Assembly: GCA_963666985.2 (NCBI GenBank) | Contig: CAXXIA010000001.1 | Coordinates: forward strand, 416,001-480,000 | Length of the DNA: 64,000 bases | Source: Spirochaetia bacterium | GTDB taxonomy: Bacteria > Spirochaetota > Spirochaetia > DSM-2461 | Direction: 5' to 3' | In this document: positions 1 through 64,000 of the stretch, one piece after another | How the letters are laid out: each line of letters opens with the position of its first letter | Position numbering within the stretch: position 1 is the first letter of the stretch | Program-made: the position numbers and the translations under genes | Notes under the pieces: generated by a model | The model's database searches: none | What the model saw: only the letters and a program-made list of their open reading frames with translations | What the model was told of the DNA's origin: nothing

Positions 1-620
1 CATCCGTTTTGTTTAGGATTGCGGTTAAAGATGGTGTAGACGGATATCCGGGAAATCGACTTTTTCAGACACGATACTCCCTGGACGACATGGCCGTTTT
101 TGTGGAAATTCAGGGTGAGTCAGATCGGCTGACCATCGTTAATCCGACGAATCATGCGTATTGGAATCTTAATGATGAATCTGTTTCATCGGTTTTGAAC
201 CATCGATTCAGGATTTCATCATCCTTATATTATCCGACTAATGGAGAAATGTTGCCGCAGAAACCCCAGCCTGTCTATGGGACTTCCTTCGATTTTAATT
301 CACCAAGATCCCTGAAAAAAGCCCTGGAGATTGATTGTCCCTCGGATCAGTTGAAAATCGCCAAGGGTTTTAATCATGGCTGGCGGTCATCTTCGTTGTA
401 TTGCGAGGGTAATAGAGGCGGGCTGCGGGTAACATCCGATGCCGATGATATTTGGCTTTATTCAGGTGGTTTCTTGGACAGAACCATGATACTAGAGGAT
501 GGTTCCTGCGCAAAACCGTCCTGTGCGTTCGCCGTTGAGCCCCAGAATATCGGAAGGCCGACCCTGCTGCACCCAGGAGAAATTTTTATACGCAGTATCG
601 AGTTCAAGTTGCAGAATTAG
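1..620 (+). CDS. galM: Aldose 1-epimerase (mutarotase), 5'-truncated by window edge
   Basis: Motifs DGYPGN, NPTNHAYWNL, TSFDF, GFNH and FAVEPQ. The frame is open to the window start. Confidence 0.85.
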   Translation, partial: SVLFRIAVKDGVDGYPGNRLFQTRYSLDDMAVFVEIQGESDRLTIVNPTNHAYWNLNDESVSSVLNHRFRISSSLYYPTNGEMLPQKPQPVYGTSFDFNSPRSLKKALEIDCPSDQLKIAKGFNHGWRSSSLYCEGNRGGLRVTSDADDIWLYSGGFLDRTMILEDGSCAKPSCAFAVEPQNIGRPTLLHPGEIFIRSIEFKLQN

Positions 621-688
621 TCCCGGTCTTCTAAGCAGAACCGGATTGGTCGTTTTTCGGGTTACATCGAGATCTGTCTTGAAGTATC

Positions 689-713
689 AAAAACCCGACC
701 TAAATATCGGTTT
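689..713 (-). terminator. Probable intrinsic terminator closing the tRNA-Gly/repeat transcript
   Basis: The minus strand reads AAACCGAT-ATTTAG-GTCGGG followed by TTTTT, just past the last tRNA-end copy at 725. Confidence 0.5.
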
Positions 714-724
714 CCTTTTAAATT

Positions 725-2092
725 AGCGCCTGATGTTCTTTCTGAACTCAGCCGCTTCGTCTCGGTCATGTGCAAGCTGATGCTTGCCCGCGGCTCTCAA
801 CTTCAGCGCCTGATGCGATTTGGACGCTCAGGCACTTCGGCTCGACTATGCCCAAACGGTAGTTTGGTCGCAGTCCTCGCTCTCAGCGCCTAGATGGGAA
901 TCCCCTTCAGTCGGCCACGTCGTGTGGCCTCCTTCCGGGCCGCTGGTTCAGCTTGGCTCGGCTTCGTGCCTCACCTTGCTCTCTGTTCGGTCGCAAACAG
1001 CTTCACCCTTCGATTCCCATCAGGCTTACTCTGTAGATAAACGAAAACCCGCTTTAACGGGTTTTCTCTTGGGGTAGCGCCTGATGCGATTTGGACGCTC
1101 AGCCGCTTCGTTTCGGCCATGTGCAAGCTGATGCTTGCCCGCGGCTCTCAACTTCAGCGCCTGATGGGAATCCCCTTCAGTCGGCCACCTCGTGTGGCCT
1201 CCTTGCGGGCCGTCTCCGGCGGCTTCCGCCGACATCCTGTCGGCTCATCGCTCCTATTGTCGCGCACCGCCTCCGCTTCGATTCCCATCGGACTTACTCC
1301 GGAGAATAACGAAGCCCACCTTTCGGCGGGCTTCTAAGTGGTAGCGCCTGATGGGAATCCCCTTCAGTCGGCCACCTCGTGTGGCCTCCTTGCGGGCCGT
1401 CTCCGGCGGCTTCCGCCGACATCCTGTCGGCTCATCGCTCCTATTGTCGCGCACCGCCTCCGCTTCGATTCCCATCGGACTTACTCCGGAGAATAACGAA
1501 GCCCACCTTTCGGCGGGCTTCTAAGTGGTAGCGCCTGATGGGAATCCCCTTCAGTCGGCCACCTCGTGTGGCCTCCTTGCGGGCCGTCTCCGGCGGCTTC
1601 CGCCGACATCCTGTCGGCTCATCGCTCCTATTGTCGCGCACCGCCTCCGCTTCGATTCCCATCGGACTTACTCCGGAGAATAACGAAGCCCACCTTTCGG
1701 CGGGCTTCTAAGTGGTAGCGCCTGATGGGAATCCCCTTCAGTCGGCCACCTCGTGTGGCCTCCTTGCGGGCCGTCTCCGGCGGCTTCCGCCGACATCCTG
1801 TCGGCTCATCGCTCCTATTGTCGCGCACCGCCTCCGCTTCGATTCCCATCGGACTTACTCCGGAGAATAACGAAGCCCACCTTTCGGCGGGCTTCTAAGT
1901 GGTAGCGCCTGATGGGAATCCCCTTCAGTCGGCCACCTCGTGTGGCCTCCTTGCGGGCCGTCTCCGGCGGCTTCCGCCGACATCCTGTCGGCTCATCGCT
2001 CCTATTGTCGCGCGCCGCCTCCGCTTCGATTCCCATCGGACTTACTCCGGAGAATAACGAAAGCCTACCTTGCGGCAGGCTTTCTAATCAGT
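725..2092 (-). repeat. tRNA-Gly-linked tandem repeat array: 3 short (80 bp) and 6 long (187-191 bp) units, each ending in the tRNA 3' end
   Basis: agcgcctgatg (reverse complement of the tRNA 3' end) occurs at 725, 805, 885 (1-nt insertion), 1076, 1156, 1343, 1530, 1717 and 1904, then in the tRNA at 2093. Spacings are 80, 80, 191, 80, 187, 187, 187, 187 and 189. Confidence 0.97.
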
Positions 2093-2164
2093 AGCGCCTG
2101 ATGGGAATCGAACCCACGTCACGAGCTTGGGAAGCTCGGGTAATAGCCATTATACGACAGGCGC
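2093..2164 (-). tRNA. tRNA-Gly(CCC), CCA not encoded
   Basis: The minus strand reads GCGCCTG TCGTATAATGGCTATTAC CCGAGC TTCCCAA GCTCG TGAC GTGGG TTCGATT CCCAT CAGGCGC T. This gives an acceptor stem, a CCC anticodon, a T-loop and a U discriminator. Confidence 0.97.
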
Positions 2165-2178
2165 GAATTGTGAGGCCT

Positions 2179-2208
2179 ATCCTAGCGCCGGTTTTACGGA
2201 ATGGTCAA
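2179..2208 (-). promoter_or_regulatory. Putative sigma70 promoter of tRNA-Gly
   Basis: TTGACC-18 nt-TAGGAT on the minus strand, 14 nt upstream of the tRNA 5' end. Confidence 0.55.
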
Positions 2209-2340
2209 GGTCGGGGAGACTAAGAATCGGTACGGATCGGCATTGCGTGGAATCCGAGGAAGGCTGTGTCCCCTTCAATAAGAACAAAAAAGAGATTTCT
2301 CCGGTAAACTGAATACACCCAAACAGCAAGTTGTCCGTCA

Positions 2341-2910
2341 ATGGATGTGAACGTTATGGATACGGATCAAATGCCGGAATCAGCGGAAACTCAAAGGCGC
2401 GTAGAGAACGTCTATAGAAGTGAAAAACATCGCTTCATGGCACGTTTGCGCGCCGCGGGACGGACGCTGGAGGAAGCGGAAGATTTTATCCATGACATTT
2501 ATATCGAGACGATGGAGAAATGGTCTTTGCTGCCGGAGGTACACAGTCTTCCGGCATGGATCAATTCCCTGTTTTCTCGGCGCATGATTGATGCCTGGCG
2601 GCATGAGAAGGTTCGCAAAGCGGCGGGGGAAACCGATGTGGCCGAAGAGACTCTTCGGGAAATCATTTGCGGTGTGGGACTGAATCCCCTGGACGAGTAC
2701 GTTCAGGAGGCCATGGTTGATGCGCTGAACTCAGCACTGAAGGCTCTTCCCGCTTTACAGAGACAAGTAGTAGAGGCCCAGGTTTTCGGCGGAATGACCT
2801 TTCGGGAAATCGCCGAATCGACGGGTGAGAATATCGACACCTTGAAAGCCCGCAAGCGTTACGCGCTGAAGAATCTGACGCGGGCATTAAGGCATTGGAT
2901 TATCGATTGA
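2341..2910 (+). CDS. ECF-type RNA polymerase sigma factor
   Basis: Region 2 (EAEDFIHDIY...AWI...RRMIDAWR) and region 4 (ALKALPALQRQVV...GMTFREIAE..GENIDTLKARKRYA). Confidence 0.9.
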   Translation: MDVNVMDTDQMPESAETQRRVENVYRSEKHRFMARLRAAGRTLEEAEDFIHDIYIETMEKWSLLPEVHSLPAWINSLFSRRMIDAWRHEKVRKAAGETDVAEETLREIICGVGLNPLDEYVQEAMVDALNSALKALPALQRQVVEAQVFGGMTFREIAESTGENIDTLKARKRYALKNLTRALRHWIID

Positions 2911-2921
2911 GGAGGAATGAT

Positions 2922-3374
2922 ATGAATGAAGATGATGCGATGAGAAAGAGCGGAATTTCCGAAAACGAACGCGGATCGAGGGGATGTGACATCGACGAAT
3001 GGTGGACCGAACGCGGTACGGCGGTAAAGATTGTAATGGGAATCGGATTCGGCATTCTGGGAATTGGGCTGCTTTTCTTCTTCGGCTGGATCGTGATGAT
3101 CCTGTGGAACTGGCTGATGCCGGATCTTTTTGGACTTCCTTCGGTAACGTATTGGAAAGCGTGGGGATTGCTTCTGCTGTGCAGCATTTTATTCAAGGGG
3201 AAGCCTTTTGGATCGGATAACGGAGGCGGCCGCAGCGAGAGGAAGCGAAAGAAAACTCTCCGCCGCTATATCGCCGACGAGGTGGAAAAAGAGATTGAAA
3301 AGGAAATAGAGGGAGAGATCGACAAAGAGATTCGAAAGGAATGGGATAAAAGAAACAATCATGATGAAATTTAA
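2922..3374 (+). CDS. Small membrane protein coupled to the ECF sigma factor
   Basis: GGAGGA SD just after the sigma stop. It has TM segments with MILWNWLMPDLFGLP.VTYWKAWGLLLL and a charged C-terminus. Confidence 0.75.
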   Translation: MNEDDAMRKSGISENERGSRGCDIDEWWTERGTAVKIVMGIGFGILGIGLLFFFGWIVMILWNWLMPDLFGLPSVTYWKAWGLLLLCSILFKGKPFGSDNGGGRSERKRKKTLRRYIADEVEKEIEKEIEGEIDKEIRKEWDKRNNHDEI

Positions 3375-3562
3375 CCTTCGAAGCGTTCTCCGATAATTGG
3401 GGGAGCCGGAGGCTGAATGGAAACAAGAAGTTTTTTATTTTTTTCTGCCGCTTCAAGCGCTGTCCGTAAAGTTCTTTCTTTTCCTGTAGCAATCATAAAG
3501 GGCTTATATTCGCTGAATTTGTGAATAGTAATCCGTAACCGCCCCGGTATATTATTAACAGC

Positions 3563-4474
3563 ATGTTCATAAACAATCGCCCCGACGGTTCTCCGGTGAA
3601 AGTACCCGGTTTCACCAAATTGCTGCCTTATTTAATGTCGACCAGAACGGAATCCACCATTTTCATGGAACAGATCGTGGAGATGGATAACGCCCTTAAG
3701 TTCATGCGGCAATGGAACACACGGAAGGAAAAGGACGATTGGCCGATAACGCCGATGCAGCTTTTTTTATGCGCGCTTGTCCGAACCGTGGCGCAGCGTC
3801 CTCGAATGAATCGATTTATCTCCAATAGACGGCACTATCAAAGGAATAATATTTCGGTATCGTTCGTAACGAAGAAGACTCTTTCCGACGACGGTTTGGA
3901 AGTGAATGTTATAATGCCTTTCCATCCCCACGATACACTCAAGGATGTCAACAAGCGATTTAAGCGCTTCATCGGAACGGCGAAAAGCGATGAAGGAAAC
4001 CGTTGTGAGAGTGATGTCGATATCATTGATAAACTGCCTCATTGGGCCGTCCGGGTATTCATCCGGTTTTTTAATTGGGCCGATCAGCATAATTTCATTA
4101 CACGGGGAATGATCCGAATGCTCCCCTTTTACAGCACGATGTTCGTAACGAATGTCGGTTCCATCGGCCTGGATGCTCCATTGCATCATAATTATGAAAT
4201 GGGCAATACGGGGATTTTTGCCGCTCTCGGAATCATTCGAAAGGAAAAAGTCATTCTTGAAGACAACAGCATTACCGAGAAATCCCGGATGGCAATCAGT
4301 TACACGTTTGACGACCGGATTGTCGACGGCATCTATTCCGGACGGGCAATGGCCATGCTGAAAGATTATTTGGAAAATCCGGAAAAACTGATGGAAAGGC
4401 CGGATATCGATCCGGTTAAATTGGATGAATTGGCTCTTACGGAAAAGGGCTGGGACTTATGGGACAAAAATTAA
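3563..4474 (+). CDS. Stand-alone 2-oxoacid dehydrogenase acyltransferase (E2 catalytic-domain-like) protein
   Basis: Motifs FVTNVGSIG and YTFDDRIVDG. There is no lipoyl domain. Confidence 0.75.
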   Translation: MFINNRPDGSPVKVPGFTKLLPYLMSTRTESTIFMEQIVEMDNALKFMRQWNTRKEKDDWPITPMQLFLCALVRTVAQRPRMNRFISNRRHYQRNNISVSFVTKKTLSDDGLEVNVIMPFHPHDTLKDVNKRFKRFIGTAKSDEGNRCESDVDIIDKLPHWAVRVFIRFFNWADQHNFITRGMIRMLPFYSTMFVTNVGSIGLDAPLHHNYEMGNTGIFAALGIIRKEKVILEDNSITEKSRMAISYTFDDRIVDGIYSGRAMAMLKDYLENPEKLMERPDIDPVKLDELALTEKGWDLWDKN

Positions 4475-6186
4475 TTCCTTGGCGGCGGTTCCAGCCCGAT
4501 AACAGCCCGGAAGAACTGATTTTTGATGAACGGACTCTGTATCGGACCGTGGCGGATTCTGCGGCCGCTTATCCTGATGTCATCGCCTGGGATTATATGG
4601 GGAAAACATCCACCTATCGGGAGTTTCTCTCCGACATCGACCGTACGGCCGAAGCCTTCGCCGCTCAGGGAATCCGGGCCGGAGATGTTATGACGGTGTG
4701 TCTGCCCAACTGCCCGCAGGCCCTTTTTGTCTTTTACGGTCTGAATAAACTCAGAGCGGTCGCTTCCATGATTCATCCTCTCTCCGTTACGGAAGAAATC
4801 CGGACGTTTTTGGATATTTCCCAGTCCAAATGGTTTTTAACGCTGGATGCTTTCTGGCCGCGGGTCGCGCCGGCCTTGGACGATTCTTCGGTTAAGCAGG
4901 CGTTTCATTGCCGAATCCAGGAATATATGCCCATTCCCATCAAGGTCGGCTTTTGGCTGACAAAGGGAAGAAAAATCAAAAAAGTGCCTTCCGAAGAAGG
5001 GATAGGCTGGAAGGCCTTAATGCGGCGAGAGGGTGAGAAATCTCTTGAAAAAGTCGCTTCCTCAATTTCCAAACCGGATGCCCGGGATTTGGCGGTAATT
5101 CTCTACAGCGGAGGAACCACGGGAACACCCAAGGGGATTATGCTTTCGGATTGGAATTTTAATGCTCTTACACAAGGTCTCAACTGGCAAATCGGCGGAG
5201 GCGTTCAGCCCGGTGATAAGGTGCTTTCCATTCTGCCGCTTTTTCACGGATTCGGTCTGGGCGTTACGGCGAATCTTTTTCTCACCCAAGGCGGGACTTC
5301 TCTGCTGGTGCCTCAATTTTCGGCCGATGCGGTTGTTCAGATGCTGATTAAGAAAAAACCGCAATTCATCGCCGGAGTGCCCACCTTATTTGAAGCCATG
5401 AGTGCTCATCCCAAAATTAAAGAAGTTGATTTTTCCACTCTCAAAGGATGTTACGGCGGCGGCGACAAAGTTCCCGAAACCGTAAAGAAACGGTTTGATG
5501 AGGTTATACGCGGCGGCGGAGGAACGACGGAACTGCAGGAAGGCTACGGTCTTACCGAAACGGTTACGGCCTGTACTCTGCTTCCGAGCGGACGATACAG
5601 GAAAGACTCCATCGGAGTTCCTCTTCCGGGCATTCATGCCAAAATCGTCGAGCCGGGAACTCATGTGGAATTGCCCTTCGGAGAAGAAGGCGAACTCTGC
5701 ATTTCCGGTCCTACCAACATGATTGGTTATCTCAACCGGCCGGAAGAAACGGCCGCTGTTCTTCAAACCCATAAAGACGGCCGGGAATGGGTTTTTACCG
5801 GGGATTTATGCTCCATGGATGAAGACGGCTTCATCTATTTTCGAATGCGTCTGAAGAGGATGATCAAGGTATCGGGAATCGCCGTGTATCCGCCCCAAGT
5901 GGAAGAGGCTCTTCGGCGGCATCCGGCCGTTCGGGATGTCTGCGTGATTGGCGTTCCCGATCCGTACAAGATGAATGTCATCCGCGCGTATGTTGTGCCC
6001 GCCGATGATGTTGCCGGAAACGATGATTTGGCCGAAGACATTATTTCTTCGGTTAAAGATATTTTGAATCGGTGGAGTCTGCCGAAAGATATCGTTTTCC
6101 GCAGTGAGCTGCCTCTTACCCGTGTCGGGAAGATTGCCTATACCGAATTGGAAAAAGAAGCCGCCGAAGATAAAGCCGCCGGTTGA
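4459..6186 (+). CDS. Long-chain acyl-CoA synthetase / AMP-binding protein
   Basis: Motifs YSGGTTGTPKG, QEGYGLTE, TGD and PLTRVGKI. Confidence 0.92.
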   Translation: MGQKLIPWRRFQPDNSPEELIFDERTLYRTVADSAAAYPDVIAWDYMGKTSTYREFLSDIDRTAEAFAAQGIRAGDVMTVCLPNCPQALFVFYGLNKLRAVASMIHPLSVTEEIRTFLDISQSKWFLTLDAFWPRVAPALDDSSVKQAFHCRIQEYMPIPIKVGFWLTKGRKIKKVPSEEGIGWKALMRREGEKSLEKVASSISKPDARDLAVILYSGGTTGTPKGIMLSDWNFNALTQGLNWQIGGGVQPGDKVLSILPLFHGFGLGVTANLFLTQGGTSLLVPQFSADAVVQMLIKKKPQFIAGVPTLFEAMSAHPKIKEVDFSTLKGCYGGGDKVPETVKKRFDEVIRGGGGTTELQEGYGLTETVTACTLLPSGRYRKDSIGVPLPGIHAKIVEPGTHVELPFGEEGELCISGPTNMIGYLNRPEETAAVLQTHKDGREWVFTGDLCSMDEDGFIYFRMRLKRMIKVSGIAVYPPQVEEALRRHPAVRDVCVIGVPDPYKMNVIRAYVVPADDVAGNDDLAEDIISSVKDILNRWSLPKDIVFRSELPLTRVGKIAYTELEKEAAEDKAAG

Positions 6187-6217
6187 CACCCCTCGCTTAT
6201 TGAAAGTCCCCGGTGTT

Positions 6218-7117
6218 CTACTCCGGGTTTCTTAACGCCTCGATTGATGCATCCAGCAGTTCTTGGTAACGCGAAACCAGAAACCAGGGATTCAGGAGAT
6301 TTTTTTTGCCGTATCTCAGGCTCATCCCTCCGGAGGTTTCGACCACACGGGCTCCTGCGGCCCGGCAAACGGCATCGGCGGCCGCGGTGTCCCATTCCAT
6401 TGTCGGTGCCGCCCGGGGATACAGTTCCGCCGTGCCTTCGGCGATACGGCAGAGTTTCAGGGAACTGCCCGAAGAGACGATTTCTCCCGCTCCGAATTTT
6501 TCGGCGACGGAATTGATAACGGCGTCGGTTTCGGGAGTTCTGTGCGAGCGGCTTGCGACGATACGGGGCGGAGATGTCGGGAACGGTGAGATTTCAACGG
6601 GAAGCGGGAGAGGATCGGGATTGTTTGCATTTTCCGTTACGATGTTATCGTAACGGACCGCTCCCGAGCCGAAGATGCCTTCATAAAGGATATCAAGAAC
6701 CGGAGTGTAAACCCAGCCGGCCAAAGGAATGCCCGCGGCGCCCGGTTTGAGTCTGATGATTAAGGCGATATTCACGGTGAATTCACCGTTGCGTTTAACG
6801 AATTCCTTGGTCCCGTCCAGAGGGTCGATAAGCCACCAGGCTTCCCAGCCGACCCGTTCTTTAAAATCGGGGATGCCTCCTTCCTCGGAGAGGACGGGGA
6901 GGGCGCCCAAGGGACCCTCCAGGGCGGACAGTCCTTCGATAATGATGTTATGAGAGGCCAGGTCCGCTTCGGTCAGCGGTGAAGAATCCTCTTTTTCGGT
7001 TACGCTGAAATCACGGGCGTAGACTTCCATAATCCGCACGCCCGCTTCGATGCATAAGGCGCGAAGTTTCTCGGAAAGCCGGACGGCCTCGGCGGCGTAT
7101 TTGGTTTCAATCCTCAT
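6218..7117 (-). CDS. cysQ: 3'(2'),5'-bisphosphate nucleotidase CysQ
   Basis: Motifs SPLTEAD, LSEE, WLIDPLDGTKEF, GSSLK and TMEWDTAA. Confidence 0.93.
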   Translation of the reverse strand: MRIETKYAAEAVRLSEKLRALCIEAGVRIMEVYARDFSVTEKEDSSPLTEADLASHNIIIEGLSALEGPLGALPVLSEEGGIPDFKERVGWEAWWLIDPLDGTKEFVKRNGEFTVNIALIIRLKPGAAGIPLAGWVYTPVLDILYEGIFGSGAVRYDNIVTENANNPDPLPLPVEISPFPTSPPRIVASRSHRTPETDAVINSVAEKFGAGEIVSSGSSLKLCRIAEGTAELYPRAAPTMEWDTAAADAVCRAAGARVVETSGGMSLRYGKKNLLNPWFLVSRYQELLDASIEALRNPE

Positions 7118-7339
7118 ACCGCCAACATAAACCGGACGCGGCGGGTACGGAAAGACTCATTCGGTATGAACCGGCGCCGGCAGGTGTTCCCCGTCCTCTC
7201 GCCGAATCTCTTCGCGGATAAACGAAATCTTTTCATAAGCCGCCGCTCGGTGAGATTCGTATCGGGATACCGCACCGGCCGGCCGACTGTTTTTCCCTCC
7301 GGGCTTGACCGCCGGCGGCGCCTGAGGTGAAAATGCCGT

Positions 7340-7618
7340 ATGGAATGGAGAGCCAGTCACATCCTCGTAAAAGACCGCGCTTTGGCGCAGGATCTGCTGA
7401 GGCGGATTAAATCGGGCGGCGTGCGTTTCGAACAGCTTGCCCTTGAGCATTCAACGTGCCCGAGCCGCTCCAAAGGGGGCGACTTGGGGTGGTTCGGTCC
7501 GGGAAAGATGGTGGCTCAGTTCGAAGCCGCCTGCAAACGGCTGTCGCCGGGATCTGTTTCCGATGTAGTTCAGACACAGTTCGGTTACCACATTATCAAA
7601 TTGACCGGTCGAAAGTAG
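7340..7618 (+). CDS. ppiC: Parvulin-type peptidyl-prolyl isomerase
   Basis: Motifs ASHILV, HSTCPS..KGGDLGWF and TQFGYHII. Confidence 0.93.
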   Translation: MEWRASHILVKDRALAQDLLRRIKSGGVRFEQLALEHSTCPSRSKGGDLGWFGPGKMVAQFEAACKRLSPGSVSDVVQTQFGYHIIKLTGRK

Positions 7619-7620
7619 GC

Positions 7621-8523
7621 CTATAACTCGGCCCGCTTTCGAAAGAGAACTCTGAAGTTCACCTGCGAGATCATAACGCCGCCGATTATAAGGGCCATAC
7701 CGGCCGTACGGGAGCCCGTGAGCGGTTCATTGAGAAAAGCGGCCGATAAGCCCGCGGCGATGAAAGGCACCAGATAGATAAACTGACTGGCTTTCACGGC
7801 GCCGAGATTGCGAATCGCCGCGGCCCAGCTCCAGAAACATACGGCCGAGGCCAGAGTCCCGAGGAACAGAAAATGCCCGATGTTCGATGGAACGGCGAGA
7901 TCGGTCCATCGCGGGATGTTCCCGGTTGCCGCCGAAACCCCGGCGATGACAATCCAGCCGTAGGTGAGTGTTTTGCGGGTAAGCGTGAGCGAGGGGATGT
8001 TCGGATCGACTCCGCGAAGAAGAAGTGTGTACAGGGCAAAACACAGAGCCGCCCCAAGTGCGGCGAGATCGCCCTTCCAGGAAAGACCGGCCCGGCCGGA
8101 ACCGCTTAACAGAATAATCATGCCGGCCATGGAAACGAGAAAAGCGGCCGGGATTTTCGGAGAGAATTTTTCTTCTGCATAGAAAAGGGGGCCGGCCAGG
8201 CCGGTCCAGAGAGGAATCGTGGTAACGATGACGGCGACATTCGAGGCATAGGTGTGAGCGGCCGCCAGATTTTCCAGAAAGTAGTACAGGAAAATTCCGG
8301 AAAGGCCCGCCGCGGCAATACGGAGTTCCTCTTGCAGCCGAAACGGTCTTTTGCGGGGAGGCGCCAGGATCGTCATCAGCACCAGGCCGATGCTGAAACG
8401 GACCAGTGAAATTTCCAGGGGAGCGAATGTCTGCACAAGAATCTTGGTGGAAATGTAGGTACTGCTCCATACGACGATGGAGAAAAGAGCGGTGAGATAA
8501 CCGCGGGCAGGGGATTGTTTCAT
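7621..8523 (-). CDS. DMT/EamA family transporter
   Basis: About 10 TM segments with EamA patterns (GDLAAL, FIYLVPF, LNEPLT). Confidence 0.9.
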   Translation of the reverse strand: MKQSPARGYLTALFSIVVWSSTYISTKILVQTFAPLEISLVRFSIGLVLMTILAPPRKRPFRLQEELRIAAAGLSGIFLYYFLENLAAAHTYASNVAVIVTTIPLWTGLAGPLFYAEEKFSPKIPAAFLVSMAGMIILLSGSGRAGLSWKGDLAALGAALCFALYTLLLRGVDPNIPSLTLTRKTLTYGWIVIAGVSAATGNIPRWTDLAVPSNIGHFLFLGTLASAVCFWSWAAAIRNLGAVKASQFIYLVPFIAAGLSAAFLNEPLTGSRTAGMALIIGGVMISQVNFRVLFRKRAEL

Positions 8524-8532
8524 ATCCCTTTT

Positions 8533-9438
8533 TTAAAGTGATTCCACCGTGCTCCGATTGGACGAAATTGCTTTTTGATATTCCGAGGGCAAAATTCCCG
8601 TGTAGCGCTTGAACTGTCTGATGAAGTGGCTTTGATCCGAAAATCCGCAGTCCTGGGCAATCTCGGTTAACGAATCGTTTTTACGCATCAGGGTGAGGGC
8701 TTTGCGAATTCGTCCGTCGGTCAGACTCGAATGAGGAGTCAGGCCGTAGCGTCGGGAGTATTTTCGAAGAAAATCGTACTTGCTCATTCCGGCGAAGGAT
8801 GCCATCTCTTCGATGCTCAGGGTCCGTTCGGGATTCTCCGTGATGATTCGATGCACGTTATCCAGAAGGGGTTGGGAATCGGCGTTTTCGCCGGTGGAAC
8901 CGCCTCCATGGGGAGTGAAGCCGCCCTTATCGAATTCGGAAGCGCCTCCGGCACCGTTATCGGTTGGAGGGCCTTTCCGGTTATGGGCTTTGATATTCGC
9001 CGAAGCGGCTTTGGGGGTCGGCAAGAGAGAAACAAGTGCGCCGCTCAGCTCCTGTTCCATCGAGTCCAAATCCCGGCCGTTCGTCAGACGGGCGAAGAAT
9101 TCTTTCCATTGACTTGATGCGCGGGGTGAGTGCGGAGCGATCAGATGAGCGTCCATGCCCGTATTTTCAATAAACCACGCGGGATTGAAGTAGAGCATAT
9201 GGAAATTGAATCGATCCGGATCCGAGGGAATGCAGAGATGCGCGAAATCAGGCGGAATGACGATGAGATCGCCTTCTTTCAGGCTGAAGTTCAGTCCTTC
9301 AACGGTGACACAAGCCGAACCGCTGAGAATGATTCCTATGGAGAGTTCTTCGTGGGTATGCGGACGTTCCGAAAACGTATCGGGACCCTGTTTGGACTTC
9401 ATGGAAAGGAAGGGGAGCTTGGGAATTTCGAGAATCAT
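8533..9438 (-). CDS. AraC family transcriptional regulator
   Basis: Cupin motif PHTHEELSIG and C-terminal HTH (EIAQDCGFSDQSHFIRQFK). The start was moved to the ATG at 9438 to avoid overlapping dapL. Confidence 0.88.
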   Translation of the reverse strand: MILEIPKLPFLSMKSKQGPDTFSERPHTHEELSIGIILSGSACVTVEGLNFSLKEGDLIVIPPDFAHLCIPSDPDRFNFHMLYFNPAWFIENTGMDAHLIAPHSPRASSQWKEFFARLTNGRDLDSMEQELSGALVSLLPTPKAASANIKAHNRKGPPTDNGAGGASEFDKGGFTPHGGGSTGENADSQPLLDNVHRIITENPERTLSIEEMASFAGMSKYDFLRKYSRRYGLTPHSSLTDGRIRKALTLMRKNDSLTEIAQDCGFSDQSHFIRQFKRYTGILPSEYQKAISSNRSTVESL

Positions 9439-9619
9439 CGGAACGAATATAACGAATCGAAAGAGCCGAACCAAGGGAAGATGGACTTGATTCGCCGATT
9501 TCAGCCCTCCGGCGCCGCTTATAGAGCGATGATCAAGAAATCGGCGCCGTTCATGAGGGTTCGCTTCCGGCTGCTCGCGGCATCGGAAAGGCCGCACTCC
9601 ATGGAACCGGATTCGGCCG

Positions 9620-10837
9620 TCAGCCCAGAGCTTTGATGATCCGTCCGACGGCGTCATCCACGGCTTCATGGTCATTGAAAGCCGAAATGCGGATGAATCC
9701 TTCGCCCATTTTGCCGAAACCGCTTCCGGGTGTTACCACGACATCGGCCTCTTTTAAAAGGAGATCGAAGGTGTCCCAGGAGTCCCTTCCGGTTTTCACC
9801 CAAAGGTAAGGACTGTTCACGCCGCCCCAAACCTCGAAGCCGATTTTTTCCATGGCTTTTCGAATGATTTTCGCGTTGCCCAGGTAATAGGTGATGAGAT
9901 CGGCGGTTTCTCTGGAACCTTCGGGGGTGTATACGGCCGCCGCCGCTTTTTGTACCGGGTAGGAAACGCCGTTGAATTTCGTGGAGTGTCTGCGGTTCCA
10001 CATGTCGCGGAGTTTGATTCCTCCGATGCTGATGGCGTTCGGTACCACCGTGTAGGCGCAGCGAGTGCCGGTAAAGCCCGCCGTTTTCGAAAAGCTTCTG
10101 AATTCAACGGAACATGTTTCGGCGCCGGGGATTTCATAGATGCTTTTGGGAAGTTCCGGATCCGTAATAAAGGCCTCGTAAGCGGCGTCGAAGAGCAGGA
10201 TCGATCCCTTGGATTTTGCCCAGTCCACCCATTCGGTAAGCTGGGCCTTCGTGGCCGTCGCGCCGGTGGGATTGTTCGGGAAGCAGAGGTAGACCAGATC
10301 GGCGTTTTTCCCTTTGAGAGCATCCGGCGAAGGGACGAAACCGTTCTCCGGGGTTCCTTCAATATAGAGAAGACCGTCGTATCGGCCGTCGACGGAGTTC
10401 CCGGTGCGGCCCGCCATAACGTGAGATTCCACATAAACCGGGTAAACGGGATCGGGAACCGCGACGGTGATGTCGGTCGTGAAGAGTTCCTGAAAGTTTC
10501 CGGTGTCGCATTTCGCGCCGTCCGATACGAAAATATCGTCCGCAGAAATCGAACATCCGCGTGAGGCGTAGTCGGCCTCGGCAATGGCGTTCCTCAGGAA
10601 CGCATAGCCCTGCTCCGGGCCGTATCCTCTGAAGGTCGCCGCGTCGGCCATTTCATCCACCCCTTCGTGAAAGGCGTTGATGATGGACGGCGGAAGAGGG
10701 CGGGTAACATCCCCGATTCCGAGTTTGATGATTTTTTTGTCGGGGTTGGCGGAGATATAGTCGGTAACCCGCCGATTGATTTCAACGAAGAGGTAGCTGG
10801 ACTGCAGCTTGGCGTAATGTGTATTCAGGCGAATCAT
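9620..10837 (-). CDS. dapL: LL-diaminopimelate aminotransferase
   Basis: Motifs LGIGDVT, GYGPEQGY, SDGAKCD, CFPNNPTG and SFSKTAGFTGTRC. Confidence 0.96.
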   Translation of the reverse strand: MIRLNTHYAKLQSSYLFVEINRRVTDYISANPDKKIIKLGIGDVTRPLPPSIINAFHEGVDEMADAATFRGYGPEQGYAFLRNAIAEADYASRGCSISADDIFVSDGAKCDTGNFQELFTTDITVAVPDPVYPVYVESHVMAGRTGNSVDGRYDGLLYIEGTPENGFVPSPDALKGKNADLVYLCFPNNPTGATATKAQLTEWVDWAKSKGSILLFDAAYEAFITDPELPKSIYEIPGAETCSVEFRSFSKTAGFTGTRCAYTVVPNAISIGGIKLRDMWNRRHSTKFNGVSYPVQKAAAAVYTPEGSRETADLITYYLGNAKIIRKAMEKIGFEVWGGVNSPYLWVKTGRDSWDTFDLLLKEADVVVTPGSGFGKMGEGFIRISAFNDHEAVDDAVGRIIKALG

Positions 10838-10993
10838 AAGTCCATCCTAATAAATGAGCGTGAATTGTGGAAGCGGCGCGGGAGGAGAGAGCGGAGTGCG
10901 GTTTTTCATCCGGAGCTATCCGGACGGTGAGTCGTCCGGCGGAGAGGCAAAAATCGCATAGACTCATCCTCTTTGAACCGCTATCGTATTCAT

Positions 10994-11881
10994 ATGCTGA
11001 TCAAAGACATCCTGACCGTCGGGAAAACGGCCGTAAGTTTTGAATTTTTCCCTCCCAAAACACCCAAAGGGTGGGAGGTTTTGTTTGAGACCATCGCCGA
11101 TCTAACGGTTTTGAAGCCGGCCTATGTAAGTGTTACTTACGGAGCGGGCGGTTCCACCCGAGACAGAACGCACGATCTTGTTACCCGGATTCATGAAGAG
11201 ACCGATCTTGAAGTGGTTGCTCATCTGACATGCGTCGGGCATCGATTCGATGAAATCAAGAGAATCCTCGATCGTTATGCCGAAAGCGGCATCGGCAATA
11301 TTCTCGCTCTCCGCGGAGATCCTCCCGCCGATAAGGCGGTCGACGGGACTTTCGACGGAGATTTTCCCTATGCTTCCGATCTTGTGGCTTTTATCCGGGA
11401 TATTCATCCCGAAATGGGCATCGGCGTTGCCGGATTCCCCGAGGGGCATTCGGCCGTTACCAATCGCCTAACGGAGCTGGAGCATTTAAAAGAGAAAGTC
11501 GACGCGGGAGCCGATTACATCGTTACCCAGCTTTTTTTCGACAACCGGGATTATTTCGACTATGTGGAGCGCTGCCGCCTTGCCGGAATCGGCATTCCGG
11601 TTATAGCGGGAATCATGCCGATTACCGGCGGAAAGAACATGCTCAGGATGGCCGAACTTTCCCCCAGAACCCGTTTCCCGGCCGGATTAATCCGTACCGT
11701 GGAGAGGGCCGGAACCGAAGAGCGGATTGAAATGGCCGGAACGCATTGGGCCGCCGAGCAGGTTCGGGATCTTCTGGACCACGGAGTTCCGGGAATCCAT
11801 CTTTATACGCTGAATCATTCGGCGGCCACTCTCCGTATCGGGGAATCTTTGGGATTGGCCGGATTCGACGACCTTCTCTGA
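10994..11881 (+). CDS. metF: Methylenetetrahydrofolate reductase
   Basis: Motifs SFEFFPPK, SVTYGAGG, AHLTC, LALRGD and TQLFFD. Confidence 0.96.
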   Translation: MLIKDILTVGKTAVSFEFFPPKTPKGWEVLFETIADLTVLKPAYVSVTYGAGGSTRDRTHDLVTRIHEETDLEVVAHLTCVGHRFDEIKRILDRYAESGIGNILALRGDPPADKAVDGTFDGDFPYASDLVAFIRDIHPEMGIGVAGFPEGHSAVTNRLTELEHLKEKVDAGADYIVTQLFFDNRDYFDYVERCRLAGIGIPVIAGIMPITGGKNMLRMAELSPRTRFPAGLIRTVERAGTEERIEMAGTHWAAEQVRDLLDHGVPGIHLYTLNHSAATLRIGESLGLAGFDDLL

Positions 11882-12129
11882 TAAGATTCTTCGGAGATCG
11901 GCGTACTCCTGTGTGGCGTCCCGGTCCGTTTCCTGCGGAGGGGAGGCTTGCGGAAACTGTATCGTTGAATTACAAAGGCGGCCGGCGAAGAGTCACTATA
12001 CCCGCCCCTTGGATTCAATTCACGCCGATCCTCCGCCGTTTCGCTGTTTTGGAATTTCCGGAACACCGCGCGAGCCGATGAAAAGCGCGCGGCTCAAGAG
12101 ATTCCGCGAAAGCAAAGATCGTGTGAAAA

Positions 12130-13224
12130 TCAGTCTTTCCCGACGGTCTTTTCAACGGCTTTTCGATAGTCGTTTGCTCGTTTTTTCAGAAGGCGGTTCA
12201 TTCTGGCGGCGGCGCCGGCCGAAGGGATTTTCATCCGTATGTCGGGAAAATCCTGAGCGGCCTGTGGGGATGAAGCCTCGTCGATGAAATCCTCGATGGG
12301 AGAGACCGCACGGAACGCGAAAGGGGTAACAACGACTAAATCGGCCTCCTTCTCCGGTGCCGCCGCCTCCCATCCTTCGAAAGGAAGCGATGCGGTCTCG
12401 AAGGCAAAGCTCCGGTCCCGAATATCGCGGCGAGCGCTTTCGGTTCCGATGATGTCGTGTCGAGGCAGATAATGGGCGACAACATAAGGATTCGTAATAC
12501 CGGCGCCGCTTTTAAGCCGGGGAAGATCTTCGGCTCTAACCCAAAGAATTCCTTGAAAAGGTTTCTGATTCCCGATCATTTCCTCCGCATCGTCGGCGTA
12601 TTCATTCTCTTCGGCCGCGTTCTCCGGGGTGGTTTCGGGATTTTCAAGAAGGGACGAATCCGAATCGGCGTTCGCCGACTGAAGAATCCCCGGATTAAAC
12701 ACACGGTTTGTGGAGAGAGGCAGAAGCTTTATCGGTTCTTCATCCGGCGCAAGGTACGAATTGAACGTTCTGACATAGAGAATAAAATCCCGGTACTCAC
12801 GGTAGCCGAGGGAAGCGTCGGCGTTCAAAAGCAGCTTCTCGGCGTCTTTTACGGCCTCCGATTCGCCGAGGTTGCGGTCGGAAAGAAAAGTGTTTAATGA
12901 ATTCATGAAATTTGAGTTTAAAAAGAAGATGCCCCATTCCCTGATTCCCGAATCATAGAGAGCGGGCAGGAGACTGATCGCCAAATCAACCGTATCGGCC
13001 CGCATGGCATTATCCTGTAAGAGAATAACGGTTGCACCCGCATCATGGGCCTCCGCTATGAGATCCGCCGGAGACGGTCTGTCGGTATCCAGCCATTGAT
13101 GGAAATTCAGCGCGTTGGCGGAGGAGTATAACGCCTCGTTATTTCCGCAGGAGAGGAGGAACAGCGTCGCGGCGGTGAGTAGGAGAACGCGAAGCCTGTT
13201 CCCGATTATGAACTTATTCGACAT
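12130..13224 (-). CDS. Hypothetical lipoprotein
   Basis: Signal peptide with lipobox LLSC and an acidic internal linker. Confidence 0.65.
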   Translation of the reverse strand: MSNKFIIGNRLRVLLLTAATLFLLSCGNNEALYSSANALNFHQWLDTDRPSPADLIAEAHDAGATVILLQDNAMRADTVDLAISLLPALYDSGIREWGIFFLNSNFMNSLNTFLSDRNLGESEAVKDAEKLLLNADASLGYREYRDFILYVRTFNSYLAPDEEPIKLLPLSTNRVFNPGILQSANADSDSSLLENPETTPENAAEENEYADDAEEMIGNQKPFQGILWVRAEDLPRLKSGAGITNPYVVAHYLPRHDIIGTESARRDIRDRSFAFETASLPFEGWEAAAPEKEADLVVVTPFAFRAVSPIEDFIDEASSPQAAQDFPDIRMKIPSAGAAARMNRLLKKRANDYRKAVEKTVGKD

Positions 13225-13612
13225 GAATACCTTCTTCTTTCAGTCTCGCGGCAAGCCGGTCGGCATCGGTTCGCTTCAGCCTGATGCTTACGGGTTTAAA
13301 ACCTTTGGAATCCAATGTCAGGCGATTTGCGGAGCGGCGTTTGCAGCTGCGGATTCCGTTAAAGGGATGAGATTCGGCATTGTGCCTGTAATGCAGATAT
13401 AAAAGTAACCGATCCGATTCAACGCGAACCAGAGGACTCTTGTTCCCGTAGATCACCAGAAATGTAACCAGAACAATCCCACCGAGATAGACCGATGTGT
13501 CCTGAATGGTGAAATTGACCAAGAGAGGCCGAAGGGCCGGAAAAAACGGCAGCAGATACAGATAATGGACAAACCGCGTCACAGGATGTCTTTTCAGGAC
13601 GAGTGGGGTCAT
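13214..13612 (-). CDS. Hypothetical membrane protein
   Basis: Two N-terminal TM segments and a basic soluble domain. It overlaps the start of the lipoprotein gene. Confidence 0.65.
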   Translation of the reverse strand: MTPLVLKRHPVTRFVHYLYLLPFFPALRPLLVNFTIQDTSVYLGGIVLVTFLVIYGNKSPLVRVESDRLLLYLHYRHNAESHPFNGIRSCKRRSANRLTLDSKGFKPVSIRLKRTDADRLAARLKEEGIHVE

Positions 13613-13793
13613 CGGGATATCCTACGTCTTAATCGGTCTTCCGGTCCAGCGGGCGGTTAAGGGATGCGGAGTGAAGATGACCCCGAATGGGAATCCCGCC
13701 GGATTCTTCCCGGTATGGTATGCCGATACTTCCTTCATGCGGCGAGGGATTATCAAACCGCCTCATCTCATCATGAACGTTTTTAACATCCCG

Positions 13794-14720
13794 CTAGAGA
13801 TCCGCCCGAATGCAGCGGTTGCGTCCTTCCTCTTTTGCCTTATAAAGGGCCTTATCCGCCGCGGCGATGAGCTCGGCGGGACCGTCGGCTCCCGGACCGA
13901 ACGAAGCGAGCCCCATACTGATGGTTACCTTGCGGCCCGCGATGTCTCCGGCGCGCGCTTCGATGGCCTTTCGGGCTTTTTCCGCCACAAAAAAAGCCCC
14001 GTCGAGATCCGTTTCCGGCAATATAAGGACCATTTCCTCACCGCCGTAGCGTGCGGCGACATCCGAAGCTCTGCAGCTTCCTTTTAAGAGATCGGCTACG
14101 GCTCTGAGAACTTCGTCACCTTTTTGATGACCGAAATCATCATTATAACTCTTGAATTTATCGATATCGCCCATAACCAAGCTTAACGGCCGTCCGTATC
14201 GGGCCGACCGATCAACCTCTTCTTTGAGTTTCATGTCGAAATAACGGCGGTTGAAGAGACCCGTAAGCTGGTCGCGGAACGCCATGTCCGAGAGGGAGTC
14301 CCTCTTTTGGTTGTAGTAGCGTTTGAGTTCCCGAATTTTTTCCGCGGTTTTCGGATTGTCCGTTTCCTTGACGAGTTCATGGATTTTGCTTTCGAAAATC
14401 AGCGTATCGTCGGGGCTCGGCTGGGAATCATGCTCTCCGGATGTAACGATATACTGAAGATCGTGCGGACCGATACGAATCTTATCTCCATCGAGAAGGC
14501 GGATGGTTCCGGCTTTCCCGCCATTCACATATGTTCCGTTTGTGCTTTGCAGATCAACAAGAGCGAAACCGGTTCCGGACCATTTTAACGCCGCATGACG
14601 GCGGGAAACTCGTTCGTCGGGCAGTATGATGTCCACATCGCGGGAACGCCCGATAAGATATTGCCGTCCTTTGGCGAGTTTGATGTGTGTATCAAGATAG
14701 TACAGATAGTGCTCTTCCAT
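13794..14720 (-). CDS. FHA-domain diguanylate cyclase
   Basis: FHA motifs GR, VSRRHA and STNGT. GGDEF motifs DQLTGLFNRR, DIDKFK, an RASD I-site and GGEEM. Confidence 0.92.
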   Translation of the reverse strand: MEEHYLYYLDTHIKLAKGRQYLIGRSRDVDIILPDERVSRRHAALKWSGTGFALVDLQSTNGTYVNGGKAGTIRLLDGDKIRIGPHDLQYIVTSGEHDSQPSPDDTLIFESKIHELVKETDNPKTAEKIRELKRYYNQKRDSLSDMAFRDQLTGLFNRRYFDMKLKEEVDRSARYGRPLSLVMGDIDKFKSYNDDFGHQKGDEVLRAVADLLKGSCRASDVAARYGGEEMVLILPETDLDGAFFVAEKARKAIEARAGDIAGRKVTISMGLASFGPGADGPAELIAAADKALYKAKEEGRNRCIRADL

Positions 14721-14931
14721 ATGTTCCCGTCCTCAGTTTAAGGGGCGTGTAAAGGGGCATCAAGATGCTGTGCCTGTGAGTGATTGTAACGCGTGAGACG
14801 GCCGCGTCGGCAAACGGTGTTTTCTCTTGCCGGCGCGGCCTTGAGCGGTTTGAGCACGCCGCCGGGGTGGATCGCCGTATTTTCCTTGCCGATGGAGAAG
14901 AACTCCGTGCTTTCCTCGCCGCCGGGGCAAA

Positions 14932-16053
14932 TCATTCCAGATTCTCAGGGTTCAGCCCCTCAAGCTCCGGAAGAATGAAACGGCCGTTTTTCCGAATCAG
15001 AACATCATCAAACCAAATCTCACCGCCTCCGCTGTTTTCTTCCTGCAGGAGTACGATATCCCAGTGAAGGGCGGATTTATTGCCGTTCGGCGCTTCATCG
15101 TAACTGTTTCCGGGTGTGAAATGGATGCTCCCGCGGATTTTTTCATCAAAGAGCGTATTATTGACCGGTTTTTCCACATAGGGATTCACGCCCAGGGCGA
15201 ATTCTCCGATGTACCTGGCTCCCTCATCCACATTCAGCACAGTGTTGATTCTTTCGGTATCGTTGGCCGTTGCCTCGACGATGCGCCCGTTTTCAAAACG
15301 AAAGCGGATATTCGTGAATTGGAAACCGTCATGAATGGATGCGGTGTTATAGGCGATAATCCCTTCAACCGATTTTTTAACCGGTGCGGTATAGATTTCT
15401 CCGTCCGGGATGTTGCATTCGCCGAAGCAGGGAACAACCGGAATATCCTTGATGCTGAAAGAAAGATCCGTTTCTCCGGGACCAAGAATCCGCACCCGAT
15501 CCGTTCTCTCCATCAATTCCTTCAGCGGAAGCATGGCATAACCCATCGCTTTGTAGTCCACCGAGCAAACCCGATAATACCAGTCTTCAAACGCCTCAAG
15601 ACTCATCCCCGCGGACTGAGCGAAAGCCGGTGTCGGATATCGAAGAACCACCCAGCGGGTTTTGGGAAGGCGAATCTTCATGTGGACCGGATTCACATAA
15701 TGTTCCTGGTAAAGCGCCATTGTTTCACCGGGAATATCCGCCAGCTCCAGAGCGTTCTCGGGCGCCGTGAAACCCACATACGCATCCATGAGCCGCATCT
15801 GTGCGGCATCGGCCTCGGCCGCCAGGTCCATTTGCGCGGTATCGGCCTCTTTGAGCCATTCGCGCAGAGTTGAGGGATGATCGATTTTATAAACAGGGTA
15901 GGCGCCGGCCTCTTTTGAAGCCTTAATAACGGCCCTGATCAGGGGTTCCGAAAGAAGTCCGTTCCCCTGAATGAGAACTTTTTCACCTTTTTGGAGTTTC
16001 AGAGAGTGATTCACGATGATATCGGCGAGTTTGTCGTTTCTGGAATCGTACAT
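14932..16053 (-). CDS. Aminopeptidase (M29/AmpS family)
   Basis: Motifs NIPDGE, GEFALG, LFDEKI and SALHWD. The start is set at MYDSR. Confidence 0.92.
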   Translation of the reverse strand: MYDSRNDKLADIIVNHSLKLQKGEKVLIQGNGLLSEPLIRAVIKASKEAGAYPVYKIDHPSTLREWLKEADTAQMDLAAEADAAQMRLMDAYVGFTAPENALELADIPGETMALYQEHYVNPVHMKIRLPKTRWVVLRYPTPAFAQSAGMSLEAFEDWYYRVCSVDYKAMGYAMLPLKELMERTDRVRILGPGETDLSFSIKDIPVVPCFGECNIPDGEIYTAPVKKSVEGIIAYNTASIHDGFQFTNIRFRFENGRIVEATANDTERINTVLNVDEGARYIGEFALGVNPYVEKPVNNTLFDEKIRGSIHFTPGNSYDEAPNGNKSALHWDIVLLQEENSGGGEIWFDDVLIRKNGRFILPELEGLNPENLE

Positions 16054-16150
16054 ACGAGGGATGATAGCGAGATCTCTGCCGAACGTGAAGAGAATTGAAT
16101 CTGCTGGGGATAATCCCGCCGTGCGTTCAGCGGGGCCGCCGCTTGGTTTT

Positions 16151-17782
16151 CTATTCTTGCCGTTCCAAAGCGGCAATTTCCCCGGCCAAATAAAAAGATC
16201 CGGTTACCAGAATGGGCCGACTCTCGCCGGCCGTCTCCAGAGCCCGCGACCAAGCTTCCGCGGTATCGGGAATAAGATTCACCGCCGCGCCGACACGGCG
16301 GAAGGCTTCGGCGATTCCCGGAGGATCGCTGCGCTTAAAGGTTCCAGGCGTACTGATAATCACGTCGGTAAACGCCGGATGCCTTCCGCCGCAGAGCTCT
16401 TTCGCCATTCCCTCGACATCTTTTCCCAGGGCGCAGCCGAAGATGAGGATGGGGGAGGGCATCGGCCGGGAATCCGCGGCCGTCGAACGGACAACCTCCA
16501 AAAACGCATCACGAAGAGCCGCCGCGGAGTGCGGAGTATGGGCACCGTCGATAATGACCGGCGGCGATGTTCGCAGCCAATGAAATCGGCCCGGAAGACG
16601 GATGTCTTGCAGAACATCGCCCGCTGAGCTGTTATCGGAAAGCGAGGATTCCAGGGAACGGGCCGCCAGGAGCGCCAGGGCGGCGTTTTCCGCCTGAATC
16701 CGCCCGCCCATCCGCAGCCGAATAATCTCCTCTTTCCCGTCCTTCCAGAAAAGTTTCCAGGTAAAGAAGTGCTGTTTGACATCGGCCTTCCATACGGGCG
16801 GCGCGGAGGGTGCCGAGGAGAGTGCGGCGTCGGATATGGCGGCGGGAGCGGCCGGATTTTCAACCGGTGTTGATAACGCGGCCGCTCCCGCGGAGGGCGG
16901 ATTCTCCGCTGTATCCCGTATTGAAAGACTTCCCGAAGGCGGATCGGCATGGACCGCGGAAATCGACATGAGGGCCGAGTCGATTCGTGTTAAGGGCACG
17001 CCCATTTTCCGGGCGCTTCTGCGAAATACGCGCATTGCCGCGGGATTTTGCCGCGCCGACCAAGCCCGCGTTCCGGCTTTGAGAATCCCGGCTTTCTCTT
17101 GGGCAATCTGAGAAAGGGTTCGTCCCAAAATCTCCGTGTGTTCTTTCTCAATCGGCGTGAAGAAGACGGCCTCGGGACGCAGAATGATATTGGTGGCATC
17201 CAGCCGTCCGCCGAGTCCCGTTTCCAGAACGACCGTGTCGCAGCCGCATTCGTTAAAAAGGAGGAAGGCGAAAAGTGTCAGAAGCTCGAAAGTCGTGGCG
17301 CCGCCTTCACCGGCCAAATTCGATTCAACTTCCGGCAGCTTCTTCAGAAGCGTACGGCCGACACTTAAGGCCGCTTCTTCAGGGAATGCTTCTCCTTCAA
17401 TGCGGAAGCGCTCCCTGTAATCGACCAGATGCGGCGATCCGTAAACACCGACACGTCTGCCTGCGGCATGCAGCAGCGCCGCCATATAAGAGGCAACCGA
17501 GCCCTTGCCCTTGGAACCGGCGATATGAACCGTCCTGCAGCGCTCTTGGGGATCGCCGAAGGCCCCGCAGAGCACGCGCATCCTATCAAGCCTGTAGACA
17601 CGGTTCGGATTCCCCGGAGGCAAGCCCTTTTCAAGGTTCGTACGGGCCTCGAAAGCGGCGAAAACTTCATCCAGATCGGTCGGCAGGGCCTGCCTTTCCG
17701 ATGATTTCGATAATGAATCTTCATCGCGAACCACAGGGAGACTTCGGACCGGCTTCGGCCCTTCGAATGAATTCTTCTTCAC
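16151..17782 (-). CDS. folC: Folylpolyglutamate synthase/dihydrofolate synthase
   Basis: Motifs HIAGSKGKGS, SPHL, ETGLGGRLDATN, DGAHT and TGSFYLAG. Confidence 0.93.
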   Translation of the reverse strand: MKKNSFEGPKPVRSLPVVRDEDSLSKSSERQALPTDLDEVFAAFEARTNLEKGLPPGNPNRVYRLDRMRVLCGAFGDPQERCRTVHIAGSKGKGSVASYMAALLHAAGRRVGVYGSPHLVDYRERFRIEGEAFPEEAALSVGRTLLKKLPEVESNLAGEGGATTFELLTLFAFLLFNECGCDTVVLETGLGGRLDATNIILRPEAVFFTPIEKEHTEILGRTLSQIAQEKAGILKAGTRAWSARQNPAAMRVFRRSARKMGVPLTRIDSALMSISAVHADPPSGSLSIRDTAENPPSAGAAALSTPVENPAAPAAISDAALSSAPSAPPVWKADVKQHFFTWKLFWKDGKEEIIRLRMGGRIQAENAALALLAARSLESSLSDNSSAGDVLQDIRLPGRFHWLRTSPPVIIDGAHTPHSAAALRDAFLEVVRSTAADSRPMPSPILIFGCALGKDVEGMAKELCGGRHPAFTDVIISTPGTFKRSDPPGIAEAFRRVGAAVNLIPDTAEAWSRALETAGESRPILVTGSFYLAGEIAALERQE

Positions 17783-19071
17783 CGATCGATAAGGGCGCGC
17801 TTATGCGCCGGAAATTCCTCGTATTCCGCAAGAACGGCCGCATGCGGCCTTAAATCGTCCAGTCCTTCTTTCGTCAGGTAGACCACGCCGGTTTTTTTCT
17901 TAAAATCCGCCACCGATACGCCGGACCAAGTTCGGGCGTTCCCGCCGGTCGGCAGCACGGCATTGGCGCCCACCGAATAATTCGCCGCGGAGAACGGGAC
18001 ATATTCGCCGAGAAGAATTTCTCCGGCGTTTCTGATGCGTCCTAAAACGGCGAACGGATCTTCGGTGCGGATTTGGAGATGTTCGGTGGCGAAACGGTTC
18101 ACCAATTCAATTCCTTCGTCCAAATCGTTTACCAAGAGAATCCCGCCGTACCCGGAGAAAACATCCGATACAAATGTCAGGCGAGGTTCGGGAAGTGATT
18201 TCGCCATCTCCATGAGATGCCTGCCCACTTCTACGGCCAAATCCTTCGAAGGAGTTATCAGCAAGGCAGCCGAATCGGATCCGTGTTCGGCTTCCACCAG
18301 AAGATCCTGCGCGACAAGCCGCGGATTCGGCGTGGAATCCGCCAAAATTATGGATTCCGAAGGTCCCGCCGGCAGACCGCAGTCCAGAACATCGGATAAA
18401 AGCCTTTTCGCCGCGGCGATGTACTTGCTTCCCGGGCCCATGCATTTGTCCACTTTTTGAACAGATTCGGTGCCGTAGGCAAGAGCCGCCCAGGCTTGGG
18501 CCCCTCCGACGGCATAAACTTCTTCGATGCCGCAAAGTTTCGCCACGTAGAGGCATGCCGCATCAACCCGGCCTTCATTATCGGGAGGGCTGGCAAAGGC
18601 GATGCGAGGCACTCCGGCGATGGCGGCGGGAACGGCCATCATATAGAGCATGGAAGGAAAACTCCCGCGGGCTCTCGGAACGTAAAAGGCCGCCGAATCA
18701 ATGGGACGGGTCCGCTCACCGGCTAAGATTCCCTCTCTGATTTCCTTCCACTGTAATCCGTCGGGTGCTTGGTCGGCATGGTAGCGCCGAACATTTTCAA
18801 CCGAGTATTCCAGGGCGGATTTGATTTCATCGGAGAGTGAGGCCTCGGCGTCGGCAAAATGAGATTTCGGCACCCGGATGGAAGCATCCGGCGGAGCATT
18901 GTCGAATCGATGATTATATTCTTTAAGCGCTTCATCGCCTTTTGTTCTTACCGCCTCGATTATTTCAGCCACGATCGGCGTTGTTGCGGCGATGTCCGTT
19001 TCCGAACGGGCAAAGAGTTTTTTTCGGGCATCCTCATCCAGTTCGGACCAGGTGCGGATATTAACGGTCAT
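17779..19071 (-). CDS. hisD: Histidinol dehydrogenase
   Basis: Motifs VGGAQA, GPG, PAGPSE, EAEH, EHLQI and VLPTGG. Confidence 0.93.
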   Translation of the reverse strand: MTVNIRTWSELDEDARKKLFARSETDIAATTPIVAEIIEAVRTKGDEALKEYNHRFDNAPPDASIRVPKSHFADAEASLSDEIKSALEYSVENVRRYHADQAPDGLQWKEIREGILAGERTRPIDSAAFYVPRARGSFPSMLYMMAVPAAIAGVPRIAFASPPDNEGRVDAACLYVAKLCGIEEVYAVGGAQAWAALAYGTESVQKVDKCMGPGSKYIAAAKRLLSDVLDCGLPAGPSESIILADSTPNPRLVAQDLLVEAEHGSDSAALLITPSKDLAVEVGRHLMEMAKSLPEPRLTFVSDVFSGYGGILLVNDLDEGIELVNRFATEHLQIRTEDPFAVLGRIRNAGEILLGEYVPFSAANYSVGANAVLPTGGNARTWSGVSVADFKKKTGVVYLTKEGLDDLRPHAAVLAEYEEFPAHKRALIDR

Positions 19072-19231
19072 TGTGCCCCCTTGGCAGGCTTTCAGCCGTC
19101 CTAACTCTAGCCGTCAGAGAAGGGCTCATCAAGGGATTCGGATCGTATTCCGGCATGATGGAGGCCGGAAAGAATGAGTCCTTCGGAGGTAAGGAATCTT
19201 TTGAAATCCTCCGCTGTATTCTCACAGCCTG

Positions 19232-19573
19232 CTAAACCAGGGAAATCTCGATGCGTCCGCCGAGTTTAATCACATCGACCGGATTGAGACGGACGGCCTT
19301 CCCCGGTTTTATTCGTTTTTCGTTTATCCAGGTTCCGTTTTTACTACCCGCATCCTCGATATACCAAGCTGTTCGGATACGGCGGATTATGCAATGAATT
19401 CGGGAAACAAGGGGATCGTTGATAACGATGGAATTATTTTTATCTCTGCCGATGCTCATTTCATCGGAGAGTTTCACCCGCTTTCCGTTATGAATGAGGA
19501 ATTTAAGTTCGGCCTTCGGAATTTGTGATAAGCGCAGGCCGACGGGGCTTTTTCCGGAAATAGTTTCGTCCAT
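19232..19573 (-). CDS. Stand-alone FHA domain protein
   Basis: Motifs IGR, VSRIHC and SKNGT. Confidence 0.85.
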   Translation of the reverse strand: MDETISGKSPVGLRLSQIPKAELKFLIHNGKRVKLSDEMSIGRDKNNSIVINDPLVSRIHCIIRRIRTAWYIEDAGSKNGTWINEKRIKPGKAVRLNPVDVIKLGGRIEISLV

Positions 19574-19655
19574 CCGTCCTCCCGGTCAAAACATATCACG
19601 AATTTGTACAAAAAGTTGATTGGCGTAATACAAGATCAATGATTATAATTGCGTT

Positions 19656-20090
19656 ATGAAGGCGAATGCAGACTTCCCTACGATTAATGCGAAAAATCCC
19701 GAAGGAATTGATCCTTCAGGGAATCCCTATCGAGTCCTGCTTGTTGATGATTCGATGTTTGTTCGAAAACAATTGAACCAGATTTTGACATCGGAAGGTT
19801 TTGATGTCGTTGGACAGGCCGAGGATGGTTTACAGGGTCTTGAGCTTTACAAAGAGCTTCATCCAAATGTCGACTTGGTGACTATGGATATTACCATGCC
19901 GAACATGGACGGCCTTACGTGTCTGGAAAAAATTCTTGATTTCGACGGTAAAGCCAAGGTCATTATGATCAGTGCGTTGGGAAAAGAAGACCTTGTAAAG
20001 AAGTCGTTGATAACCGGTGCGAAGAATTATATCGTCAAACCGCTGGATCGAAAGAAAGTTCTGGAACGTATTTCTTCGGTGCTCAAGTAA
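19656..20090 (+). CDS. cheY: CheY-like response regulator
   Basis: Motifs LVDD, MDITMPNMDG, MISA and YIVKP. It is a single receiver domain. Confidence 0.8.
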   Translation: MKANADFPTINAKNPEGIDPSGNPYRVLLVDDSMFVRKQLNQILTSEGFDVVGQAEDGLQGLELYKELHPNVDLVTMDITMPNMDGLTCLEKILDFDGKAKVIMISALGKEDLVKKSLITGAKNYIVKPLDRKKVLERISSVLK

Positions 20091-20156
20091 TCGGCGGTTT
20101 CTCGGCCATTGAACCGAACTTTCCTCGGACGTTGATCGTGCCGAGGAGCGAAGTCC

Positions 20157-20891
20157 TTATCGAACGTTTATAATCAGATTCGATTCCAGTTCTTCGGCCC
20201 ATTGTTTAAGGGTTATCTCGTTGGGAGCTTGGATATCGTTCCAAGCCGGATCGAGGGTGTTTCCGGGAACATACGGCTGCCAAATCCATTGGGGAACACC
20301 GTTTAAGAAGGGGCTCATTTGCTGAAGGATTTCTCTGTCAACCAGCGGGGGAACCACGGTTGTACGGACTTCGTAATTCAGTCCCGAATCCGCGAGCAGT
20401 TTGAGAGTTCTGCTTAAAAGTACTTCGGCGCTTTTTTCTTCGGTTCCCTTCCAGCCAAGTTCGCCGTAGCGTTCGGGAAGAGTTTTTAAATCCATGGCGA
20501 TGTAATCAATCATTCCCGATGCAATCATTTCCTCCAGGCGGTCGGGAAGCAGGCCCGCCGTATCCAGTTTTACCGCAAGTCCTTTTTCTTTGACGATTTT
20601 GATGAGTTTCGGCAGCTGAGGATTTAAGAGCGCTTCTCCGCCGGAAAAAGCCACACCGCCTAAAACCGACGATCTTTTGTCTATAAAGGTTCGAAACATC
20701 CGCGCATCGGCATTGAATGTTTCTTCCCCCGCATCGCTGTTTCCCGGATAGCGGACAGGATCGACGAATTCAGGATTGTGGCAGTAAGGACAGCGGAGGT
20801 TGCAACCCGGAAGGAAAACGGCCGCCGCCACTTTGCCCGGAAAGTCGAGCAAAGTGGTTTTTACCAGAGCGAATCGATGTGTTCCGGTCAA
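20157..20891 (-). CDS. nrdG: Anaerobic RNR activating radical-SAM protein
   Basis: Motifs LLDFPG, GCNLRCPYCHN, SGGE, KLDT, AMDLK and EVRTT. Confidence 0.93.
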   Translation of the reverse strand: MTGTHRFALVKTTLLDFPGKVAAAVFLPGCNLRCPYCHNPEFVDPVRYPGNSDAGEETFNADARMFRTFIDKRSSVLGGVAFSGGEALLNPQLPKLIKIVKEKGLAVKLDTAGLLPDRLEEMIASGMIDYIAMDLKTLPERYGELGWKGTEEKSAEVLLSRTLKLLADSGLNYEVRTTVVPPLVDREILQQMSPFLNGVPQWIWQPYVPGNTLDPAWNDIQAPNEITLKQWAEELESNLIINVR

Positions 20892-20921
20892 GAGAGAATT
20901 CCTTGATGGCGGATCAGTCGA

Positions 20922-21467
20922 TTAGGCGCCGGCAACGGCCGCGAGTCCGGCTTGTGCTTCAAGCGCGGCGACGGTGCTCCCTCGGCCTGTTTCATTCCCC
21001 AAGGAATCGAGGAAAACAACCGTCGGAGCCGCCGTTATGTCGTACAGGCCCGCTTCGTGCATTCCGGATTCACGGTCGACATCAATCCGTCTTCCTTCCA
21101 GACCGGATCGTTCAAGCCAATCCGCCACGGGCGGGCAGTTGGGGCATGTTTTTCTAAAAAAATAGAGGTATTCGGCGGGATTTGCTTCTCCGGCGAAAAG
21201 AAGTTCCTTTTGAGGTTCCGTCTCTTGAACCACGGTGAGGGAAATCGATGAGTCTGTTTTGCTTTTCAGGGACCCGGCGGTTACGGACGGCTTATAATTT
21301 GTGTAATTAACACGCTGTCCGAATTCTTCTTTTTTGCCTTTGTTCCAATTACGTACCGAGCGATAATAACCGACGATACGGGCATAAACCTCGGTTTCCA
21401 TGCCCTGCACCTGTTTCCGCTGATCTTTGAGCTCTTCCAGGCGCGTGTTGATTTGGTCCACTGTCAT
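20922..21467 (-). CDS. Detached class III RNR glycyl-radical subunit fused to a glutaredoxin/thioredoxin-like domain
   Basis: EVYARIVGYYRSVRNWNKGKKEEF is the NrdD C-terminal Gly loop. It also has TCPNC and AAPT. There is a GGAGG SD and an ATGA overlap with nrdD. Confidence 0.9.
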   Translation of the reverse strand: MTVDQINTRLEELKDQRKQVQGMETEVYARIVGYYRSVRNWNKGKKEEFGQRVNYTNYKPSVTAGSLKSKTDSSISLTVVQETEPQKELLFAGEANPAEYLYFFRKTCPNCPPVADWLERSGLEGRRIDVDRESGMHEAGLYDITAAPTVVFLDSLGNETGRGSTVAALEAQAGLAAVAGA

Positions 21468-23590
21468 ACTGTTTCTTCCTCCAGCAGCTGTTTTTTTGAT
21501 TCGAGTTCGGCGATTTCTTGATCAATTGCCGCCTCTTTTTCCGCCCGGCATTTCGGGCATTCAAAATGTTCACCCTCGAGATAGCCATGAACGGGGCAAA
21601 CTGAAAAAACCGGGGAAACCGTGAAACAGGGAAGACGGTATCCGGTCGCGATGGTTTTCACCAATTCGCGACAGGCCTCCCAGTCCTTGATCCGTTCTCC
21701 CAAGAAACAATGAAACATCGTTCCACCGGTATATTTCGTCTGCAGTTCGTCCTGCAGGTCGAGAGCATCGAAAACATCGTGTGTGAAGTCCACGGGCAAT
21801 TGCGTGGAGTTCGTGTAATACGGTTCATCCGAACCGGCCGTGATTATCTCCGGGTAGTGCTTTTTGTCGTGCTTGGCCAGACGGTAGCTGGTGCTTTCCG
21901 CGGGGGAAGCCTCCAGATTGAACAGATCGCCCGTTTCTTCCTGATAATCGGCCATTCGTCCGCGCATGAAGTCCAGAATCTCCAAGGCGAAGTTTCGTGC
22001 CGCCGGATCGGTGATGGGTTTACCCATGAAATTCAGCAGACATTCATTCATTCCCACCAAGCCGATTGTGTTGAAATGGTTGTTCAGATGTTTGAGATAA
22101 CGGCGTGTATAGGGGAAGAGGCCGGCATCAAAAAGGTGGTTTATTACTTTTCGTTTCGCGATAAGCGATTCGGCGGCAAGATCCATCATGCGGCCGAGGC
22201 GGCCGTAGAAATCGGCTTCCGAATTCGACAGATAGCCGATTCTGGGCATGTTGATGGTTACGACGCCGAGAGAGCCCGTGAATTCGTCCGATCCGAAAAG
22301 ACCCCCGCCGCGTTTGCGCAGTTCCCGTTTATCCAGCCTGAGCCTGCAGCACATGGACCTGACATCTTCGGGATTCAAATCCGAATTGATGAAATTCTGG
22401 AAATTGGGTGTACCGAATTTCGAAGTCATTTCAAAAAGGAGTTTGGCGTTCGGTGAATTCCAGTCGAAATCCGGGGTGATGTTGTAGGTCGGTATCGGAT
22501 AGGCGAATCCGCGGCCGTTGGCATCTCCTTCGAGCATCAGTTCGATAAATGCCTTGTTGATCATGTCCATTTCAACGCGGCAGTCCCCGTAGGTGAAATC
22601 CAGTTCCTCTCCGCCCACGACGGCCGGCCGGTCTTTCAGATCCGAGGGGCAGACCCAATCCAGCGTTATGTTGGTAAAGGGGGCCTGACTTCCCCAGCGC
22701 GAGGGAGTATTAACGCCGAAAATGAAACTCTGGAGAGACTGCTTAACCTGTTTATAGGAGAGTTTATCCGTCCGTACAAACGGGGCCAGGTAGGTATCGA
22801 AACTGGACAAAGCCTGAGCTCCCGCCCATTCGTTCTGCATGATGCCCAGGAAGTTCACCATCTGGAACATCAGCGTGGACATATGCGATGCCGGTTTTGA
22901 GGCGATTTTATCACGAACTCCGCCGAGTCCTTCGGCAATTAATTGTCTCAAGGACCAGCCGGCACAGTAGCCGGAAAACATGGACAGATCATGAATGTGC
23001 ATGGCTCCCGAGCGATGGGCTTCGGCGACCGCTTCCGAGTAGACGTTTTTCAGCCAGTAATTGGCCGTAATGGTTCCCGAATTGTGGAGGATGAGCCCAC
23101 CGAGGGAGAAATTGACGTTGGCGTTCTCATTAACGCGCCAATCGGATCGGGAAAGGTATCCGTCCATCGTATCGTTGATATCGAGCATCAGGGCTTTTGC
23201 TTCCCGAATACCTTCGCGGCGGGCCCTATAGAGGATGTAGGATTTTACAAGAGCGGCGTCTCCGTTCGTTATAAGAGCCTTCTCCACGAGATCTTGGATT
23301 TCTTCCACGGCCGGAGCGGAATTGGGATGACGGCTGTCCATGAATTCGCGCAGAGAATCTTCAACCGCATCGGTAATTTTCGATGCCGTTTCTTCCGCGT
23401 CGCTTTGGGAGTGGCCATTGGCCATGACTGCTTTGGCCACGGCGCTTTCAATCCTCGAACGATCGTAATGAACCACACGGCCGTCTCTTTTTACGATTCT
23501 TTTCACGGGGAATTCGGACATAGGCATAACGCTTTCGTGTGAAATCCCAACAAGAGCCTTCCAATCCGTCGTATTGTTTTGCTCGCTCAT
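21464..23590 (-). CDS. nrdD: Class III ribonucleoside-triphosphate reductase catalytic subunit, lacking the Gly-radical tail
   Basis: ATP cone (VKRDG), ENAN, HIHDL, YCAGW, SMCCRL, NLEASPAE and the Zn site CPVH...CPKC. Confidence 0.95.
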   Translation of the reverse strand: MSEQNNTTDWKALVGISHESVMPMSEFPVKRIVKRDGRVVHYDRSRIESAVAKAVMANGHSQSDAEETASKITDAVEDSLREFMDSRHPNSAPAVEEIQDLVEKALITNGDAALVKSYILYRARREGIREAKALMLDINDTMDGYLSRSDWRVNENANVNFSLGGLILHNSGTITANYWLKNVYSEAVAEAHRSGAMHIHDLSMFSGYCAGWSLRQLIAEGLGGVRDKIASKPASHMSTLMFQMVNFLGIMQNEWAGAQALSSFDTYLAPFVRTDKLSYKQVKQSLQSFIFGVNTPSRWGSQAPFTNITLDWVCPSDLKDRPAVVGGEELDFTYGDCRVEMDMINKAFIELMLEGDANGRGFAYPIPTYNITPDFDWNSPNAKLLFEMTSKFGTPNFQNFINSDLNPEDVRSMCCRLRLDKRELRKRGGGLFGSDEFTGSLGVVTINMPRIGYLSNSEADFYGRLGRMMDLAAESLIAKRKVINHLFDAGLFPYTRRYLKHLNNHFNTIGLVGMNECLLNFMGKPITDPAARNFALEILDFMRGRMADYQEETGDLFNLEASPAESTSYRLAKHDKKHYPEIITAGSDEPYYTNSTQLPVDFTHDVFDALDLQDELQTKYTGGTMFHCFLGERIKDWEACRELVKTIATGYRLPCFTVSPVFSVCPVHGYLEGEHFECPKCRAEKEAAIDQEIAELESKKQLLEEETV

Positions 23591-23603
23591 CTTCCAGGTT
23601 CTC

Positions 23604-24107
23604 CTAAAACAATTCGCCGGCCGATTCGGTTTGCGTGGCGGTTGTATTCGTTTCCGATCCTAATTCCTCGATGACTCGGATGAATTCATCGACATCCTCA
23701 AATTGACGATATACGGAGGCGAAACGGACATAGGCCACTTTGTCCAGGGAAAAGAGTTTCTCCAGGACCAAGTCTCCTATGGTTTCGCTCCGGATTTCAT
23801 GCGTGGAGCGGCTCATCATGGCGGCTTCATCTTCTATCGAATGAAGAACATCTTCTATGTCCGAGTGAATTACCGGCCGTTTCTCCAAAGCCCTCATGAC
23901 GCCGTGCTCGATTTTTTTAACATCAAAGGACTCCCGACGCCCGGATTTTTTAATAACCATAATGGGGACTTCTTCGATATGTTCATACGAAGTAAAGCGA
24001 TAACCGCATCCGATGCATTCTCTTCGTCTTCGTATGGTTGTTCCGCTCTGGTTTTGGCGCGATTCAATAACTTTATCTTCTGCCAGGCCGCACAACGGAC
24101 ATTTCAC
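23604..24107 (-). CDS. nrdR: Transcriptional repressor NrdR
   Basis: CPLC, KVIESR, IRRRRECIGCGYRFTSYE and VAYVRFASVYRQF. It has a GTG start. Confidence 0.96.
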   Translation of the reverse strand: MKCPLCGLAEDKVIESRQNQSGTTIRRRRECIGCGYRFTSYEHIEEVPIMVIKKSGRRESFDVKKIEHGVMRALEKRPVIHSDIEDVLHSIEDEAAMMSRSTHEIRSETIGDLVLEKLFSLDKVAYVRFASVYRQFEDVDEFIRVIEELGSETNTTATQTESAGELF

Positions 24108-24130
24108 AATAAATCGAGCCCTCCGGAAAA

Positions 24131-24187
24131 ACTCCATATGTAGGTGTTTATCAGCTAATGAAAATGTTAGCACGCCATATATGGAAT
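24131..24187. promoter_or_regulatory. Tandem NrdR boxes
   Basis: ACTCCATATGTAGGTG (24131) and ACGCCATATATGGAAT (24172) are 41 bp apart, resemble acaCwAtATaTwGtgt, and lie upstream of nrdR-nrdD. Confidence 0.7.
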
Positions 24188-24324
24188 CTTCAAGCTGAAA
24201 CGAAAGATTTCATAAAAAAAATCACGGCTCTTCTTGTATGGTGAACATGCGAATACTGAAAGACGGTATTATAAGGTCTTTTTTAAGCCGACTAGGCACG
24301 GAATTCGCATGGAAAACAAGCGGT

Positions 24325-26478
24325 TTAGAGACGGATTTCGGCGCGGGCGCGCCTGATGATCGTATCTTCCAGGTCCGTTCGATTCACCGACGGCGGATCA
24401 ATCGGATTTTTCCAGGAGGCAACGGCGCGTAAAACAAGTTTCGCATCTCCGTTAACCGTGAATCTCAAGTCAAGCGGGAAGGGAGGATTCGCCCCGAGAT
24501 AAATGATTGCATTTGTTCCGCTCGGAGACATTCCGAAAGGATAATTCGCCTCATGGAGCGTGAATGGAGATAAGGAATGGAGCGAGATTTCAAGGCTTGA
24601 AGGAGCATCATCTCCCCGGATCGTGACGGCTACGGTTCGGCGTCCGAGAAAAGTTCGTGATGTTTCCTCCATCTTCAACGGTATAATGCTCGGTTGTGTC
24701 TGAATCTCAGCCTTCCGGCCGATGTCCTCCAGGGCATAATCGATTCCGTCCAGAGAGAGAACGGCATCACCCACAGGTCCGGGACTGCTGAGTTCCAGCT
24801 TTCTGCTGCCTTTAACAAGATCGATGTCGTCGATAAGAATTACGGGCTGCGGCGAGCCGGGACCGTACGGATGAAGTCCGAGTATCCAGATCAGCGTGAT
24901 AATCGCCATCAGGCTTAGGGTTAGGGTTGCGGCGGGCGTGACGATAATCAATCTGATTCGCTGATAGTGAATGCGCCAATAGCTGAGGCTTACGATACCG
25001 AATATCAGCGGGAGCAGAGTCAGAGTCAAAATGATATTGGCGGAGATGCGGTTCAGCAGCATGTATTGCAGAATGGGATAATAGGGCTCTTTGACAACGA
25101 CAACGGCCCCAATGAGATAAGGCAGCTGCGCGAGGATCAGAAGCGGTATTTTTCTCTGAACATTCTTCGAGATGGTGAAAAGAAGAAGGATGATAATAAC
25201 TAAAAGGGCATAGAAAGCCATCGTAACATCAAGCGCCATGAGTACAAGTAAAAAGAGGATTGAGGAAAAAATGGCTCCGTAGGAATAAAAATGAGGTGAG
25301 CGCGGCAGCGGAAGACCTTGTGTTATCAGAATGAAATTCAGTGTAAGGGCACCGGTAACGGCAAGTTTGAAGAAAATGAAAATTCCCGGTGCGTGCTTCC
25401 AAAGATCCGGGAAGTTGGCAAGGAGGATGGATTCTTCAACGATAAGCGTTGACAGGAAGAGAAAAAGAAATACCAGGATGAAAAGGAGAGGCCAAGTCCA
25501 CCAGAATCGGGCGAACCGTTTGAGATTCAGTCTGATTTTTCTCAATTGAAACAGCGGTGTTATTAAGAGAATAACGGATATGGCCAGGAACACACCGATA
25601 TAGGGCAGTTCCGGGATGAGTTTTGGAGCGGAACTTGAAAGCGGACGAAGGAATATATAGGTACGCTCATCTTCGTCGGGGAGAGCGTCGAAATCCCGGT
25701 CGAGGGTTTTCATCGCCGTAAGGAATCGTGTGATAAGCCGATCTTCCTTCCCCTGTTCGGCTTTCCCTTCTCCGGCCAGTCTGATGGATGGAATGCCCGC
25801 TTCAAGCCAGGAGGCCAACGCACCGACATCTCCCTGCAGTCCCAATCGCGCCGCGTGAATATCGGTCCCTCTCATCCGATAAGGGATGTATTCCGATGAA
25901 ATAACTTGCGCCGTTTTCTCCACAAGCCAATACGGCGAGACCGTTCCGTTCCCGCCGATTTGGAACCGCCACAGATCGGGAACAACCTCGCTGTCCAAAT
26001 AGATAACGAAAAGATCTTCCCGACCGCCGAACATTTCCGCGGCGAGTCTGCTTCCATACGGATGGAATTCGGTTTCTCCCCGTTCGGCGCCAAGGAACGC
26101 CAGAATGATTGTGTGTTTCGGGGGATTGATTTTTAAATCTGAGGCAAGCTCCAAAAGCAGGGCCGTCGAGTAGGCTCCATCGTCGATAGGCGCGGCAAAA
26201 ATAATTCGTTCGGAACGGCTTCCCTGTATCGTCGCAATCAGATTCGAGGAGAACGAATGCCCCCTGTCCCCCGAATCAAGCGGCAGCCGCTCATACGGGA
26301 TATTATTTTCACTCAGAAATCCGGCGATGTAATTAATGGCCTTGAGTTCTCCCTCGGTTCCGTCGGAGCGATCCTGAAAGCCGGAAAGTACGGAACTATG
26401 GGCTTCAACGTCCCTCGGTGAAGCCGTAAGGGGAAAAATCATGAGGAAAAAGAAAAATGCCGTTATCCAACGCCGCAT
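24325..26478 (-). CDS. Membrane protein with an N-terminal M28 peptidase-like domain
   Basis: Signal peptide, SNLIATIQG, ALLLELA and AFLGAE, then multiple TM segments and a C-terminal soluble domain. The start is uncertain. Confidence 0.7.
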   Translation of the reverse strand: MRRWITAFFFFLMIFPLTASPRDVEAHSSVLSGFQDRSDGTEGELKAINYIAGFLSENNIPYERLPLDSGDRGHSFSSNLIATIQGSRSERIIFAAPIDDGAYSTALLLELASDLKINPPKHTIILAFLGAERGETEFHPYGSRLAAEMFGGREDLFVIYLDSEVVPDLWRFQIGGNGTVSPYWLVEKTAQVISSEYIPYRMRGTDIHAARLGLQGDVGALASWLEAGIPSIRLAGEGKAEQGKEDRLITRFLTAMKTLDRDFDALPDEDERTYIFLRPLSSSAPKLIPELPYIGVFLAISVILLITPLFQLRKIRLNLKRFARFWWTWPLLFILVFLFLFLSTLIVEESILLANFPDLWKHAPGIFIFFKLAVTGALTLNFILITQGLPLPRSPHFYSYGAIFSSILFLLVLMALDVTMAFYALLVIIILLLFTISKNVQRKIPLLILAQLPYLIGAVVVVKEPYYPILQYMLLNRISANIILTLTLLPLIFGIVSLSYWRIHYQRIRLIIVTPAATLTLSLMAIITLIWILGLHPYGPGSPQPVILIDDIDLVKGSRKLELSSPGPVGDAVLSLDGIDYALEDIGRKAEIQTQPSIIPLKMEETSRTFLGRRTVAVTIRGDDAPSSLEISLHSLSPFTLHEANYPFGMSPSGTNAIIYLGANPPFPLDLRFTVNGDAKLVLRAVASWKNPIDPPSVNRTDLEDTIIRRARAEIRL

Positions 26479-26555
26479 GAAACACAAACTAGGCTTCACG
26501 ATCATCCTCGTCAAGAAGCTTCCTGTCTTATGCCGGTCGTGTTATTCTATGGTAT

Positions 26556-27065
26556 ATGGATATTCTGGCGTTTATCCGGGATCGCTTTACGGCGAAGTCG
26601 TTCGATGGTAAAGCGGTGGATAACTCTATTCTCGACCGCATATTGGAAGCGGGGCGGCTGGCGCCGTCGGCAAAGAATCGGCAGGCATGGCGATTTGTTG
26701 CGGTCCGTAGAGAAGAAATGAAGAAATCTCTTGCCGAGGCATGCTATGGGGATGAAAGGGTTCTTAATGCCGGATGCGTTATCGCGGCTTGTACAACGAA
26801 TATTCATTATACCATGCCCAATGGTCAGCCGAGTTATCCTCTTGATCTCGGATTCGCCGTTTCCTACATGGCGCTTCAGGCGCAGTGTGAAGGATTGGGT
26901 ACGGCGCTACTGGCAACTTACGATGAGGATTCGGTGAAAAAACTTCTCACGGTTCCTTATGCCATGCGGGTGGTCCTGCTTCTTGCGATCGGCCATACAT
27001 CGGATACTCCCCCTTACAAGGATCGGCTGCCGAAAGATCGGGTTATCAGCTACGATCATTGGTAG
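26556..27065 (+). CDS. Nitroreductase family protein
   Basis: Motifs ILEAGRLAPSAKNRQAWRF and LQAQCEGLGT. Confidence 0.92.
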   Translation: MDILAFIRDRFTAKSFDGKAVDNSILDRILEAGRLAPSAKNRQAWRFVAVRREEMKKSLAEACYGDERVLNAGCVIAACTTNIHYTMPNGQPSYPLDLGFAVSYMALQAQCEGLGTALLATYDEDSVKKLLTVPYAMRVVLLLAIGHTSDTPPYKDRLPKDRVISYDHW

Positions 27066-27084
27066 GATAGGATCTCAATAAGAC

Positions 27085-28239
27085 ATGGCCGGCGGGAAAA
27101 AAAACATCATTGAGCTGGAACCGCATGTTATTCTCACAACCGGCGGCGCCGGTTTCTTTATGAACAACGGCTATAATCTCAGCAAAATCTCCATGGCCGA
27201 CGGAAGCGTACAATACGGAGTGAAGCTGGCTAAAGTCTCTCCCGGATCGTTTCAGCATATGCTCAGGATCGGGTATCTTTCGCAGCTCGAGATTTCAAGG
27301 CCCGAGTTTACGACGGTACGTTCCCATCTTATGGATCTTTCGAAACTCATTGTCTACGGTTTCCTTTACAGACAGTTCGATCAAGTTCTTTTCGATATGC
27401 TCATCAATTCTTCCATGATAAAAGAGTGGAACAGAGCCAATCCCGGAAACATTATTGATGAACAAACCAGGATTAACGACTCGTATCTGAATGAAGTTCT
27501 CTCGCAGAATGCCGATCAGCTGAGACTGATTAAAAAGGCGATCGCCAAGCCTTTGACGGAGCGGATCGCTTCGGATTCTTCTCTAAATCCGGACGAGAAG
27601 AATACCACGATATTCTTGGCCGATAAGTTTTTGAACAGCGTTCGTCCTTTTGTTTGGTTTATTCTGACGCGCTTCAGTTCTTATGAAGAGCATAAAATGC
27701 TGATTCAAGAGTCCAGAAACATTCTGAATTTGTATACGAACCGAGCCCGTATCGCGGATTATCTGACTTTACTGCTGATGGAATTGGCCGTCAGCGCAGA
27801 AACCCTCAACATGATTTCTTTTGCCGAAAGGGTTTATGGTGACGGTATCGATGCTCAGGCGCTTCTCTACGATCAGGCGAAAAGGGAAACGCTTCTTAAA
27901 GGCATGGAAAAGGTGAATGCCAATTTCACCATAGCCTGGCGCGTGGGAAATCCGACGGCTTCTTCCATCGGAACCGAGAAAAAGCTTGAAATGACCATTT
28001 ATAACAGGGAAGCCGAATATCTGGATCTTAAGGAAAAAGTGGAAGAAAAGCTGAAGTCGGGTTCAAGTGTTTCTTTGAGTCAATTCTACAAGAGCACTTC
28101 GGCGGGGAATTCGGAAATGGGCCTTCTGTATTTGGGGTATCTTCAGGATGAATGCGACAAAGTGGGCATACGGTTTACTTCACGAGTCGGAGAGGCCTTA
28201 AGCGGAGTTCCTTCCATTACGCTGACGGTGCAGTTTTAA
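27085..28239 (+). CDS. Conserved hypothetical protein (spirochaete-type)
   Basis: Long ORF with an SD and normal composition. No function was recognised. Confidence 0.75.
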   Translation: MAGGKKNIIELEPHVILTTGGAGFFMNNGYNLSKISMADGSVQYGVKLAKVSPGSFQHMLRIGYLSQLEISRPEFTTVRSHLMDLSKLIVYGFLYRQFDQVLFDMLINSSMIKEWNRANPGNIIDEQTRINDSYLNEVLSQNADQLRLIKKAIAKPLTERIASDSSLNPDEKNTTIFLADKFLNSVRPFVWFILTRFSSYEEHKMLIQESRNILNLYTNRARIADYLTLLLMELAVSAETLNMISFAERVYGDGIDAQALLYDQAKRETLLKGMEKVNANFTIAWRVGNPTASSIGTEKKLEMTIYNREAEYLDLKEKVEEKLKSGSSVSLSQFYKSTSAGNSEMGLLYLGYLQDECDKVGIRFTSRVGEALSGVPSITLTVQF

Positions 28240-28484
28240 GAAGGTCTAATTTGTAGAGAAATCACGAAAGGGCTCGCGGTTGGACACTGTCGAGCATGCT
28301 GTGTCGTCTCGCTGAATCCTTTTGTAATTCAGCCGCTTAACGATATCCCCGTGAAAGCTATAGATCTGCATACAGCGGGGCAGTGGACGATTAATCGATG
28401 ATGGGGACGCACCATAGAGACGATTCTCTGCTCTTTAATATAATATATTAGTATAATAGTATTGATATTGAAGGAGATACTTTC

Positions 28485-29084
28485 ATGACTGCGGACAAGT
28501 TGAAGGCCATATTCTACTTTACAACTCTGCTTCTCTGTATTCCAGTATTTCAAATCCACGCCACAAGCAGTATTTCCTATGCTGAAGGACGTGTTTCCGT
28601 GCACCGATCCGGCCGGGTTTTTTCCGGAGAAATTGGAGTGGATCTTATGGCGGGGGATCGAATTGAAACTCAAGAAGGTTCCATGGCCATTCTCGAACTT
28701 GAAAATCGGGGAGTTTTAAAAATACTGGAAAATACATCGCTGATTCTGGATAATCTGAACGATTCCATGCAAGTTTCGCTCAATGCTGGTAATCTTTTTG
28801 CCAAAATCCGGAAAATGTCAGGGAAAAGTTTTAATGTTTTCTCTCAAAATGTTATTGCCGGAGTAAGGGGAACCCAATTTTACATGGCTTATTCCTATGA
28901 AAATCCTGAGAATATGTGGCTGTGTGTAAAAAACGGACGGGTTGAAGTATCGCTTCAGGACAGCGAAGATACGGTTCTTGTTAAAAAGGGTGAAGGAATC
29001 AGCATTATCGGCGGGAAAGAATTCTCAGAGCCTCAGCGTTATGAATGGACTAAAAATTTAAACTGGGATTTCATCGCTCCTTAA
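28485..29084 (+). CDS. FecR-domain protein
   Basis: Signal peptide, GDRIET and IAGVRGTQF. Confidence 0.8.
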   Translation: MTADKLKAIFYFTTLLLCIPVFQIHATSSISYAEGRVSVHRSGRVFSGEIGVDLMAGDRIETQEGSMAILELENRGVLKILENTSLILDNLNDSMQVSLNAGNLFAKIRKMSGKSFNVFSQNVIAGVRGTQFYMAYSYENPENMWLCVKNGRVEVSLQDSEDTVLVKKGEGISIIGGKEFSEPQRYEWTKNLNWDFIAP

Positions 29085-29126
29085 AAACCGAAAGGCTAAT
29101 AAGGAAAACCAAGATTGGGATTTCTT

Positions 29127-29723
29127 TCATTTACTTTCTGACTCCCCGTATCTCCAACACCCCAGCAGATGATCGTTCACAATTCCTGTGGCCTGCAGAT
29201 GCGCGTAGGCGATAACCGGTCCGAAGAACCGGAATCCCAGTTTTTTCAATTCACGGGCCAAGGCTTCCGATTCGTGTGTTTGCGCGGGAATCTCTTCCAG
29301 GCGTTCCCACCGGTTTATTCGGGGCCGTCCGCCGTAGAACGAGAGGAGCCAATCGGCAAAAGAACCGCAGCGTTCTGAGATTTCCAGGAAGATTCGGGCG
29401 TTTGTAATGGATGATTCGATTTTCCGTCTGTTGCGGACAATGCCGGGATTCTCCATAAGACGCCGCACGTCTTTTTCACCCCATGACGCGATTTCTTCCG
29501 GATTGAAGCCGCTATAAGCTTCGCGGTAGGCTTCCCGTTTTTTTAAGATGGTGATCCATGAAAGGCCGGCTTGTGCCGATTCAAGGACTGTAAACTCGAA
29601 CTGTGTTTGATCGTCAAGAACAAGGCGGCCCCATTCTTCGTCGTGATATGCCGTGTATAATAAATCTCCGGCGCACCAGCCGCAGCGCATTCTTTCATCC
29701 GATCCTTTTACCAAATCTTCCAT
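29127..29723 (-). CDS. tag: DNA-3-methyladenine glycosylase I
   Basis: Motifs RCGW, YHDEEWG, LESAQAGLSWITIL and GIVNDH..GC. Confidence 0.95.
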   Translation of the reverse strand: MEDLVKGSDERMRCGWCAGDLLYTAYHDEEWGRLVLDDQTQFEFTVLESAQAGLSWITILKKREAYREAYSGFNPEEIASWGEKDVRRLMENPGIVRNRRKIESSITNARIFLEISERCGSFADWLLSFYGGRPRINRWERLEEIPAQTHESEALARELKKLGFRFFGPVIAYAHLQATGIVNDHLLGCWRYGESESK

Positions 29724-29856
29724 GAAAGGGTCTCCCTTGGAAAAGATTCTATCCTAAGGACGGCCGAATGATCAAAAAAAGGATCGAAGATGTCTGGGAT
29801 ATAATAACTAATAGGAGATTTCCCCCGATGCGGAACACCGGGGATGAATCGAACCA

Positions 29857-30054
29857 TCAGATGATGGCGAGAGCTTCCTTAAATTTACCGGATTTTACGG
29901 CGGAGTGGCACTGCTTACACAGGGAAAGCTTCTTTTCATTTACTTCATGTTCGTAGAGAAGCTTAATTCCGGAGCGTTTGCACAGAGGGCAGGTACCGCG
30001 ACCGGATCCCGGTGTCTCCTCTTTTAAAGGTCTGCCGCGGTGGGCTTTGGACAT
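29857..30054 (-). CDS. Small basic protein with two CxxC motifs
   Basis: AAGGAG SD, with CPLC and CKQC. Confidence 0.75.
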   Translation of the reverse strand: MSKAHRGRPLKEETPGSGRGTCPLCKRSGIKLLYEHEVNEKKLSLCKQCHSAVKSGKFKEALAII

Positions 30055-30165
30055 AGTCGGTCTCCTTAAAATTCATACCGAAGAAACAATAAAACTCTTC
30101 AGGCGTACCGGCTGACTCTATATGTGATCATCGTTTAGGTCAAGCCGCCGCACCAAGAAGCGCGA

Positions 30166-31446
30166 TCAGATGAAAGGTCTCATTCTTATGATGATTTCGG
30201 GTCTGTTTCGCTTCAAATCCCATCCGAAATCCAGATTAAACGAGAGGGAAGGAAGTGCGGGAATAAAGAGAATCATCGAGCTTCCGACGCAGTATTCGAA
30301 GGAATCCCGTCCATCCCATTCTTCCGATTTAATATATCCGATATCGGAAAACGGACGGAGCTGCATTTCAAAACCGCCTGATGTTCGAAGAACCCTGAAA
30401 TTCACTTGACCGGTAAGATAAACGCCCGCGGTTCCGTATGTCATATAGTCCAAGGTCCCCCTGAGCCTGTCGCCGGCATTTTGCCTGATTCCCAAAGCGG
30501 CGTAGAATCCGCCGATTCTTCCGGAGATTTCCAGCCAATCGGTGAGGGGAATGAGTCCTATAAGATCGGATTCCAATAAAACATCGTTCCGGCCGTTTCC
30601 CGTATACCAAAAATTCGTATTCATGAAGGAGAAGAGAATCCCCCGTCGAAAATTTTCATCTTTAAGGATGCTGTCGAAAGTAAACCCGTGGTCTATTCCC
30701 GGTGAAAACCCCCGATTGAGGAACCGATCGTCTTCCAGGGTGGAAGATATGTTGTATTCGAATTCATAATGATAGAAGAAAGCCGCCTTGGGCTGCAGCC
30801 AATAAAACCAGGGACTTTCCAAACCCAGAGGTATTCTTGCAAGTATCGATGCCGCTGTGCTCATACCGCTATATTGGAGAACAATATCTCCGGAGGGATT
30901 TCCGAATCGGTTGAGTCCGATGGTCTGTTCGAATCTCACCTCCAACGTCATCGGACCGGCCGCGATGTTTCCGATTTCGGTCATGATGTATGTTTTTTTC
31001 GGACTCCAGGTACCCATAAGCATTTGATCCGTCAGAGTGCCGAAGGCGTTCTGATACGTGAGTATTCCGCCGAATATAATTCCAAGATCGGAGGAATAAG
31101 CGGCAAAAGGAATGGGATAGAAGGAGAAGGCATCTTCCGCTTTGATGATGAGGTTGAAGCGGCCGGGAGCGATTTGTACGATTTCCGTTTCGAATTCTTT
31201 ATAAAGCCGTCTTTTCTCGATGTCTTGAAATCGAACCGAAAGGATGTGGAGCATTTCTTCTTCGCTTGAGAACGTTATCCCTTCGTGAAGACGGAGTTCG
31301 CGGAGCAGCGCGCTGCTGCGGGTTTTTCCGATAATTTCGATTTTTATGTTTTCGATAACGGCGGGTTCTCCGTCCTGGGCAAAGCAAGGAAGAACCATCG
31401 ACACAATGATGAGTGAAAGAAGAATGCAGCGTAATCTTATCGGCAT
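30166..31446 (-). CDS. Putative outer-membrane beta-barrel protein with a POTRA-like N-terminus
   Basis: Signal peptide, IGKTR..ALLREL, and amphipathic aromatic strands. Confidence 0.6.
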   Translation of the reverse strand: MPIRLRCILLSLIIVSMVLPCFAQDGEPAVIENIKIEIIGKTRSSALLRELRLHEGITFSSEEEMLHILSVRFQDIEKRRLYKEFETEIVQIAPGRFNLIIKAEDAFSFYPIPFAAYSSDLGIIFGGILTYQNAFGTLTDQMLMGTWSPKKTYIMTEIGNIAAGPMTLEVRFEQTIGLNRFGNPSGDIVLQYSGMSTAASILARIPLGLESPWFYWLQPKAAFFYHYEFEYNISSTLEDDRFLNRGFSPGIDHGFTFDSILKDENFRRGILFSFMNTNFWYTGNGRNDVLLESDLIGLIPLTDWLEISGRIGGFYAALGIRQNAGDRLRGTLDYMTYGTAGVYLTGQVNFRVLRTSGGFEMQLRPFSDIGYIKSEEWDGRDSFEYCVGSSMILFIPALPSLSFNLDFGWDLKRNRPEIIIRMRPFI

Positions 31447-31583
31447 GGGAATTCCTTATAACCTCCAGATCGGTATATAGTTCGACCGTTCCATTAATAT
31501 TATATGGATTCCCGCCGCATTTTTTCCAAATGCGGCGGTGGTTGAGATTCGCTTCTTCAAAGAGCGATTGAAAGGCATGTTTC

Positions 31584-32153
31584 ATGGATAAGGACAAAGT
31601 CGCCCGGCTTACCCGGGAGCTTCTGATGGAAATTGGAGAGAATCCCGAGAGAGAAGGACTCCTTGCGACTCCCGCGCGCGTTGCCGCTTCCTGGGAGTTC
31701 CTGACTTCGGGATATCAAAGCCGGCTTGAGGATGTAATCAACGGCGCCGTATTCGAATCGGAAGCCAACAATATGATTCTCTGCCGGGATATCGAAGTTT
31801 ATAGTCTCTGCGAACATCATATGCTTCCCTTTTTCGGAACATGCACCATCGGATACATCGCGAAGAAACATGTCATCGGCGTAAGCAAACTGGCGCGTAT
31901 CGTCGATCATTTCTCCAGAAGACTTCAGATACAGGAGCGGCTTACCGCTCAAGTGGCCCGGGCCGTAAAAGACTCAGTGGATGCCGAAGGTGTGGGCGTT
32001 ATCATCGAGGCGAAGCACATGTGCATGATTATGCGCGGCGTGGAAAAGCAGCATTCCTCCATGACAACCAGTTCGGTTCTCGGAATATTCCATAAGGATC
32101 TTTCCGTGAGGACCGAATTCCTGACATTGGCGGGAAGAAAAAGGGATTCATAG
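31584..32153 (+). CDS. folE: GTP cyclohydrolase I
   Basis: Motifs REGLLATPARV, SLCEHHMLPFFG, RLQIQERLT and HMCMIMRGV. Confidence 0.97.
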   Translation: MDKDKVARLTRELLMEIGENPEREGLLATPARVAASWEFLTSGYQSRLEDVINGAVFESEANNMILCRDIEVYSLCEHHMLPFFGTCTIGYIAKKHVIGVSKLARIVDHFSRRLQIQERLTAQVARAVKDSVDAEGVGVIIEAKHMCMIMRGVEKQHSSMTTSSVLGIFHKDLSVRTEFLTLAGRKRDS

Positions 32154-32316
32154 GTTTTACGATTTTTTGGAGCGGGCCGTTTCCGACTTGCGGCCGTCCG
32201 CCGGATTCCGTATGGGCCGCTTGGCCGCCGGAGGACGTTCGGCGGCCTTCGGTCGCTGCTCTTTTCAACCGAATCAAGCGCTTCCGAAGCCAAGGGTCTC
32301 CAAAGCCAAGCGGCGA

Positions 32317-32613
32317 TCAGTTCCCGCTTTCGATATTCTCTTCGTCCCGGAAAAGCTTGAGCGACCCGGCTTGAGGATTATCGTCCTTGATTTCTTCGAT
32401 AAGCGCCACGGTTTGAAACGGAATCATCAGATGGTCCGATCCTCCGAATTCCCTGAGAACATCGTCTTCTCCCGGATCGATGACCAGGCGGCTTTCCTTG
32501 GTAAAAACCAAATCCTTGATTGAAACGAAGTAGGGATGAGTCAAATCAAGACTTCGGGCCTTGATAATAATTTTTTTCTCTTTCCATGTGAAATGGACGC
32601 GGTAAAGTGACAT
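32317..32613 (-). CDS. DUF1820-like small protein
   Basis: MSLYRVHF...FVSIKDLVF...LVIDP.ED...EF....LMIP. This is the C-terminal part of the track ORF 32317..33309. Confidence 0.7.
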   Translation of the reverse strand: MSLYRVHFTWKEKKIIIKARSLDLTHPYFVSIKDLVFTKESRLVIDPGEDDVLREFGGSDHLMIPFQTVALIEEIKDDNPQAGSLKLFRDEENIESGN

Positions 32614-32757
32614 TGGGTGGATTATAGAAGTTCCTTCGGTCGGGAGTAAATATCGTCCGGCTCTTAGCGTCCGAAAGTTCGCCGAAAAGGACATTCCTTT
32701 CATACCTTTACGGAAAAACAATTGAATCCTTATCCGCCGCCGCGCTACATTGAACTC

Positions 32758-33540
32758 ATGATTGAGGCTTTGGGAAACCGCATCAGGCAATTCTTCGCAC
32801 AGATTATCTATGCCGCCGGATTCCAACGGTACCTCTTTAAAGAAACTTTTTTCTTTATCCGCAAAAGGCGCATCGGATTCCGCGTGCTTATCATGCAGAT
32901 TCTCTTTACCGGGGTTGAAGCTCTTTCCATCACCTCCCTGATGTCTTTGGGACTCGGGGCCGTCATCATTATCCAGGGAAGTCAGTATTCCAATTTTCTT
33001 ACCGGAGGACTGCTCTACCGGATTCTCATCGTTGTTATCGCCCGTGAATTGGGACCGCTTCTGACGGCCTTTGTCGTTATCGCCCGATCCGGCAGTGCCA
33101 TAACCACGGAACTGGGCAACATGGTGGTGTCGCACGAGATGGAAGCCTATATGTCGGTGGGAATCCATCCGGTATCGCAGCTCGGAGTTCCCAGATTGAT
33201 CGGCGTGGCTTTTTCCATGGTGATTCTGACGGTGTATTCCAACGTCTTCGGCCTGCTCGGCTCCCTCGGTCTTTCGGCAATGCTGACCCGGGTGCGCTTC
33301 GTGGATCATTTGGCGGGACTTTTCGCCAACTTCCGCATGATGGACATCGTCTCAAGCGTTGCCAAGAGTTTTGTCTTCGGCGTTATTATCGCGGCTACAG
33401 CCGTTTACTACGGATTCAGCGTCGGCGGAGCGATAACCGAAGTCCCGGTGAAAACAATCAAATCCATCGGGATGAGCATTATTCTCTGCATCATCGCCGA
33501 CGCCATCATTATCCTTTTAACCAATATGGGGAGTTTTTGA
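32758..33540 (+). CDS. mlaE: MlaE-family ABC permease
   Basis: Motifs RELGPLLTA..V.ARSGSAITTELG.M and VPRLIG. Confidence 0.9.
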   Translation: MIEALGNRIRQFFAQIIYAAGFQRYLFKETFFFIRKRRIGFRVLIMQILFTGVEALSITSLMSLGLGAVIIIQGSQYSNFLTGGLLYRILIVVIARELGPLLTAFVVIARSGSAITTELGNMVVSHEMEAYMSVGIHPVSQLGVPRLIGVAFSMVILTVYSNVFGLLGSLGLSAMLTRVRFVDHLAGLFANFRMMDIVSSVAKSFVFGVIIAATAVYYGFSVGGAITEVPVKTIKSIGMSIILCIIADAIIILLTNMGSF

Positions 33541-34307
33541 TGTCTTCAAAACCCATAACGGAAGAGGGTCCTCTTCACGCCCCGCTTATCATGGAAAACG
33601 TCACGGTTTCTTTCGGCGGCCGCGCCGCGCTGGACGAATTGAATCTGTCTTTCAAACGCGGGGAGTGCACCATGGTGGTGGGAGGCTCGGGAAGCGGGAA
33701 ATCCCTTGCCCTCAAAGCGGCCGCCGGACTGATTGTGCCCGATGAGGGCACCGTGTATTTCGAAGGGCGATCCGTCTTTTCCATGGGAGACGCCGAATAT
33801 CAGAAAATGCAGGCGCGAACGGGTTTCCATTTTCAGGATGCGGCTCTGTGGGCGAATAAATCACTGTGGGAAAACCTTTCCCTGCCTCTTTTGGCGGTCG
33901 ATTCCACCCTTTCGGACGATTGGATCAGCACCCGAATAGACGAGGCCTTCGCTTCGGTCGGCCTGAATCTGGATTCCTCCCTCAGACCGGCCTCCATTTC
34001 CACCGGACAGCGCAAGATGATCAGTTTCCTTCGCGCCGTCATCACCGAACCGGAGATTCTTTTCCTGGACGACCCGGACTCCTTCCTCGACATGGGCAGT
34101 TTGCGAAAGCTTCTTGCGCGGGCCGTGGAATTCAAACGGCGCGGCGTTACCATCATCGTCGCCACAAATAATAAAATGATCGGAGAGGCCTTGGCCGATA
34201 CCGTCGCGGTTCTTTCGGAGGGACGCGTTGTGGCCGAAGGACCTTATCAGGATATTATGAACACGGACGATCCTGTGATCGCTCCCATCTTGCGGCATCT
34301 GGCTTAA
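33537..34307 (+). CDS. MlaF-like ABC ATPase
   Basis: Walker A GGSGSGKS, FQDAAL, signature ISTGQ and Walker B FLDDP. Confidence 0.85.
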   Translation: MMSSKPITEEGPLHAPLIMENVTVSFGGRAALDELNLSFKRGECTMVVGGSGSGKSLALKAAAGLIVPDEGTVYFEGRSVFSMGDAEYQKMQARTGFHFQDAALWANKSLWENLSLPLLAVDSTLSDDWISTRIDEAFASVGLNLDSSLRPASISTGQRKMISFLRAVITEPEILFLDDPDSFLDMGSLRKLLARAVEFKRRGVTIIVATNNKMIGEALADTVAVLSEGRVVAEGPYQDIMNTDDPVIAPILRHLA

Positions 34308-34333
34308 GAGGCGGATAATGGGATGACGGTGAA

Positions 34334-35347
34334 ATGAAGTTTAAATTCAAACACGCGGATAAAATCGTCGGTCTCTTTACCCTTATCGCCCTTGTCCTTC
34401 TCGTGATTATGGCGGTGTTCGCCGGCGTGAATAAAAAATGGTTTACCAAGAAAGTTTTTTATACCAGCCTCTTTACTTCCGCCGAAGGGCTGAAAGTGGG
34501 AATGGGCGTAAACCTCCGAGGCTTTGAAATCGGCCGGGTGAAGGAAATCAGCCTCAATACCGACAATCAGGTGGATATCATTTTTTATATCTACGAAGAC
34601 TACCACGACCGCATCCTGCCCGATTCCGTGGTTGCGCTTCCCACCTCGCTGCTGGGAGCCGCGGCGGCTCTAGATTTTTATCCGGGACTCACCGAAGGAA
34701 ATCCTCTACCCGACGGCACCTATATCCCCTCCACTCAGACCGTCGACGGAAAAATGCTCGTGAAAACCCGCCGCGTGGATAAACCGGAGGGAGGAGACGC
34801 CCTTTCTGAGATTCTCTCCGATCTTCCCGCTATTCTGGACACCGTCAATTCAACCGTCGCTTCCGTCGGCGCTTTAACGGATACTTTGAAAACAGGCGTT
34901 GAAGGACGCGGCAACGCGGCTCTGGCCGGTACGGTTCGGAACATCGAGGGCATTACCGCCGATGTGCGGCAAAGTACCGGCGACTTGAATCGAATAACCG
35001 CGAATCTGGCCGCACTCACCGAAGATCCCGCCGGACTTGTTCCGACCCTGCTTGATCCGCAAGGATCTTTGGCCACGATTCTTGACGATGATGATGAGCT
35101 CTGGAATCGGATTATGGCCATCCTGGGTGAAGTGGAAGGAGCGGTTTCCGGTGTGAACGATTTGGCCTCCTCCCTTTCGGGGGTGAGCCCGCAGCTGGCC
35201 CTGGCCCTCGACGAGACCATCCGGGCCCTGGAAGACGCCCAAAAAGTCATGGAAGGACTCCGGAATAACCCCCTCTTGAAGAAAGGAATCAGTCCCGAAA
35301 CCGCGCCGGAGAATCCGGGAACCGATATGAGAACGGAGGAATTCTAA
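34334..35347 (+). CDS. MlaD/MCE family protein
   Basis: N-terminal TM, AEGLKVG..V...GFEIGRV, and a helical C-terminus. Confidence 0.88.
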   Translation: MKFKFKHADKIVGLFTLIALVLLVIMAVFAGVNKKWFTKKVFYTSLFTSAEGLKVGMGVNLRGFEIGRVKEISLNTDNQVDIIFYIYEDYHDRILPDSVVALPTSLLGAAAALDFYPGLTEGNPLPDGTYIPSTQTVDGKMLVKTRRVDKPEGGDALSEILSDLPAILDTVNSTVASVGALTDTLKTGVEGRGNAALAGTVRNIEGITADVRQSTGDLNRITANLAALTEDPAGLVPTLLDPQGSLATILDDDDELWNRIMAILGEVEGAVSGVNDLASSLSGVSPQLALALDETIRALEDAQKVMEGLRNNPLLKKGISPETAPENPGTDMRTEEF

Positions 35348-35348
35348 G

Positions 35349-36413
35349 GTGATCAGCGAAGCCGGAATCCGAATGCCCTGCCCAAACCGCCCAGGCCGCA
35401 CCATGCGAACTCAGGCGGCCCCCGTCTCGCCGCGCCATTGCGCCCGTGTTCTTTCCCCTGCCTCTTATCGCCGCGCTTCCGAGGAGGCGCGGATCGGAGG
35501 GCGGACCGCGTTTTTCCGCAACCGGCGCCTGTTCGCCGCCGGCGCCTTTCTGCTTCTCGCCGTGCTGGCCTCTTGTTCCACCAAGCCCAAAGAACCCGAA
35601 GAAATCATTACACGCCGCAAGCAGGCCGATTCCCTTATGACTCAGGGCCATGAGCGAACCGACGAGCTGGCCTACGATATCGCGCGCAACTCCTATAATA
35701 CCGCCCTCGGCATCTACGCCTCCCTGGATTACCGGGAAGGCACCGTTGCCGCCCTTTTGGCCCTGGGCCGCAACAGCCGGATGACGGGAAACACGGCCGC
35801 CGCCGAAGAACTGTTCGATCATGCCGAATCCTTGGCCGCCGGTCTTGATAATCCGCGCATCATGCGGGATGTGCTGAACCATAAAGCCGACCTTGCCCTG
35901 CGCACCGGCGATCCGGTGGCGGCGGCCGCGTATCTTGAAGATTCCTCCGCATCGGGCGAAAAGCCGTCTTCCGCCGTTTCAAACGGCCGCGAGCGGGCAG
36001 CCCAGCTGCGGCTTCTCGGCACCGCCCGCCATGCCATGGGCGAAGATGAGGATGCTCAAAACCTTCTTCTGCAGTCCGCCGGCGTCGCCGAGGCGGCCGA
36101 TGAAAAGGTTGAGGCCGCCCAGTCTTACTATAAGCTGGCTTCCGTCGCCTCTCTTGACGCCCGCTTCGATGAAGCCCTCTCCTGGGCGGCCAAGGCCCTT
36201 TCTTCGGATAAAGAGGCCGAATACCGTCCGGGCATCGCGGCGGACTTGCGGGCCCTGGCCATAATTTCCGCCAAGGCCGGAGATAAAGCGGCCGCCGAGG
36301 ACTATTTCCGGCGTTCCTGGCTTGCCTGGAGGGGACTCGGACGCCTTGAAGATGCCGAATCGGCCCGCTTGGAGCTGGAAGAACTCACAGGCCGCCCCGT
36401 AACGGTTCCCTGA
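35349..36413 (+). CDS. TPR-like lipoprotein
   Basis: Lipobox LASC and Ala-rich helical repeats. The true start is probably downstream of 35349. Confidence 0.7.
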   Translation: MISEAGIRMPCPNRPGRTMRTQAAPVSPRHCARVLSPASYRRASEEARIGGRTAFFRNRRLFAAGAFLLLAVLASCSTKPKEPEEIITRRKQADSLMTQGHERTDELAYDIARNSYNTALGIYASLDYREGTVAALLALGRNSRMTGNTAAAEELFDHAESLAAGLDNPRIMRDVLNHKADLALRTGDPVAAAAYLEDSSASGEKPSSAVSNGRERAAQLRLLGTARHAMGEDEDAQNLLLQSAGVAEAADEKVEAAQSYYKLASVASLDARFDEALSWAAKALSSDKEAEYRPGIAADLRALAIISAKAGDKAAAEDYFRRSWLAWRGLGRLEDAESARLELEELTGRPVTVP

Positions 36414-36436
36414 CAAGCCGCCGGAGTTTCGCGGGA

Positions 36437-37030
36437 ATGATGAATCCGATCTTCGTCCTACTGCTGATTACAGTCCCGATACTGATTCTTGCCATCGTCC
36501 GAAGAAAGCGGGAACATCAGGATTCTTTGTCGGAAACGCCGGAAAAGAATGAATCACCAATGGAAGGGGAAGCACCCGAAGAGTTTTTCGAGTCCACACC
36601 CAACGATCGATTTTTTGAACATATCGATGATTTTTCGAACGTTATCCCTCTGGTCCGTACATATGGCGCGAACGACAAATACATGATTCAGTCCATTCTG
36701 GACGCGAATGGAATCCCTTCGTATTTGTCTCCGCAATACGTCAATAATCTTCTTCCCGGCGTCCGGATGAAATTTCACACCGACTCCATCATCTCTATCG
36801 ATGCGGAGGATAAAATTGAGGCGGTTATTCTGGTTCTGGAATATCTGGAATCCATTTCTCCGGAAAATGTTCCCTCATACCGTTCCGTTTCCGCCTCTCT
36901 GTACAACGCCGTCGCCTTTCTGCATGCCATGCCCGCGGCCAACGAGGGGTATCGTCCGGAACTGCTCATCGATATGGATGAACTTGTGGCGGAAATGGAA
37001 GAGAGGGCGGGCGGATCGGCGGGAAGTTAA
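36437..37030 (+). CDS. Membrane-anchored DUF2007-like protein
   Basis: N-terminal TM and MIQSILDANGIP. Confidence 0.6.
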   Translation: MMNPIFVLLLITVPILILAIVRRKREHQDSLSETPEKNESPMEGEAPEEFFESTPNDRFFEHIDDFSNVIPLVRTYGANDKYMIQSILDANGIPSYLSPQYVNNLLPGVRMKFHTDSIISIDAEDKIEAVILVLEYLESISPENVPSYRSVSASLYNAVAFLHAMPAANEGYRPELLIDMDELVAEMEERAGGSAGS

Positions 37031-37114
37031 GAACTTTCCCGACAATTTATCCATGATTCTTGGCAACGATTACGCGCCGCGTTAGTCTATATGCAAGGAA
37101 TTAAGGAGTCCATT

Positions 37115-38641
37115 ATGAAGCGTTTCGTTCTCTCTCTCTTCATCGCTTTTATCGCGATTGCATCGGTTTCGGCCGAGTCGATTCTTGATGATCTTTTTTC
37201 GGCGGCCGACGCTGTGGCATCCGATACGGCGCGAATCTTGGATGAAGACGGAGATTTGCTGATCGCGGGAGTTTCGTATGATGGGCGTTTCATCAAACTG
37301 GGAGATCTTTTCGCCGATCTGACGGCCAACAGGCTCGCGGGACACGGCGGATTTCGGCCCCGTGTCGTTAAGCACTATACCTCTCTTCAATATCGGCCGG
37401 ATCAGGCTAAATGGTTTATGAGCGCGGCTTTATATCAAATTGAAAACCGCTTTCTTCTCAATGTGTTTCTTGAGAATGACGAGAGACAGATTAAAGGGTG
37501 GGAAATCATCCTGGAAGGCGACGGGATGAATGATCTTTTGACGCCTTCCTTGCTGCAAACCGCCGGTTCCTGGGATGCCTTCGAACCGAACAACAGCATA
37601 TCGGAAGCCTCCGCCGTTCAGCTTCCCTTGGTGGACGTTCCGATGTCGCTCTCTTCCGGAGATGAAGACTGGTTCGCCATTGATGTTCCCGAGGGGGCGA
37701 ATACACTGTTTCTGGAAGCCAAAACGGGCGGAATGATGGATACGTACATGGAATTGTACGCTCCGGGTGAAACGGATTGGGCGCGGGTGGAAGATGACGA
37801 TACCGACGGTTCCAACGCATTGATTCAATATCCTTTGAACGAGAGCGGTACCTGGTATTTGATGGTCCGCGGCTATTCGTCCGAAGAGGAAGGGGATTAC
37901 ACGCTGAGCGTCGGTCTTGAAGAGCGCACGCTTGGGCCCGATGAACCCGACGAGGGAACGGACGATGCGGGAGAGCTCGGTATCGGTGAAGAACCGCTTT
38001 CGAAGCGAATCGATTACGCCAACGACGAAGATTGGTTCCGGATCGATTTGGACCGTCCCCTGCTGCGCGACGAGGTTCTCCGCATCGAAACCTTCGGCGG
38101 CATGGACTTAATGCTGACTCTTCTGGATGAATACGAGGGGCATATTCTGGACGATGATGATTCGGGTGAAGACAATAATGCCATGATTATGGCCGGCTCT
38201 CTGGAAGCGGGAATTTATTACGCGATTGTTTCCAGCTATTCCGGCGAATCGGGTCCTTATCAAATTGCCGCAAGTATCACCATCCCCGTAAAGGATGAAT
38301 TCGAGAACGACAACAGCATGATCAGTGCTTCGGAAATTGAAGTCGACGGAGAGAGGCAGCAAAGAAACTTCTCACCAATCGGTGATGAGGATTGGGTGGC
38401 TTTCACCGTTGATTCTCAGGGAACATATGTAATGGAAACCGCCGGGAATATTGATACGTACATGGAACTCTACGACGAGGACGGGGTGATGATGGAGGAA
38501 AATGATGATTCCGATGTGGACAGCAATGCCCGAATCGAGAAATCCCTTCCTCCGGGGCGTTATATCATGCACATAACGCCTTATGGTTCCGCGAGTCCGG
38601 ATGAAACCTATTTTCTATCGGTTGAATCGAGCGGGAAATAG
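37115..38641 (+). CDS. Secreted protein with three PPC-like acidic repeats
   Basis: Signal peptide and AAGGAG SD. Repeats follow the pattern DxFEPN...DEDW...DTYMELY...DDDS..NA.I. Confidence 0.8.
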   Translation: MKRFVLSLFIAFIAIASVSAESILDDLFSAADAVASDTARILDEDGDLLIAGVSYDGRFIKLGDLFADLTANRLAGHGGFRPRVVKHYTSLQYRPDQAKWFMSAALYQIENRFLLNVFLENDERQIKGWEIILEGDGMNDLLTPSLLQTAGSWDAFEPNNSISEASAVQLPLVDVPMSLSSGDEDWFAIDVPEGANTLFLEAKTGGMMDTYMELYAPGETDWARVEDDDTDGSNALIQYPLNESGTWYLMVRGYSSEEEGDYTLSVGLEERTLGPDEPDEGTDDAGELGIGEEPLSKRIDYANDEDWFRIDLDRPLLRDEVLRIETFGGMDLMLTLLDEYEGHILDDDDSGEDNNAMIMAGSLEAGIYYAIVSSYSGESGPYQIAASITIPVKDEFENDNSMISASEIEVDGERQQRNFSPIGDEDWVAFTVDSQGTYVMETAGNIDTYMELYDEDGVMMEENDDSDVDSNARIEKSLPPGRYIMHITPYGSASPDETYFLSVESSGK

Positions 38642-38658
38642 CCCCGGTTTCAATATCG

Positions 38659-38694
38659 ACAAAAAAGGCTGCCGTAACGGGCAGTCTTTTTTGT
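38659..38694. terminator. Bidirectional intrinsic terminator
   Basis: AAAAAAGGCTGCC-GTAACG-GGCAGTCTTTTTT between convergent genes. Confidence 0.85.
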
Positions 38695-38703
38695 TCGTAT
38701 GAT

Positions 38704-39234
38704 TTATTCCGCGATTCGAACCCATTTTACGAGTACGGAACGTCCGTCAACCTCCACAACGCCTTTAAACAGCTCCGTTGTTGAAGTGACATTCCCGAAT
38801 TGCCATTCGTTTGTGCGATATTTTTCTTCGGTCATGTCTTCATCGTCGCTTTGGTAAAACATAAAAAGAACGGAACCGCCGATTTTCAGATCATCATCTT
38901 GGGCTTTCCGTGACGGCAGAACGATATGCGTCCAGTCTTTTTTTCCGTTCGCGAACATCACTTCGGCCTGATTCGCCGTCGCCGAAGACGGTTCTGTAAG
39001 AATGAGAGCCGGCAGATAATAGGCTTCTTTTTTGGACGCGTCTTTGCTGACCGAACAAAGAACCTCTTTGTCCCGAAAATCGACTTCGTCTTTGATCGCG
39101 CCGGTTGCTGTTCCGGAAGATGAATCGGAAATCTTTCCGGAGAGACTTGAGACACCTTGTTCCAGATCGGAGAATGTTTCACAAGATGCAATTAACAAGG
39201 AGCTGAATAGAATAAAAACGATAATTTTTTTCAC
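38704..39234 (-). CDS. Hypothetical lipoprotein
   Basis: GTG start after GAGG, lipobox IASC. Confidence 0.75.
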   Translation of the reverse strand: MKKIIVFILFSSLLIASCETFSDLEQGVSSLSGKISDSSSGTATGAIKDEVDFRDKEVLCSVSKDASKKEAYYLPALILTEPSSATANQAEVMFANGKKDWTHIVLPSRKAQDDDLKIGGSVLFMFYQSDDEDMTEEKYRTNEWQFGNVTSTTELFKGVVEVDGRSVLVKWVRIAE

Positions 39235-39366
39235 TTTTATCCTCCTTGTGGATGAATTTAAGTATATGAAGATTTTTTTCTTTTGAAACAAACGGATCGT
39301 ATGAATGCGCCGATCAGCCGTGAAAGGTTCTTTTCGAACCGCACATGCCCGGTTTCTCCCGGTTTT

Positions 39367-40356
39367 TTACAGATTCGCGGTTACCGATCCGGGAACAGCC
39401 TTTTCCATCGTATCGAAGCTGATGAATTTTCGAATATCGAAATCTTCTTTGAGTTTGCCCGATTCGATGAGGAATTGAGCGATGGAATCGAACGAATCCA
39501 GTTGGATTTGCGTAAAGCCGACTCTGAAATTTTGTCCCGGAATTGCCTTTTCGAACATTCCCGCATCTCCGGACACGGCGTCCGCCACGATTTGAGCCGC
39601 TTGTGAAACATTTTCGCCGATCATTTTGCTCGCCGAATCGTAGGCGCGTACGACTTTTTTGATCGTCTCCTGATTTTCTTTTGCCCAATCGGCTCTTGCG
39701 ATCAAATAAGTGGCCATAGTCTCCAAAACGGCCGAATCGTCGGCGAGAATTTTAAGATTCGGATCGTCTTCGGCTTCCTGTGTTCCGCTCAGCCAGACCC
39801 ACGCGGCTTGAATATCATCGGCTCTCAGCGCGCCGACCATCTCAAAGAGACCGGAGAAAGGAATCAGTTTTACTTCATCGGGATCGATGCCGTTCTGTGC
39901 AAGATATTTTACGGTAACCAGATGTTCGGATGTTCCCTCTACGTATCCGATCTTTTTCCCCGCGAGATCGGAAGGTGAATTGATTTCGTTGCGAACGGCC
40001 AGGGAGTGGAATCCCGGAGAGGGTTCCGCGATACAGGCGACAACCCGCATTTCTTCGGCGGCTGTGGCGGCAAGGTTGAGTACCGCGAAGTCCAATGCCG
40101 GTCCGAGATCCGCTTGCCGGGTAATAACGGCGTTGATCGCGTCGATCCCGGTTCCGAAAAGAGACACTTCCGCCTTCAATCCTTCCTCGGCAAAGTATCC
40201 TTTTTCCTCGGCAACCCAGGACTGGGCACCGAGTATAAAACCGTCGGAAGCGAACCGTACGGTTTCCGTTTCGCCGGTATCCTGCCTTCCGCCCGCAAAA
40301 GCAAACGCTGAAATAAGAATGAGCGGTAAAAAGAAAAGAAGTCGTTTATGAATCAT
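39367..40356 (-). CDS. ABC substrate-binding protein (SsuA/NMT1-like)
   Basis: Signal ending FAGG, VAEEKGYFAEEGL and DLAGKKIG. Confidence 0.88.
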   Translation of the reverse strand: MIHKRLLFFLPLILISAFAFAGGRQDTGETETVRFASDGFILGAQSWVAEEKGYFAEEGLKAEVSLFGTGIDAINAVITRQADLGPALDFAVLNLAATAAEEMRVVACIAEPSPGFHSLAVRNEINSPSDLAGKKIGYVEGTSEHLVTVKYLAQNGIDPDEVKLIPFSGLFEMVGALRADDIQAAWVWLSGTQEAEDDPNLKILADDSAVLETMATYLIARADWAKENQETIKKVVRAYDSASKMIGENVSQAAQIVADAVSGDAGMFEKAIPGQNFRVGFTQIQLDSFDSIAQFLIESGKLKEDFDIRKFISFDTMEKAVPGSVTANL

Positions 40357-40470
40357 AGAGAACCCCTTTACTTCAAGAGTGATGCAAATAACCGGAGATT
40401 TCCTTAATAATGAACATTTTTGCGAGTTTTCTTCACTGCGGTATCAGGCGCGCCGTTGAATACGGAATGC

Positions 40471-41733
40471 TTATTTCTCGGTATTTATGCTTCTCACGTC
40501 ATTGCCGCTTGGAGATTGGAAGGCTTTCAGTCCGAATTCCGCCAAAGAGGCGAAAAGATGGTCGAAAATATCGGCTTGAATCGTTTCATAATTCACCCAA
40601 ACGATATCGCGGCTGAAAAGATAGAGTTCGAGAGGCAGTCCTTCCGGGCCGCTTTGAAGCTGACGGACCATAATCGTCATATCCTCATGAACTTGGGGAT
40701 GGGCGGTTACATAGGCTTTTGCGTAAGCTCTGAAGACTCCGACGTTGGTCATGGCTCGTCCGTTCAGCGGACTGGCGGTTCGATCGATCCCTTTCCGATC
40801 ATTATAGCTTCGAATCTCCTCGCCGCGTTCTTCAAGGTAGGGTGCGAGAAGCTGTATTTTTTTCCAGCGTTCGATTTCTTGTTTTTCGGCAAATCTGATG
40901 GTGTTCATATCGAGAGAAAGGGAGCGTTTAATGCGTCTTCCGCCGGCTTCGTTCATTCCTCTCCAGTTTTTAAAGCCGCTTGTGGTGAGCTGCTGAATGG
41001 GAAACGTTACATAGGTTTTGTCCCAGTTCCGTACCGTAACGTTTAAGAGATTGATATCGATCACATCTCCGTCGGCGCCGGCCGAAGGCACTTCAATCCA
41101 GTCCCCGATGCGCACCATGTCGTTGGACGAGATTTGGAATCCCGAGACGAGTCCCATCAGGGGATCTTTGAAAATCAGCATAAGAACGGCCGAGAGGGCG
41201 CCGAGTCCGGCCATAAGGCCGCTGACCGGCTTTTTGGTGATAACCGAAAACGCCAGAATAACGGCCGCTACGATGACAAGAACCTGTACGGCCTGAATAA
41301 TCCCTTTAATGGGGCGTCTTTTTGCGTCTTCGCGTCTGCTGTAGATTGCGTTTACGGCGCTGAGGGTTCTGGTAATCGCCATGGCTACCAGCAGAATCAT
41401 CAGAAGTACCATCAGGCCCCGTATGATTGAAAGAAGAATGGGAAGGCCTGTCAGAACGGCCGGGCAGAGGAACCAGATCATGACCGTCGGGATGATTTGT
41501 ATTACCTGCTGAAAAACGCCTTTATCGAAGAGTTCGTCGTCCCATGTCGTTTTGGTGCGTCTGATAAGGCGTTCGAAAGCTTTCAGCGCGATTTTGGCGG
41601 TGATCCACCACACAATCAGCGCGGCGAGGATTACTCCGATTCCCATAACGGTACGGGAAAGAATCCCCGACCAGAGGGAATCGATGTTCCAGCTTTCCAG
41701 AAGTGTTTCCAAATGTCCGAGCAGCTTTTCCAT
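40471..41733 (-). CDS. Mechanosensitive channel, MscS family (YbdG-like)
   Basis: GDWIE, ADGDV, VRNWDKT, FKNWRGM..GGRRIKR and TNVGVFRAY. Confidence 0.92.
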   Translation of the reverse strand: MEKLLGHLETLLESWNIDSLWSGILSRTVMGIGVILAALIVWWITAKIALKAFERLIRRTKTTWDDELFDKGVFQQVIQIIPTVMIWFLCPAVLTGLPILLSIIRGLMVLLMILLVAMAITRTLSAVNAIYSRREDAKRRPIKGIIQAVQVLVIVAAVILAFSVITKKPVSGLMAGLGALSAVLMLIFKDPLMGLVSGFQISSNDMVRIGDWIEVPSAGADGDVIDINLLNVTVRNWDKTYVTFPIQQLTTSGFKNWRGMNEAGGRRIKRSLSLDMNTIRFAEKQEIERWKKIQLLAPYLEERGEEIRSYNDRKGIDRTASPLNGRAMTNVGVFRAYAKAYVTAHPQVHEDMTIMVRQLQSGPEGLPLELYLFSRDIVWVNYETIQADIFDHLFASLAEFGLKAFQSPSGNDVRSINTEK

Positions 41734-41740
41734 AGATTCT

Positions 41741-43120
41741 TCAGCTTATCATCGATTCCGGGTTCAAAAGCCGATCGATTTCATCCTCGGGGAGAATGCC
41801 GGATGCCTTCACGACTTCCCGTATGGTTTTTTTCGTTACAAAGGCTTCGTGGGCCAATGCGGCCGCTTTGTCGTAGCCGATTTTCAGCGCCAGGGGCGTT
41901 ACCAGAGCCAGGCTTTGCTCAATCCAGCCGGCGGCTCGTTCCGAGTCCGCTTCGATTCCGGCGATACAGCGTTCGGCGAAGGCTTTCGCCGCGTTGCCGA
42001 GAATCTCCATGGCGGTTAACGAGCACCAGGCGATCATCGGATGCATCATGTTCAGCTGAAGCGGTCCGGATGAGCCGCCGATGCTCACCGCCAGAGCCTG
42101 GCCGCGGGCAAAAGCGGCGGCCTGGATGACCATTTCGGGGATAACCGGATTCACTTTTCCCGGCATGATGGAGCTTCCCGGCTGGAGGGCCGGCAGGATA
42201 AGTTCCCCAAAACCGGCTCTGGGGCCGGATGATAGAAGCCGGATGTCTTCCGCGATTTTTCCCAGGGTAACGGCCACGGTATTCACGGCGCCCATCAGTT
42301 CCACTTGGGCGTCCCGGGAGGCGATGGCTTCAAACCGGCTGGGCGCTCCCGTGAAGGGAACGCCGGTTTCCTCGGCGATATAGGCAATGGCCGTATCCGC
42401 GAATCCTTCGGGACAGTTCAGACCGCTGCCCACGGCGGTACCGCCCAGAGCGAGTTCTTCCAGATGAGGGAGGGTTGAGGCGATGCGGCGAACGGATTTG
42501 GAGATCTGTTCCCGCCAGGCGCCGAATTCATCTCCGAGGGTCATGGGAACCGCGTCCTGGAGGTGGGTGCGCCCAAGTTTCAGCACCCGGGCAAATTCCG
42601 TTTCCTTGTCCGCAAGAGCTTTCTCAAGAGTTTTGAGGTTTTGAATAAGGGCGGCGGCGGCAAGACGGTTCGCGATGTGCAGGGATGTGGGAACAACATC
42701 GTTCGACGATTGGCTTTTATTCACATGATCGTTGGGATGAACCGGCGAGCGGGTTCCTTTTTCACCTCCGAGGGCGACATTGGCTTTGTTGGCGAGAACC
42801 TCGTTCATGTTCATGTTGGTGCTGGTGGCGCTGCCGGTTTGGAACACATCCACCGGGAATTCATTATCCAGTTTTCCGTCGATGACTTCCTCAGAGGCGG
42901 CGATGACGGCGTCGGCAAGATGCGGTTCGAGGCCTCCCAGCCTTTTGTTGGCCGCCGCGGCCGCTTTCTTTACCAAGGCCAGAGCTTTAATAAACGAAGA
43001 GGGCATGGTGAAGGAGGAAATGCCGAAATTTTCCACCGCCCGCCGGGTTTGGGCGCCGTACCAGCAGTCGGCGGGAAGTTCCACCTCCCCCATGGAATCC
43101 TGTTCGATTCTTGTTTCCAT
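41741..43120 (-). CDS. fumC: Class II fumarate hydratase
   Basis: DSMG, YGAQT.RA, GRTHLQDA and GSSIMPGKVNP. Confidence 0.93.
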   Translation of the reverse strand: METRIEQDSMGEVELPADCWYGAQTRRAVENFGISSFTMPSSFIKALALVKKAAAAANKRLGGLEPHLADAVIAASEEVIDGKLDNEFPVDVFQTGSATSTNMNMNEVLANKANVALGGEKGTRSPVHPNDHVNKSQSSNDVVPTSLHIANRLAAAALIQNLKTLEKALADKETEFARVLKLGRTHLQDAVPMTLGDEFGAWREQISKSVRRIASTLPHLEELALGGTAVGSGLNCPEGFADTAIAYIAEETGVPFTGAPSRFEAIASRDAQVELMGAVNTVAVTLGKIAEDIRLLSSGPRAGFGELILPALQPGSSIMPGKVNPVIPEMVIQAAAFARGQALAVSIGGSSGPLQLNMMHPMIAWCSLTAMEILGNAAKAFAERCIAGIEADSERAAGWIEQSLALVTPLALKIGYDKAAALAHEAFVTKKTIREVVKASGILPEDEIDRLLNPESMIS

Positions 43121-43130
43121 GCGGACTCCT

Positions 43131-45782
43131 TTAAGCGCTGAGAATGCGCAGCACAAAAGACAGAATGCCTCCGGCCCGCCAGTAATCCATTTCCACCGCC
43201 GTATCGATGCGGCATGTTACGGGGATTTGCGCGGTTGTTCCGTTTTCGGATTCGGCCGTAAGAGTCAGGGATGCTCCCGGAGTTATCGTATCCAGCGAAG
43301 AGACCGACAGGATTTCCGACCCGTTGAGTCCGTAAGACTTAACCGAGCCGCCGCCGGTGAATTCCAGGGGCAGAATCCCCATGCCGATCAGGTTGGAGCG
43401 ATGGATGCGTTCATAGCTTTCGGCCACGACGAATTTAACTCCTTGGAGCATCGGCCCCTTGCCGGCCCAGTCCCGAGAGGAACCGGTTCCGTACTCCTTG
43501 CCCGCAAAAACGGCCAGCGGTGCTCCGGCTTCTCCCCAAGCCATGGCCGCGTCATAAATACTCACCGTTTTCCCATCCGGCCCTTTCGTATAGCCGCCCT
43601 CGATATCCTTTAACATGGCGTTCTTAATGCGGATATTGGCGAAGGTGCCTCTCATCATCACTTCATGATTTCCCCGGCGGCTTCCGAAGGAATTGAAATC
43701 GGCCGGTTCCACGCCGTGGGATTTCAGATAGAGTCCGGCCGGACCGTCGGGAGGGATGGTTCCCGCGGGAGAAATATGGTCGGTTGTGGTGGAATCGGGA
43801 AGAATCGCAAGAGTGCGGGCTCCCGTGATGGCCGAAGGGGAGCAAAAAGATGCGAATCCGTCGAAGAAGGGGGGACGGCGGATATAGGTACTCTCTTCTT
43901 CCCAGTCGTATCGTTCTCCGGAAGGAGCATCGAGAGTGCGCCATTGTTCCGGTCCGGTGAAAACATCCGCGTACGTTGCTCTGAAGAGTTCCGGGGTAAG
44001 GTGTGCGCCCAAGGCTTCGGAGATTTCCTCGGGTGACGGCCAAATATCTTTGAGATAAACCGGGGTGCCCTCGGCGTCTTCGCCCAGGGGGTCGTTTTCA
44101 AAGTTGACAAGGACGCTCCCCGCCAGCGCATAGGCCACCACCAGAGGAGGCGAGGCAAGGTAGCTGGCCTTGGAATCCGGACTCACCCGGCCGTCGAAAT
44201 TTCGATTTCCCGAAAGAACGTTCGCCGTTACAAGGTCGCCTTCGACGACGGCTTTTTTGACTTCCGGCGGAAGCGGTCCCGAATTTCCGATGCAGGTGGC
44301 GCATCCGTAGCCGATAAGCTGGAATCCCTGAGCGTCGAGATATTCGGTCAAACCGGCTTTCTCCAGGTAGGCGGTTACCACGCGGCTTCCGGGCGCAAAA
44401 GACGTTTTCACCCAAGGTTTGGTTTTTATCCCTTTTTCAAGAGCTTTCTTGGCCACCAATCCCGCCGCCACAAGGACCGCCGGATTGGATGTGTTGGTAC
44501 AGCTTGTAATGGAGGCGATGGCCACATCGCCGTGAGTGAGATTGTGGTCGATTCCGTCGATTTTCACCGCCCGGCGGGACGGCGCGCCGTTTATGCCGTA
44601 GACATCACTGAGTGATTTGCGGAAGCTTGAGGGAATTTCGGTGAGGGGAATAAGATCCTGGGGCCGGCGCGGGCCTGACATCGAGGGAACCACATCGTTC
44701 ATATTCAGGATGAGCTGATCGGTGTAGTTCGCCGGATTCTCATCGTCGCGCCACATTCCCTGCGCTTTTGCATAGGCTTCCACGAGGGCGACTTGCGATT
44801 CATCGCGTCCCGTGAGACGCAGATAGGAAATCAGTTCATCGTCTATGGGGAAAATGCCGCAGGTGGCGCCGTATTCGGGGGCCATGTTGCTTAAGGTGGC
44901 CCTGTCGGCCAGAGAAAGGGAACTTAAGCCCGATCCGTGGAATTCGACGAATTTGCCCACGACGCCTTTGGCGCGGAGCATTTTAACGACGGTGAGAACC
45001 AAGTCGGTGGCGGTGCATCCGGCCGGAAGATTCCCTTCCAGCTTAAAACCGACGACATCGGGAATGAGCATGGTCACCGGCTGCCCCAGCATGGCCGCCT
45101 CGGCTTCGATTCCTCCCACGCCCCATCCGAGAACGCCCAGGCCGTTGATCATCGTGGTGTGGCTGTCGGTGCCGACGACGGTATCCGGGTAGACAATTGT
45201 TTTTCCGGAATATTGTCCGCTCCACACCACTTTGGCCAGGTATTCGAGATTTACCTGGTGGATAATGCCTGTTCCCGGGGGAACCACGCGGAAATTACCG
45301 AAGGCGCTTTGACCCCATTTTAAGAAGCGGTAACGCTCTCTGTTCCGTTTGAATTCGAGCGTAACATTCTTTTCATAGGCGTCTTTCGAACCGAAGTGGT
45401 CCACCATCACCGAATGGTCGATTATCAGATCTACGGGGATTTGCGGATTGATCTTCGAGACATCACCGCCGTTTTCCGCCAGGGCATCGCGCATGGCCGC
45501 CAGATCCACGACCGCCGGAACTCCGGTGAAGTCCTGCATCACCACGCGGGCGGGGTGATAGGCAATGTCTCTTTGCTCCGAGTTTTCAGGGCTCCAGGAT
45601 GCCAGAGCCGCAATGTCTTGTGCATCGACAGCCGGTGAATCGGCGTTCCTGAGGAGATTTTCAAGAAGGATTTTCAAAGAAAAGGGCAGACGGGAAATAT
45701 CCAGCCCTTGAGAAGCGGCATAGTCTTGAATGTCGCAGTATTCGTAGGTTTTCTCTCCAACGGAAAGACTGTTTGTGGTCAT
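43131..45782 (-). CDS. acnA: Aconitate hydratase A
   Basis: QDFTGVP, DHS, DSHT, SCTNTSNP, GCATCIGNSG and GSSRDWA. Confidence 0.97.
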   Translation of the reverse strand: MTTNSLSVGEKTYEYCDIQDYAASQGLDISRLPFSLKILLENLLRNADSPAVDAQDIAALASWSPENSEQRDIAYHPARVVMQDFTGVPAVVDLAAMRDALAENGGDVSKINPQIPVDLIIDHSVMVDHFGSKDAYEKNVTLEFKRNRERYRFLKWGQSAFGNFRVVPPGTGIIHQVNLEYLAKVVWSGQYSGKTIVYPDTVVGTDSHTTMINGLGVLGWGVGGIEAEAAMLGQPVTMLIPDVVGFKLEGNLPAGCTATDLVLTVVKMLRAKGVVGKFVEFHGSGLSSLSLADRATLSNMAPEYGATCGIFPIDDELISYLRLTGRDESQVALVEAYAKAQGMWRDDENPANYTDQLILNMNDVVPSMSGPRRPQDLIPLTEIPSSFRKSLSDVYGINGAPSRRAVKIDGIDHNLTHGDVAIASITSCTNTSNPAVLVAAGLVAKKALEKGIKTKPWVKTSFAPGSRVVTAYLEKAGLTEYLDAQGFQLIGYGCATCIGNSGPLPPEVKKAVVEGDLVTANVLSGNRNFDGRVSPDSKASYLASPPLVVAYALAGSVLVNFENDPLGEDAEGTPVYLKDIWPSPEEISEALGAHLTPELFRATYADVFTGPEQWRTLDAPSGERYDWEEESTYIRRPPFFDGFASFCSPSAITGARTLAILPDSTTTDHISPAGTIPPDGPAGLYLKSHGVEPADFNSFGSRRGNHEVMMRGTFANIRIKNAMLKDIEGGYTKGPDGKTVSIYDAAMAWGEAGAPLAVFAGKEYGTGSSRDWAGKGPMLQGVKFVVAESYERIHRSNLIGMGILPLEFTGGGSVKSYGLNGSEILSVSSLDTITPGASLTLTAESENGTTAQIPVTCRIDTAVEMDYWRAGGILSFVLRILSA

Positions 45783-45959
45783 GGGAGCCTCGATGAGATT
45801 TGATGTGATTATGATAGGCGAGAGGAGCCTTGCTGTTCAAGGAAGGGCGGGCGCATAATAATCGGTACGGTATGGAATAAAAGAAGAGCGGAGTGTGAGA
45901 ATTCAGTGCCGGAATCCCGTAAAACCCATGGTGTTTCGCGGGATTCGGATGTTTTTCCG

Positions 45960-46565
45960 CTAGAAGCGGATGAGAAAACCGAGAGTCAGATTTTCAACGT
46001 CCAGAGGCGAATCCATATAGGCATAGGCTTCCGATTGTTCCCCGGATCCCGTGTCATAAGTACTTTTATAAAGAGATAGACTTAAAGCATCCCAGGTAAA
46101 TCGAAACGTCAGCCGGTCGGTCATGTTCAGATCCATGAATAATGGAACAGATGCATTAAAGGCAATCCGCATATAAGAATCATACGTGGAAGTTTCGGGA
46201 TAATAACCGTAACCCAATCGAACTTTTACCCCGGCGCCCAAGGATATGACGTTCGTATTGACGAAGTGGTAATAAAAAGACGAGCCGATTCCGAGAAACG
46301 TCCATCGCACGTCAATCTCTCCATTCGTTTTTTCCGCCGACGTATATAAAGTGAGAAACGGAACCAGTTCCATTTTTTCGTTCAGCATAATGGAGAGGAA
46401 CGGCTGAAAACTTAAAGAGTTGGTTTGACTCTTATCTCCCGAGGTGTCTTTGGCGGTATATCCGTCCAAATCGATCGACAGCCCCGCGCCGAATTGACGG
46501 TTTTCGGCCCAGCCGAAGGATACCGCAGAGAGGAAGACAAGAAGTAAGAAAAGCCACTTTTTCAT
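45960..46565 (-). CDS. Putative small outer-membrane beta-barrel protein
   Basis: Signal peptide, alternating aromatic strands and a C-terminal Phe. Confidence 0.65.
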   Translation of the reverse strand: MKKWLFLLLVFLSAVSFGWAENRQFGAGLSIDLDGYTAKDTSGDKSQTNSLSFQPFLSIMLNEKMELVPFLTLYTSAEKTNGEIDVRWTFLGIGSSFYYHFVNTNVISLGAGVKVRLGYGYYPETSTYDSYMRIAFNASVPLFMDLNMTDRLTFRFTWDALSLSLYKSTYDTGSGEQSEAYAYMDSPLDVENLTLGFLIRF

Positions 46566-46691
46566 AAATATTAACTCCTAACCAAGCAAGCTTTCCAATA
46601 TTAACATTCGATCATTAATAAAATCAATTAATATCAATTAATTATTGAATAATCGAAGAGAGCGTTTCGAATATGTTTTTTGACTTTTTCT

Positions 46692-47360
46692 TCAGCGCGG
46701 TTTCACAACCGTCGAGATTTTCTCGATGGTCATGTCCTTCAGGTCGGAAACAAGGGCATCGGCTCCGGTTAATCCGGCGTTCCCCACGCCGATAACGGCC
46801 ATTCCCGCGGCTTTCCCCGCATCGACTCCGGACTGGGCGTCTTCAAAGACGACGCATTCGGAAGGCGGTACCGCAAGGGCTTCGGCCCCTTTGAGAAAGA
46901 CTTCCGGATGAGGCTTGCTGTGCGTGATGGAATTGCCGTCGACGACGGCGTCGAATATATCCGCAAGGCCTATTTTTTCAAGGATAAGCGGAGTGTTTCT
47001 GCTGGAAGAGCCGATGGCGATAAGCATGCCCGAATTACGAAGGTTTTCAAGAAGACTTTGAACGCCGGGAAGGATGTCGCCGGGACCGAGTTCTTCGAGC
47101 AGATCTCTATAGAAAGTGTTTTTCGCCGTCAGCATCGCCTCGAATTGATCCGAGGGAACCTCGGCGCTGTTCGCTTTCAGGATGAGTTTAAGACTTTCGG
47201 CCCGGCTGACGCCTCTGAGGGAATGATTCAGATTTCGGTCGAAGGCATAGCCGTTCTCATCGGCCAAGGCTTTCCAGGCTTTATAATGGCATTCGTCGGT
47301 GGAGACGATGACTCCGTCGAGATCGAAGATAACCAGGCGGATACGGGATGGTTCGCTCAT
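46692..47360 (-). CDS. pgmB: Beta-phosphoglucomutase
   Basis: FDLDGV, LRGVSR, SSSRN, KPHPEVF and FEDA. Confidence 0.9.
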   Translation of the reverse strand: MSEPSRIRLVIFDLDGVIVSTDECHYKAWKALADENGYAFDRNLNHSLRGVSRAESLKLILKANSAEVPSDQFEAMLTAKNTFYRDLLEELGPGDILPGVQSLLENLRNSGMLIAIGSSSRNTPLILEKIGLADIFDAVVDGNSITHSKPHPEVFLKGAEALAVPPSECVVFEDAQSGVDAGKAAGMAVIGVGNAGLTGADALVSDLKDMTIEKISTVVKPR

Positions 47361-47568
47361 AAACGGATGATACCACGGGAGGCGCGGGTACGGGAAAGGC
47401 CGCCGGCGGGAAAGGAGGAAGATCGGAGAGGTTTCGGCAGATATTTCGGGGAGAACGGGAAGAAACGCTTCCCGGCGATGGGATGAGGCCGGCTTTGGGG
47501 ATTACAAAAAAAACTTCGCTTGTCATGATGGACCGTAGGCACGATTCTATGAGAATCGGAGGAAGATA

Positions 47569-48861
47569 ATGGCGGACATTCTGATAAAAAACGCGTATCT
47601 GCTCACTATGGATCCGGATAGAGGCGATATCGAACGCGGATCGATCGCCGTAAAGGACGGCGTGATAACTCATGTCGGCACGAATACGGAAGAATCGGCG
47701 GATGAGGTTATCGACGCATCGGGCCGAGTCGTTATGCCGGGATTGGTGAATACTCACGGACATGCGGCCATGACTCTTTTGCGGGGAATGGCCGACGATG
47801 TTTCCCTGCGGACGTGGCTGGAAGATCGGATTTGGCCGGCCGAGGGGAAGCTGACCTCTTCCGATATCCTTTTGGGAAGCCGTCTGGCCTGTCTTGAGAT
47901 GATTAAATCGGGTACGACGGCTTTCGCGGATATGTATTTTCATGAGGATCAGACGGCAAGGGCGGTGGAGGAATCCGGACTGAGGGCCGCGCTCTGCTAC
48001 GGGATGATCGATTTGGGCGATAAGGAGAAAGGCGAGAGGGAACTGGCCGAGGGCGAGAGATTTTTCCATGCATGGAACAACGCGGCCGAAGGTCGCATTA
48101 CGGCGATGTTCGGTCCGCATGCGCCCAATACGTGTTCGCCGCCGTTTCTTGAACGGGTTCGAGATAAGGCCCTTGAGGCCGGTGCCGCAATGCAGATCCA
48201 TATTCTGGAAACCGAAGCGGAGAAAAAGGCGATTGAAGATGAGCACGGAAAAGGGGCGATTGTATACCTCGATGAAATGGGATTCTTCGAATCATCGGTT
48301 GTGGCCGCGCATTGTGTTTGGCCCTCCGAAGAGGAAATCGGGATTCTGGCCGAACGCGGTGTGCATGTTTCCCACAATCCGGTAAGCAATATGAAGCTTT
48401 CATCGGGAATCGCGCCGGTGGCTCAAATGCTGAGAGCCGGTGTGAATCTTTCTTTGGGAACGGACGGATGCGCTTCGAACAACAACTTGGATTTATTTGA
48501 GGAAATGAAGATTGCGGCGTTGCTCCAGCAGGTGGCCACGAAAGATCCGACGGCTCTTTCGGCGCGCCGGGTTTTGGAGATGGCGACGGTGAACGGAGCG
48601 GCGGCTTTGGGTTTCGACGGGGGAATGATTCGGGCGGGTAAAAAGGCCGATCTCATCATCGTTGATTTCACCAAGGCCCACCTTATGCCTGTTTATGATG
48701 TTCCTTCCCACTTGGTTTATGCCGCGGGCGGAGCCGATGTTGAAACGACGATTGCCGATGGAAAAATCCTTATGAGGGATAGAGAGGTTTTGAGTTTGGA
48801 TGAAAGGGAGATTCTCCGTGACGTTTCTCACTTTTCAAGGGGCCTTCACTTAAAAGGCTGA
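47569..48861 (+). CDS. mtaD: 5'-methylthioadenosine/S-adenosylhomocysteine (5'-deoxyadenosine) deaminase
   Basis: NTHGH, EMIKSGTT, GPHAP, IHILET, AHCV, SNMKL and GTDG.ASNN. Confidence 0.9.
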   Translation: MADILIKNAYLLTMDPDRGDIERGSIAVKDGVITHVGTNTEESADEVIDASGRVVMPGLVNTHGHAAMTLLRGMADDVSLRTWLEDRIWPAEGKLTSSDILLGSRLACLEMIKSGTTAFADMYFHEDQTARAVEESGLRAALCYGMIDLGDKEKGERELAEGERFFHAWNNAAEGRITAMFGPHAPNTCSPPFLERVRDKALEAGAAMQIHILETEAEKKAIEDEHGKGAIVYLDEMGFFESSVVAAHCVWPSEEEIGILAERGVHVSHNPVSNMKLSSGIAPVAQMLRAGVNLSLGTDGCASNNNLDLFEEMKIAALLQQVATKDPTALSARRVLEMATVNGAAALGFDGGMIRAGKKADLIIVDFTKAHLMPVYDVPSHLVYAAGGADVETTIADGKILMRDREVLSLDEREILRDVSHFSRGLHLKG

Positions 48862-48989
48862 AGGTTTGATAATAAATGACCGGCAGGCGGACCGGCGGAG
48901 AGTGTGTAGCCGCCTGTTACGATGAATTCGCCCAAACCCGACTGACCGATTACGTCCGGCGGACGGCGAACTCTTTAAGGGAGAGGACT

Positions 48990-50225
48990 ATGGCGAGTAA
49001 TGAGATATTGGAATCCGGGAATTTGAAAATTGCGTGGGCTCGTGAGCATATGCCCGTTTTGGCCGCGGTACGGGAGCGCTTTCTTGCCGAAAAGCCTTTA
49101 AAGGGCAGGAAGGTCGGCATGGCTCTGCATGTCGAGGCGAAGACGGCGGTTCTCGTGGAAACCCTGGCGGCCGGCGGGGCGGAAGTGGCTATTACCGGAT
49201 GCAATCCGTTAAGCACGCAGGACGATGTTTCGGCCGCGCTCGACACCCGCGGGAATATCCGGTGTTATGCGAAATACGGCTGTTCCAATAAAGAGTATTA
49301 CGAAGCCATCGATAAGGTTCTGGATTTCAATCCGGATATTACCATCGACGACGGCGGAGATTTGATTTTTAAAATTCATTCGGAGCGGCCTCACATGCTC
49401 AATACGCTTCTGGGCGGCTGCGAGGAAACCACGACGGGGATTCATCGGCTGAAAGCCATGGAGCGGGACGGCGCGCTCAAAATGCCGGTTATCGCCGTGA
49501 ACGATGCGATGACCAAATATCTGTTCGACAACCGCTACGGGACCGGTCAGTCCTCCTGGGACGGAATCATGCGGACGACGAATCTTCTGATTGCCGGAAA
49601 AAATGTCGTTATCGGCGGTTACGGATGGTGCGGAAAGGGCGCCGCGATGCGTGCCAAGGGGCTGGGCGCCCGGGTTATCGTAACCGAAATTGATCCGGTT
49701 AAGGCTTTGGAAGCACGGATGGACGGCAACGACGTGATGCCCATGGAAGAGGCGGCCGTTATCGGCGACATTTTCCTGACCGCCACGGGAAATCGGGATG
49801 TGATTTGCCGCAGGCATTTTAAGGTGATGAAGGACGGCGCCATTCTGGCGAATACCGGTCATTTCAACGTGGAAGTGAACGTGGAGGAGCTTGAAGCGAT
49901 GGCCAAATCCTCCAGAACCGTCCGGAACAATATCATGGAATACGATTTGGGCGACCGGAAGGTGAATGTCCTGGCCGAAGGACGGCTGGTGAATCTTGCC
50001 GCCGGAGACGGTCACCCGGCCGAAGTGATGGATATGAGTTTCGCGGACCAGGCTCTGTGTACCGAGTATATTGCGAATCACAAGCTGGAAAACGGCGTTC
50101 ATGCGGTTCCCGAAGAGCTGGATGTGAGCGTGGCCCGCCTTAAATTGGCTTCGATGGGGATTTCTTATGACACCCTCACTCCGGAGCAGGCCGAATATAT
50201 GGACGGCTGGTCCAGCGGAACTTGA
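48990..50225 (+). CDS. ahcY: S-adenosyl/S-inosyl-homocysteine hydrolase (short, archaeal type)
   Basis: ALHVEAKT, NPLSTQD, EETTTG, FDNRYGTG, GYGWCGKG, EGRLVNL and GHPAEVMDMSF. Confidence 0.95.
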   Translation: MASNEILESGNLKIAWAREHMPVLAAVRERFLAEKPLKGRKVGMALHVEAKTAVLVETLAAGGAEVAITGCNPLSTQDDVSAALDTRGNIRCYAKYGCSNKEYYEAIDKVLDFNPDITIDDGGDLIFKIHSERPHMLNTLLGGCEETTTGIHRLKAMERDGALKMPVIAVNDAMTKYLFDNRYGTGQSSWDGIMRTTNLLIAGKNVVIGGYGWCGKGAAMRAKGLGARVIVTEIDPVKALEARMDGNDVMPMEEAAVIGDIFLTATGNRDVICRRHFKVMKDGAILANTGHFNVEVNVEELEAMAKSSRTVRNNIMEYDLGDRKVNVLAEGRLVNLAAGDGHPAEVMDMSFADQALCTEYIANHKLENGVHAVPEELDVSVARLKLASMGISYDTLTPEQAEYMDGWSSGT

Positions 50226-51481
50226 GGGACCGGCGATTTAGGATGCTGATGAAGACGACGGAAACACGGAAAAGGCTTGAGAGTTTTGTTTTCGATTTGC
50301 CCATTCATGAACTCCGGAGAGGGTATCGAAGCGATATTTATTTTTGGCGCGAAAAGCGCACTCTGGAGATTCATAATCGTCATCCGACGGCACTGATGCA
50401 GGTCTTTCAGAAGAAATCCGCGGTTCTTTGCGGAATCGACGAGGCTCTGGCCGTCTTAAAAGTCGGCAGCGGCCGCTATCGGGAATATCCCCGGGCGGTG
50501 AAGCTTTTCGATGAGTATATCGCCGTGAAAGAGCAGGCCCGCCGTACCTACGGATCGAACAGGGAAAAATGGCTGGAAACTCAGCGGCGCAGAACGGAAA
50601 TCGCCGAAGAGCTTGATGCCCTCTGGGAAGACGGTTATCCGTCTTTGGAAGTGAAGGCGCTTCATGACGGCGACGAGATCGGTCCCAGGGAGACGGTTCT
50701 GACCATTAAGGGCGATATTACTCTGTTCGCTCATCTTGAAACCATCTATCTGGGAGTTCTGGCTCGGCGAACCCGCATCGCCACCAATGTCCGCAGAGTG
50801 GTGGAGGCGGCGGGCGGCACTCCGATTTTGTTCTTCCCCGCCCGGTTCGATCATTGGGCGGTTCAGGGCGGAGACGGATACGCGGCGCATGTCGGCGGCG
50901 TTCTGGGCGTGTCGACACGAGCCCAGGCCGAATGGTGGGGAGCCGGTGCGTCGGGCACCGTTCCTCATGCGCTGATCGCCGCGGTGGGGGGCGATACGGT
51001 CGAAGCCACTCGGCTTTTCGGCCAAGCGTATCCCGATACGCAGCTCGTTTCTCTGGTTGATTTCGACAACGATTGCGTCAATACGGCCCTTGCCTGCGCT
51101 CGGGAGCTGGGAGACAAGCTGTGGGGTGTTCGGCTGGATACCTCGGAAACCATGGTGGATAAAAGCCTTCATAACCATCTGGGCGACTATACGCCCACCG
51201 GCGTTGTTCCGGAATTGGTTTTTCGCGTTCGGGAGGCACTGGACCGGGAAGGTTTTGAACATGTGAAGATTGTCGTTTCCGGCGGATTCAATCCTGAGAA
51301 AATCGCGCAGTTCCGCGCTCTTAATGTTCCGGTGGATTCTTACGGCGTGGGAAGCGCCCTTATGGGCGGCAATTTTGATTTTACCGCGGATATCGTGGAA
51401 GTGGACGGCTCCCCCATGGCCAAGGCGGGACGCCGAATCCGGCCGAACGACAGATTGGAAAACGTATCAAGATCTTCATAA
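50222..51481 (+). CDS. pncB: Nicotinate phosphoribosyltransferase-like protein
   Basis: SDIYF, GTVPHAL, VDFDND, GVRLDTS, SGGF and YGVGS. It lies next to a nicotinamidase. Confidence 0.8.
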   Translation: MRDRRFRMLMKTTETRKRLESFVFDLPIHELRRGYRSDIYFWREKRTLEIHNRHPTALMQVFQKKSAVLCGIDEALAVLKVGSGRYREYPRAVKLFDEYIAVKEQARRTYGSNREKWLETQRRRTEIAEELDALWEDGYPSLEVKALHDGDEIGPRETVLTIKGDITLFAHLETIYLGVLARRTRIATNVRRVVEAAGGTPILFFPARFDHWAVQGGDGYAAHVGGVLGVSTRAQAEWWGAGASGTVPHALIAAVGGDTVEATRLFGQAYPDTQLVSLVDFDNDCVNTALACARELGDKLWGVRLDTSETMVDKSLHNHLGDYTPTGVVPELVFRVREALDREGFEHVKIVVSGGFNPEKIAQFRALNVPVDSYGVGSALMGGNFDFTADIVEVDGSPMAKAGRRIRPNDRLENVSRSS

Positions 51482-51492
51482 AGGGAAAAGAC

Positions 51493-52059
51493 ATGAAACG
51501 AGCCCTTATCATTGTTGATGTTCAGAATGATTTTTGTCCCGGCGGTTCTCTGGCCGTTTCCCGAGGAGATGCCGTGGTGCCTCCTCTTAATAAACTTATC
51601 AGAGATTTTGAGAAGGCCGGTGATTCGGTGTTTTTTACTCGGGATTGGCATCCGGAGAATCATGTTTCTTTTACCTCATACGGCGGAACCTGGCCGGCGC
51701 ATTGCGTGGCGAATACACACGGCGCGGAGTTTCATCCGGAGCTTCTTATTCCCGATGGCGCCGTTATCATCTCAAAGGCCGCCGATGCCGATGAAGATGC
51801 TTATTCGGGATTTCAGGGCACCGATCTGGATAAAAGACTGAAAGCGCTGGGAGCGGCACAAATCGTTGTCGGCGGTCTTGCCACCGATTACTGCGTAAAG
51901 GCGACGGTGCTGGACGCTCTGATAAACGGCTACGGAGTTTCGGTGATTTCCGACGGTATCGCGGCGGTGAACGCGGCGCCCGAGGACGGCAAGACCGCTT
52001 TAAAGGAAATGGCCGATAAAGGTGCCCGGATTGTCTCTTCGGCTGATCTGATTCATTAA
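51493..52059 (+). CDS. pncA: Nicotinamidase/pyrazinamidase
   Basis: VDVQNDFCPGG, DWHP, WPAHCV, YSGF and LATDYCV. Confidence 0.95.
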   Translation: MKRALIIVDVQNDFCPGGSLAVSRGDAVVPPLNKLIRDFEKAGDSVFFTRDWHPENHVSFTSYGGTWPAHCVANTHGAEFHPELLIPDGAVIISKAADADEDAYSGFQGTDLDKRLKALGAAQIVVGGLATDYCVKATVLDALINGYGVSVISDGIAAVNAAPEDGKTALKEMADKGARIVSSADLIH

Positions 52060-52138
52060 TTCCTTATTAAGGCTGTTACCTGTCGGATGGAAATCTTCCG
52101 ATTCAATCAGGCCGAAAATCACAGCTGAAAACTTTAAA

Positions 52139-52168
52139 GAAAAACCCGGCCGAGCGGCCGGGTTTTTC
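52139..52168. terminator. Bidirectional intrinsic terminator
   Basis: GAAAAACCCGGCC-GAGC-GGCCGGGTTTTTC between convergent pncA and nifJ. Confidence 0.88.
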
Positions 52169-52188
52169 ACTATACCGTTCTGGAAAAA

Positions 52189-55100
52189 TTACATAATCTC
52201 GCCGATTTTCTTGAAGAAGTTCATGCGTCGCTTGGCATCCTCTTCCGCGCGGGCGAAGAGGGCTTCGGCTTCCTCGGGATTGGTTTTCTGCAGCGATGTG
52301 TAGCGCCGCTCGCCCCTGATGAAGTCCTGGTAGCTGACGGTGGGCTCTTTGGTTTCCCATTGGAACTTCTTGCCTTCTTCATTTCGCGGATCGAAACGGA
52401 AGAGCGGCCAGTAACCCGAATCCACGGCCTTCTTTTCTTCAACCTGGCTCTGACTCATGTCGATACCGTGATTGATACAGGGAGAGTAGGCAAAAATAAT
52501 GGACGGGCCGGGATAGCTTTCAGCTTCCATCATGGCCTTCTGGGCCTGATTTCGGTTGGCTCCCAGAGAGATGGACGCCACATACACGTAGCCGTAGCTC
52601 ATGCACATAAACGGCATGTTTTTCTTGGTCAGCTTCATTCCGCTGTTGGCGAATTTGGCCACGGCGGCGATGGGAGTGGCCTTGGAAGCTTGGCCGCCGG
52701 TATTCGAGTAAACTTCGGTATCCAAAACCAGGATGTTCACGTTCTTACCCATGGCTACAACGTGATCCACACCGCCGTATCCGATATCGTACGCCCAGCC
52801 GTCGCCGCCGATAATCCAGACCGACTTGTCGACGAAGTAATCCTGAAGTTCGATAATCTTGGCCAAAACCTCGGCGGCTTCGCCGGAGGAGGCTTTTTTC
52901 GCGGCAGGCAGAAGAGCCTGAACCGCCAGCTGCTGGTCTTTGGCTTCCTGATCTGTGGCATCAAAGATTTCAAGGCTCTTTTTCAGCGCGGCGGTGAGTT
53001 CCGGAGTGGTTCCCAGTTCAAGAAGCCTTTCAACCTTGATTTTCAAAAGAGTTCTGTTGTTGTCTACGGCCAGTCTCATACCGAAACCGTACTCGGCATT
53101 GTCTTCAAAGAGGCTGTTTCCCCAGGCAGGTCCCCGACCTTCCTTGTTCTTGCAGTAGGGAATCGTGGGGAAGGTTCCGCCGTAGATGGAGGAACATCCG
53201 GTTGCATTGGCGGCGACCATTCTGTCTCCGGCGATTTGGCTCATCATTTTCACATAAGGCGTTTCGCCGCATCCGGCACAGGCGCCCGAGAACTCGAAGA
53301 GCGGCTGCTTGAACTGAAGGCCTTTGAGACTGGTGATCGGTGCGCCGTCGAGAACATCTTCGGGCAGGGTAGTAAAGAACTTCTGATTCTCAACCTCACC
53401 GGCTTCGCGCTCAATATCGATATAGCTCCATTCCAAAGCCTTGGTTTTGGCCGGGCAGGTTTCCACGCAAACGCCGCATCCCTGACAGTCTTCGACATAA
53501 ACCTGGATTTTGTACTGAAGTTCCTTATCGTTTTTCGTTTTGGAAAGCAGAGTGCTGAAGGTCCCCGGAGCGCCGGAAAGATCCGCGGGAGCGATCTGCT
53601 TGGCGCGGATGGCCGCGTGAGGACAGGACTGAACACACTGGTTGCATTGGATACAGTTTTCGGAAATCCATTTGGGAACGCGCGGAGCCACACCGCGTTT
53701 TTCCAGCTGGGATGTTCCGATCGGCAGGGTTCCGTCGAAGGACATGTCGGAAACGGGGATGTCGTCTCCTTTCAAATGCATGGTCTTTTCAATGACGTTT
53801 TTCGTAAAGTCATCCGAATCGGCCGGTACCAGCCGCGGAGCCTTGTAGCATTTGCCGGGCAGGGAGGAAGGAACGTCCACTTTCCGCAGGGCGGCGGCCG
53901 ATTTGTCGATGGCGGTCCAGTTCATCTTGACGATGTCTTCACCCTTCTTGGCGAAAGTCTTCTTAACGGCGGCCTTCATCAGATCAATGGCTTCCTGCTC
54001 GGGCAGAATGCCGGAAATCTTGAAGAACGCGGCCTGCATGACCGTGTTGGTTCGCCCGCTCAATCCGACTTCCTCGGCCACGTCGTAGGCATTCATGCAG
54101 TAGAAGCGGATTTTTCGGTCGATCATGATTTTCTGTTCCGCTTCGGTCAGATGGAAGAAGACTTCTTCGGGAGAAATCGATGAGTTCAAAAGGAAAACGC
54201 CGCCTTCCTTCAGCGGACCCAGCATGTCGTAACGGCCGATGTATGAGGGATTCGAACAGGCCACGAAATCCGCTTTGGTAATCAGCCAGGGCATGTTTAC
54301 CGGGCTCTTTCCGAAACGCAGATGGCTGGTAGTGATGCCTCCTGATTTCTTGGAGTCGTACGAGAAATAGCCTTGGGCGTTCATGTCGGTGTTGTCGCCG
54401 ATAATCTTGATGGAGTTCTTGTTCGCACCGACGGTTCCGTCGGAACCGAGGCCCCAGAACATGCAGCTGACGACATCGGCGGGAGCGACATTGATTTCTT
54501 CTTTCACCGGAATGGAGAGATTGGAAACATCGTCGGTGATACCGACGGTAAAACTGTGGAAGGCTTTATCATCCAAATGGTCGAAGACGGCCTTCACGTG
54601 ACTGGGAACGAATTCCTTGCTGGAAAGACCATAGCGGCCGCCGATGATTTTGATGTTTTTTCCGGCCAGTGCGGTCATCACGTCCATATAAAGAGGCTCG
54701 CCGAGGGAGCCGGGTTCTTTTGTTCGATCCAAAACGGCGATTTTCTTTACGGTTGAAGGAATCGCGTCGATGAAATGCTTTGCGGAGAAGGGCCGGTAGA
54801 GGCGGACTTTAACGGCTCCCACCTTTTCTCCTTTGGCGACAAGATAGTTTACGGCAAGGTCGATGGTGTCGCAGGCCGATCCCATCGCGATAATGATTTT
54901 CTCGGCATCGGGAGCGCCCACGTAATCGAAAAGGTGATAGTGGCGGCCGATGGCGGCGCCGACTTTATCCATGTAGTCCTGAACGATTTCGGGAACCGCG
55001 TCATAATAGTTATTAACGGTTTCCCTGCCCTGGAAGTAGACATCCGGAGCCTGCTGAGCAACCTTGACGATCGGTTTCTCGGGCCGCATGGCCCTGCTGC

Positions 55101-55713
55101 GGAAGCGTTCGATATATTCGGGCTCGATAAGGCTTTTAATGGTTTCAAAGGAGATTTCCTCAACCTTCTGGATTTCATGACTGGTGCGGAATCCGTCGAA
55201 GAAATTGAGAAAGGGAACCTGGGATTTCAGTGTGGCAAGGTGGCTGACGAAGGCAAGATCCATCGTTTCCTGAATACCGGCGGCGGCCATCATGGCAAAA
55301 CCGGTGTTCCGGCAGCTCATCACGTCGGAATGATCGCCGAAGATGGAGAGTGCCTGAGCCGCAAGGGAACGGGCCGAAACATGGAAAACGGTCGGCAGCA
55401 TTTCACCGGCAATCTTGTGCATGTTGGGAATCATCAGAAGTAAACCCTGACTTGCGGTGAACGTCGTGGTCATGGCGCCTCCCGAAAGAGAACCGTGAAC
55501 GGCTCCCGCGGCACCCGCTTCGCTCTGCATTTCAACGACATCGATTTTCTTCCCGAAGACATTCTTCATCCCGGTACTGGCCCAGGAATCGGTGTATTCT
55601 CCCATGGGAGAAGACGGAGTGATCGGGTAAATTGCGGCAACTTCGCTGAAAGCATAGGCAACGTGGGCGGCAGCGGTGTTGCCGTCGATTGTGACCATCT
55701 TTTTATCTGACAT
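52189..55713 (-). CDS. nifJ: Pyruvate:ferredoxin/flavodoxin oxidoreductase
   Basis: YPITPSS, QSEAGA, two CxxCxxC ferredoxin motifs, FSGACAGCGE, GCSS and GDG. Confidence 0.97.
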   Translation of the reverse strand: MSDKKMVTIDGNTAAAHVAYAFSEVAAIYPITPSSPMGEYTDSWASTGMKNVFGKKIDVVEMQSEAGAAGAVHGSLSGGAMTTTFTASQGLLLMIPNMHKIAGEMLPTVFHVSARSLAAQALSIFGDHSDVMSCRNTGFAMMAAAGIQETMDLAFVSHLATLKSQVPFLNFFDGFRTSHEIQKVEEISFETIKSLIEPEYIERFRSRAMRPEKPIVKVAQQAPDVYFQGRETVNNYYDAVPEIVQDYMDKVGAAIGRHYHLFDYVGAPDAEKIIIAMGSACDTIDLAVNYLVAKGEKVGAVKVRLYRPFSAKHFIDAIPSTVKKIAVLDRTKEPGSLGEPLYMDVMTALAGKNIKIIGGRYGLSSKEFVPSHVKAVFDHLDDKAFHSFTVGITDDVSNLSIPVKEEINVAPADVVSCMFWGLGSDGTVGANKNSIKIIGDNTDMNAQGYFSYDSKKSGGITTSHLRFGKSPVNMPWLITKADFVACSNPSYIGRYDMLGPLKEGGVFLLNSSISPEEVFFHLTEAEQKIMIDRKIRFYCMNAYDVAEEVGLSGRTNTVMQAAFFKISGILPEQEAIDLMKAAVKKTFAKKGEDIVKMNWTAIDKSAAALRKVDVPSSLPGKCYKAPRLVPADSDDFTKNVIEKTMHLKGDDIPVSDMSFDGTLPIGTSQLEKRGVAPRVPKWISENCIQCNQCVQSCPHAAIRAKQIAPADLSGAPGTFSTLLSKTKNDKELQYKIQVYVEDCQGCGVCVETCPAKTKALEWSYIDIEREAGEVENQKFFTTLPEDVLDGAPITSLKGLQFKQPLFEFSGACAGCGETPYVKMMSQIAGDRMVAANATGCSSIYGGTFPTIPYCKNKEGRGPAWGNSLFEDNAEYGFGMRLAVDNNRTLLKIKVERLLELGTTPELTAALKKSLEIFDATDQEAKDQQLAVQALLPAAKKASSGEAAEVLAKIIELQDYFVDKSVWIIGGDGWAYDIGYGGVDHVVAMGKNVNILVLDTEVYSNTGGQASKATPIAAVAKFANSGMKLTKKNMPFMCMSYGYVYVASISLGANRNQAQKAMMEAESYPGPSIIFAYSPCINHGIDMSQSQVEEKKAVDSGYWPLFRFDPRNEEGKKFQWETKEPTVSYQDFIRGERRYTSLQKTNPEEAEALFARAEEDAKRRMNFFKKIGEIM

Positions 55714-55927
55714 GGCTAATCCTTATAATAATATGAGCTGAGGGCTGAAAAACCCTCATAATCATAAACTGTAGCGTTGAGGCAATTCAATACTTTGCGT
55801 TTTTGTCGTTATGTATTTCGTTATGTTAGATAAGAATAAATTAGTTAGATTGTAATAATTCATCTCCGGCGCAGGATGGCCACATAAGCGGGATGAGAGC
55901 TGATAATCAGGTTCCGACGGAGCTCTT

Positions 55928-56290
55928 TTATTCAATATTTAATACAAGATTGGGCAATTCTTCGGTCGGATCGTAATCATCGCCTCCCAAACGGTCGAGC
56001 AGCGAAAGGAGGTTTTTCAGGGAGTCTTCACCGATTCCGCTGAATTTAAGGCGGTAGCTGTCTTCATCCAATCCGACAACTTTACACTGAACCCTGAATT
56101 GATTTGCAGTTCCGTCAAGACTGAGCGTGGCGATGGATCCGACGGGAGGAAGCTTTTCTTCAATCGTTTTTACCCTCGCGCCGATCAGGGAAATGTTGTC
56201 ATACACAACATGGATTTTGCGTCCGTTAATGATCAGCGTTCCCTGAGCCGCGTCCGCATCTTGCCGATGAAAGGAGCGTTTTTCTTGCAT
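55928..56290 (-). CDS. PilZ-domain protein
   Basis: EKRSFHR and NISLIGA motifs. Confidence 0.85.
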   Translation of the reverse strand: MQEKRSFHRQDADAAQGTLIINGRKIHVVYDNISLIGARVKTIEEKLPPVGSIATLSLDGTANQFRVQCKVVGLDEDSYRLKFSGIGEDSLKNLLSLLDRLGGDDYDPTEELPNLVLNIE

Positions 56291-56381
56291 AATTGAGAAT
56301 TATACTCTTCCTTTTACGGTTTTTACAGCCGTGATTGAGCCTCTGATGAACACCGTGCCGCTTCCGTGATAAAGTCGTTTC

Positions 56382-56867
56382 ATGATAAAGGTTCCCTCTC
56401 ATCGGTTTCGCTTTATTTTACTGATGTTGCTTGCCGCCGGAATCGGCAAAGCGTCCGCGGAAGAGACCGCCCGCCCGCCGTCGGCCGTTGATTTTTCCGG
56501 GATGCTCGGCTGGACTTCCGATGAAGCCTACACTTGGCTCGGCGCTCCGGAAGACTTTTTTCCCTACCGGGACGAATCCGGAGAAGAGTGTGTCGTTTTT
56601 TATTTCAAGGATCACACTTATCTTTTCTGGTATGAGGGCAGGGTTTGGCAAGTTCGGGCGGACGAACGCTGGGAAGGCGAGCTTGACGGCGTTGCGATGG
56701 GCGCATCCCGAGGCGAGGTTGAGGCGATATGGGGTTCGCCGATCAACGACTTCGATCCGAATCCCACGTGGACACTTCCGGACAGAGGGTATCCGGTTCG
56801 GATTCGCTTGTATTTCGACGAAGAAGACCGCTTAATCGATCTTTACGTTTACAGGAGCGATTGGTAA
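56382..56867 (+). CDS. Hypothetical secreted protein
   Basis: Signal peptide. Its TAA overlaps the ATG of aroDE. Confidence 0.7.
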   Translation: MIKVPSHRFRFILLMLLAAGIGKASAEETARPPSAVDFSGMLGWTSDEAYTWLGAPEDFFPYRDESGEECVVFYFKDHTYLFWYEGRVWQVRADERWEGELDGVAMGASRGEVEAIWGSPINDFDPNPTWTLPDRGYPVRIRLYFDEEDRLIDLYVYRSDW

Positions 56868-58432
56868 TGCCCCGAAGTCCGCGGTCCCCGAACGCGCAAG
56901 AATCGATAATGGGAGCTTCCCGGCTGTGCCTCTGCCTGACGGCGCCGACATGTGAGGGTGTTCTTAAACAGATTGAACGCTACGGAGCCTTTATCGATAT
57001 GGCGGAGCTGCGGGCCGATCTTCTGGAGCCCGGCGAAAGGCGGAAAATCGGAGAACTACCTTCCCTCGTCGGTATGAACATTCCTCTTATTCTCACCGCG
57101 CGCCTGAGGGAAGACGGCGGCCGTTGGGGACTCTCCGGCGAGAGAATCGAAGATCGGGAAACCTTCTTCCTTCAGCAACTGGAGTCCGGCGGCTGGGCTT
57201 ATGCGGACCTTGAATATAACCGGCCCATGCCGCATGTCGTCTCGGCGGCGGCTTCGGCCGGATGCCGCATTATCCGGTCACATCATGATTTCTCGGGCAA
57301 TCTCCTCTCGGCGTCTCCCGAAGAGCTTGCCTCGATGATTCGGAACATGGCCGCGGAGGGCGGAATCCCCAAATTGGCCGTATCATGCAAAAGCGGCCGG
57401 GACGTGTTGACTTTGGCGCAAGCCGCGAAGGCCGCCGGGGATGTTTCCGAGAAGGTTCTCCTCGGCATGGGGGAATACGGCGCTCCCACCCGCATCTTGG
57501 CGCAGAGGCTGGGATCGGCCTGGACATACGCTTCATCGGCAGGTCTTCCGGACGATCCCCCGGCGGCCGCGCCCGGACAGATTGATCCGGAAACCCTGCG
57601 GAATCTTTATGGCTTTCATGAAATAGAAGCCCAAACACCTTTATACGGGATTGCCGGAAATCCCGTGTCCCACAGCCTCTCCCCGCAAATCCACAACGGA
57701 TGGCTCCGGAAGGCCGGATTGCCGGGAACCTACCTGCCGTTTCTCACCGACGATTTAAAAGTTCTTCTGGAACTGTGTGATTTATGGGGAGTCACGGGAT
57801 TGTCCGTTACCGTTCCTCATAAGAAAGAGGCCCTTGCCCTCGCGGATCGCGCCGAATCCTTGGCGAAAACCATCGGCGCCGCGAATACGCTTGTCCATTC
57901 AACAGGCGGATGGACCGCATGGAATACCGATGTGGACGGCTTCCTCGCGCCGCTCTTTTCGGCTTTGAACGGAGAGGAAGGCAAAGAAGGGGAAGGGGAA
58001 AAACTGGAAGGGCTTCGCGCCCTTGTCATCGGAGCCGGGGGCGCGGCTCGGGCGGCGGTCCATGCGTTATCGAATGCCGGTGCCGATGTCCTTGTTTTGA
58101 ACAGAACCGTATCTAAAGCGCAAATTCTGGCGGAGGAAGTCGGCGGAACGGCCGGACCGCTTTCGGCCGAGTCTCTTCCGCTTCTGAACGGTACGGACAT
58201 CGTTGTTCAGACCACCACCGTGGGAATGCATCCGAATGAGTCCGGCGATCCTGTACCATGGTGGAACCTCTCCGGCTGCTCACTGGTTTACGACATGATC
58301 TATGCGCCTGAGGAAACGGTTTTTCTGCGCCGGGCACGAAATGCTGGCATCCCGACATTAAACGGATCGGGAATGCTGGAGGCGCAGGCTCGTGCGCAGT
58401 TCGGACTGTTTACGGGGACGAAGGCTCCCTGA
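56867..58432 (+). CDS. Fused type I 3-dehydroquinate dehydratase / shikimate dehydrogenase (AroD-AroE)
   Basis: ELRAD, SHHDF, GMG, AAPGQ, then HSLSP, SVTVPHK, NTD and GAGGAA. Confidence 0.92.
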   Translation: MPRSPRSPNAQESIMGASRLCLCLTAPTCEGVLKQIERYGAFIDMAELRADLLEPGERRKIGELPSLVGMNIPLILTARLREDGGRWGLSGERIEDRETFFLQQLESGGWAYADLEYNRPMPHVVSAAASAGCRIIRSHHDFSGNLLSASPEELASMIRNMAAEGGIPKLAVSCKSGRDVLTLAQAAKAAGDVSEKVLLGMGEYGAPTRILAQRLGSAWTYASSAGLPDDPPAAAPGQIDPETLRNLYGFHEIEAQTPLYGIAGNPVSHSLSPQIHNGWLRKAGLPGTYLPFLTDDLKVLLELCDLWGVTGLSVTVPHKKEALALADRAESLAKTIGAANTLVHSTGGWTAWNTDVDGFLAPLFSALNGEEGKEGEGEKLEGLRALVIGAGGAARAAVHALSNAGADVLVLNRTVSKAQILAEEVGGTAGPLSAESLPLLNGTDIVVQTTTVGMHPNESGDPVPWWNLSGCSLVYDMIYAPEETVFLRRARNAGIPTLNGSGMLEAQARAQFGLFTGTKAP

Positions 58433-58489
58433 TCAAGCGGCGTGCTTTCCGTTTTTGCCTTATGAATACTCTTTTCCGGGAATTTTCGT

Positions 58490-58609
58490 TTACACCGAAG
58501 ATGCCAAAAGGGAGATGAGAACGATGGAAAACGTCAATGTTCCGACGGCAAGGACGGAGAGGACCACGATGAGAGTTGTTTCGATACCGCTGAAATGACG
58601 CTTTTTCAT
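58490..58609 (-). CDS. Putative 39-aa single-TM peptide
   Basis: MKKRHFSGIETTLIVVLSVLAVGTLTFSIVLISLLASSV. It is below the ORF-track cut-off and has no clear SD. Confidence 0.45.
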   Translation of the reverse strand: MKKRHFSGIETTLIVVLSVLAVGTLTFSIVLISLLASSV

Positions 58610-58665
58610 GGACGCAGTATAGCGGTTTGCATCTTATGCGGGAAACCCCGGCCCGGCATTTTTCG

Positions 58666-58827
58666 CAGGCTGTTGAAAAAGGACCTTATGGCCCGTATAC
58701 GGCGTTGAATCAATGCTCGAAATGCTCACGTACAGCCAGTACGCTGCGCTTTCTGTGCTTGATTCGGCAGCGAGCTGCGAGTCTCGCTCGCTATCTTCGA
58801 ACCAAATCTTACTTTTTCAACAGCCTG
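58666..58827. mobile_element. MITE with 16-bp terminal inverted repeats
   Basis: CAGGCTGTTGAAAAAG...CTTTTTCAACAGCCTG, 162 bp, with an internal palindrome and no transposase. Confidence 0.85.
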
Positions 58828-58921
58828 TTAGATAGCCTCGTTGTGTTCACTTGAGCTTTCGCCGATTGTCTTTATGAATCTTCCGGAGCGGGGAGTCTCT
58901 TCTTAGCAGCCTGCCTGCCGG

Positions 58922-60901
58922 CTAAAACAATGTGGTCTTGATTCGTTTCAGAAAGCCAATTTTACGAATTTTGAATCGGACTTCCTGTTCGTCCGAAACC
59001 GATAATCCGGAAAGAATATGATCGTCCCCTTCTTTTTCCAGTTTTTTGGGGATGATCAGGTCGGTTTGCACGCTGTTTCCTACGGCATGGGTTACTTCCA
59101 GCCTGTCGTTTCTGCCCGATATGGCCGCTTCGGCCAAACGGATTTTCCCTCTGTAATCCAGCCCTTTCGCGCTCATCACTTCATAACGCCAAGCTTCGGG
59201 ACGGATTTGTTCGGGAACCAGGAGAAGTCGGCGGAGAAGCCTTTCTTCAAAAATTTCTTTTTCTTCCGGCGAAAGACCGGCTTTTTCGGCTTTCAGCCTG
59301 AGTTCCTCGAGAATCTCATCGATATCGATTGTTTTCGGATCTTTCCAGGAATATCCCGCCAAAGCGGGCGTTGAAAACAGTGAGCTTGACGGAAGAGCCG
59401 CCGCGGTATCGGCCTCCCTGTTTCCCCTTACCGGAAGGATGCTCCCCGACGGAGTTTTAAGCGGCGGAATACGCTCCACTCCAACCGATGCGAGCGCCGA
59501 ACGCCATTCTCCTTCAAACGCTGGATCGAGAATCCAGAGACCCGGAGCGGGTATGGAAAGGCTGTAAGGTTCCAGAATACCGGTTTCCGTGACAATTTGT
59601 TCCATAATACCTTCGGCTCTGAAAACCGCGGCGAGAATCAGGCCCGTCGAACTGTGTTCCTTAATCCATTCTTCCGAAAGGGTACGGATATTTTCCGGAA
59701 CGGAACGTCCCGTATGCGTTTCGATTTCCGAAAAAAGTCTTTTGGAATCGATTCCCCGGTCCAGGCCGTCGAGGAAACGGTTTTTGGTTATCCTGAATGT
59801 GGCGACAACATCGGAATTCACGGGTTCGGCTGCCAGCGCAAGGTTACAGGAAAGGGGCATGCCGGGATTAAGGGTGAGATCCCCTACGGGCGTTATCGTC
59901 ATTTTCGGTCTGTCCGTGCTTTCGTTCCGAACATAAGGTCTTGCGAGCCGGCCCCGCTCGTCGGAAACCAATTCTCCCAGAAGTTCCAGATGAGCGATAA
60001 CCTTTTGGGCTCCCTGCGGGGAACAGGAGGATTCCGACCCTACGGCAAGGCGGAAAAGATTCGCCAGCTTTTTCGGTTCGAAAAAGCGGTCTTTCGGAAG
60101 GAATTCGGTAACCATCCTCACGCCGGCGGCGGCTGCCGAAACGGGAATGGAGCGCCCGCAAGCCGCGCGGGCTTTAAGAAAGGTCAGCCGATCATCCGGG
60201 GAACGGCTCTCCATTTCCCTCCAGGCATCCAGGCGGGGGATGAGAATCTCCTCGCTGCGATCCGCCATCCCTGCGGCAAGAAAACCCCGTCCCGCCAAAA
60301 GAAGGCGGTCTTCGCCGCGATCGTCCCGGAAAAGCGATGGGAATCTCGTCATCAGCGTTTCAAGGGATTTCTTGCGCCAGCCTCCTTCTTTTCGAAACAG
60401 GGGGATTCGTTCGCTTAAGAACGCCAGGGCTGAAGTGAGAAAATTATCGTTGAACCACAGTTTTGCTTCCGGAACCGTCCCCTCCGCGCCCGCTCCGGCG
60501 ATTGTGCCGGGACCGATAAGGCCCGCATGAAGCACCTCCCTGCCCAAAGGCGTGAGGGCGTATTCCTTTCCGGGTGTTTTTTTGAAGATTAAGAGCCGCT
60601 CTTCCAGATTGAGCAGTTTTTCCAGTATCGCCGAGGGCCTCAAATGCAAGGAGAAATCCCGAAGTGTCTCCTCGGAAGAAGCGCCGTGGAATGCAACGAT
60701 TGTCAGTATTCGGGAATCTTCCGGATCGATGAATGAAAGAACCCTTTCGCGAACCGAATCCTGTGAGAAAAATTCGGCCGTTCGGCCGACCAGATCGGGC
60801 TTATGAAAAGGGGTGCGGACGGGGCCGAGATAGTTTCGGACCACTTCGAAAAAGGCCGCATCCGGGAGTGAGACAAATACATCCTTCCAGGAGGATTCCA
60901 T
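58922..60901 (-). CDS. XPB-associated protein (Helicase_C_3-like domain)
   Basis: Coupled to XPB. It has YLGPVRTPFHKP at the N-terminus and FRITK....GLD.G......VPENI. Confidence 0.75.
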   Translation of the reverse strand: MESSWKDVFVSLPDAAFFEVVRNYLGPVRTPFHKPDLVGRTAEFFSQDSVRERVLSFIDPEDSRILTIVAFHGASSEETLRDFSLHLRPSAILEKLLNLEERLLIFKKTPGKEYALTPLGREVLHAGLIGPGTIAGAGAEGTVPEAKLWFNDNFLTSALAFLSERIPLFRKEGGWRKKSLETLMTRFPSLFRDDRGEDRLLLAGRGFLAAGMADRSEEILIPRLDAWREMESRSPDDRLTFLKARAACGRSIPVSAAAAGVRMVTEFLPKDRFFEPKKLANLFRLAVGSESSCSPQGAQKVIAHLELLGELVSDERGRLARPYVRNESTDRPKMTITPVGDLTLNPGMPLSCNLALAAEPVNSDVVATFRITKNRFLDGLDRGIDSKRLFSEIETHTGRSVPENIRTLSEEWIKEHSSTGLILAAVFRAEGIMEQIVTETGILEPYSLSIPAPGLWILDPAFEGEWRSALASVGVERIPPLKTPSGSILPVRGNREADTAAALPSSSLFSTPALAGYSWKDPKTIDIDEILEELRLKAEKAGLSPEEKEIFEERLLRRLLLVPEQIRPEAWRYEVMSAKGLDYRGKIRLAEAAISGRNDRLEVTHAVGNSVQTDLIIPKKLEKEGDDHILSGLSVSDEQEVRFKIRKIGFLKRIKTTLF

Positions 60902-62805
60902 TATGAATCCTCCCAGATATCGATGGTGTATCTATATCCCTGCTCGGTCAGAAATCTCTGGCGGTTGATGGCGAAGTCTTCTTCCACGGTTCCGCGCGAA
61001 ACAAGAGAATAGAACCAGGAATCGCGTTCTTTGGGACGGAGAATGCGTCCGAGTCTTTGGGCTTCTTCCTGTCTGGAACCGTAGGAACCCGAGAGCTGTA
61101 TCGCCACCGAGGCATCGGGAAGATCGATGGCGAAATTCGCCACTTTGGAAACGACGATAACGCGTTCTTCGCCCTTTCGAAAGGCTTCGTAAATCGTTTC
61201 TCTTTCCGGATTGGGCGTTTTCCCGGTAATGATGGGCACGCCCAGACGTGCTGCAATGGCTTCCAGCTGCGTGATGTATTGTCCGATAACCAGAATCTGA
61301 TCTTCATGTCTGTTTTTTACAAGCTGGAGAGCGATGTCGATTTTTCTGGGATTTTCCGCCGCCAAGCGGATTTTCCGCCGTTTATCCGCCATGGCATAGG
61401 GAATCCTGATTTCCGGCGGAAGTCCGATTCGGATTTCCCGGCATCGCGCTTCGGCAATCCATCCGGAGGATTCGAGTTCCTTCCAGGGAATGTCGTATCG
61501 TTTGGGACCGACCAGAGAAAACACATCCTTTTCCGCGCCGTCTTCCCGAATTAATGTCGCGGTCAGCCCCAGCCTCCGAACGGATTGAATCTCGGCCGTT
61601 ACACGGAACACCGGTGCGGGAAGCAGATGAACTTCGTCGTAAATAATCAGTCCCCAGGAATGCTTGCGGAATAAATCGAAATGCGGATAGGGACCGTCCT
61701 TTCCCTTTCTCCAGGTGATGATTTGATAAGTGGCCACGGTAACCGGACCGACACTTTTCCTGTCGCCCGTGTATTCGGCGATATCATCCGGGGCAAGATC
61801 GGTTTTATCCAGAAGTTCGTTGCGCCATTGGTGCACCGCGGCGACGTTGGTTGTGAGAATCAGCGTTCGGGTGCCCATGGCGGCCATGACGGCGATACCC
61901 ACCACGGTTTTTCCCGAACCGCAGGGCATCACCACGGTTCCGAAGCCCGTTCCGGGTTCTCCCGTGCCCAAAAAAGATTTCACCGCGTCCTCTTGGTAAT
62001 CGCGTATTGTCAGATCTTTTAATTTGACGCTCATCGGATCACCGGATTTCAGCGGAGCCAGATCTTCCACCGGAAAACCGATTTTAATCAGTTCCGCTTT
62101 AACGGTTCCCCTGTCGACCAAGCGCACAAGGAATCCGCCGGCGGACGGAATGAGCCATTTCGCCAGGGCTTTACGGGCCGACAGTTCCTCCCGTATCGCC
62201 GCATCGTCGGTTTCCAGTTTCAGCCACAGGCTTGAATCGCCCCCGGCATTCGCCGAAGCGGTTTCCGATGAAGATGAAACCGATGCCGAAGAGTCTGTGC
62301 CCGCCGCATCTTTTAACTTTTCATCGGTTTCGCCGGATTCCTCCGATGAGCCTGTTTTCCTTTCCGAATCCCCGTCGGCCCCTTCGGGTTCGGCCGATTG
62401 CGCGGTTTCCGGCGGCGATGAGAATCCGCCTGCGGCTCCGACCGCGGTGCCGCCTGCGGCATCGGCCGCGGCCAAGTCGGCCGCGTTATCGAAATCCACC
62501 GGCACCAGCCGCAATTTTCCCCACCGATTCATGGTCTCTTCGATTTGAACCGAAATATTTTCGGGAACAGGGTATCGGCTCCGGCGGGAAAGAGACTTTT
62601 GAACCTTGGAAGGACTCCATCCGGCTCCGGCGGCATTCCAGAGAGACAAAGGAGTAATCCGGTATGTATGCACGTGCTCGGGTGATTTCTCAAGTTCGGC
62701 GTAAGCGCCGATCTCACCGCGGCAATCTTCAAAAGACGGATCGTGGACATCGAGGAGAAGGGAGCCGTCTCCCTGGACAATAAGCGGCCGGCCGTCGTTA
62801 TTCAT
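60901..62805 (-). CDS. Bacterial XPB/Rad25-like DNA helicase
   Basis: PLIVQGD, ELEKSPEHVHTY, PCGSGKT, DEVH, TAT and QRLGRILRPK. The start is set at MNNDG. Confidence 0.93.
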   Translation of the reverse strand: MNNDGRPLIVQGDGSLLLDVHDPSFEDCRGEIGAYAELEKSPEHVHTYRITPLSLWNAAGAGWSPSKVQKSLSRRSRYPVPENISVQIEETMNRWGKLRLVPVDFDNAADLAAADAAGGTAVGAAGGFSSPPETAQSAEPEGADGDSERKTGSSEESGETDEKLKDAAGTDSSASVSSSSETASANAGGDSSLWLKLETDDAAIREELSARKALAKWLIPSAGGFLVRLVDRGTVKAELIKIGFPVEDLAPLKSGDPMSVKLKDLTIRDYQEDAVKSFLGTGEPGTGFGTVVMPCGSGKTVVGIAVMAAMGTRTLILTTNVAAVHQWRNELLDKTDLAPDDIAEYTGDRKSVGPVTVATYQIITWRKGKDGPYPHFDLFRKHSWGLIIYDEVHLLPAPVFRVTAEIQSVRRLGLTATLIREDGAEKDVFSLVGPKRYDIPWKELESSGWIAEARCREIRIGLPPEIRIPYAMADKRRKIRLAAENPRKIDIALQLVKNRHEDQILVIGQYITQLEAIAARLGVPIITGKTPNPERETIYEAFRKGEERVIVVSKVANFAIDLPDASVAIQLSGSYGSRQEEAQRLGRILRPKERDSWFYSLVSRGTVEEDFAINRQRFLTEQGYRYTIDIWEDS

Positions 62806-62964
62806 GGACCAGATAGTGTATCGAAAAGCGCCGTTCATCGGCAATGGGTATGAAGAGTTTTGCATTTGTTGAAAAAGTCTAAAGCCGTTAATGGTTATGG
62901 AATCGGAACAATGACTGTTAATCGTGTTTCTCATACGATAGGATTGATCAGGGAGGCAATGGTA

Positions 62965-64000
62965 ATGACGATACGTCTGCGTCTTGCGGCTCTTGCGGCG
63001 GTAACGAATATACTCCTTCTTTTTTCTCTTTACGCTTTCAACCATCAGAATTCAAACATGGAAAAAATTGGGAAGGAATTGAACATCCTCCGGGAGGCCG
63101 AAGGGGATTCTCCGCCGTCCCAAGTTCTTCCGGACGATTCCTCCGAATCGGAAAATTCGGCTCCCGGCGGGAATATTCGGCGCATGGAATCCGAATTGAA
63201 AAGGATGAAGAACAATCAGTCTCTCATCATGAATTCGGTTATTGGGTTTGTCGTCCTTATCTCGGTTGTTTTTAACTTTCTGATTATCCGGTTCATCATG
63301 AAAAAATCGGATCGTTTGCATAAGGATGTCGACGCTCTGAGCGGGGGCGATTTGACGGTCGGAGTCGATTCAAACGGGAAGGATGAATTCGGCGGCCTTG
63401 GCAAACAGATGACTCAATTCATCGAAGGCTTAAATACGGCCTTTCTGGCCCTAAAAGAGGGATTGCGTTTACAGTCGGCATCTCGAAACGATCTTGCCGC
63501 GGCCATAGCGGAATCCGCCGTATCGATAAATCAAGGGGAAAAGGACATCGATTCCATCTTTGATTTGACTCTTTCTCTGGATCAAAGCGTTCGGGATTCG
63601 GCGGATTCCATCGATACCATCGTCGGCCGTATCGAGAATTTCACGGAAATGATTCAGTCTCAAGTCGCCATGGTGGAAGAGTCGACGGCGGCGATGACGC
63701 AAATCAGCGCGTCTCTTTCCAATATGTCGAAGGTGGTGGCCGACAACAGAGATGCCGCCGGAAAACTTGAAGCGGCTTCCCGGTCGGGCAGCGAGAAAGT
63801 GGAGGAAACCGGAGGAATCATTAAAAAAGTCAGCGGCCATGTGAACGCCATTCAGGAGATGTCCGACGTTATCAAGGGAGTCGCCGATCAAACCAACCTT
63901 TTGGCGATGAATGCCGCCATTGAAGCGGCGCATGCCGGAGATGCCGGCCGCGGATTCGGTGTTGTGGCCGATGAGATTCGCAAACTCGCCGAAACCACTG
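62965..64000 (+). CDS. Methyl-accepting chemotaxis protein, 3'-truncated by window edge
   Basis: Not in the track because it has no stop. GGGAGG SD, two TM segments, HAMP (GDLT...DEFGGL) and [35 protein letters not shown]. Confidence 0.95.

Follow-up and report, generated by a model that had tools for sequence, protein, structure and literature searches.

The minus strand behind the tRNA-Gly(CCC) gene of the window (the 64,000-nt stretch of DNA that was analysed) carries nine gene-less cassettes of two kinds, six L-type and three S-type. Together L and S are a variant, not found described, of a known but unexplained kind of repeat, the tRNA-linked repeats (TLRs) of Escherichia coli. As to how the array arose, the judgement is about evenly balanced on whether it is a TLR-kind cassette stack whose units would fold as single-stranded DNA, be inserted at the tRNA end by a putative trans-acting recombinase and afterwards change by slippage and reshuffling.

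Layout and anatomy of the array

Splitting the minus strand at the tRNA-end motif gave tRNA-Gly(CCC), L189, four copies of L187, S80, L'191, S'80, S80 and a terminator-like hairpin (Table 1), which is the order given in the original prediction. A tandem period of 187 with 5.1 copies and 98% matches was reported for the array by TRF. Identity to the tRNA end at the 3' end of the units extends over 17 nt in L and 11 nt in S, and the direct end of L' contains a one-base insertion. Each L unit starts with a terminator-like hairpin (6 of the 7 hairpin sites called in the array), followed by an inverted copy of the T-arm end of the tRNA (13 nt, and 17 nt in L'), a ~108-nt core and finally tRNA positions 57-73 repeated in direct orientation. 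The S unit consists of an interrupted hairpin and then a small terminal hairpin, lying between imperfect inverted and 10-11-nt direct copies of the target end.

Table 1. Positions of the array features in the window and of related loci elsewhere
Feature	Position	Strand	Remarks
Sigma-70-like promoter match	2179..2208	-	Upstream of tRNA-Gly; 9/12 consensus, consensus match only
tRNA-Gly(CCC)	2093..2164	-	CCA not encoded; array anchor; left end of ~10.7-kb island
L unit 1, 189 nt	1904..2092	-	Terminator-like hairpin 2084-2059, inverted tRNA arm 2037-2025, core ~2027-1921, direct tRNA end 1920-1904
L unit 2, 187 nt	1717..1903	-	Hairpin 1895-1872, inverted arm 1850-1838, direct end 1733-1717
L unit 3	1530..1716	-	Same sequence as unit 2
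L unit 4	1343..1529	-	Same sequence as unit 2
L unit 5	1156..1342	-	Same sequence as unit 2
S unit, 80 nt	1076..1155	-	Interrupted core hairpin followed by a terminal one, with an imperfect inverted tRNA-end copy as one arm and an 11-nt direct copy as the other; without terminator
L', chimeric L, 191 nt	885..1075	-	Hairpin 1066-1043; 17-nt inverted arm 1025-1009
S', 80 nt	805..884	-	Core hairpin differs; inner terminal hairpin common to S at 1155-1076
S, 80 nt	725..804	-	Core like first S; terminal hairpin like sister-array units
Terminator-like hairpin	695..710	-	At array end
Aldose 1-epimerase gene, 3' part	3..620	+	Last gene of the sugar-uptake island between both arrays
glmS-linked S arrays	L040 = G000:C2:973000-973320; L067 = G018		
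23S-linked S units	L042 = G000:C2:267338-271148; also C2:1048061		
IS1182-type insertions	L001 5615-7338; L003 ~4190-5915		

In the RNA fold of L, the inverted and direct arms pair into a helix that closes a branched core. The units had been predicted to be structured, and this was borne out: folding of one L187 unit beats 200/200 shuffles (z -5.0 as RNA, -4.0 as DNA), and the three S-type units of the array fold at z -3.2 to -4.6. Changes on both sides were found in 21 of 25 L core pairs among 16 copies of this genome, a level reached by 0/500 shuffles. Slid controls gave 29-43% paired cells versus 84% for the drawn structure, which was drawn by hand on the same alignment, so that the covariation test leans its way. 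For S, 12 of the 14 pairs covary. In the paired columns of 117 distinct L cores, A-G outnumbers C-T (195 vs 18) and G-T outnumbers A-C (68 vs 27), indicating that the tRNA-sense strand is the folding strand. The helices of L are compensated and its loop motifs fixed across about 60% mean column identity, and selection for recognition by something is therefore implied. The comparison with Rfam that had been proposed was carried out to E 5 on the window stretch, where tRNA was the only family at a meaningful score, accompanied by one chance-level match; three related loci likewise yielded only tRNA.

The divergence among units had earlier been read as a polarity in age, which does not hold. The identical copies are units 2-5 and not the tRNA-proximal one. 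The 5' domain of L' shares 34-36% identity with the neighbouring L units and 71% with a copy behind tRNA-Met, and its 3' domain is 90-93% identical to the neighbours. Judged from these identities, L' is a domain chimera and not an aged L copy. Two more within-locus unit pairs in relatives show a similar domain split, and it is on these named cases that the reading rests; the family-wide correlation of 5' and 3' domain identity (r -0.03) was computed with truncated rows included and could be an effect of saturation.

A damaged 43-nt 3' fragment of tRNA-Gly lies 10.7 kb downstream, outside the window (G000:C1:407344-407386), and is followed by an IS1182-type element and a sister array of the order L, S', S, S, S. 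Because the tRNA and the damaged fragment bracket it, the window array lies within an integrase-less sugar-uptake island of ~10.7 kb (G000:C1:407344-418164, that is, L001 7345 to window 2164), which encodes an aldose epimerase, an ABC sugar transporter, AraC and a DUF5107-TPR gene. An island spacing of 8.9 kb recurs in sequencing runs X1-X3. The IS1182-type element occupies the terminator position of tRNA-linked units both at the Gly fragment and at Arg(TCG), and about ten or more copies of it are suggested by X1/X4 contig depth.

Strain differences were seen in a 16.2-kb contig from runs X2/X3 (one study), in which the whole 2.2-kb sister block is missing and the join falls within the tRNA-end repeat. 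The flanks are 2-4% diverged, a degenerate S remains at the sister site in both strains, and the contig is also without one 80-nt S unit of the window array. The empty sister site could equally represent a deletion between 8-9-nt repeats. As to the original prediction that serial addition of cassettes, rather than slippage, built the array, the empty site agrees with gain or loss of whole cassettes at a tRNA-end repeat, but slippage or unequal crossing-over suffices for the four identical L units.

Hosts and ends of the two modules

An iterated profile found 25 L copies at E<0.01 in this genome, which were assigned by hand to 14 tRNA or tmRNA hosts (7 are the Gly copies); some are parted from the assigned host by an IS or an island. 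The assigned host was the unique best among 49 ends for the direct arm of 22/25 copies and for the inverted arm of 12/25. Direct arms of 18-19 nt occur at the Asn, Leu(TAA), Glu, Pro(CGG), Val, Arg(TCG), Met and Leu(GAG) hosts of this genome. Among relatives, the L model matched in 27/40, and a same-strand tRNA was found upstream in the fetched DNA for 70 of 100 distinct L copies, several of the others having too little flank. For 48 relatives' copies lying at most 120 nt from a tRNA, the mean exact match to the host was 12.3 nt for the inverted and 14.7 nt for the direct arm, compared with 6.4 and 5.5 nt to other tRNAs. These matches support the expectation that the same cores would be found at other tRNAs, each time with ends fitted to the tRNA in question. 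Of 41 genome records with the L motif, 34 are titled as spirochaetes and 1 as Syntrophus.

Of 59 units examined, 47 had a direct arm that could be located, and in 37 of these it starts at C56; this one-base junction recurs across many tRNA types and genera. It is fixed only to within one base, because the C at 56 could be encoded by the element. The sequence 3' of the direct arm resembles the post-tRNA terminator in 21/46 cases (above the 99th null percentile). Where the inverted arm was placed, in 41/47 units, its end falls at positions 61-72 and never beyond 72. Among 50 units, 9 arm positions changed in both arms, 79 in the inverted arm only and 25 in the direct arm only; with 9 two-sided against 104 one-sided positions, the arms seldom change together away from the tRNA.

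Several L loci depart from the common arrangement. At tRNA-Gly of genome G010, the T-stem allele found in both L arms is one position away from that of the tRNA present there (L005). Genome G005 has 35 L matches, and all 13 inspected lie within a MITE-like repeat of ~290 nt with terminal inverted repeats, away from tRNAs (loci L082, L104-L115); this repeat hosts S cores in G004 and G007. In G012 (G012:C1:1746638-1747156, L081/L117), a four-unit L array with a period of 136-138 nt has no terminators between its units; the direct arm of one unit and the inverted arm of the next make up a fold-back palindrome whose sequence has ceased to match the tRNA. A ten-unit array stands behind tRNA-Met in the single-contig genome G001 (G001:C1:565337-567059, L087/L116), in which profile scores sort the units into the blocks a, b, c×4, a×3, b. 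In the present genome, a tmRNA 3' fragment lies 39 kb from the tmRNA and is followed by an L unit (L002 4160-4190; G000:C1:~798170), which was displaced by an island, as an integrase adjoins the tmRNA.

The S model gave 40 matches in this genome and is present in 8/40 relatives. Genomes with S include G004, G006, G007, G010, G011, G013 and G018, and the well-assembled G001, G005, G009 and G012 are without it. Across the phylum, 1 of 140 drawn genomes matched, with only 41 candidates per genome scored. In this genome, G011 and G013, S lies immediately against tRNA-Gly genes, and it is found with end duplications of 7-11 nt at tRNA-Gly, glmS, an ABC permease, a solute-binding gene, 23S-distal sites and another repeat. 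An end duplication of at least 7 nt was present in 39 of 107 distinct S rows (tandem neighbours included); 13/107 lie at an ORF end and many others are embedded in larger composite repeats. In two genera, S arrays lie directly 3' of the glmS stop codon, with arms matching each glmS allele. This neighbourhood is that of the Tn7 attachment site. Three further S copies, of two core types, lie a few bases behind the apparent 3' end of 23S rRNA.

L and S had been described as two unrelated modules, a view that was not supported: at tRNA-Leu(TAA), Pro(CGG) and Leu(CAA), the L-type units themselves contain S cores. Since S cores sit inside L-type units, L and S form one toolkit and are not independent. 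The hybrid at tRNA-Leu(CAA) is conserved: an L-type inverted arm is joined there to an S core and closed by a short direct end, and the units often stand in tandem (L035, L276, L279, L280). A further metagenome scan yielded five loci, namely four units of the tRNA-Leu(CAA) type and one in a MITE-like repeat. S works like a miniature of the L design and falls short of the 18-19 bp by which TLRs are defined.

Cassette insertion and alternative origins

The proposed cassette stack takes as its basis what can be read in the sequence: anatomy, host-matched arms, a fixed junction, covariation, chimerism, and presence or absence among strains. On the exposed tRNA-sense strand, the inverted arm would pair with the direct arm and rebuild a double-stranded copy of the target. 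Strand exchange would then set a segment of tRNA end, terminator, inverted arm and core behind the tRNA, and the gene would stay intact; for L the exchange would take place at 55/56, within the T loop, and for S close to 63/64. Tandem amplification would lead to adjacent identical units, and swapping of hairpin domains between units and loci would give rise to L'. Folding as DNA, insertion rather than deletion and the enzyme itself are what we infer here.

The loops bear on whether the folding molecule is DNA or RNA. A C(GNA/AAA)G loop closes 20/35 S terminal hairpins versus 0/46 terminator hairpins. DNA mini-hairpins number 19 on the sense versus 1 on the antisense strand of 35 S regions (shuffle mean 1.6, maximum 7), and 10 versus 0 in the E. 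coli tyrT repeats; in the window array, 0 perfect ones were found. GCGNAGC/GCGNNAGC mini-hairpins are far more stable as DNA than as RNA (PMC13037366). The first hairpin loop of L is purine-to-A closed in 42/70 cores and GNRA in only 2/70, counted on cores not retrieved by the search pattern that inflates GATA/AATA loops. Strand bias and DNA-type loops across families favour cassettes that would fold as single-stranded DNA.

The search for a mobilising enzyme covered several classes. The Y1 transposase domain PF01797 is absent from this genome (93% complete) and occurs in 9/40 relatives with no evident tracking of L or S. The IS91 zinc domain, present in 14/40 relatives and absent from the S-rich genomes G006 and G007, does not track them either. 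Near S/L clusters, 58 genes were scanned; they have housekeeping or transport roles or belong to ordinary IS elements, with no mobilising gene among them. None of the 7 PF00589 matches of the genome falls in the array or in the 10.7-kb island. The lone reverse transcriptase, the lone IS110 and the 7 tyrosine recombinases of the genome were considered as the enzyme and set aside, none lying within an array. No circular form of the units was seen, and no copies occurred in the viral contigs and the phage or plasmid records scanned; two pattern matches in viral contigs failed the L model and were taken as chance. With respect to neighbouring genes, a truncated IS91-like transposase gene lies between L and S modules downstream of tRNA-Met (L036 1220-1963), and an unannotated 334-aa ORF overlaps the start of the lone reverse transcriptase gene (L227 3112-4035), near which no L/S match occurs.

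A broader form of the cassette reading is possible, though on balance doubtful: L and S, with the E. coli TLRs included, might be the visible cargo of a retargetable single-stranded DNA insertion system, in which the inverted arm would serve as target guide for a putative enzyme. If true, a single enzyme could serve nearly every kind of target, whether a tRNA, a tmRNA, an rRNA spacer or the end of a conserved gene. Should the cassette reading itself hold, an enzyme would insert DNA at sites set by a pairing arm of 10-20 bases, leaving the target gene unbroken.

Alternatively, the units could primarily be structured small RNAs that arise by terminator read-through, are cut at the duplicated tRNA end and bind CsrA, with amplification tuning the dose; this is considered unlikely. 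The second hairpin loop of L fits the CsrA motif A(N)GGAN in 56/70 cores and the third in 32/70, and csrA is present in this genome and in 34/40 relatives. Against this, the third loop reads ACGAN, without GGA, in 30/70 cores and in every L unit of the window array, the S core loops of the window array contain no GGA, and L also occurs in three genomes that yielded no csrA, namely G002, G013 and G014 (71%, 79% and 95% complete). Weak T-runs after the L hairpins of this array, the contact of S with the tRNA end without a terminator and the closed arm helix of the RNA fold would suit an RNA, but the loops are of DNA type and not GNRA. Moreover, orthologous tRNAs are patchily occupied, a point that also speaks for mobility: the tRNA-Gly of G010 has L behind it, that of G011 and of G013 has S, and in G001, G003, G005, G009 and G012 both modules are missing there. 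For E. coli, PMC8144298 reports that the rrA, rrB and rrF TLRs arise by terminator read-through, are processed and bind CsrA in vitro, and also that the 19 tRNA-operon TLRs scored below 0.01 as CsrA binders. The CsrA-like GGA loops may leave a possible RNA role to the units. If the RNA reading holds, they would be a candidate class of CsrA-binding RNA in the spirochaete phylum, from which no such class is known to have been described.

Less probable again is an origin involving no dedicated enzyme, whereby hairpin-promoted template switching copies the cores and writes the inverted arm from the neighbouring tRNA end, while slippage and RecA expand and shuffle the units neutrally. The failure to find a mobilising gene agrees with it, as do the fold-back palindromes of G012, which are unlike tRNA, and the inverted arms, decayed to varied lengths. 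Identical blocks and chimeras are likewise expected from unequal recombination. Nevertheless, the one-base junction shared by many tRNA types and genera argues against it, and so do the compensated helices and fixed loop motifs, with the selection for recognition that they imply.

That the four identical L187 copies are partly an assembly over-count, the true array being shorter, is very improbable and would touch the copy number only, not the mosaic: no single contig among those listed spans the array, and the depth at L-L junctions (4.7 vs 3.2 in X4, 6.6 vs 5.2-6.4 in X1) is about 1-2x that of the flanks, depth not being copy number, but L-L tandem junctions occur in public contigs of two studies, a 217-nt contig (187+30) crossing one with 0 differences and a 219-nt contig wrapping onto itself in the second study, and tandem L arrays of ten and four units exist in G001 and G012. 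Runs X1 and X4 may come from the source sample and are not independent support. The array stands, but its count of four identical L187 units would rest on the assembly, unconfirmed by a spanning contig.

Comparison with known systems

Two kinds of repeat were considered and rejected. In a tRNA-primed retroelement, the primer-binding site would be complementary to the terminal 18 nt including CCA, and the inverted arm of L never passes position 72. In a CRISPR array, constant repeats would alternate with spacers that are each unique; here the intervening sequences, in their turn, are repeated and conserved.

The duplicated tRNA 3' end, the intact tRNA and the tandem accretion of units resemble the attL/attR boundaries of tyrosine-integrase islands, and tRNA-targeting tyrosine integrases include a class with T-loop crossover. 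The units differ from such islands in having neither integrase nor cargo, in one core family being found at many tRNAs and in the additional copy of the target that is inverted. Small imperfect hairpins, one folding strand (as a sequence signature only) and mosaic intergenic arrays are shared with the REP/REPIN/BIME-RAYT and IS200/IS605 systems. The ends of IS608 have the order guide, hairpin and cut-site, which the S order of inverted arm, hairpin and end recalls. In contrast to these systems, no Y1 transposase is found here or tracking the repeats, and the target ends are duplicated and copied into the element. The CTXphi attP site and the integron attC site are folded single-strand recombination sites; as in these, the folded strand of the cassettes would rebuild a double-stranded site, and cassette arrays accumulate behind one anchor, but here the cassettes are without genes, the site sequence varies with the host gene and the array has no integrase gene next to it. 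With the CsrB/RsmZ sponges the array may have in common GGA in hairpin loops along its length, and its host encodes csrA, whereas each L here has one GGA loop, the S core loops have none, and terminators separate the units.

The closest likeness is to the TLRs, and L is, by its sequence features, the spirochaete version of these E. coli repeats. According to the main text of PMC8144298, TLRs were first described in 1978, their function was still unknown in 2021, and they are defined as lying in a tRNA or rRNA operon downstream of the gene, with 18-19 bp of their 3' end identical to the upstream tRNA end. That main text uses none of 'inverted', 'mobile' and 'duplicat'; its supplements may show more of TLR structure. 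No description of the spirochaete L/S family was found in the literature searched, most subscription papers including Rudd 1999 being outside its reach, and the accessible parts of PMC9897764, PMC4383910, PMC3733652, PMC3184786 and bioRxiv 10.1101/2024.07.17.603846 do not describe it.

The array has the TLR location, downstream of the gene in a tRNA/rRNA operon, and consists like TLRs of gene-less structured tandem units behind a tRNA that end in a direct copy of its 3' end (PMC8144298, main text). L comes within one base of the 18-19 bp, with 17 nt in the five intact Gly units, where CCA is not encoded. S has 10-11 nt, is also found at protein-gene ends and is not filed as a TLR. The K-12 description of one to five units per locus is exceeded by 6 L and 3 S here and by 10 L in G001. 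Unlike the E. coli TLRs, each L has a terminator, and there is the second module S, with its 10-11-nt duplication and non-RNA targets. The direct copy spans 56/57 to 73 in L and 58 to CCA in the tyrT units. Under strict filters the L model gave 0 matches in K-12, and the RtT/RttR family of Rfam, a further candidate, gave no covariance-model match in the window stretch (scan to E 5).

The link to the tyrT/rtT repeats made in the original prediction is upheld by the K-12 tyrT sequence itself, read directly, in which the units also show an inverted arm pairing with the direct copy, together with GNA triloops on the sense strand. To the TLR question the locus offers handles in the T-loop junction, the host-tailored inverted arm, the empty-site strain, the chimeras and a module that is found at protein-gene ends.

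Follow-up and report, generated by a model that had tools for sequence, protein, structure and literature searches.

In reviews of ribonucleotide reductases (RNRs), the glycyl radical is regarded as belonging to the NrdD chain. In the stretch of DNA analyzed here (the window, 64 kb in total), a class III RNR gene stops after its Zn site, and the radical loop is carried by the next gene. Is this a damaged gene or a natural two-chain enzyme, how would the two chains be held together, and why would such a split be kept? Sequence comparison and structure prediction together make it probable that the two polypeptides form a functional class III RNR with the radical loop on the small chain. Across the genomes compared, the split NrdD is a real and widespread two-chain variant of this class.

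Organization of the locus

All features described below lie on the reverse (−) strand of the window.

23604..24107, −: nrdR, repressor of RNR genes (Zn ribbon and ATP cone); TIGR00244, 164 bits, cut-off 124.65, in a scan started at 24089
21464..23590, −: large chain of class III RNR, 708 aa, PRK08270 family; NF006126, 1070.9 bits, cut-off 548
23213..23500, −: ATP cone, residues 31-126 of the large chain; PF03477, E 3.6e-20
22343..22357, −: finger-loop motif SMCCR (M413, C414, C415); invariant in 37 aligned large chains
21548..21598, −: Zn site C665, H668, C678, C681, on the large chain; invariant columns in 37 aligned large chains
21479..21547, −: putative C-terminal docking helix of the large chain, residues 682-704; heptads conserved, within the predicted interface
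21464..21482, −: GGAGG site and ATGA stop/start overlap; read from the sequence
20922..21467, −: small chain, 181 aa, with docking helix, strand plus Gly loop plus tail, linker and thioredoxin-fold domain
21408..21461, −: putative N-terminal docking helix of the small chain, residues 3-20; helix 3-19 in the model, pLDDT ~90
21363..21380, −: radical loop R30-I-V-G33-Y-Y35 of the small chain; PF13597 positions 532-562; R30-R36 invariant in 72 sequences
21180..21290, −: variable linker, ~residues 60-96 of the small chain, predicted disordered; lengths differ widely, pLDDT ~50
20958..21179, −: thioredoxin/glutaredoxin-fold domain, ~residues 97-170 of the small chain, CPNC at 108-111
20157..20891, −: nrdG, radical SAM activase; TIGR02495 NrdG2, 165.5 bits, cut-off 131.15

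The nrdR gene probably starts with the GTG at 24107. The large chain comprises an ATP cone, a catalytic barrel, a Zn site and a docking helix, and its barrel is recognized as that of NrdD by TIGR02487 (469 bits, cut-off 326.35). The gene of the cognate radical SAM activase, nrdG, adjoins the small-chain gene. Both reading frames, with the helical ends pointed out in the initial annotation, are present, and they overlap in the ATGA described there (21467-21464). The GGAGG that had been ascribed to the small gene is found at 21482-21478, 10 nt before the ATG, but it covers Leu-Glu-Glu codons here and is therefore weak on its own as a ribosome site. In relatives whose genes are separated by a gap, a GGAG-type site persists in the non-coding sequence. 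A genome-wide search with the NRDD profile returned two matches, the large and the small chain, and the small gene is thus single-copy; no class I or II RNR was found in this genome (93% complete).

The split at the junction is natural

An assembly error, a pseudogene, a programmed frameshift or readthrough would each leave a single chain, and the initial annotation had argued against such an error. Four sequencing runs cover the locus, of which the two from a second study count as independent evidence, whereas this DNA may itself derive from the other two. Contigs from that study (~99% identical, 41 substitutions) cross the junction without an indel. In a set of 116 distinct gene pairs, the window included and starts called automatically, frame offsets are distributed 52/35/29 and the large genes end in TAA (79), TGA (26) or TAG (11). 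The gap between the halves is zero or negative in 15 pairs, 1-49 nt in 49, 50-99 nt in 19 and at least 100 nt in 33, reaching 346 nt. Moreover, in four genomes (G055, G119, G080 and G102, each one contig and 99% complete) the halves lie ~602, 548, 527 and 95 kb apart, respectively. All three frame offsets, together with halves separated by 95-600 kb, argue against a frameshift.

Two observations might be taken to favor a single chain: 35 of the 116 pairs are in frame, and one database protein, P0123, continues across the junction. However, all 12 in-frame junctions that were retrieved contain a stop codon, with three kinds among them, and the junction of P0123 lacks the first helix and is apparently out of frame, so that this protein looks like a read-through artefact. 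In addition, the active-site residues are invariant. Frameshift, readthrough and pseudogene were rejected on the indel-free second strain, the distant halves, the stops and the frame offsets, and a one-chain product of any of these kinds is extremely improbable.

Distribution of functional residues over the two chains

The Pfam NRDD profile (PF13597, 562 positions) is divided between the two products, the large chain covering positions 1-532 and small-chain residues 24-55 covering positions 532-562. The RxxGY loop is absent from the catalytic chain and is found only when the pair is taken together. The Zn site that precedes the loop, with its four invariant ligands, remains on the large chain. 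The proposal that the glycyl-radical domain resides on a separate subunit therefore holds for the strand, the Gly loop and the tail but not for the Zn site, and the separate part is smaller than the whole glycyl-radical domain as defined for P. copri NrdD (PMC11226230).

The Beta-A Cys and finger-loop Cys of NrdD are present as C209, C414 and C415, which are invariant in 37 sequences. Together, C209, SMCCR and E560 give a pattern of double cysteine, Met and Glu. E560 aligns with T. maritima E495, which is reported (Wei et al. 2014) to be the catalytic Glu. Judged by a third Cys, supplied by SMCCR, and the active-site Glu, the large chain would resemble the thioredoxin-using NrdD2.

By homology, Gly33 of the small chain (21371-21369) would be the radical site. 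Relatives of this chain are numerous (1609 of 99-317 aa at E ≤ 0.001), and C108, C111 and P148 are invariant among 72 aligned sequences. The C-terminal domain, which the initial annotation does not mention, is modelled with pLDDT >90; Foldseek returns thioredoxins (E ~1e-4), and PHROGs returns phrog_22 (E 2e-5), while Pfam Glutaredoxin gives E 0.007, below its cut-off. The predicted fold, a CxxC at the first helix and the cis-Pro position point to a thioredoxin-fold redoxin. Many split systems lack this domain. PF01228, the Gly_radical domain of the pyruvate formate-lyase (PFL) type, has no match on the small chain, which sets it apart from GrcA/YfiD.

Docking helices and predicted complex

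The cut falls between the last Zn cysteine and the strand leading into the Gly loop. Both of the ends so created have an amphipathic helix. The initial annotation had proposed that the two new termini form a coiled-coil dock. Core positions are 689, 693, 696, 700 and 703 in the large-chain helix and 3, 6, 10, 13, 17 and 20 in the small-chain helix (prefixed L and S, respectively, below). Across the 116 pairs, one of ILVMF occupies L689/693/696 in 97% and S3/6/10/17/20 in 91-100%. L692-S9, L697-S14 and L685-S16 rank first, second and fourth among the covarying pairs. Where both residues are charged, the charges are opposite in 89 of 92, 94 of 96 and 52 of 54 cases, respectively, with swaps in both directions. 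Counted on independent pairs, the charges change in step 3.4, 5.0 and 2.7 times and in no case in the opposite sense, with a median p of 0.06-0.25, none reaching p 0.05, for pairs chosen post hoc. The off-register control L692/S16 does not covary. By heptad geometry, the three pairs would be the flanking pairs expected around an antiparallel core. Raw position differences gave a high score to a parallel register, but the best-scoring pairs are of the g-g' and e-e' types, pointing to antiparallel packing.

Among 66 longer matches (318-2000 aa), the strand follows the last CxxC either directly or after 5-6 extra residues in 65, many of which also carry the redoxin; the remaining one is P0123. 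No one-chain form with both helices was found among these 66 matches or the 12 in-frame junctions, the search for long forms being weak by design. Since the one-chain relatives lack both helices, the helices appear to come and go together with the split.

Modelling of the two chains, large-chain residues 136-708 with small-chain residues 1-181, gave a complex score of 0.88, the best of three controls reaching 0.00. The mark used for this score is reached by 116 of 157 solved complexes and by 2 of 215 mismatches. At least 80% of the contacts were common to the runs, and the partner pLDDT was at least 68. Both helices, which are absent from solved NrdDs, lie in the predicted interface and make contacts in a heptad pattern; C414, C415 and the redoxin domain are not among the confident contacts listed. 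Because the halves of split genes tend to pass by likeness to solved one-chain NrdDs, the score of 0.88 shows fit, not binding. Conserved heptads, in-register charge swaps, the lack of the helices in one-chain relatives and the predicted complex together support an antiparallel coiled-coil dock.

Conservation and history in spirochaetes

When 40 relatives were searched, 30 matched, and in all 23 loci where the end of a close large gene could be read it is split at the same site; a fused gene in all close relatives, which would have spoken against the split, is thus not what the survey found. The other loci are cut by contig ends, unparsed or of a distant one-chain form. In a set of 80 genome loci, nearly all from spirochaetes, 73 are split and adjacent, one is fused and six have no adjacent large gene (three of these at contig ends). 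A class-wide sample revealed NrdD in 89 of 121 genomes: by tabulated profile ends, with junctions read directly for a subset, 62 have a match ending at profile position 494-539 and 27 have whole matches only.

Where the two halves are apart, the small gene remains beside that of the activase. It sits before nrdG in both genomes checked for neighbors (G055 and G277), and at two loci (L100 and L060) the separated small gene lies next to an nrdG that scores above the NrdG2 cut-off. In the group with unlinked halves the small chain has no redoxin, and a class I or II RNR is also present in all three genomes tested among G055, G119, G080 and G102.

In a 34-row tree, the coiled-coil type (type A) does not form one clade (p-AU 4e-69), and one-chain forms are found within it. 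Register and core are common to the helices, so that a single origin followed by repeated re-fusion, each time removing both helices, seems the likely course. A 271-row FastTree of the barrel contains 31 fused/split changes, at least 16 of them forced by starred branches. For this tree every third type-A locus of L116-L195 was kept and rows less than 75% filled were dropped; two type-A rows are mislabelled D, and contig ends may have truncated some of the representatives.

Split systems in other bacteria and in phages

Elsewhere in the phylum, in other classes, CPxxH and then a short helix and a strand form the end of the large chain, and a peptide of 49-66 aa comes next. In two cases (L082 and G068) the large chain is without the fourth Zn ligand; a Cys is found at the corresponding spacing in the peptide, which probably supplies this ligand. 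A second NrdD subfamily is split too (L303, L304).

Breadth beyond the phylum was judged from plasmid records and family representatives. Plasmid or chromid loci were read in 10 cases: two are fused, and eight, from Sulfuricystis, Bradyrhizobium, Cereibacter, Azospira, Paracoccus, Ralstonia and two Cupriavidus, are split. In a set of 150 family representatives, the Zn site is not followed by a loop in 71, one of them from Caldimicrobium; 52 are fused, and 27 were unparsed.

Docks of other types also occur in Proteobacteria, C. necator H16 among them. The NrdD large chain of C. necator H16 has 676 aa (76.2 kDa), with the glycine of its Zn motif CPTHG at residue 650; an RVMGYH loop is encoded by a 66-aa gene (E6A55_RS33455) 142 nt downstream. 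G650 is the radical site reportedly put forward by Siedow et al. 1999, in which case the assignment should be re-examined. As to the Tn-seq fitness of the H16 peptide, the text of PMC11540253 and one supplement contain no nrd term. RefSeq labels the loop peptide nrdD or hypothetical. In the CH34 genome paper (PMC2864759), nrdDG is given as Rmet_5137 and Rmet_5139, with the number between skipped.

Of 80 viral loci, 78 could be classified: 67 are lone peptides (50 of these with at least 3.5 kb upstream), five are split and six are fused, in a search whose query favors lone peptides. Most viral peptides have no nrdG nearby, and the radical SAM genes next to two lone peptides (L064 and L072) proved not to be NrdG2. 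Extra or tandem peptide genes occur in some genomes, several of them in prophage-like regions. Annotated phages yielded two weak records, and PHROGs has no family for three peptides searched. The ESM Atlas contains clusters of 68-70 aa (score 0.76), which we regard as a lead only.

Proposed mechanism

In the two-chain enzyme that we propose, an antiparallel coiled coil of the two helices would replace the covalent link. The small-chain strand would complete the Zn-ribbon sheet and its loop would enter the barrel; NrdG would place the radical on Gly33, and from there the thiyl radical of the large chain would be formed. With less confidence, we suggest that the tethered CPNC domain may re-reduce the active-site disulfide, as thioredoxin does for double-cysteine NrdDs. 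With the loop docked in this way, the small chain would be a non-covalent cartridge of radical plus reductant, made, activated and in principle exchanged apart from the 80 kDa body.

Why the split may be kept

The initial annotation had suggested a cheaply replaced radical subunit: O2 would cut the backbone at Gly33, the cut small chain would leave and a fresh one would restore the large chain. This reading, drawn by analogy with YfiD/GrcA of pyruvate formate-lyase, is compatible with the two-chain mechanism and concerns why the split is kept; we regard it as tentative. An NrdR-box-like palindrome, searched with an assumed consensus, is present in 25 of the 33 gaps of at least 100 nt (0.18 expected from shuffles), with a -35-like hexamer just upstream of it in 19 of those gaps, and it also precedes the three unlinked small genes examined. 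These elements suggest that transcription of the small gene and of nrdG can be independent of the large gene, although the promoter-bearing loci are mostly Treponema kin and not independent cases. The extra or tandem copies, the 67 lone peptides among 78 classified viral loci and the splits in facultative anaerobes such as Cupriavidus, Bradyrhizobium and Paracoccus fit replacement as well. Exchangeability is thus indicated indirectly and in other genomes, by own promoters, unlinked genes, extra copies and phage-borne peptides. In this genome, by contrast, the small gene has one copy, an ATGA overlap, no box and no room for its own promoter; with the same consensus, no NrdR box occurs at two mismatches in the window or at three mismatches within 20800-24400. 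The cleaved fragment 1-32 would keep the docking helix and could block the site. Furthermore, 27 of the 89 NrdD-bearing class members have one-chain forms only, one-chain forms nest among split ones with repeated re-fusion, and the five PFL-like enzymes of this genome are all one-chain, with no short GrcA-like match found in the genome.

It is also conceivable, although somewhat unlikely, that the gene simply breaks easily at a surface turn and that docks arise as compensation, without any advantage. The number of fused/split changes on the larger tree, the scattering of type A and the existence of several different docking solutions accord with such neutral fission. Every cut, however, falls at the one turn that immediately precedes the radical strand; neutrality does not readily account for lone phage copies and separate promoters, and a split that arises repeatedly at a single site is as compatible with selection as with fragility. 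That a detachable loop serves radical loading or regulation, NrdG modifying the peptide off the barrel before its insertion, is in our view unlikely. It would agree with the separated small gene staying with nrdG at L100 and L060, where it has its own promoter-like site, and with the mobility of the radical domain in one-chain P. copri NrdD (PMC11226230). On the other hand, a coiled coil of three hydrophobic heptads points to a complex that stays assembled, the same activase family serves one-chain relatives, and nrdG is not near most viral peptides.

Relation to known systems

The two-chain NrdD shares with the one-chain enzyme and its NrdG (T4 1H78, T. maritima 4COI/4U3E, P. copri 8P23, entry 9D3X) the barrel, ATP cone, finger-loop cysteines, Zn site, RxxGY loop and an adjacent activase and nrdR. 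It differs in having the Gly loop on a second gene product, two added helices and a tethered redoxin. With the thioredoxin-using NrdD2 of N. bacilliformis and T. maritima it has in common the finger-loop double cysteine and the active-site Glu (PMC4493059 and section 2.5 of PMC9669993); unlike in NrdD2, the redoxin is on the small chain and SMCCR contains a Met, M413, for which reason, following the same section 2.5, formate could still act as reductant.

YfiD/GrcA of pyruvate formate-lyase (and T4 Y06I) is likewise a small autonomous radical-glycine protein with phage-borne copies. GrcA, however, rescues a cleaved one-chain enzyme that has its own loop, whereas the large chain here never has one; consequently the small chain would be obligate, unlike GrcA. 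The fold families also differ (PF13597 for the small chain, PF01228 for GrcA). According to a 2026 review (PMC13450708), spare parts are known for formate lyases only, and whether other glycyl radical enzymes have them is a question that the review leaves open.

In the split class II RNR NrdJa/NrdJb, the C-terminal part is likewise a second chain (PMC9669993), but that enzyme is B12-dependent, and NrdJb carries IscU-like and Zn-finger domains and no storage radical. Grx-NrdB of Facklamia ignava offers a parallel for a redoxin that is fused to the radical-bearing subunit and acts as the RNR's reductant (PMC6187632); it differs in being class I and aerobic, with an N-terminal Grx on a ferritin-like subunit. 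The list in the same paper contains one grx-nrdD fusion. No description of a split NrdD was found in the openly accessible articles searched.

Implications

The two-chain NrdD makes the spare-part question testable with a protein of 6-20 kDa. The small chain would be a minimal NrdG substrate, so that radical loading could be studied apart from the barrel, and C. necator H16 is a genetically tractable host with the split. Annotation is affected as well. More speculatively, and with some doubt on our part, a large part of the PRK08270 family may use an exchangeable radical cartridge, which would be the first such case apart from pyruvate formate-lyase. Such cartridges would have arisen many times with different docks (coiled coil, His-capped strand, peptide-supplied Zn ligand, short helix), would be regulated separately together with the activase in some hosts, and would be carried on their own by phages, which would thereby supply or repair the enzyme of the host. 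If this is true, C. necator H16 NrdD would have its radical glycine not at Gly650 but on a 66-aa gene that has been overlooked.

Gene arrangement around split nrdD and nrdG

Among the loci gathered from other genomes, plasmids and viral contigs (L-numbers), some (L037, L042, L138, L155, L160 and others) have a promoter-like site in the gap between the genes for the large and small chains, composed of a TTGACA element and a palindrome resembling the NrdR box. The peptide gene is duplicated in tandem between nrdD and nrdG at L098:3677-4081, and on an Azospira plasmid (L279) the split nrdD operon is flanked by nrdA and nrdB. Two further genes of the window:

17779-19071, HisD-like gene whose neighbours are non-his genes
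19656-20090, CheY-like receiver, convergent on nrdG

A second strain (runs X3/X4) carries a 30-nt insertion immediately 3' of nrdG, at window position 20123.

Variant forms of both chains

A second NrdD subfamily, with the loop RITGYL, is likewise split (L303, L304), and its peptide has a different N-terminal extension. A variant loop, RIVGYH, occurs in other classes of the phylum (L045-L052, L055-L057), where the docking helices and the redoxin domain are unchanged. The large nrdD of L096 lies in two frames, with a break near residue 267, and is a frameshift or assembly error. Many family representatives among database proteins P0307-P0455 are 900-1900 aa long, with several matched stretches each, a pattern consistent with putative inteins at a few common sites.

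Lone peptides and a Zn site possibly shared between chains

Within the viral set (L196-L275), 67 of the 78 classified loci encode a lone Gly-loop peptide whose flank lacks an nrdD body, and several of these peptides carry an N-terminal Cys spaced as the fourth Zn ligand. In L082, L107, L064 and L072, three Zn ligands are found on the large chain and a peptide Cys occupies the fourth position; judged from these sequences, Zn may bridge the two chains.

At L064:3727-4698 and L072:2617-3540, the lone peptide is followed by an unassigned radical SAM protein other than the NrdG2 activase, possibly a different activase. Another lone peptide gene (L090:3525-3689) lies within a cobalamin-related run comprising a TonB receptor, DUF4430 and CobS.

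The NrdD of Cupriavidus necator H16

NrdD of C. necator H16 is split as well (plasmid pHG1, L285:771-3144): its radical loop is encoded by a 66-aa gene, and position 650 of the large chain is occupied by the Zn-motif Gly. Both points are at odds with the reported assignment of G650 as the radical site.
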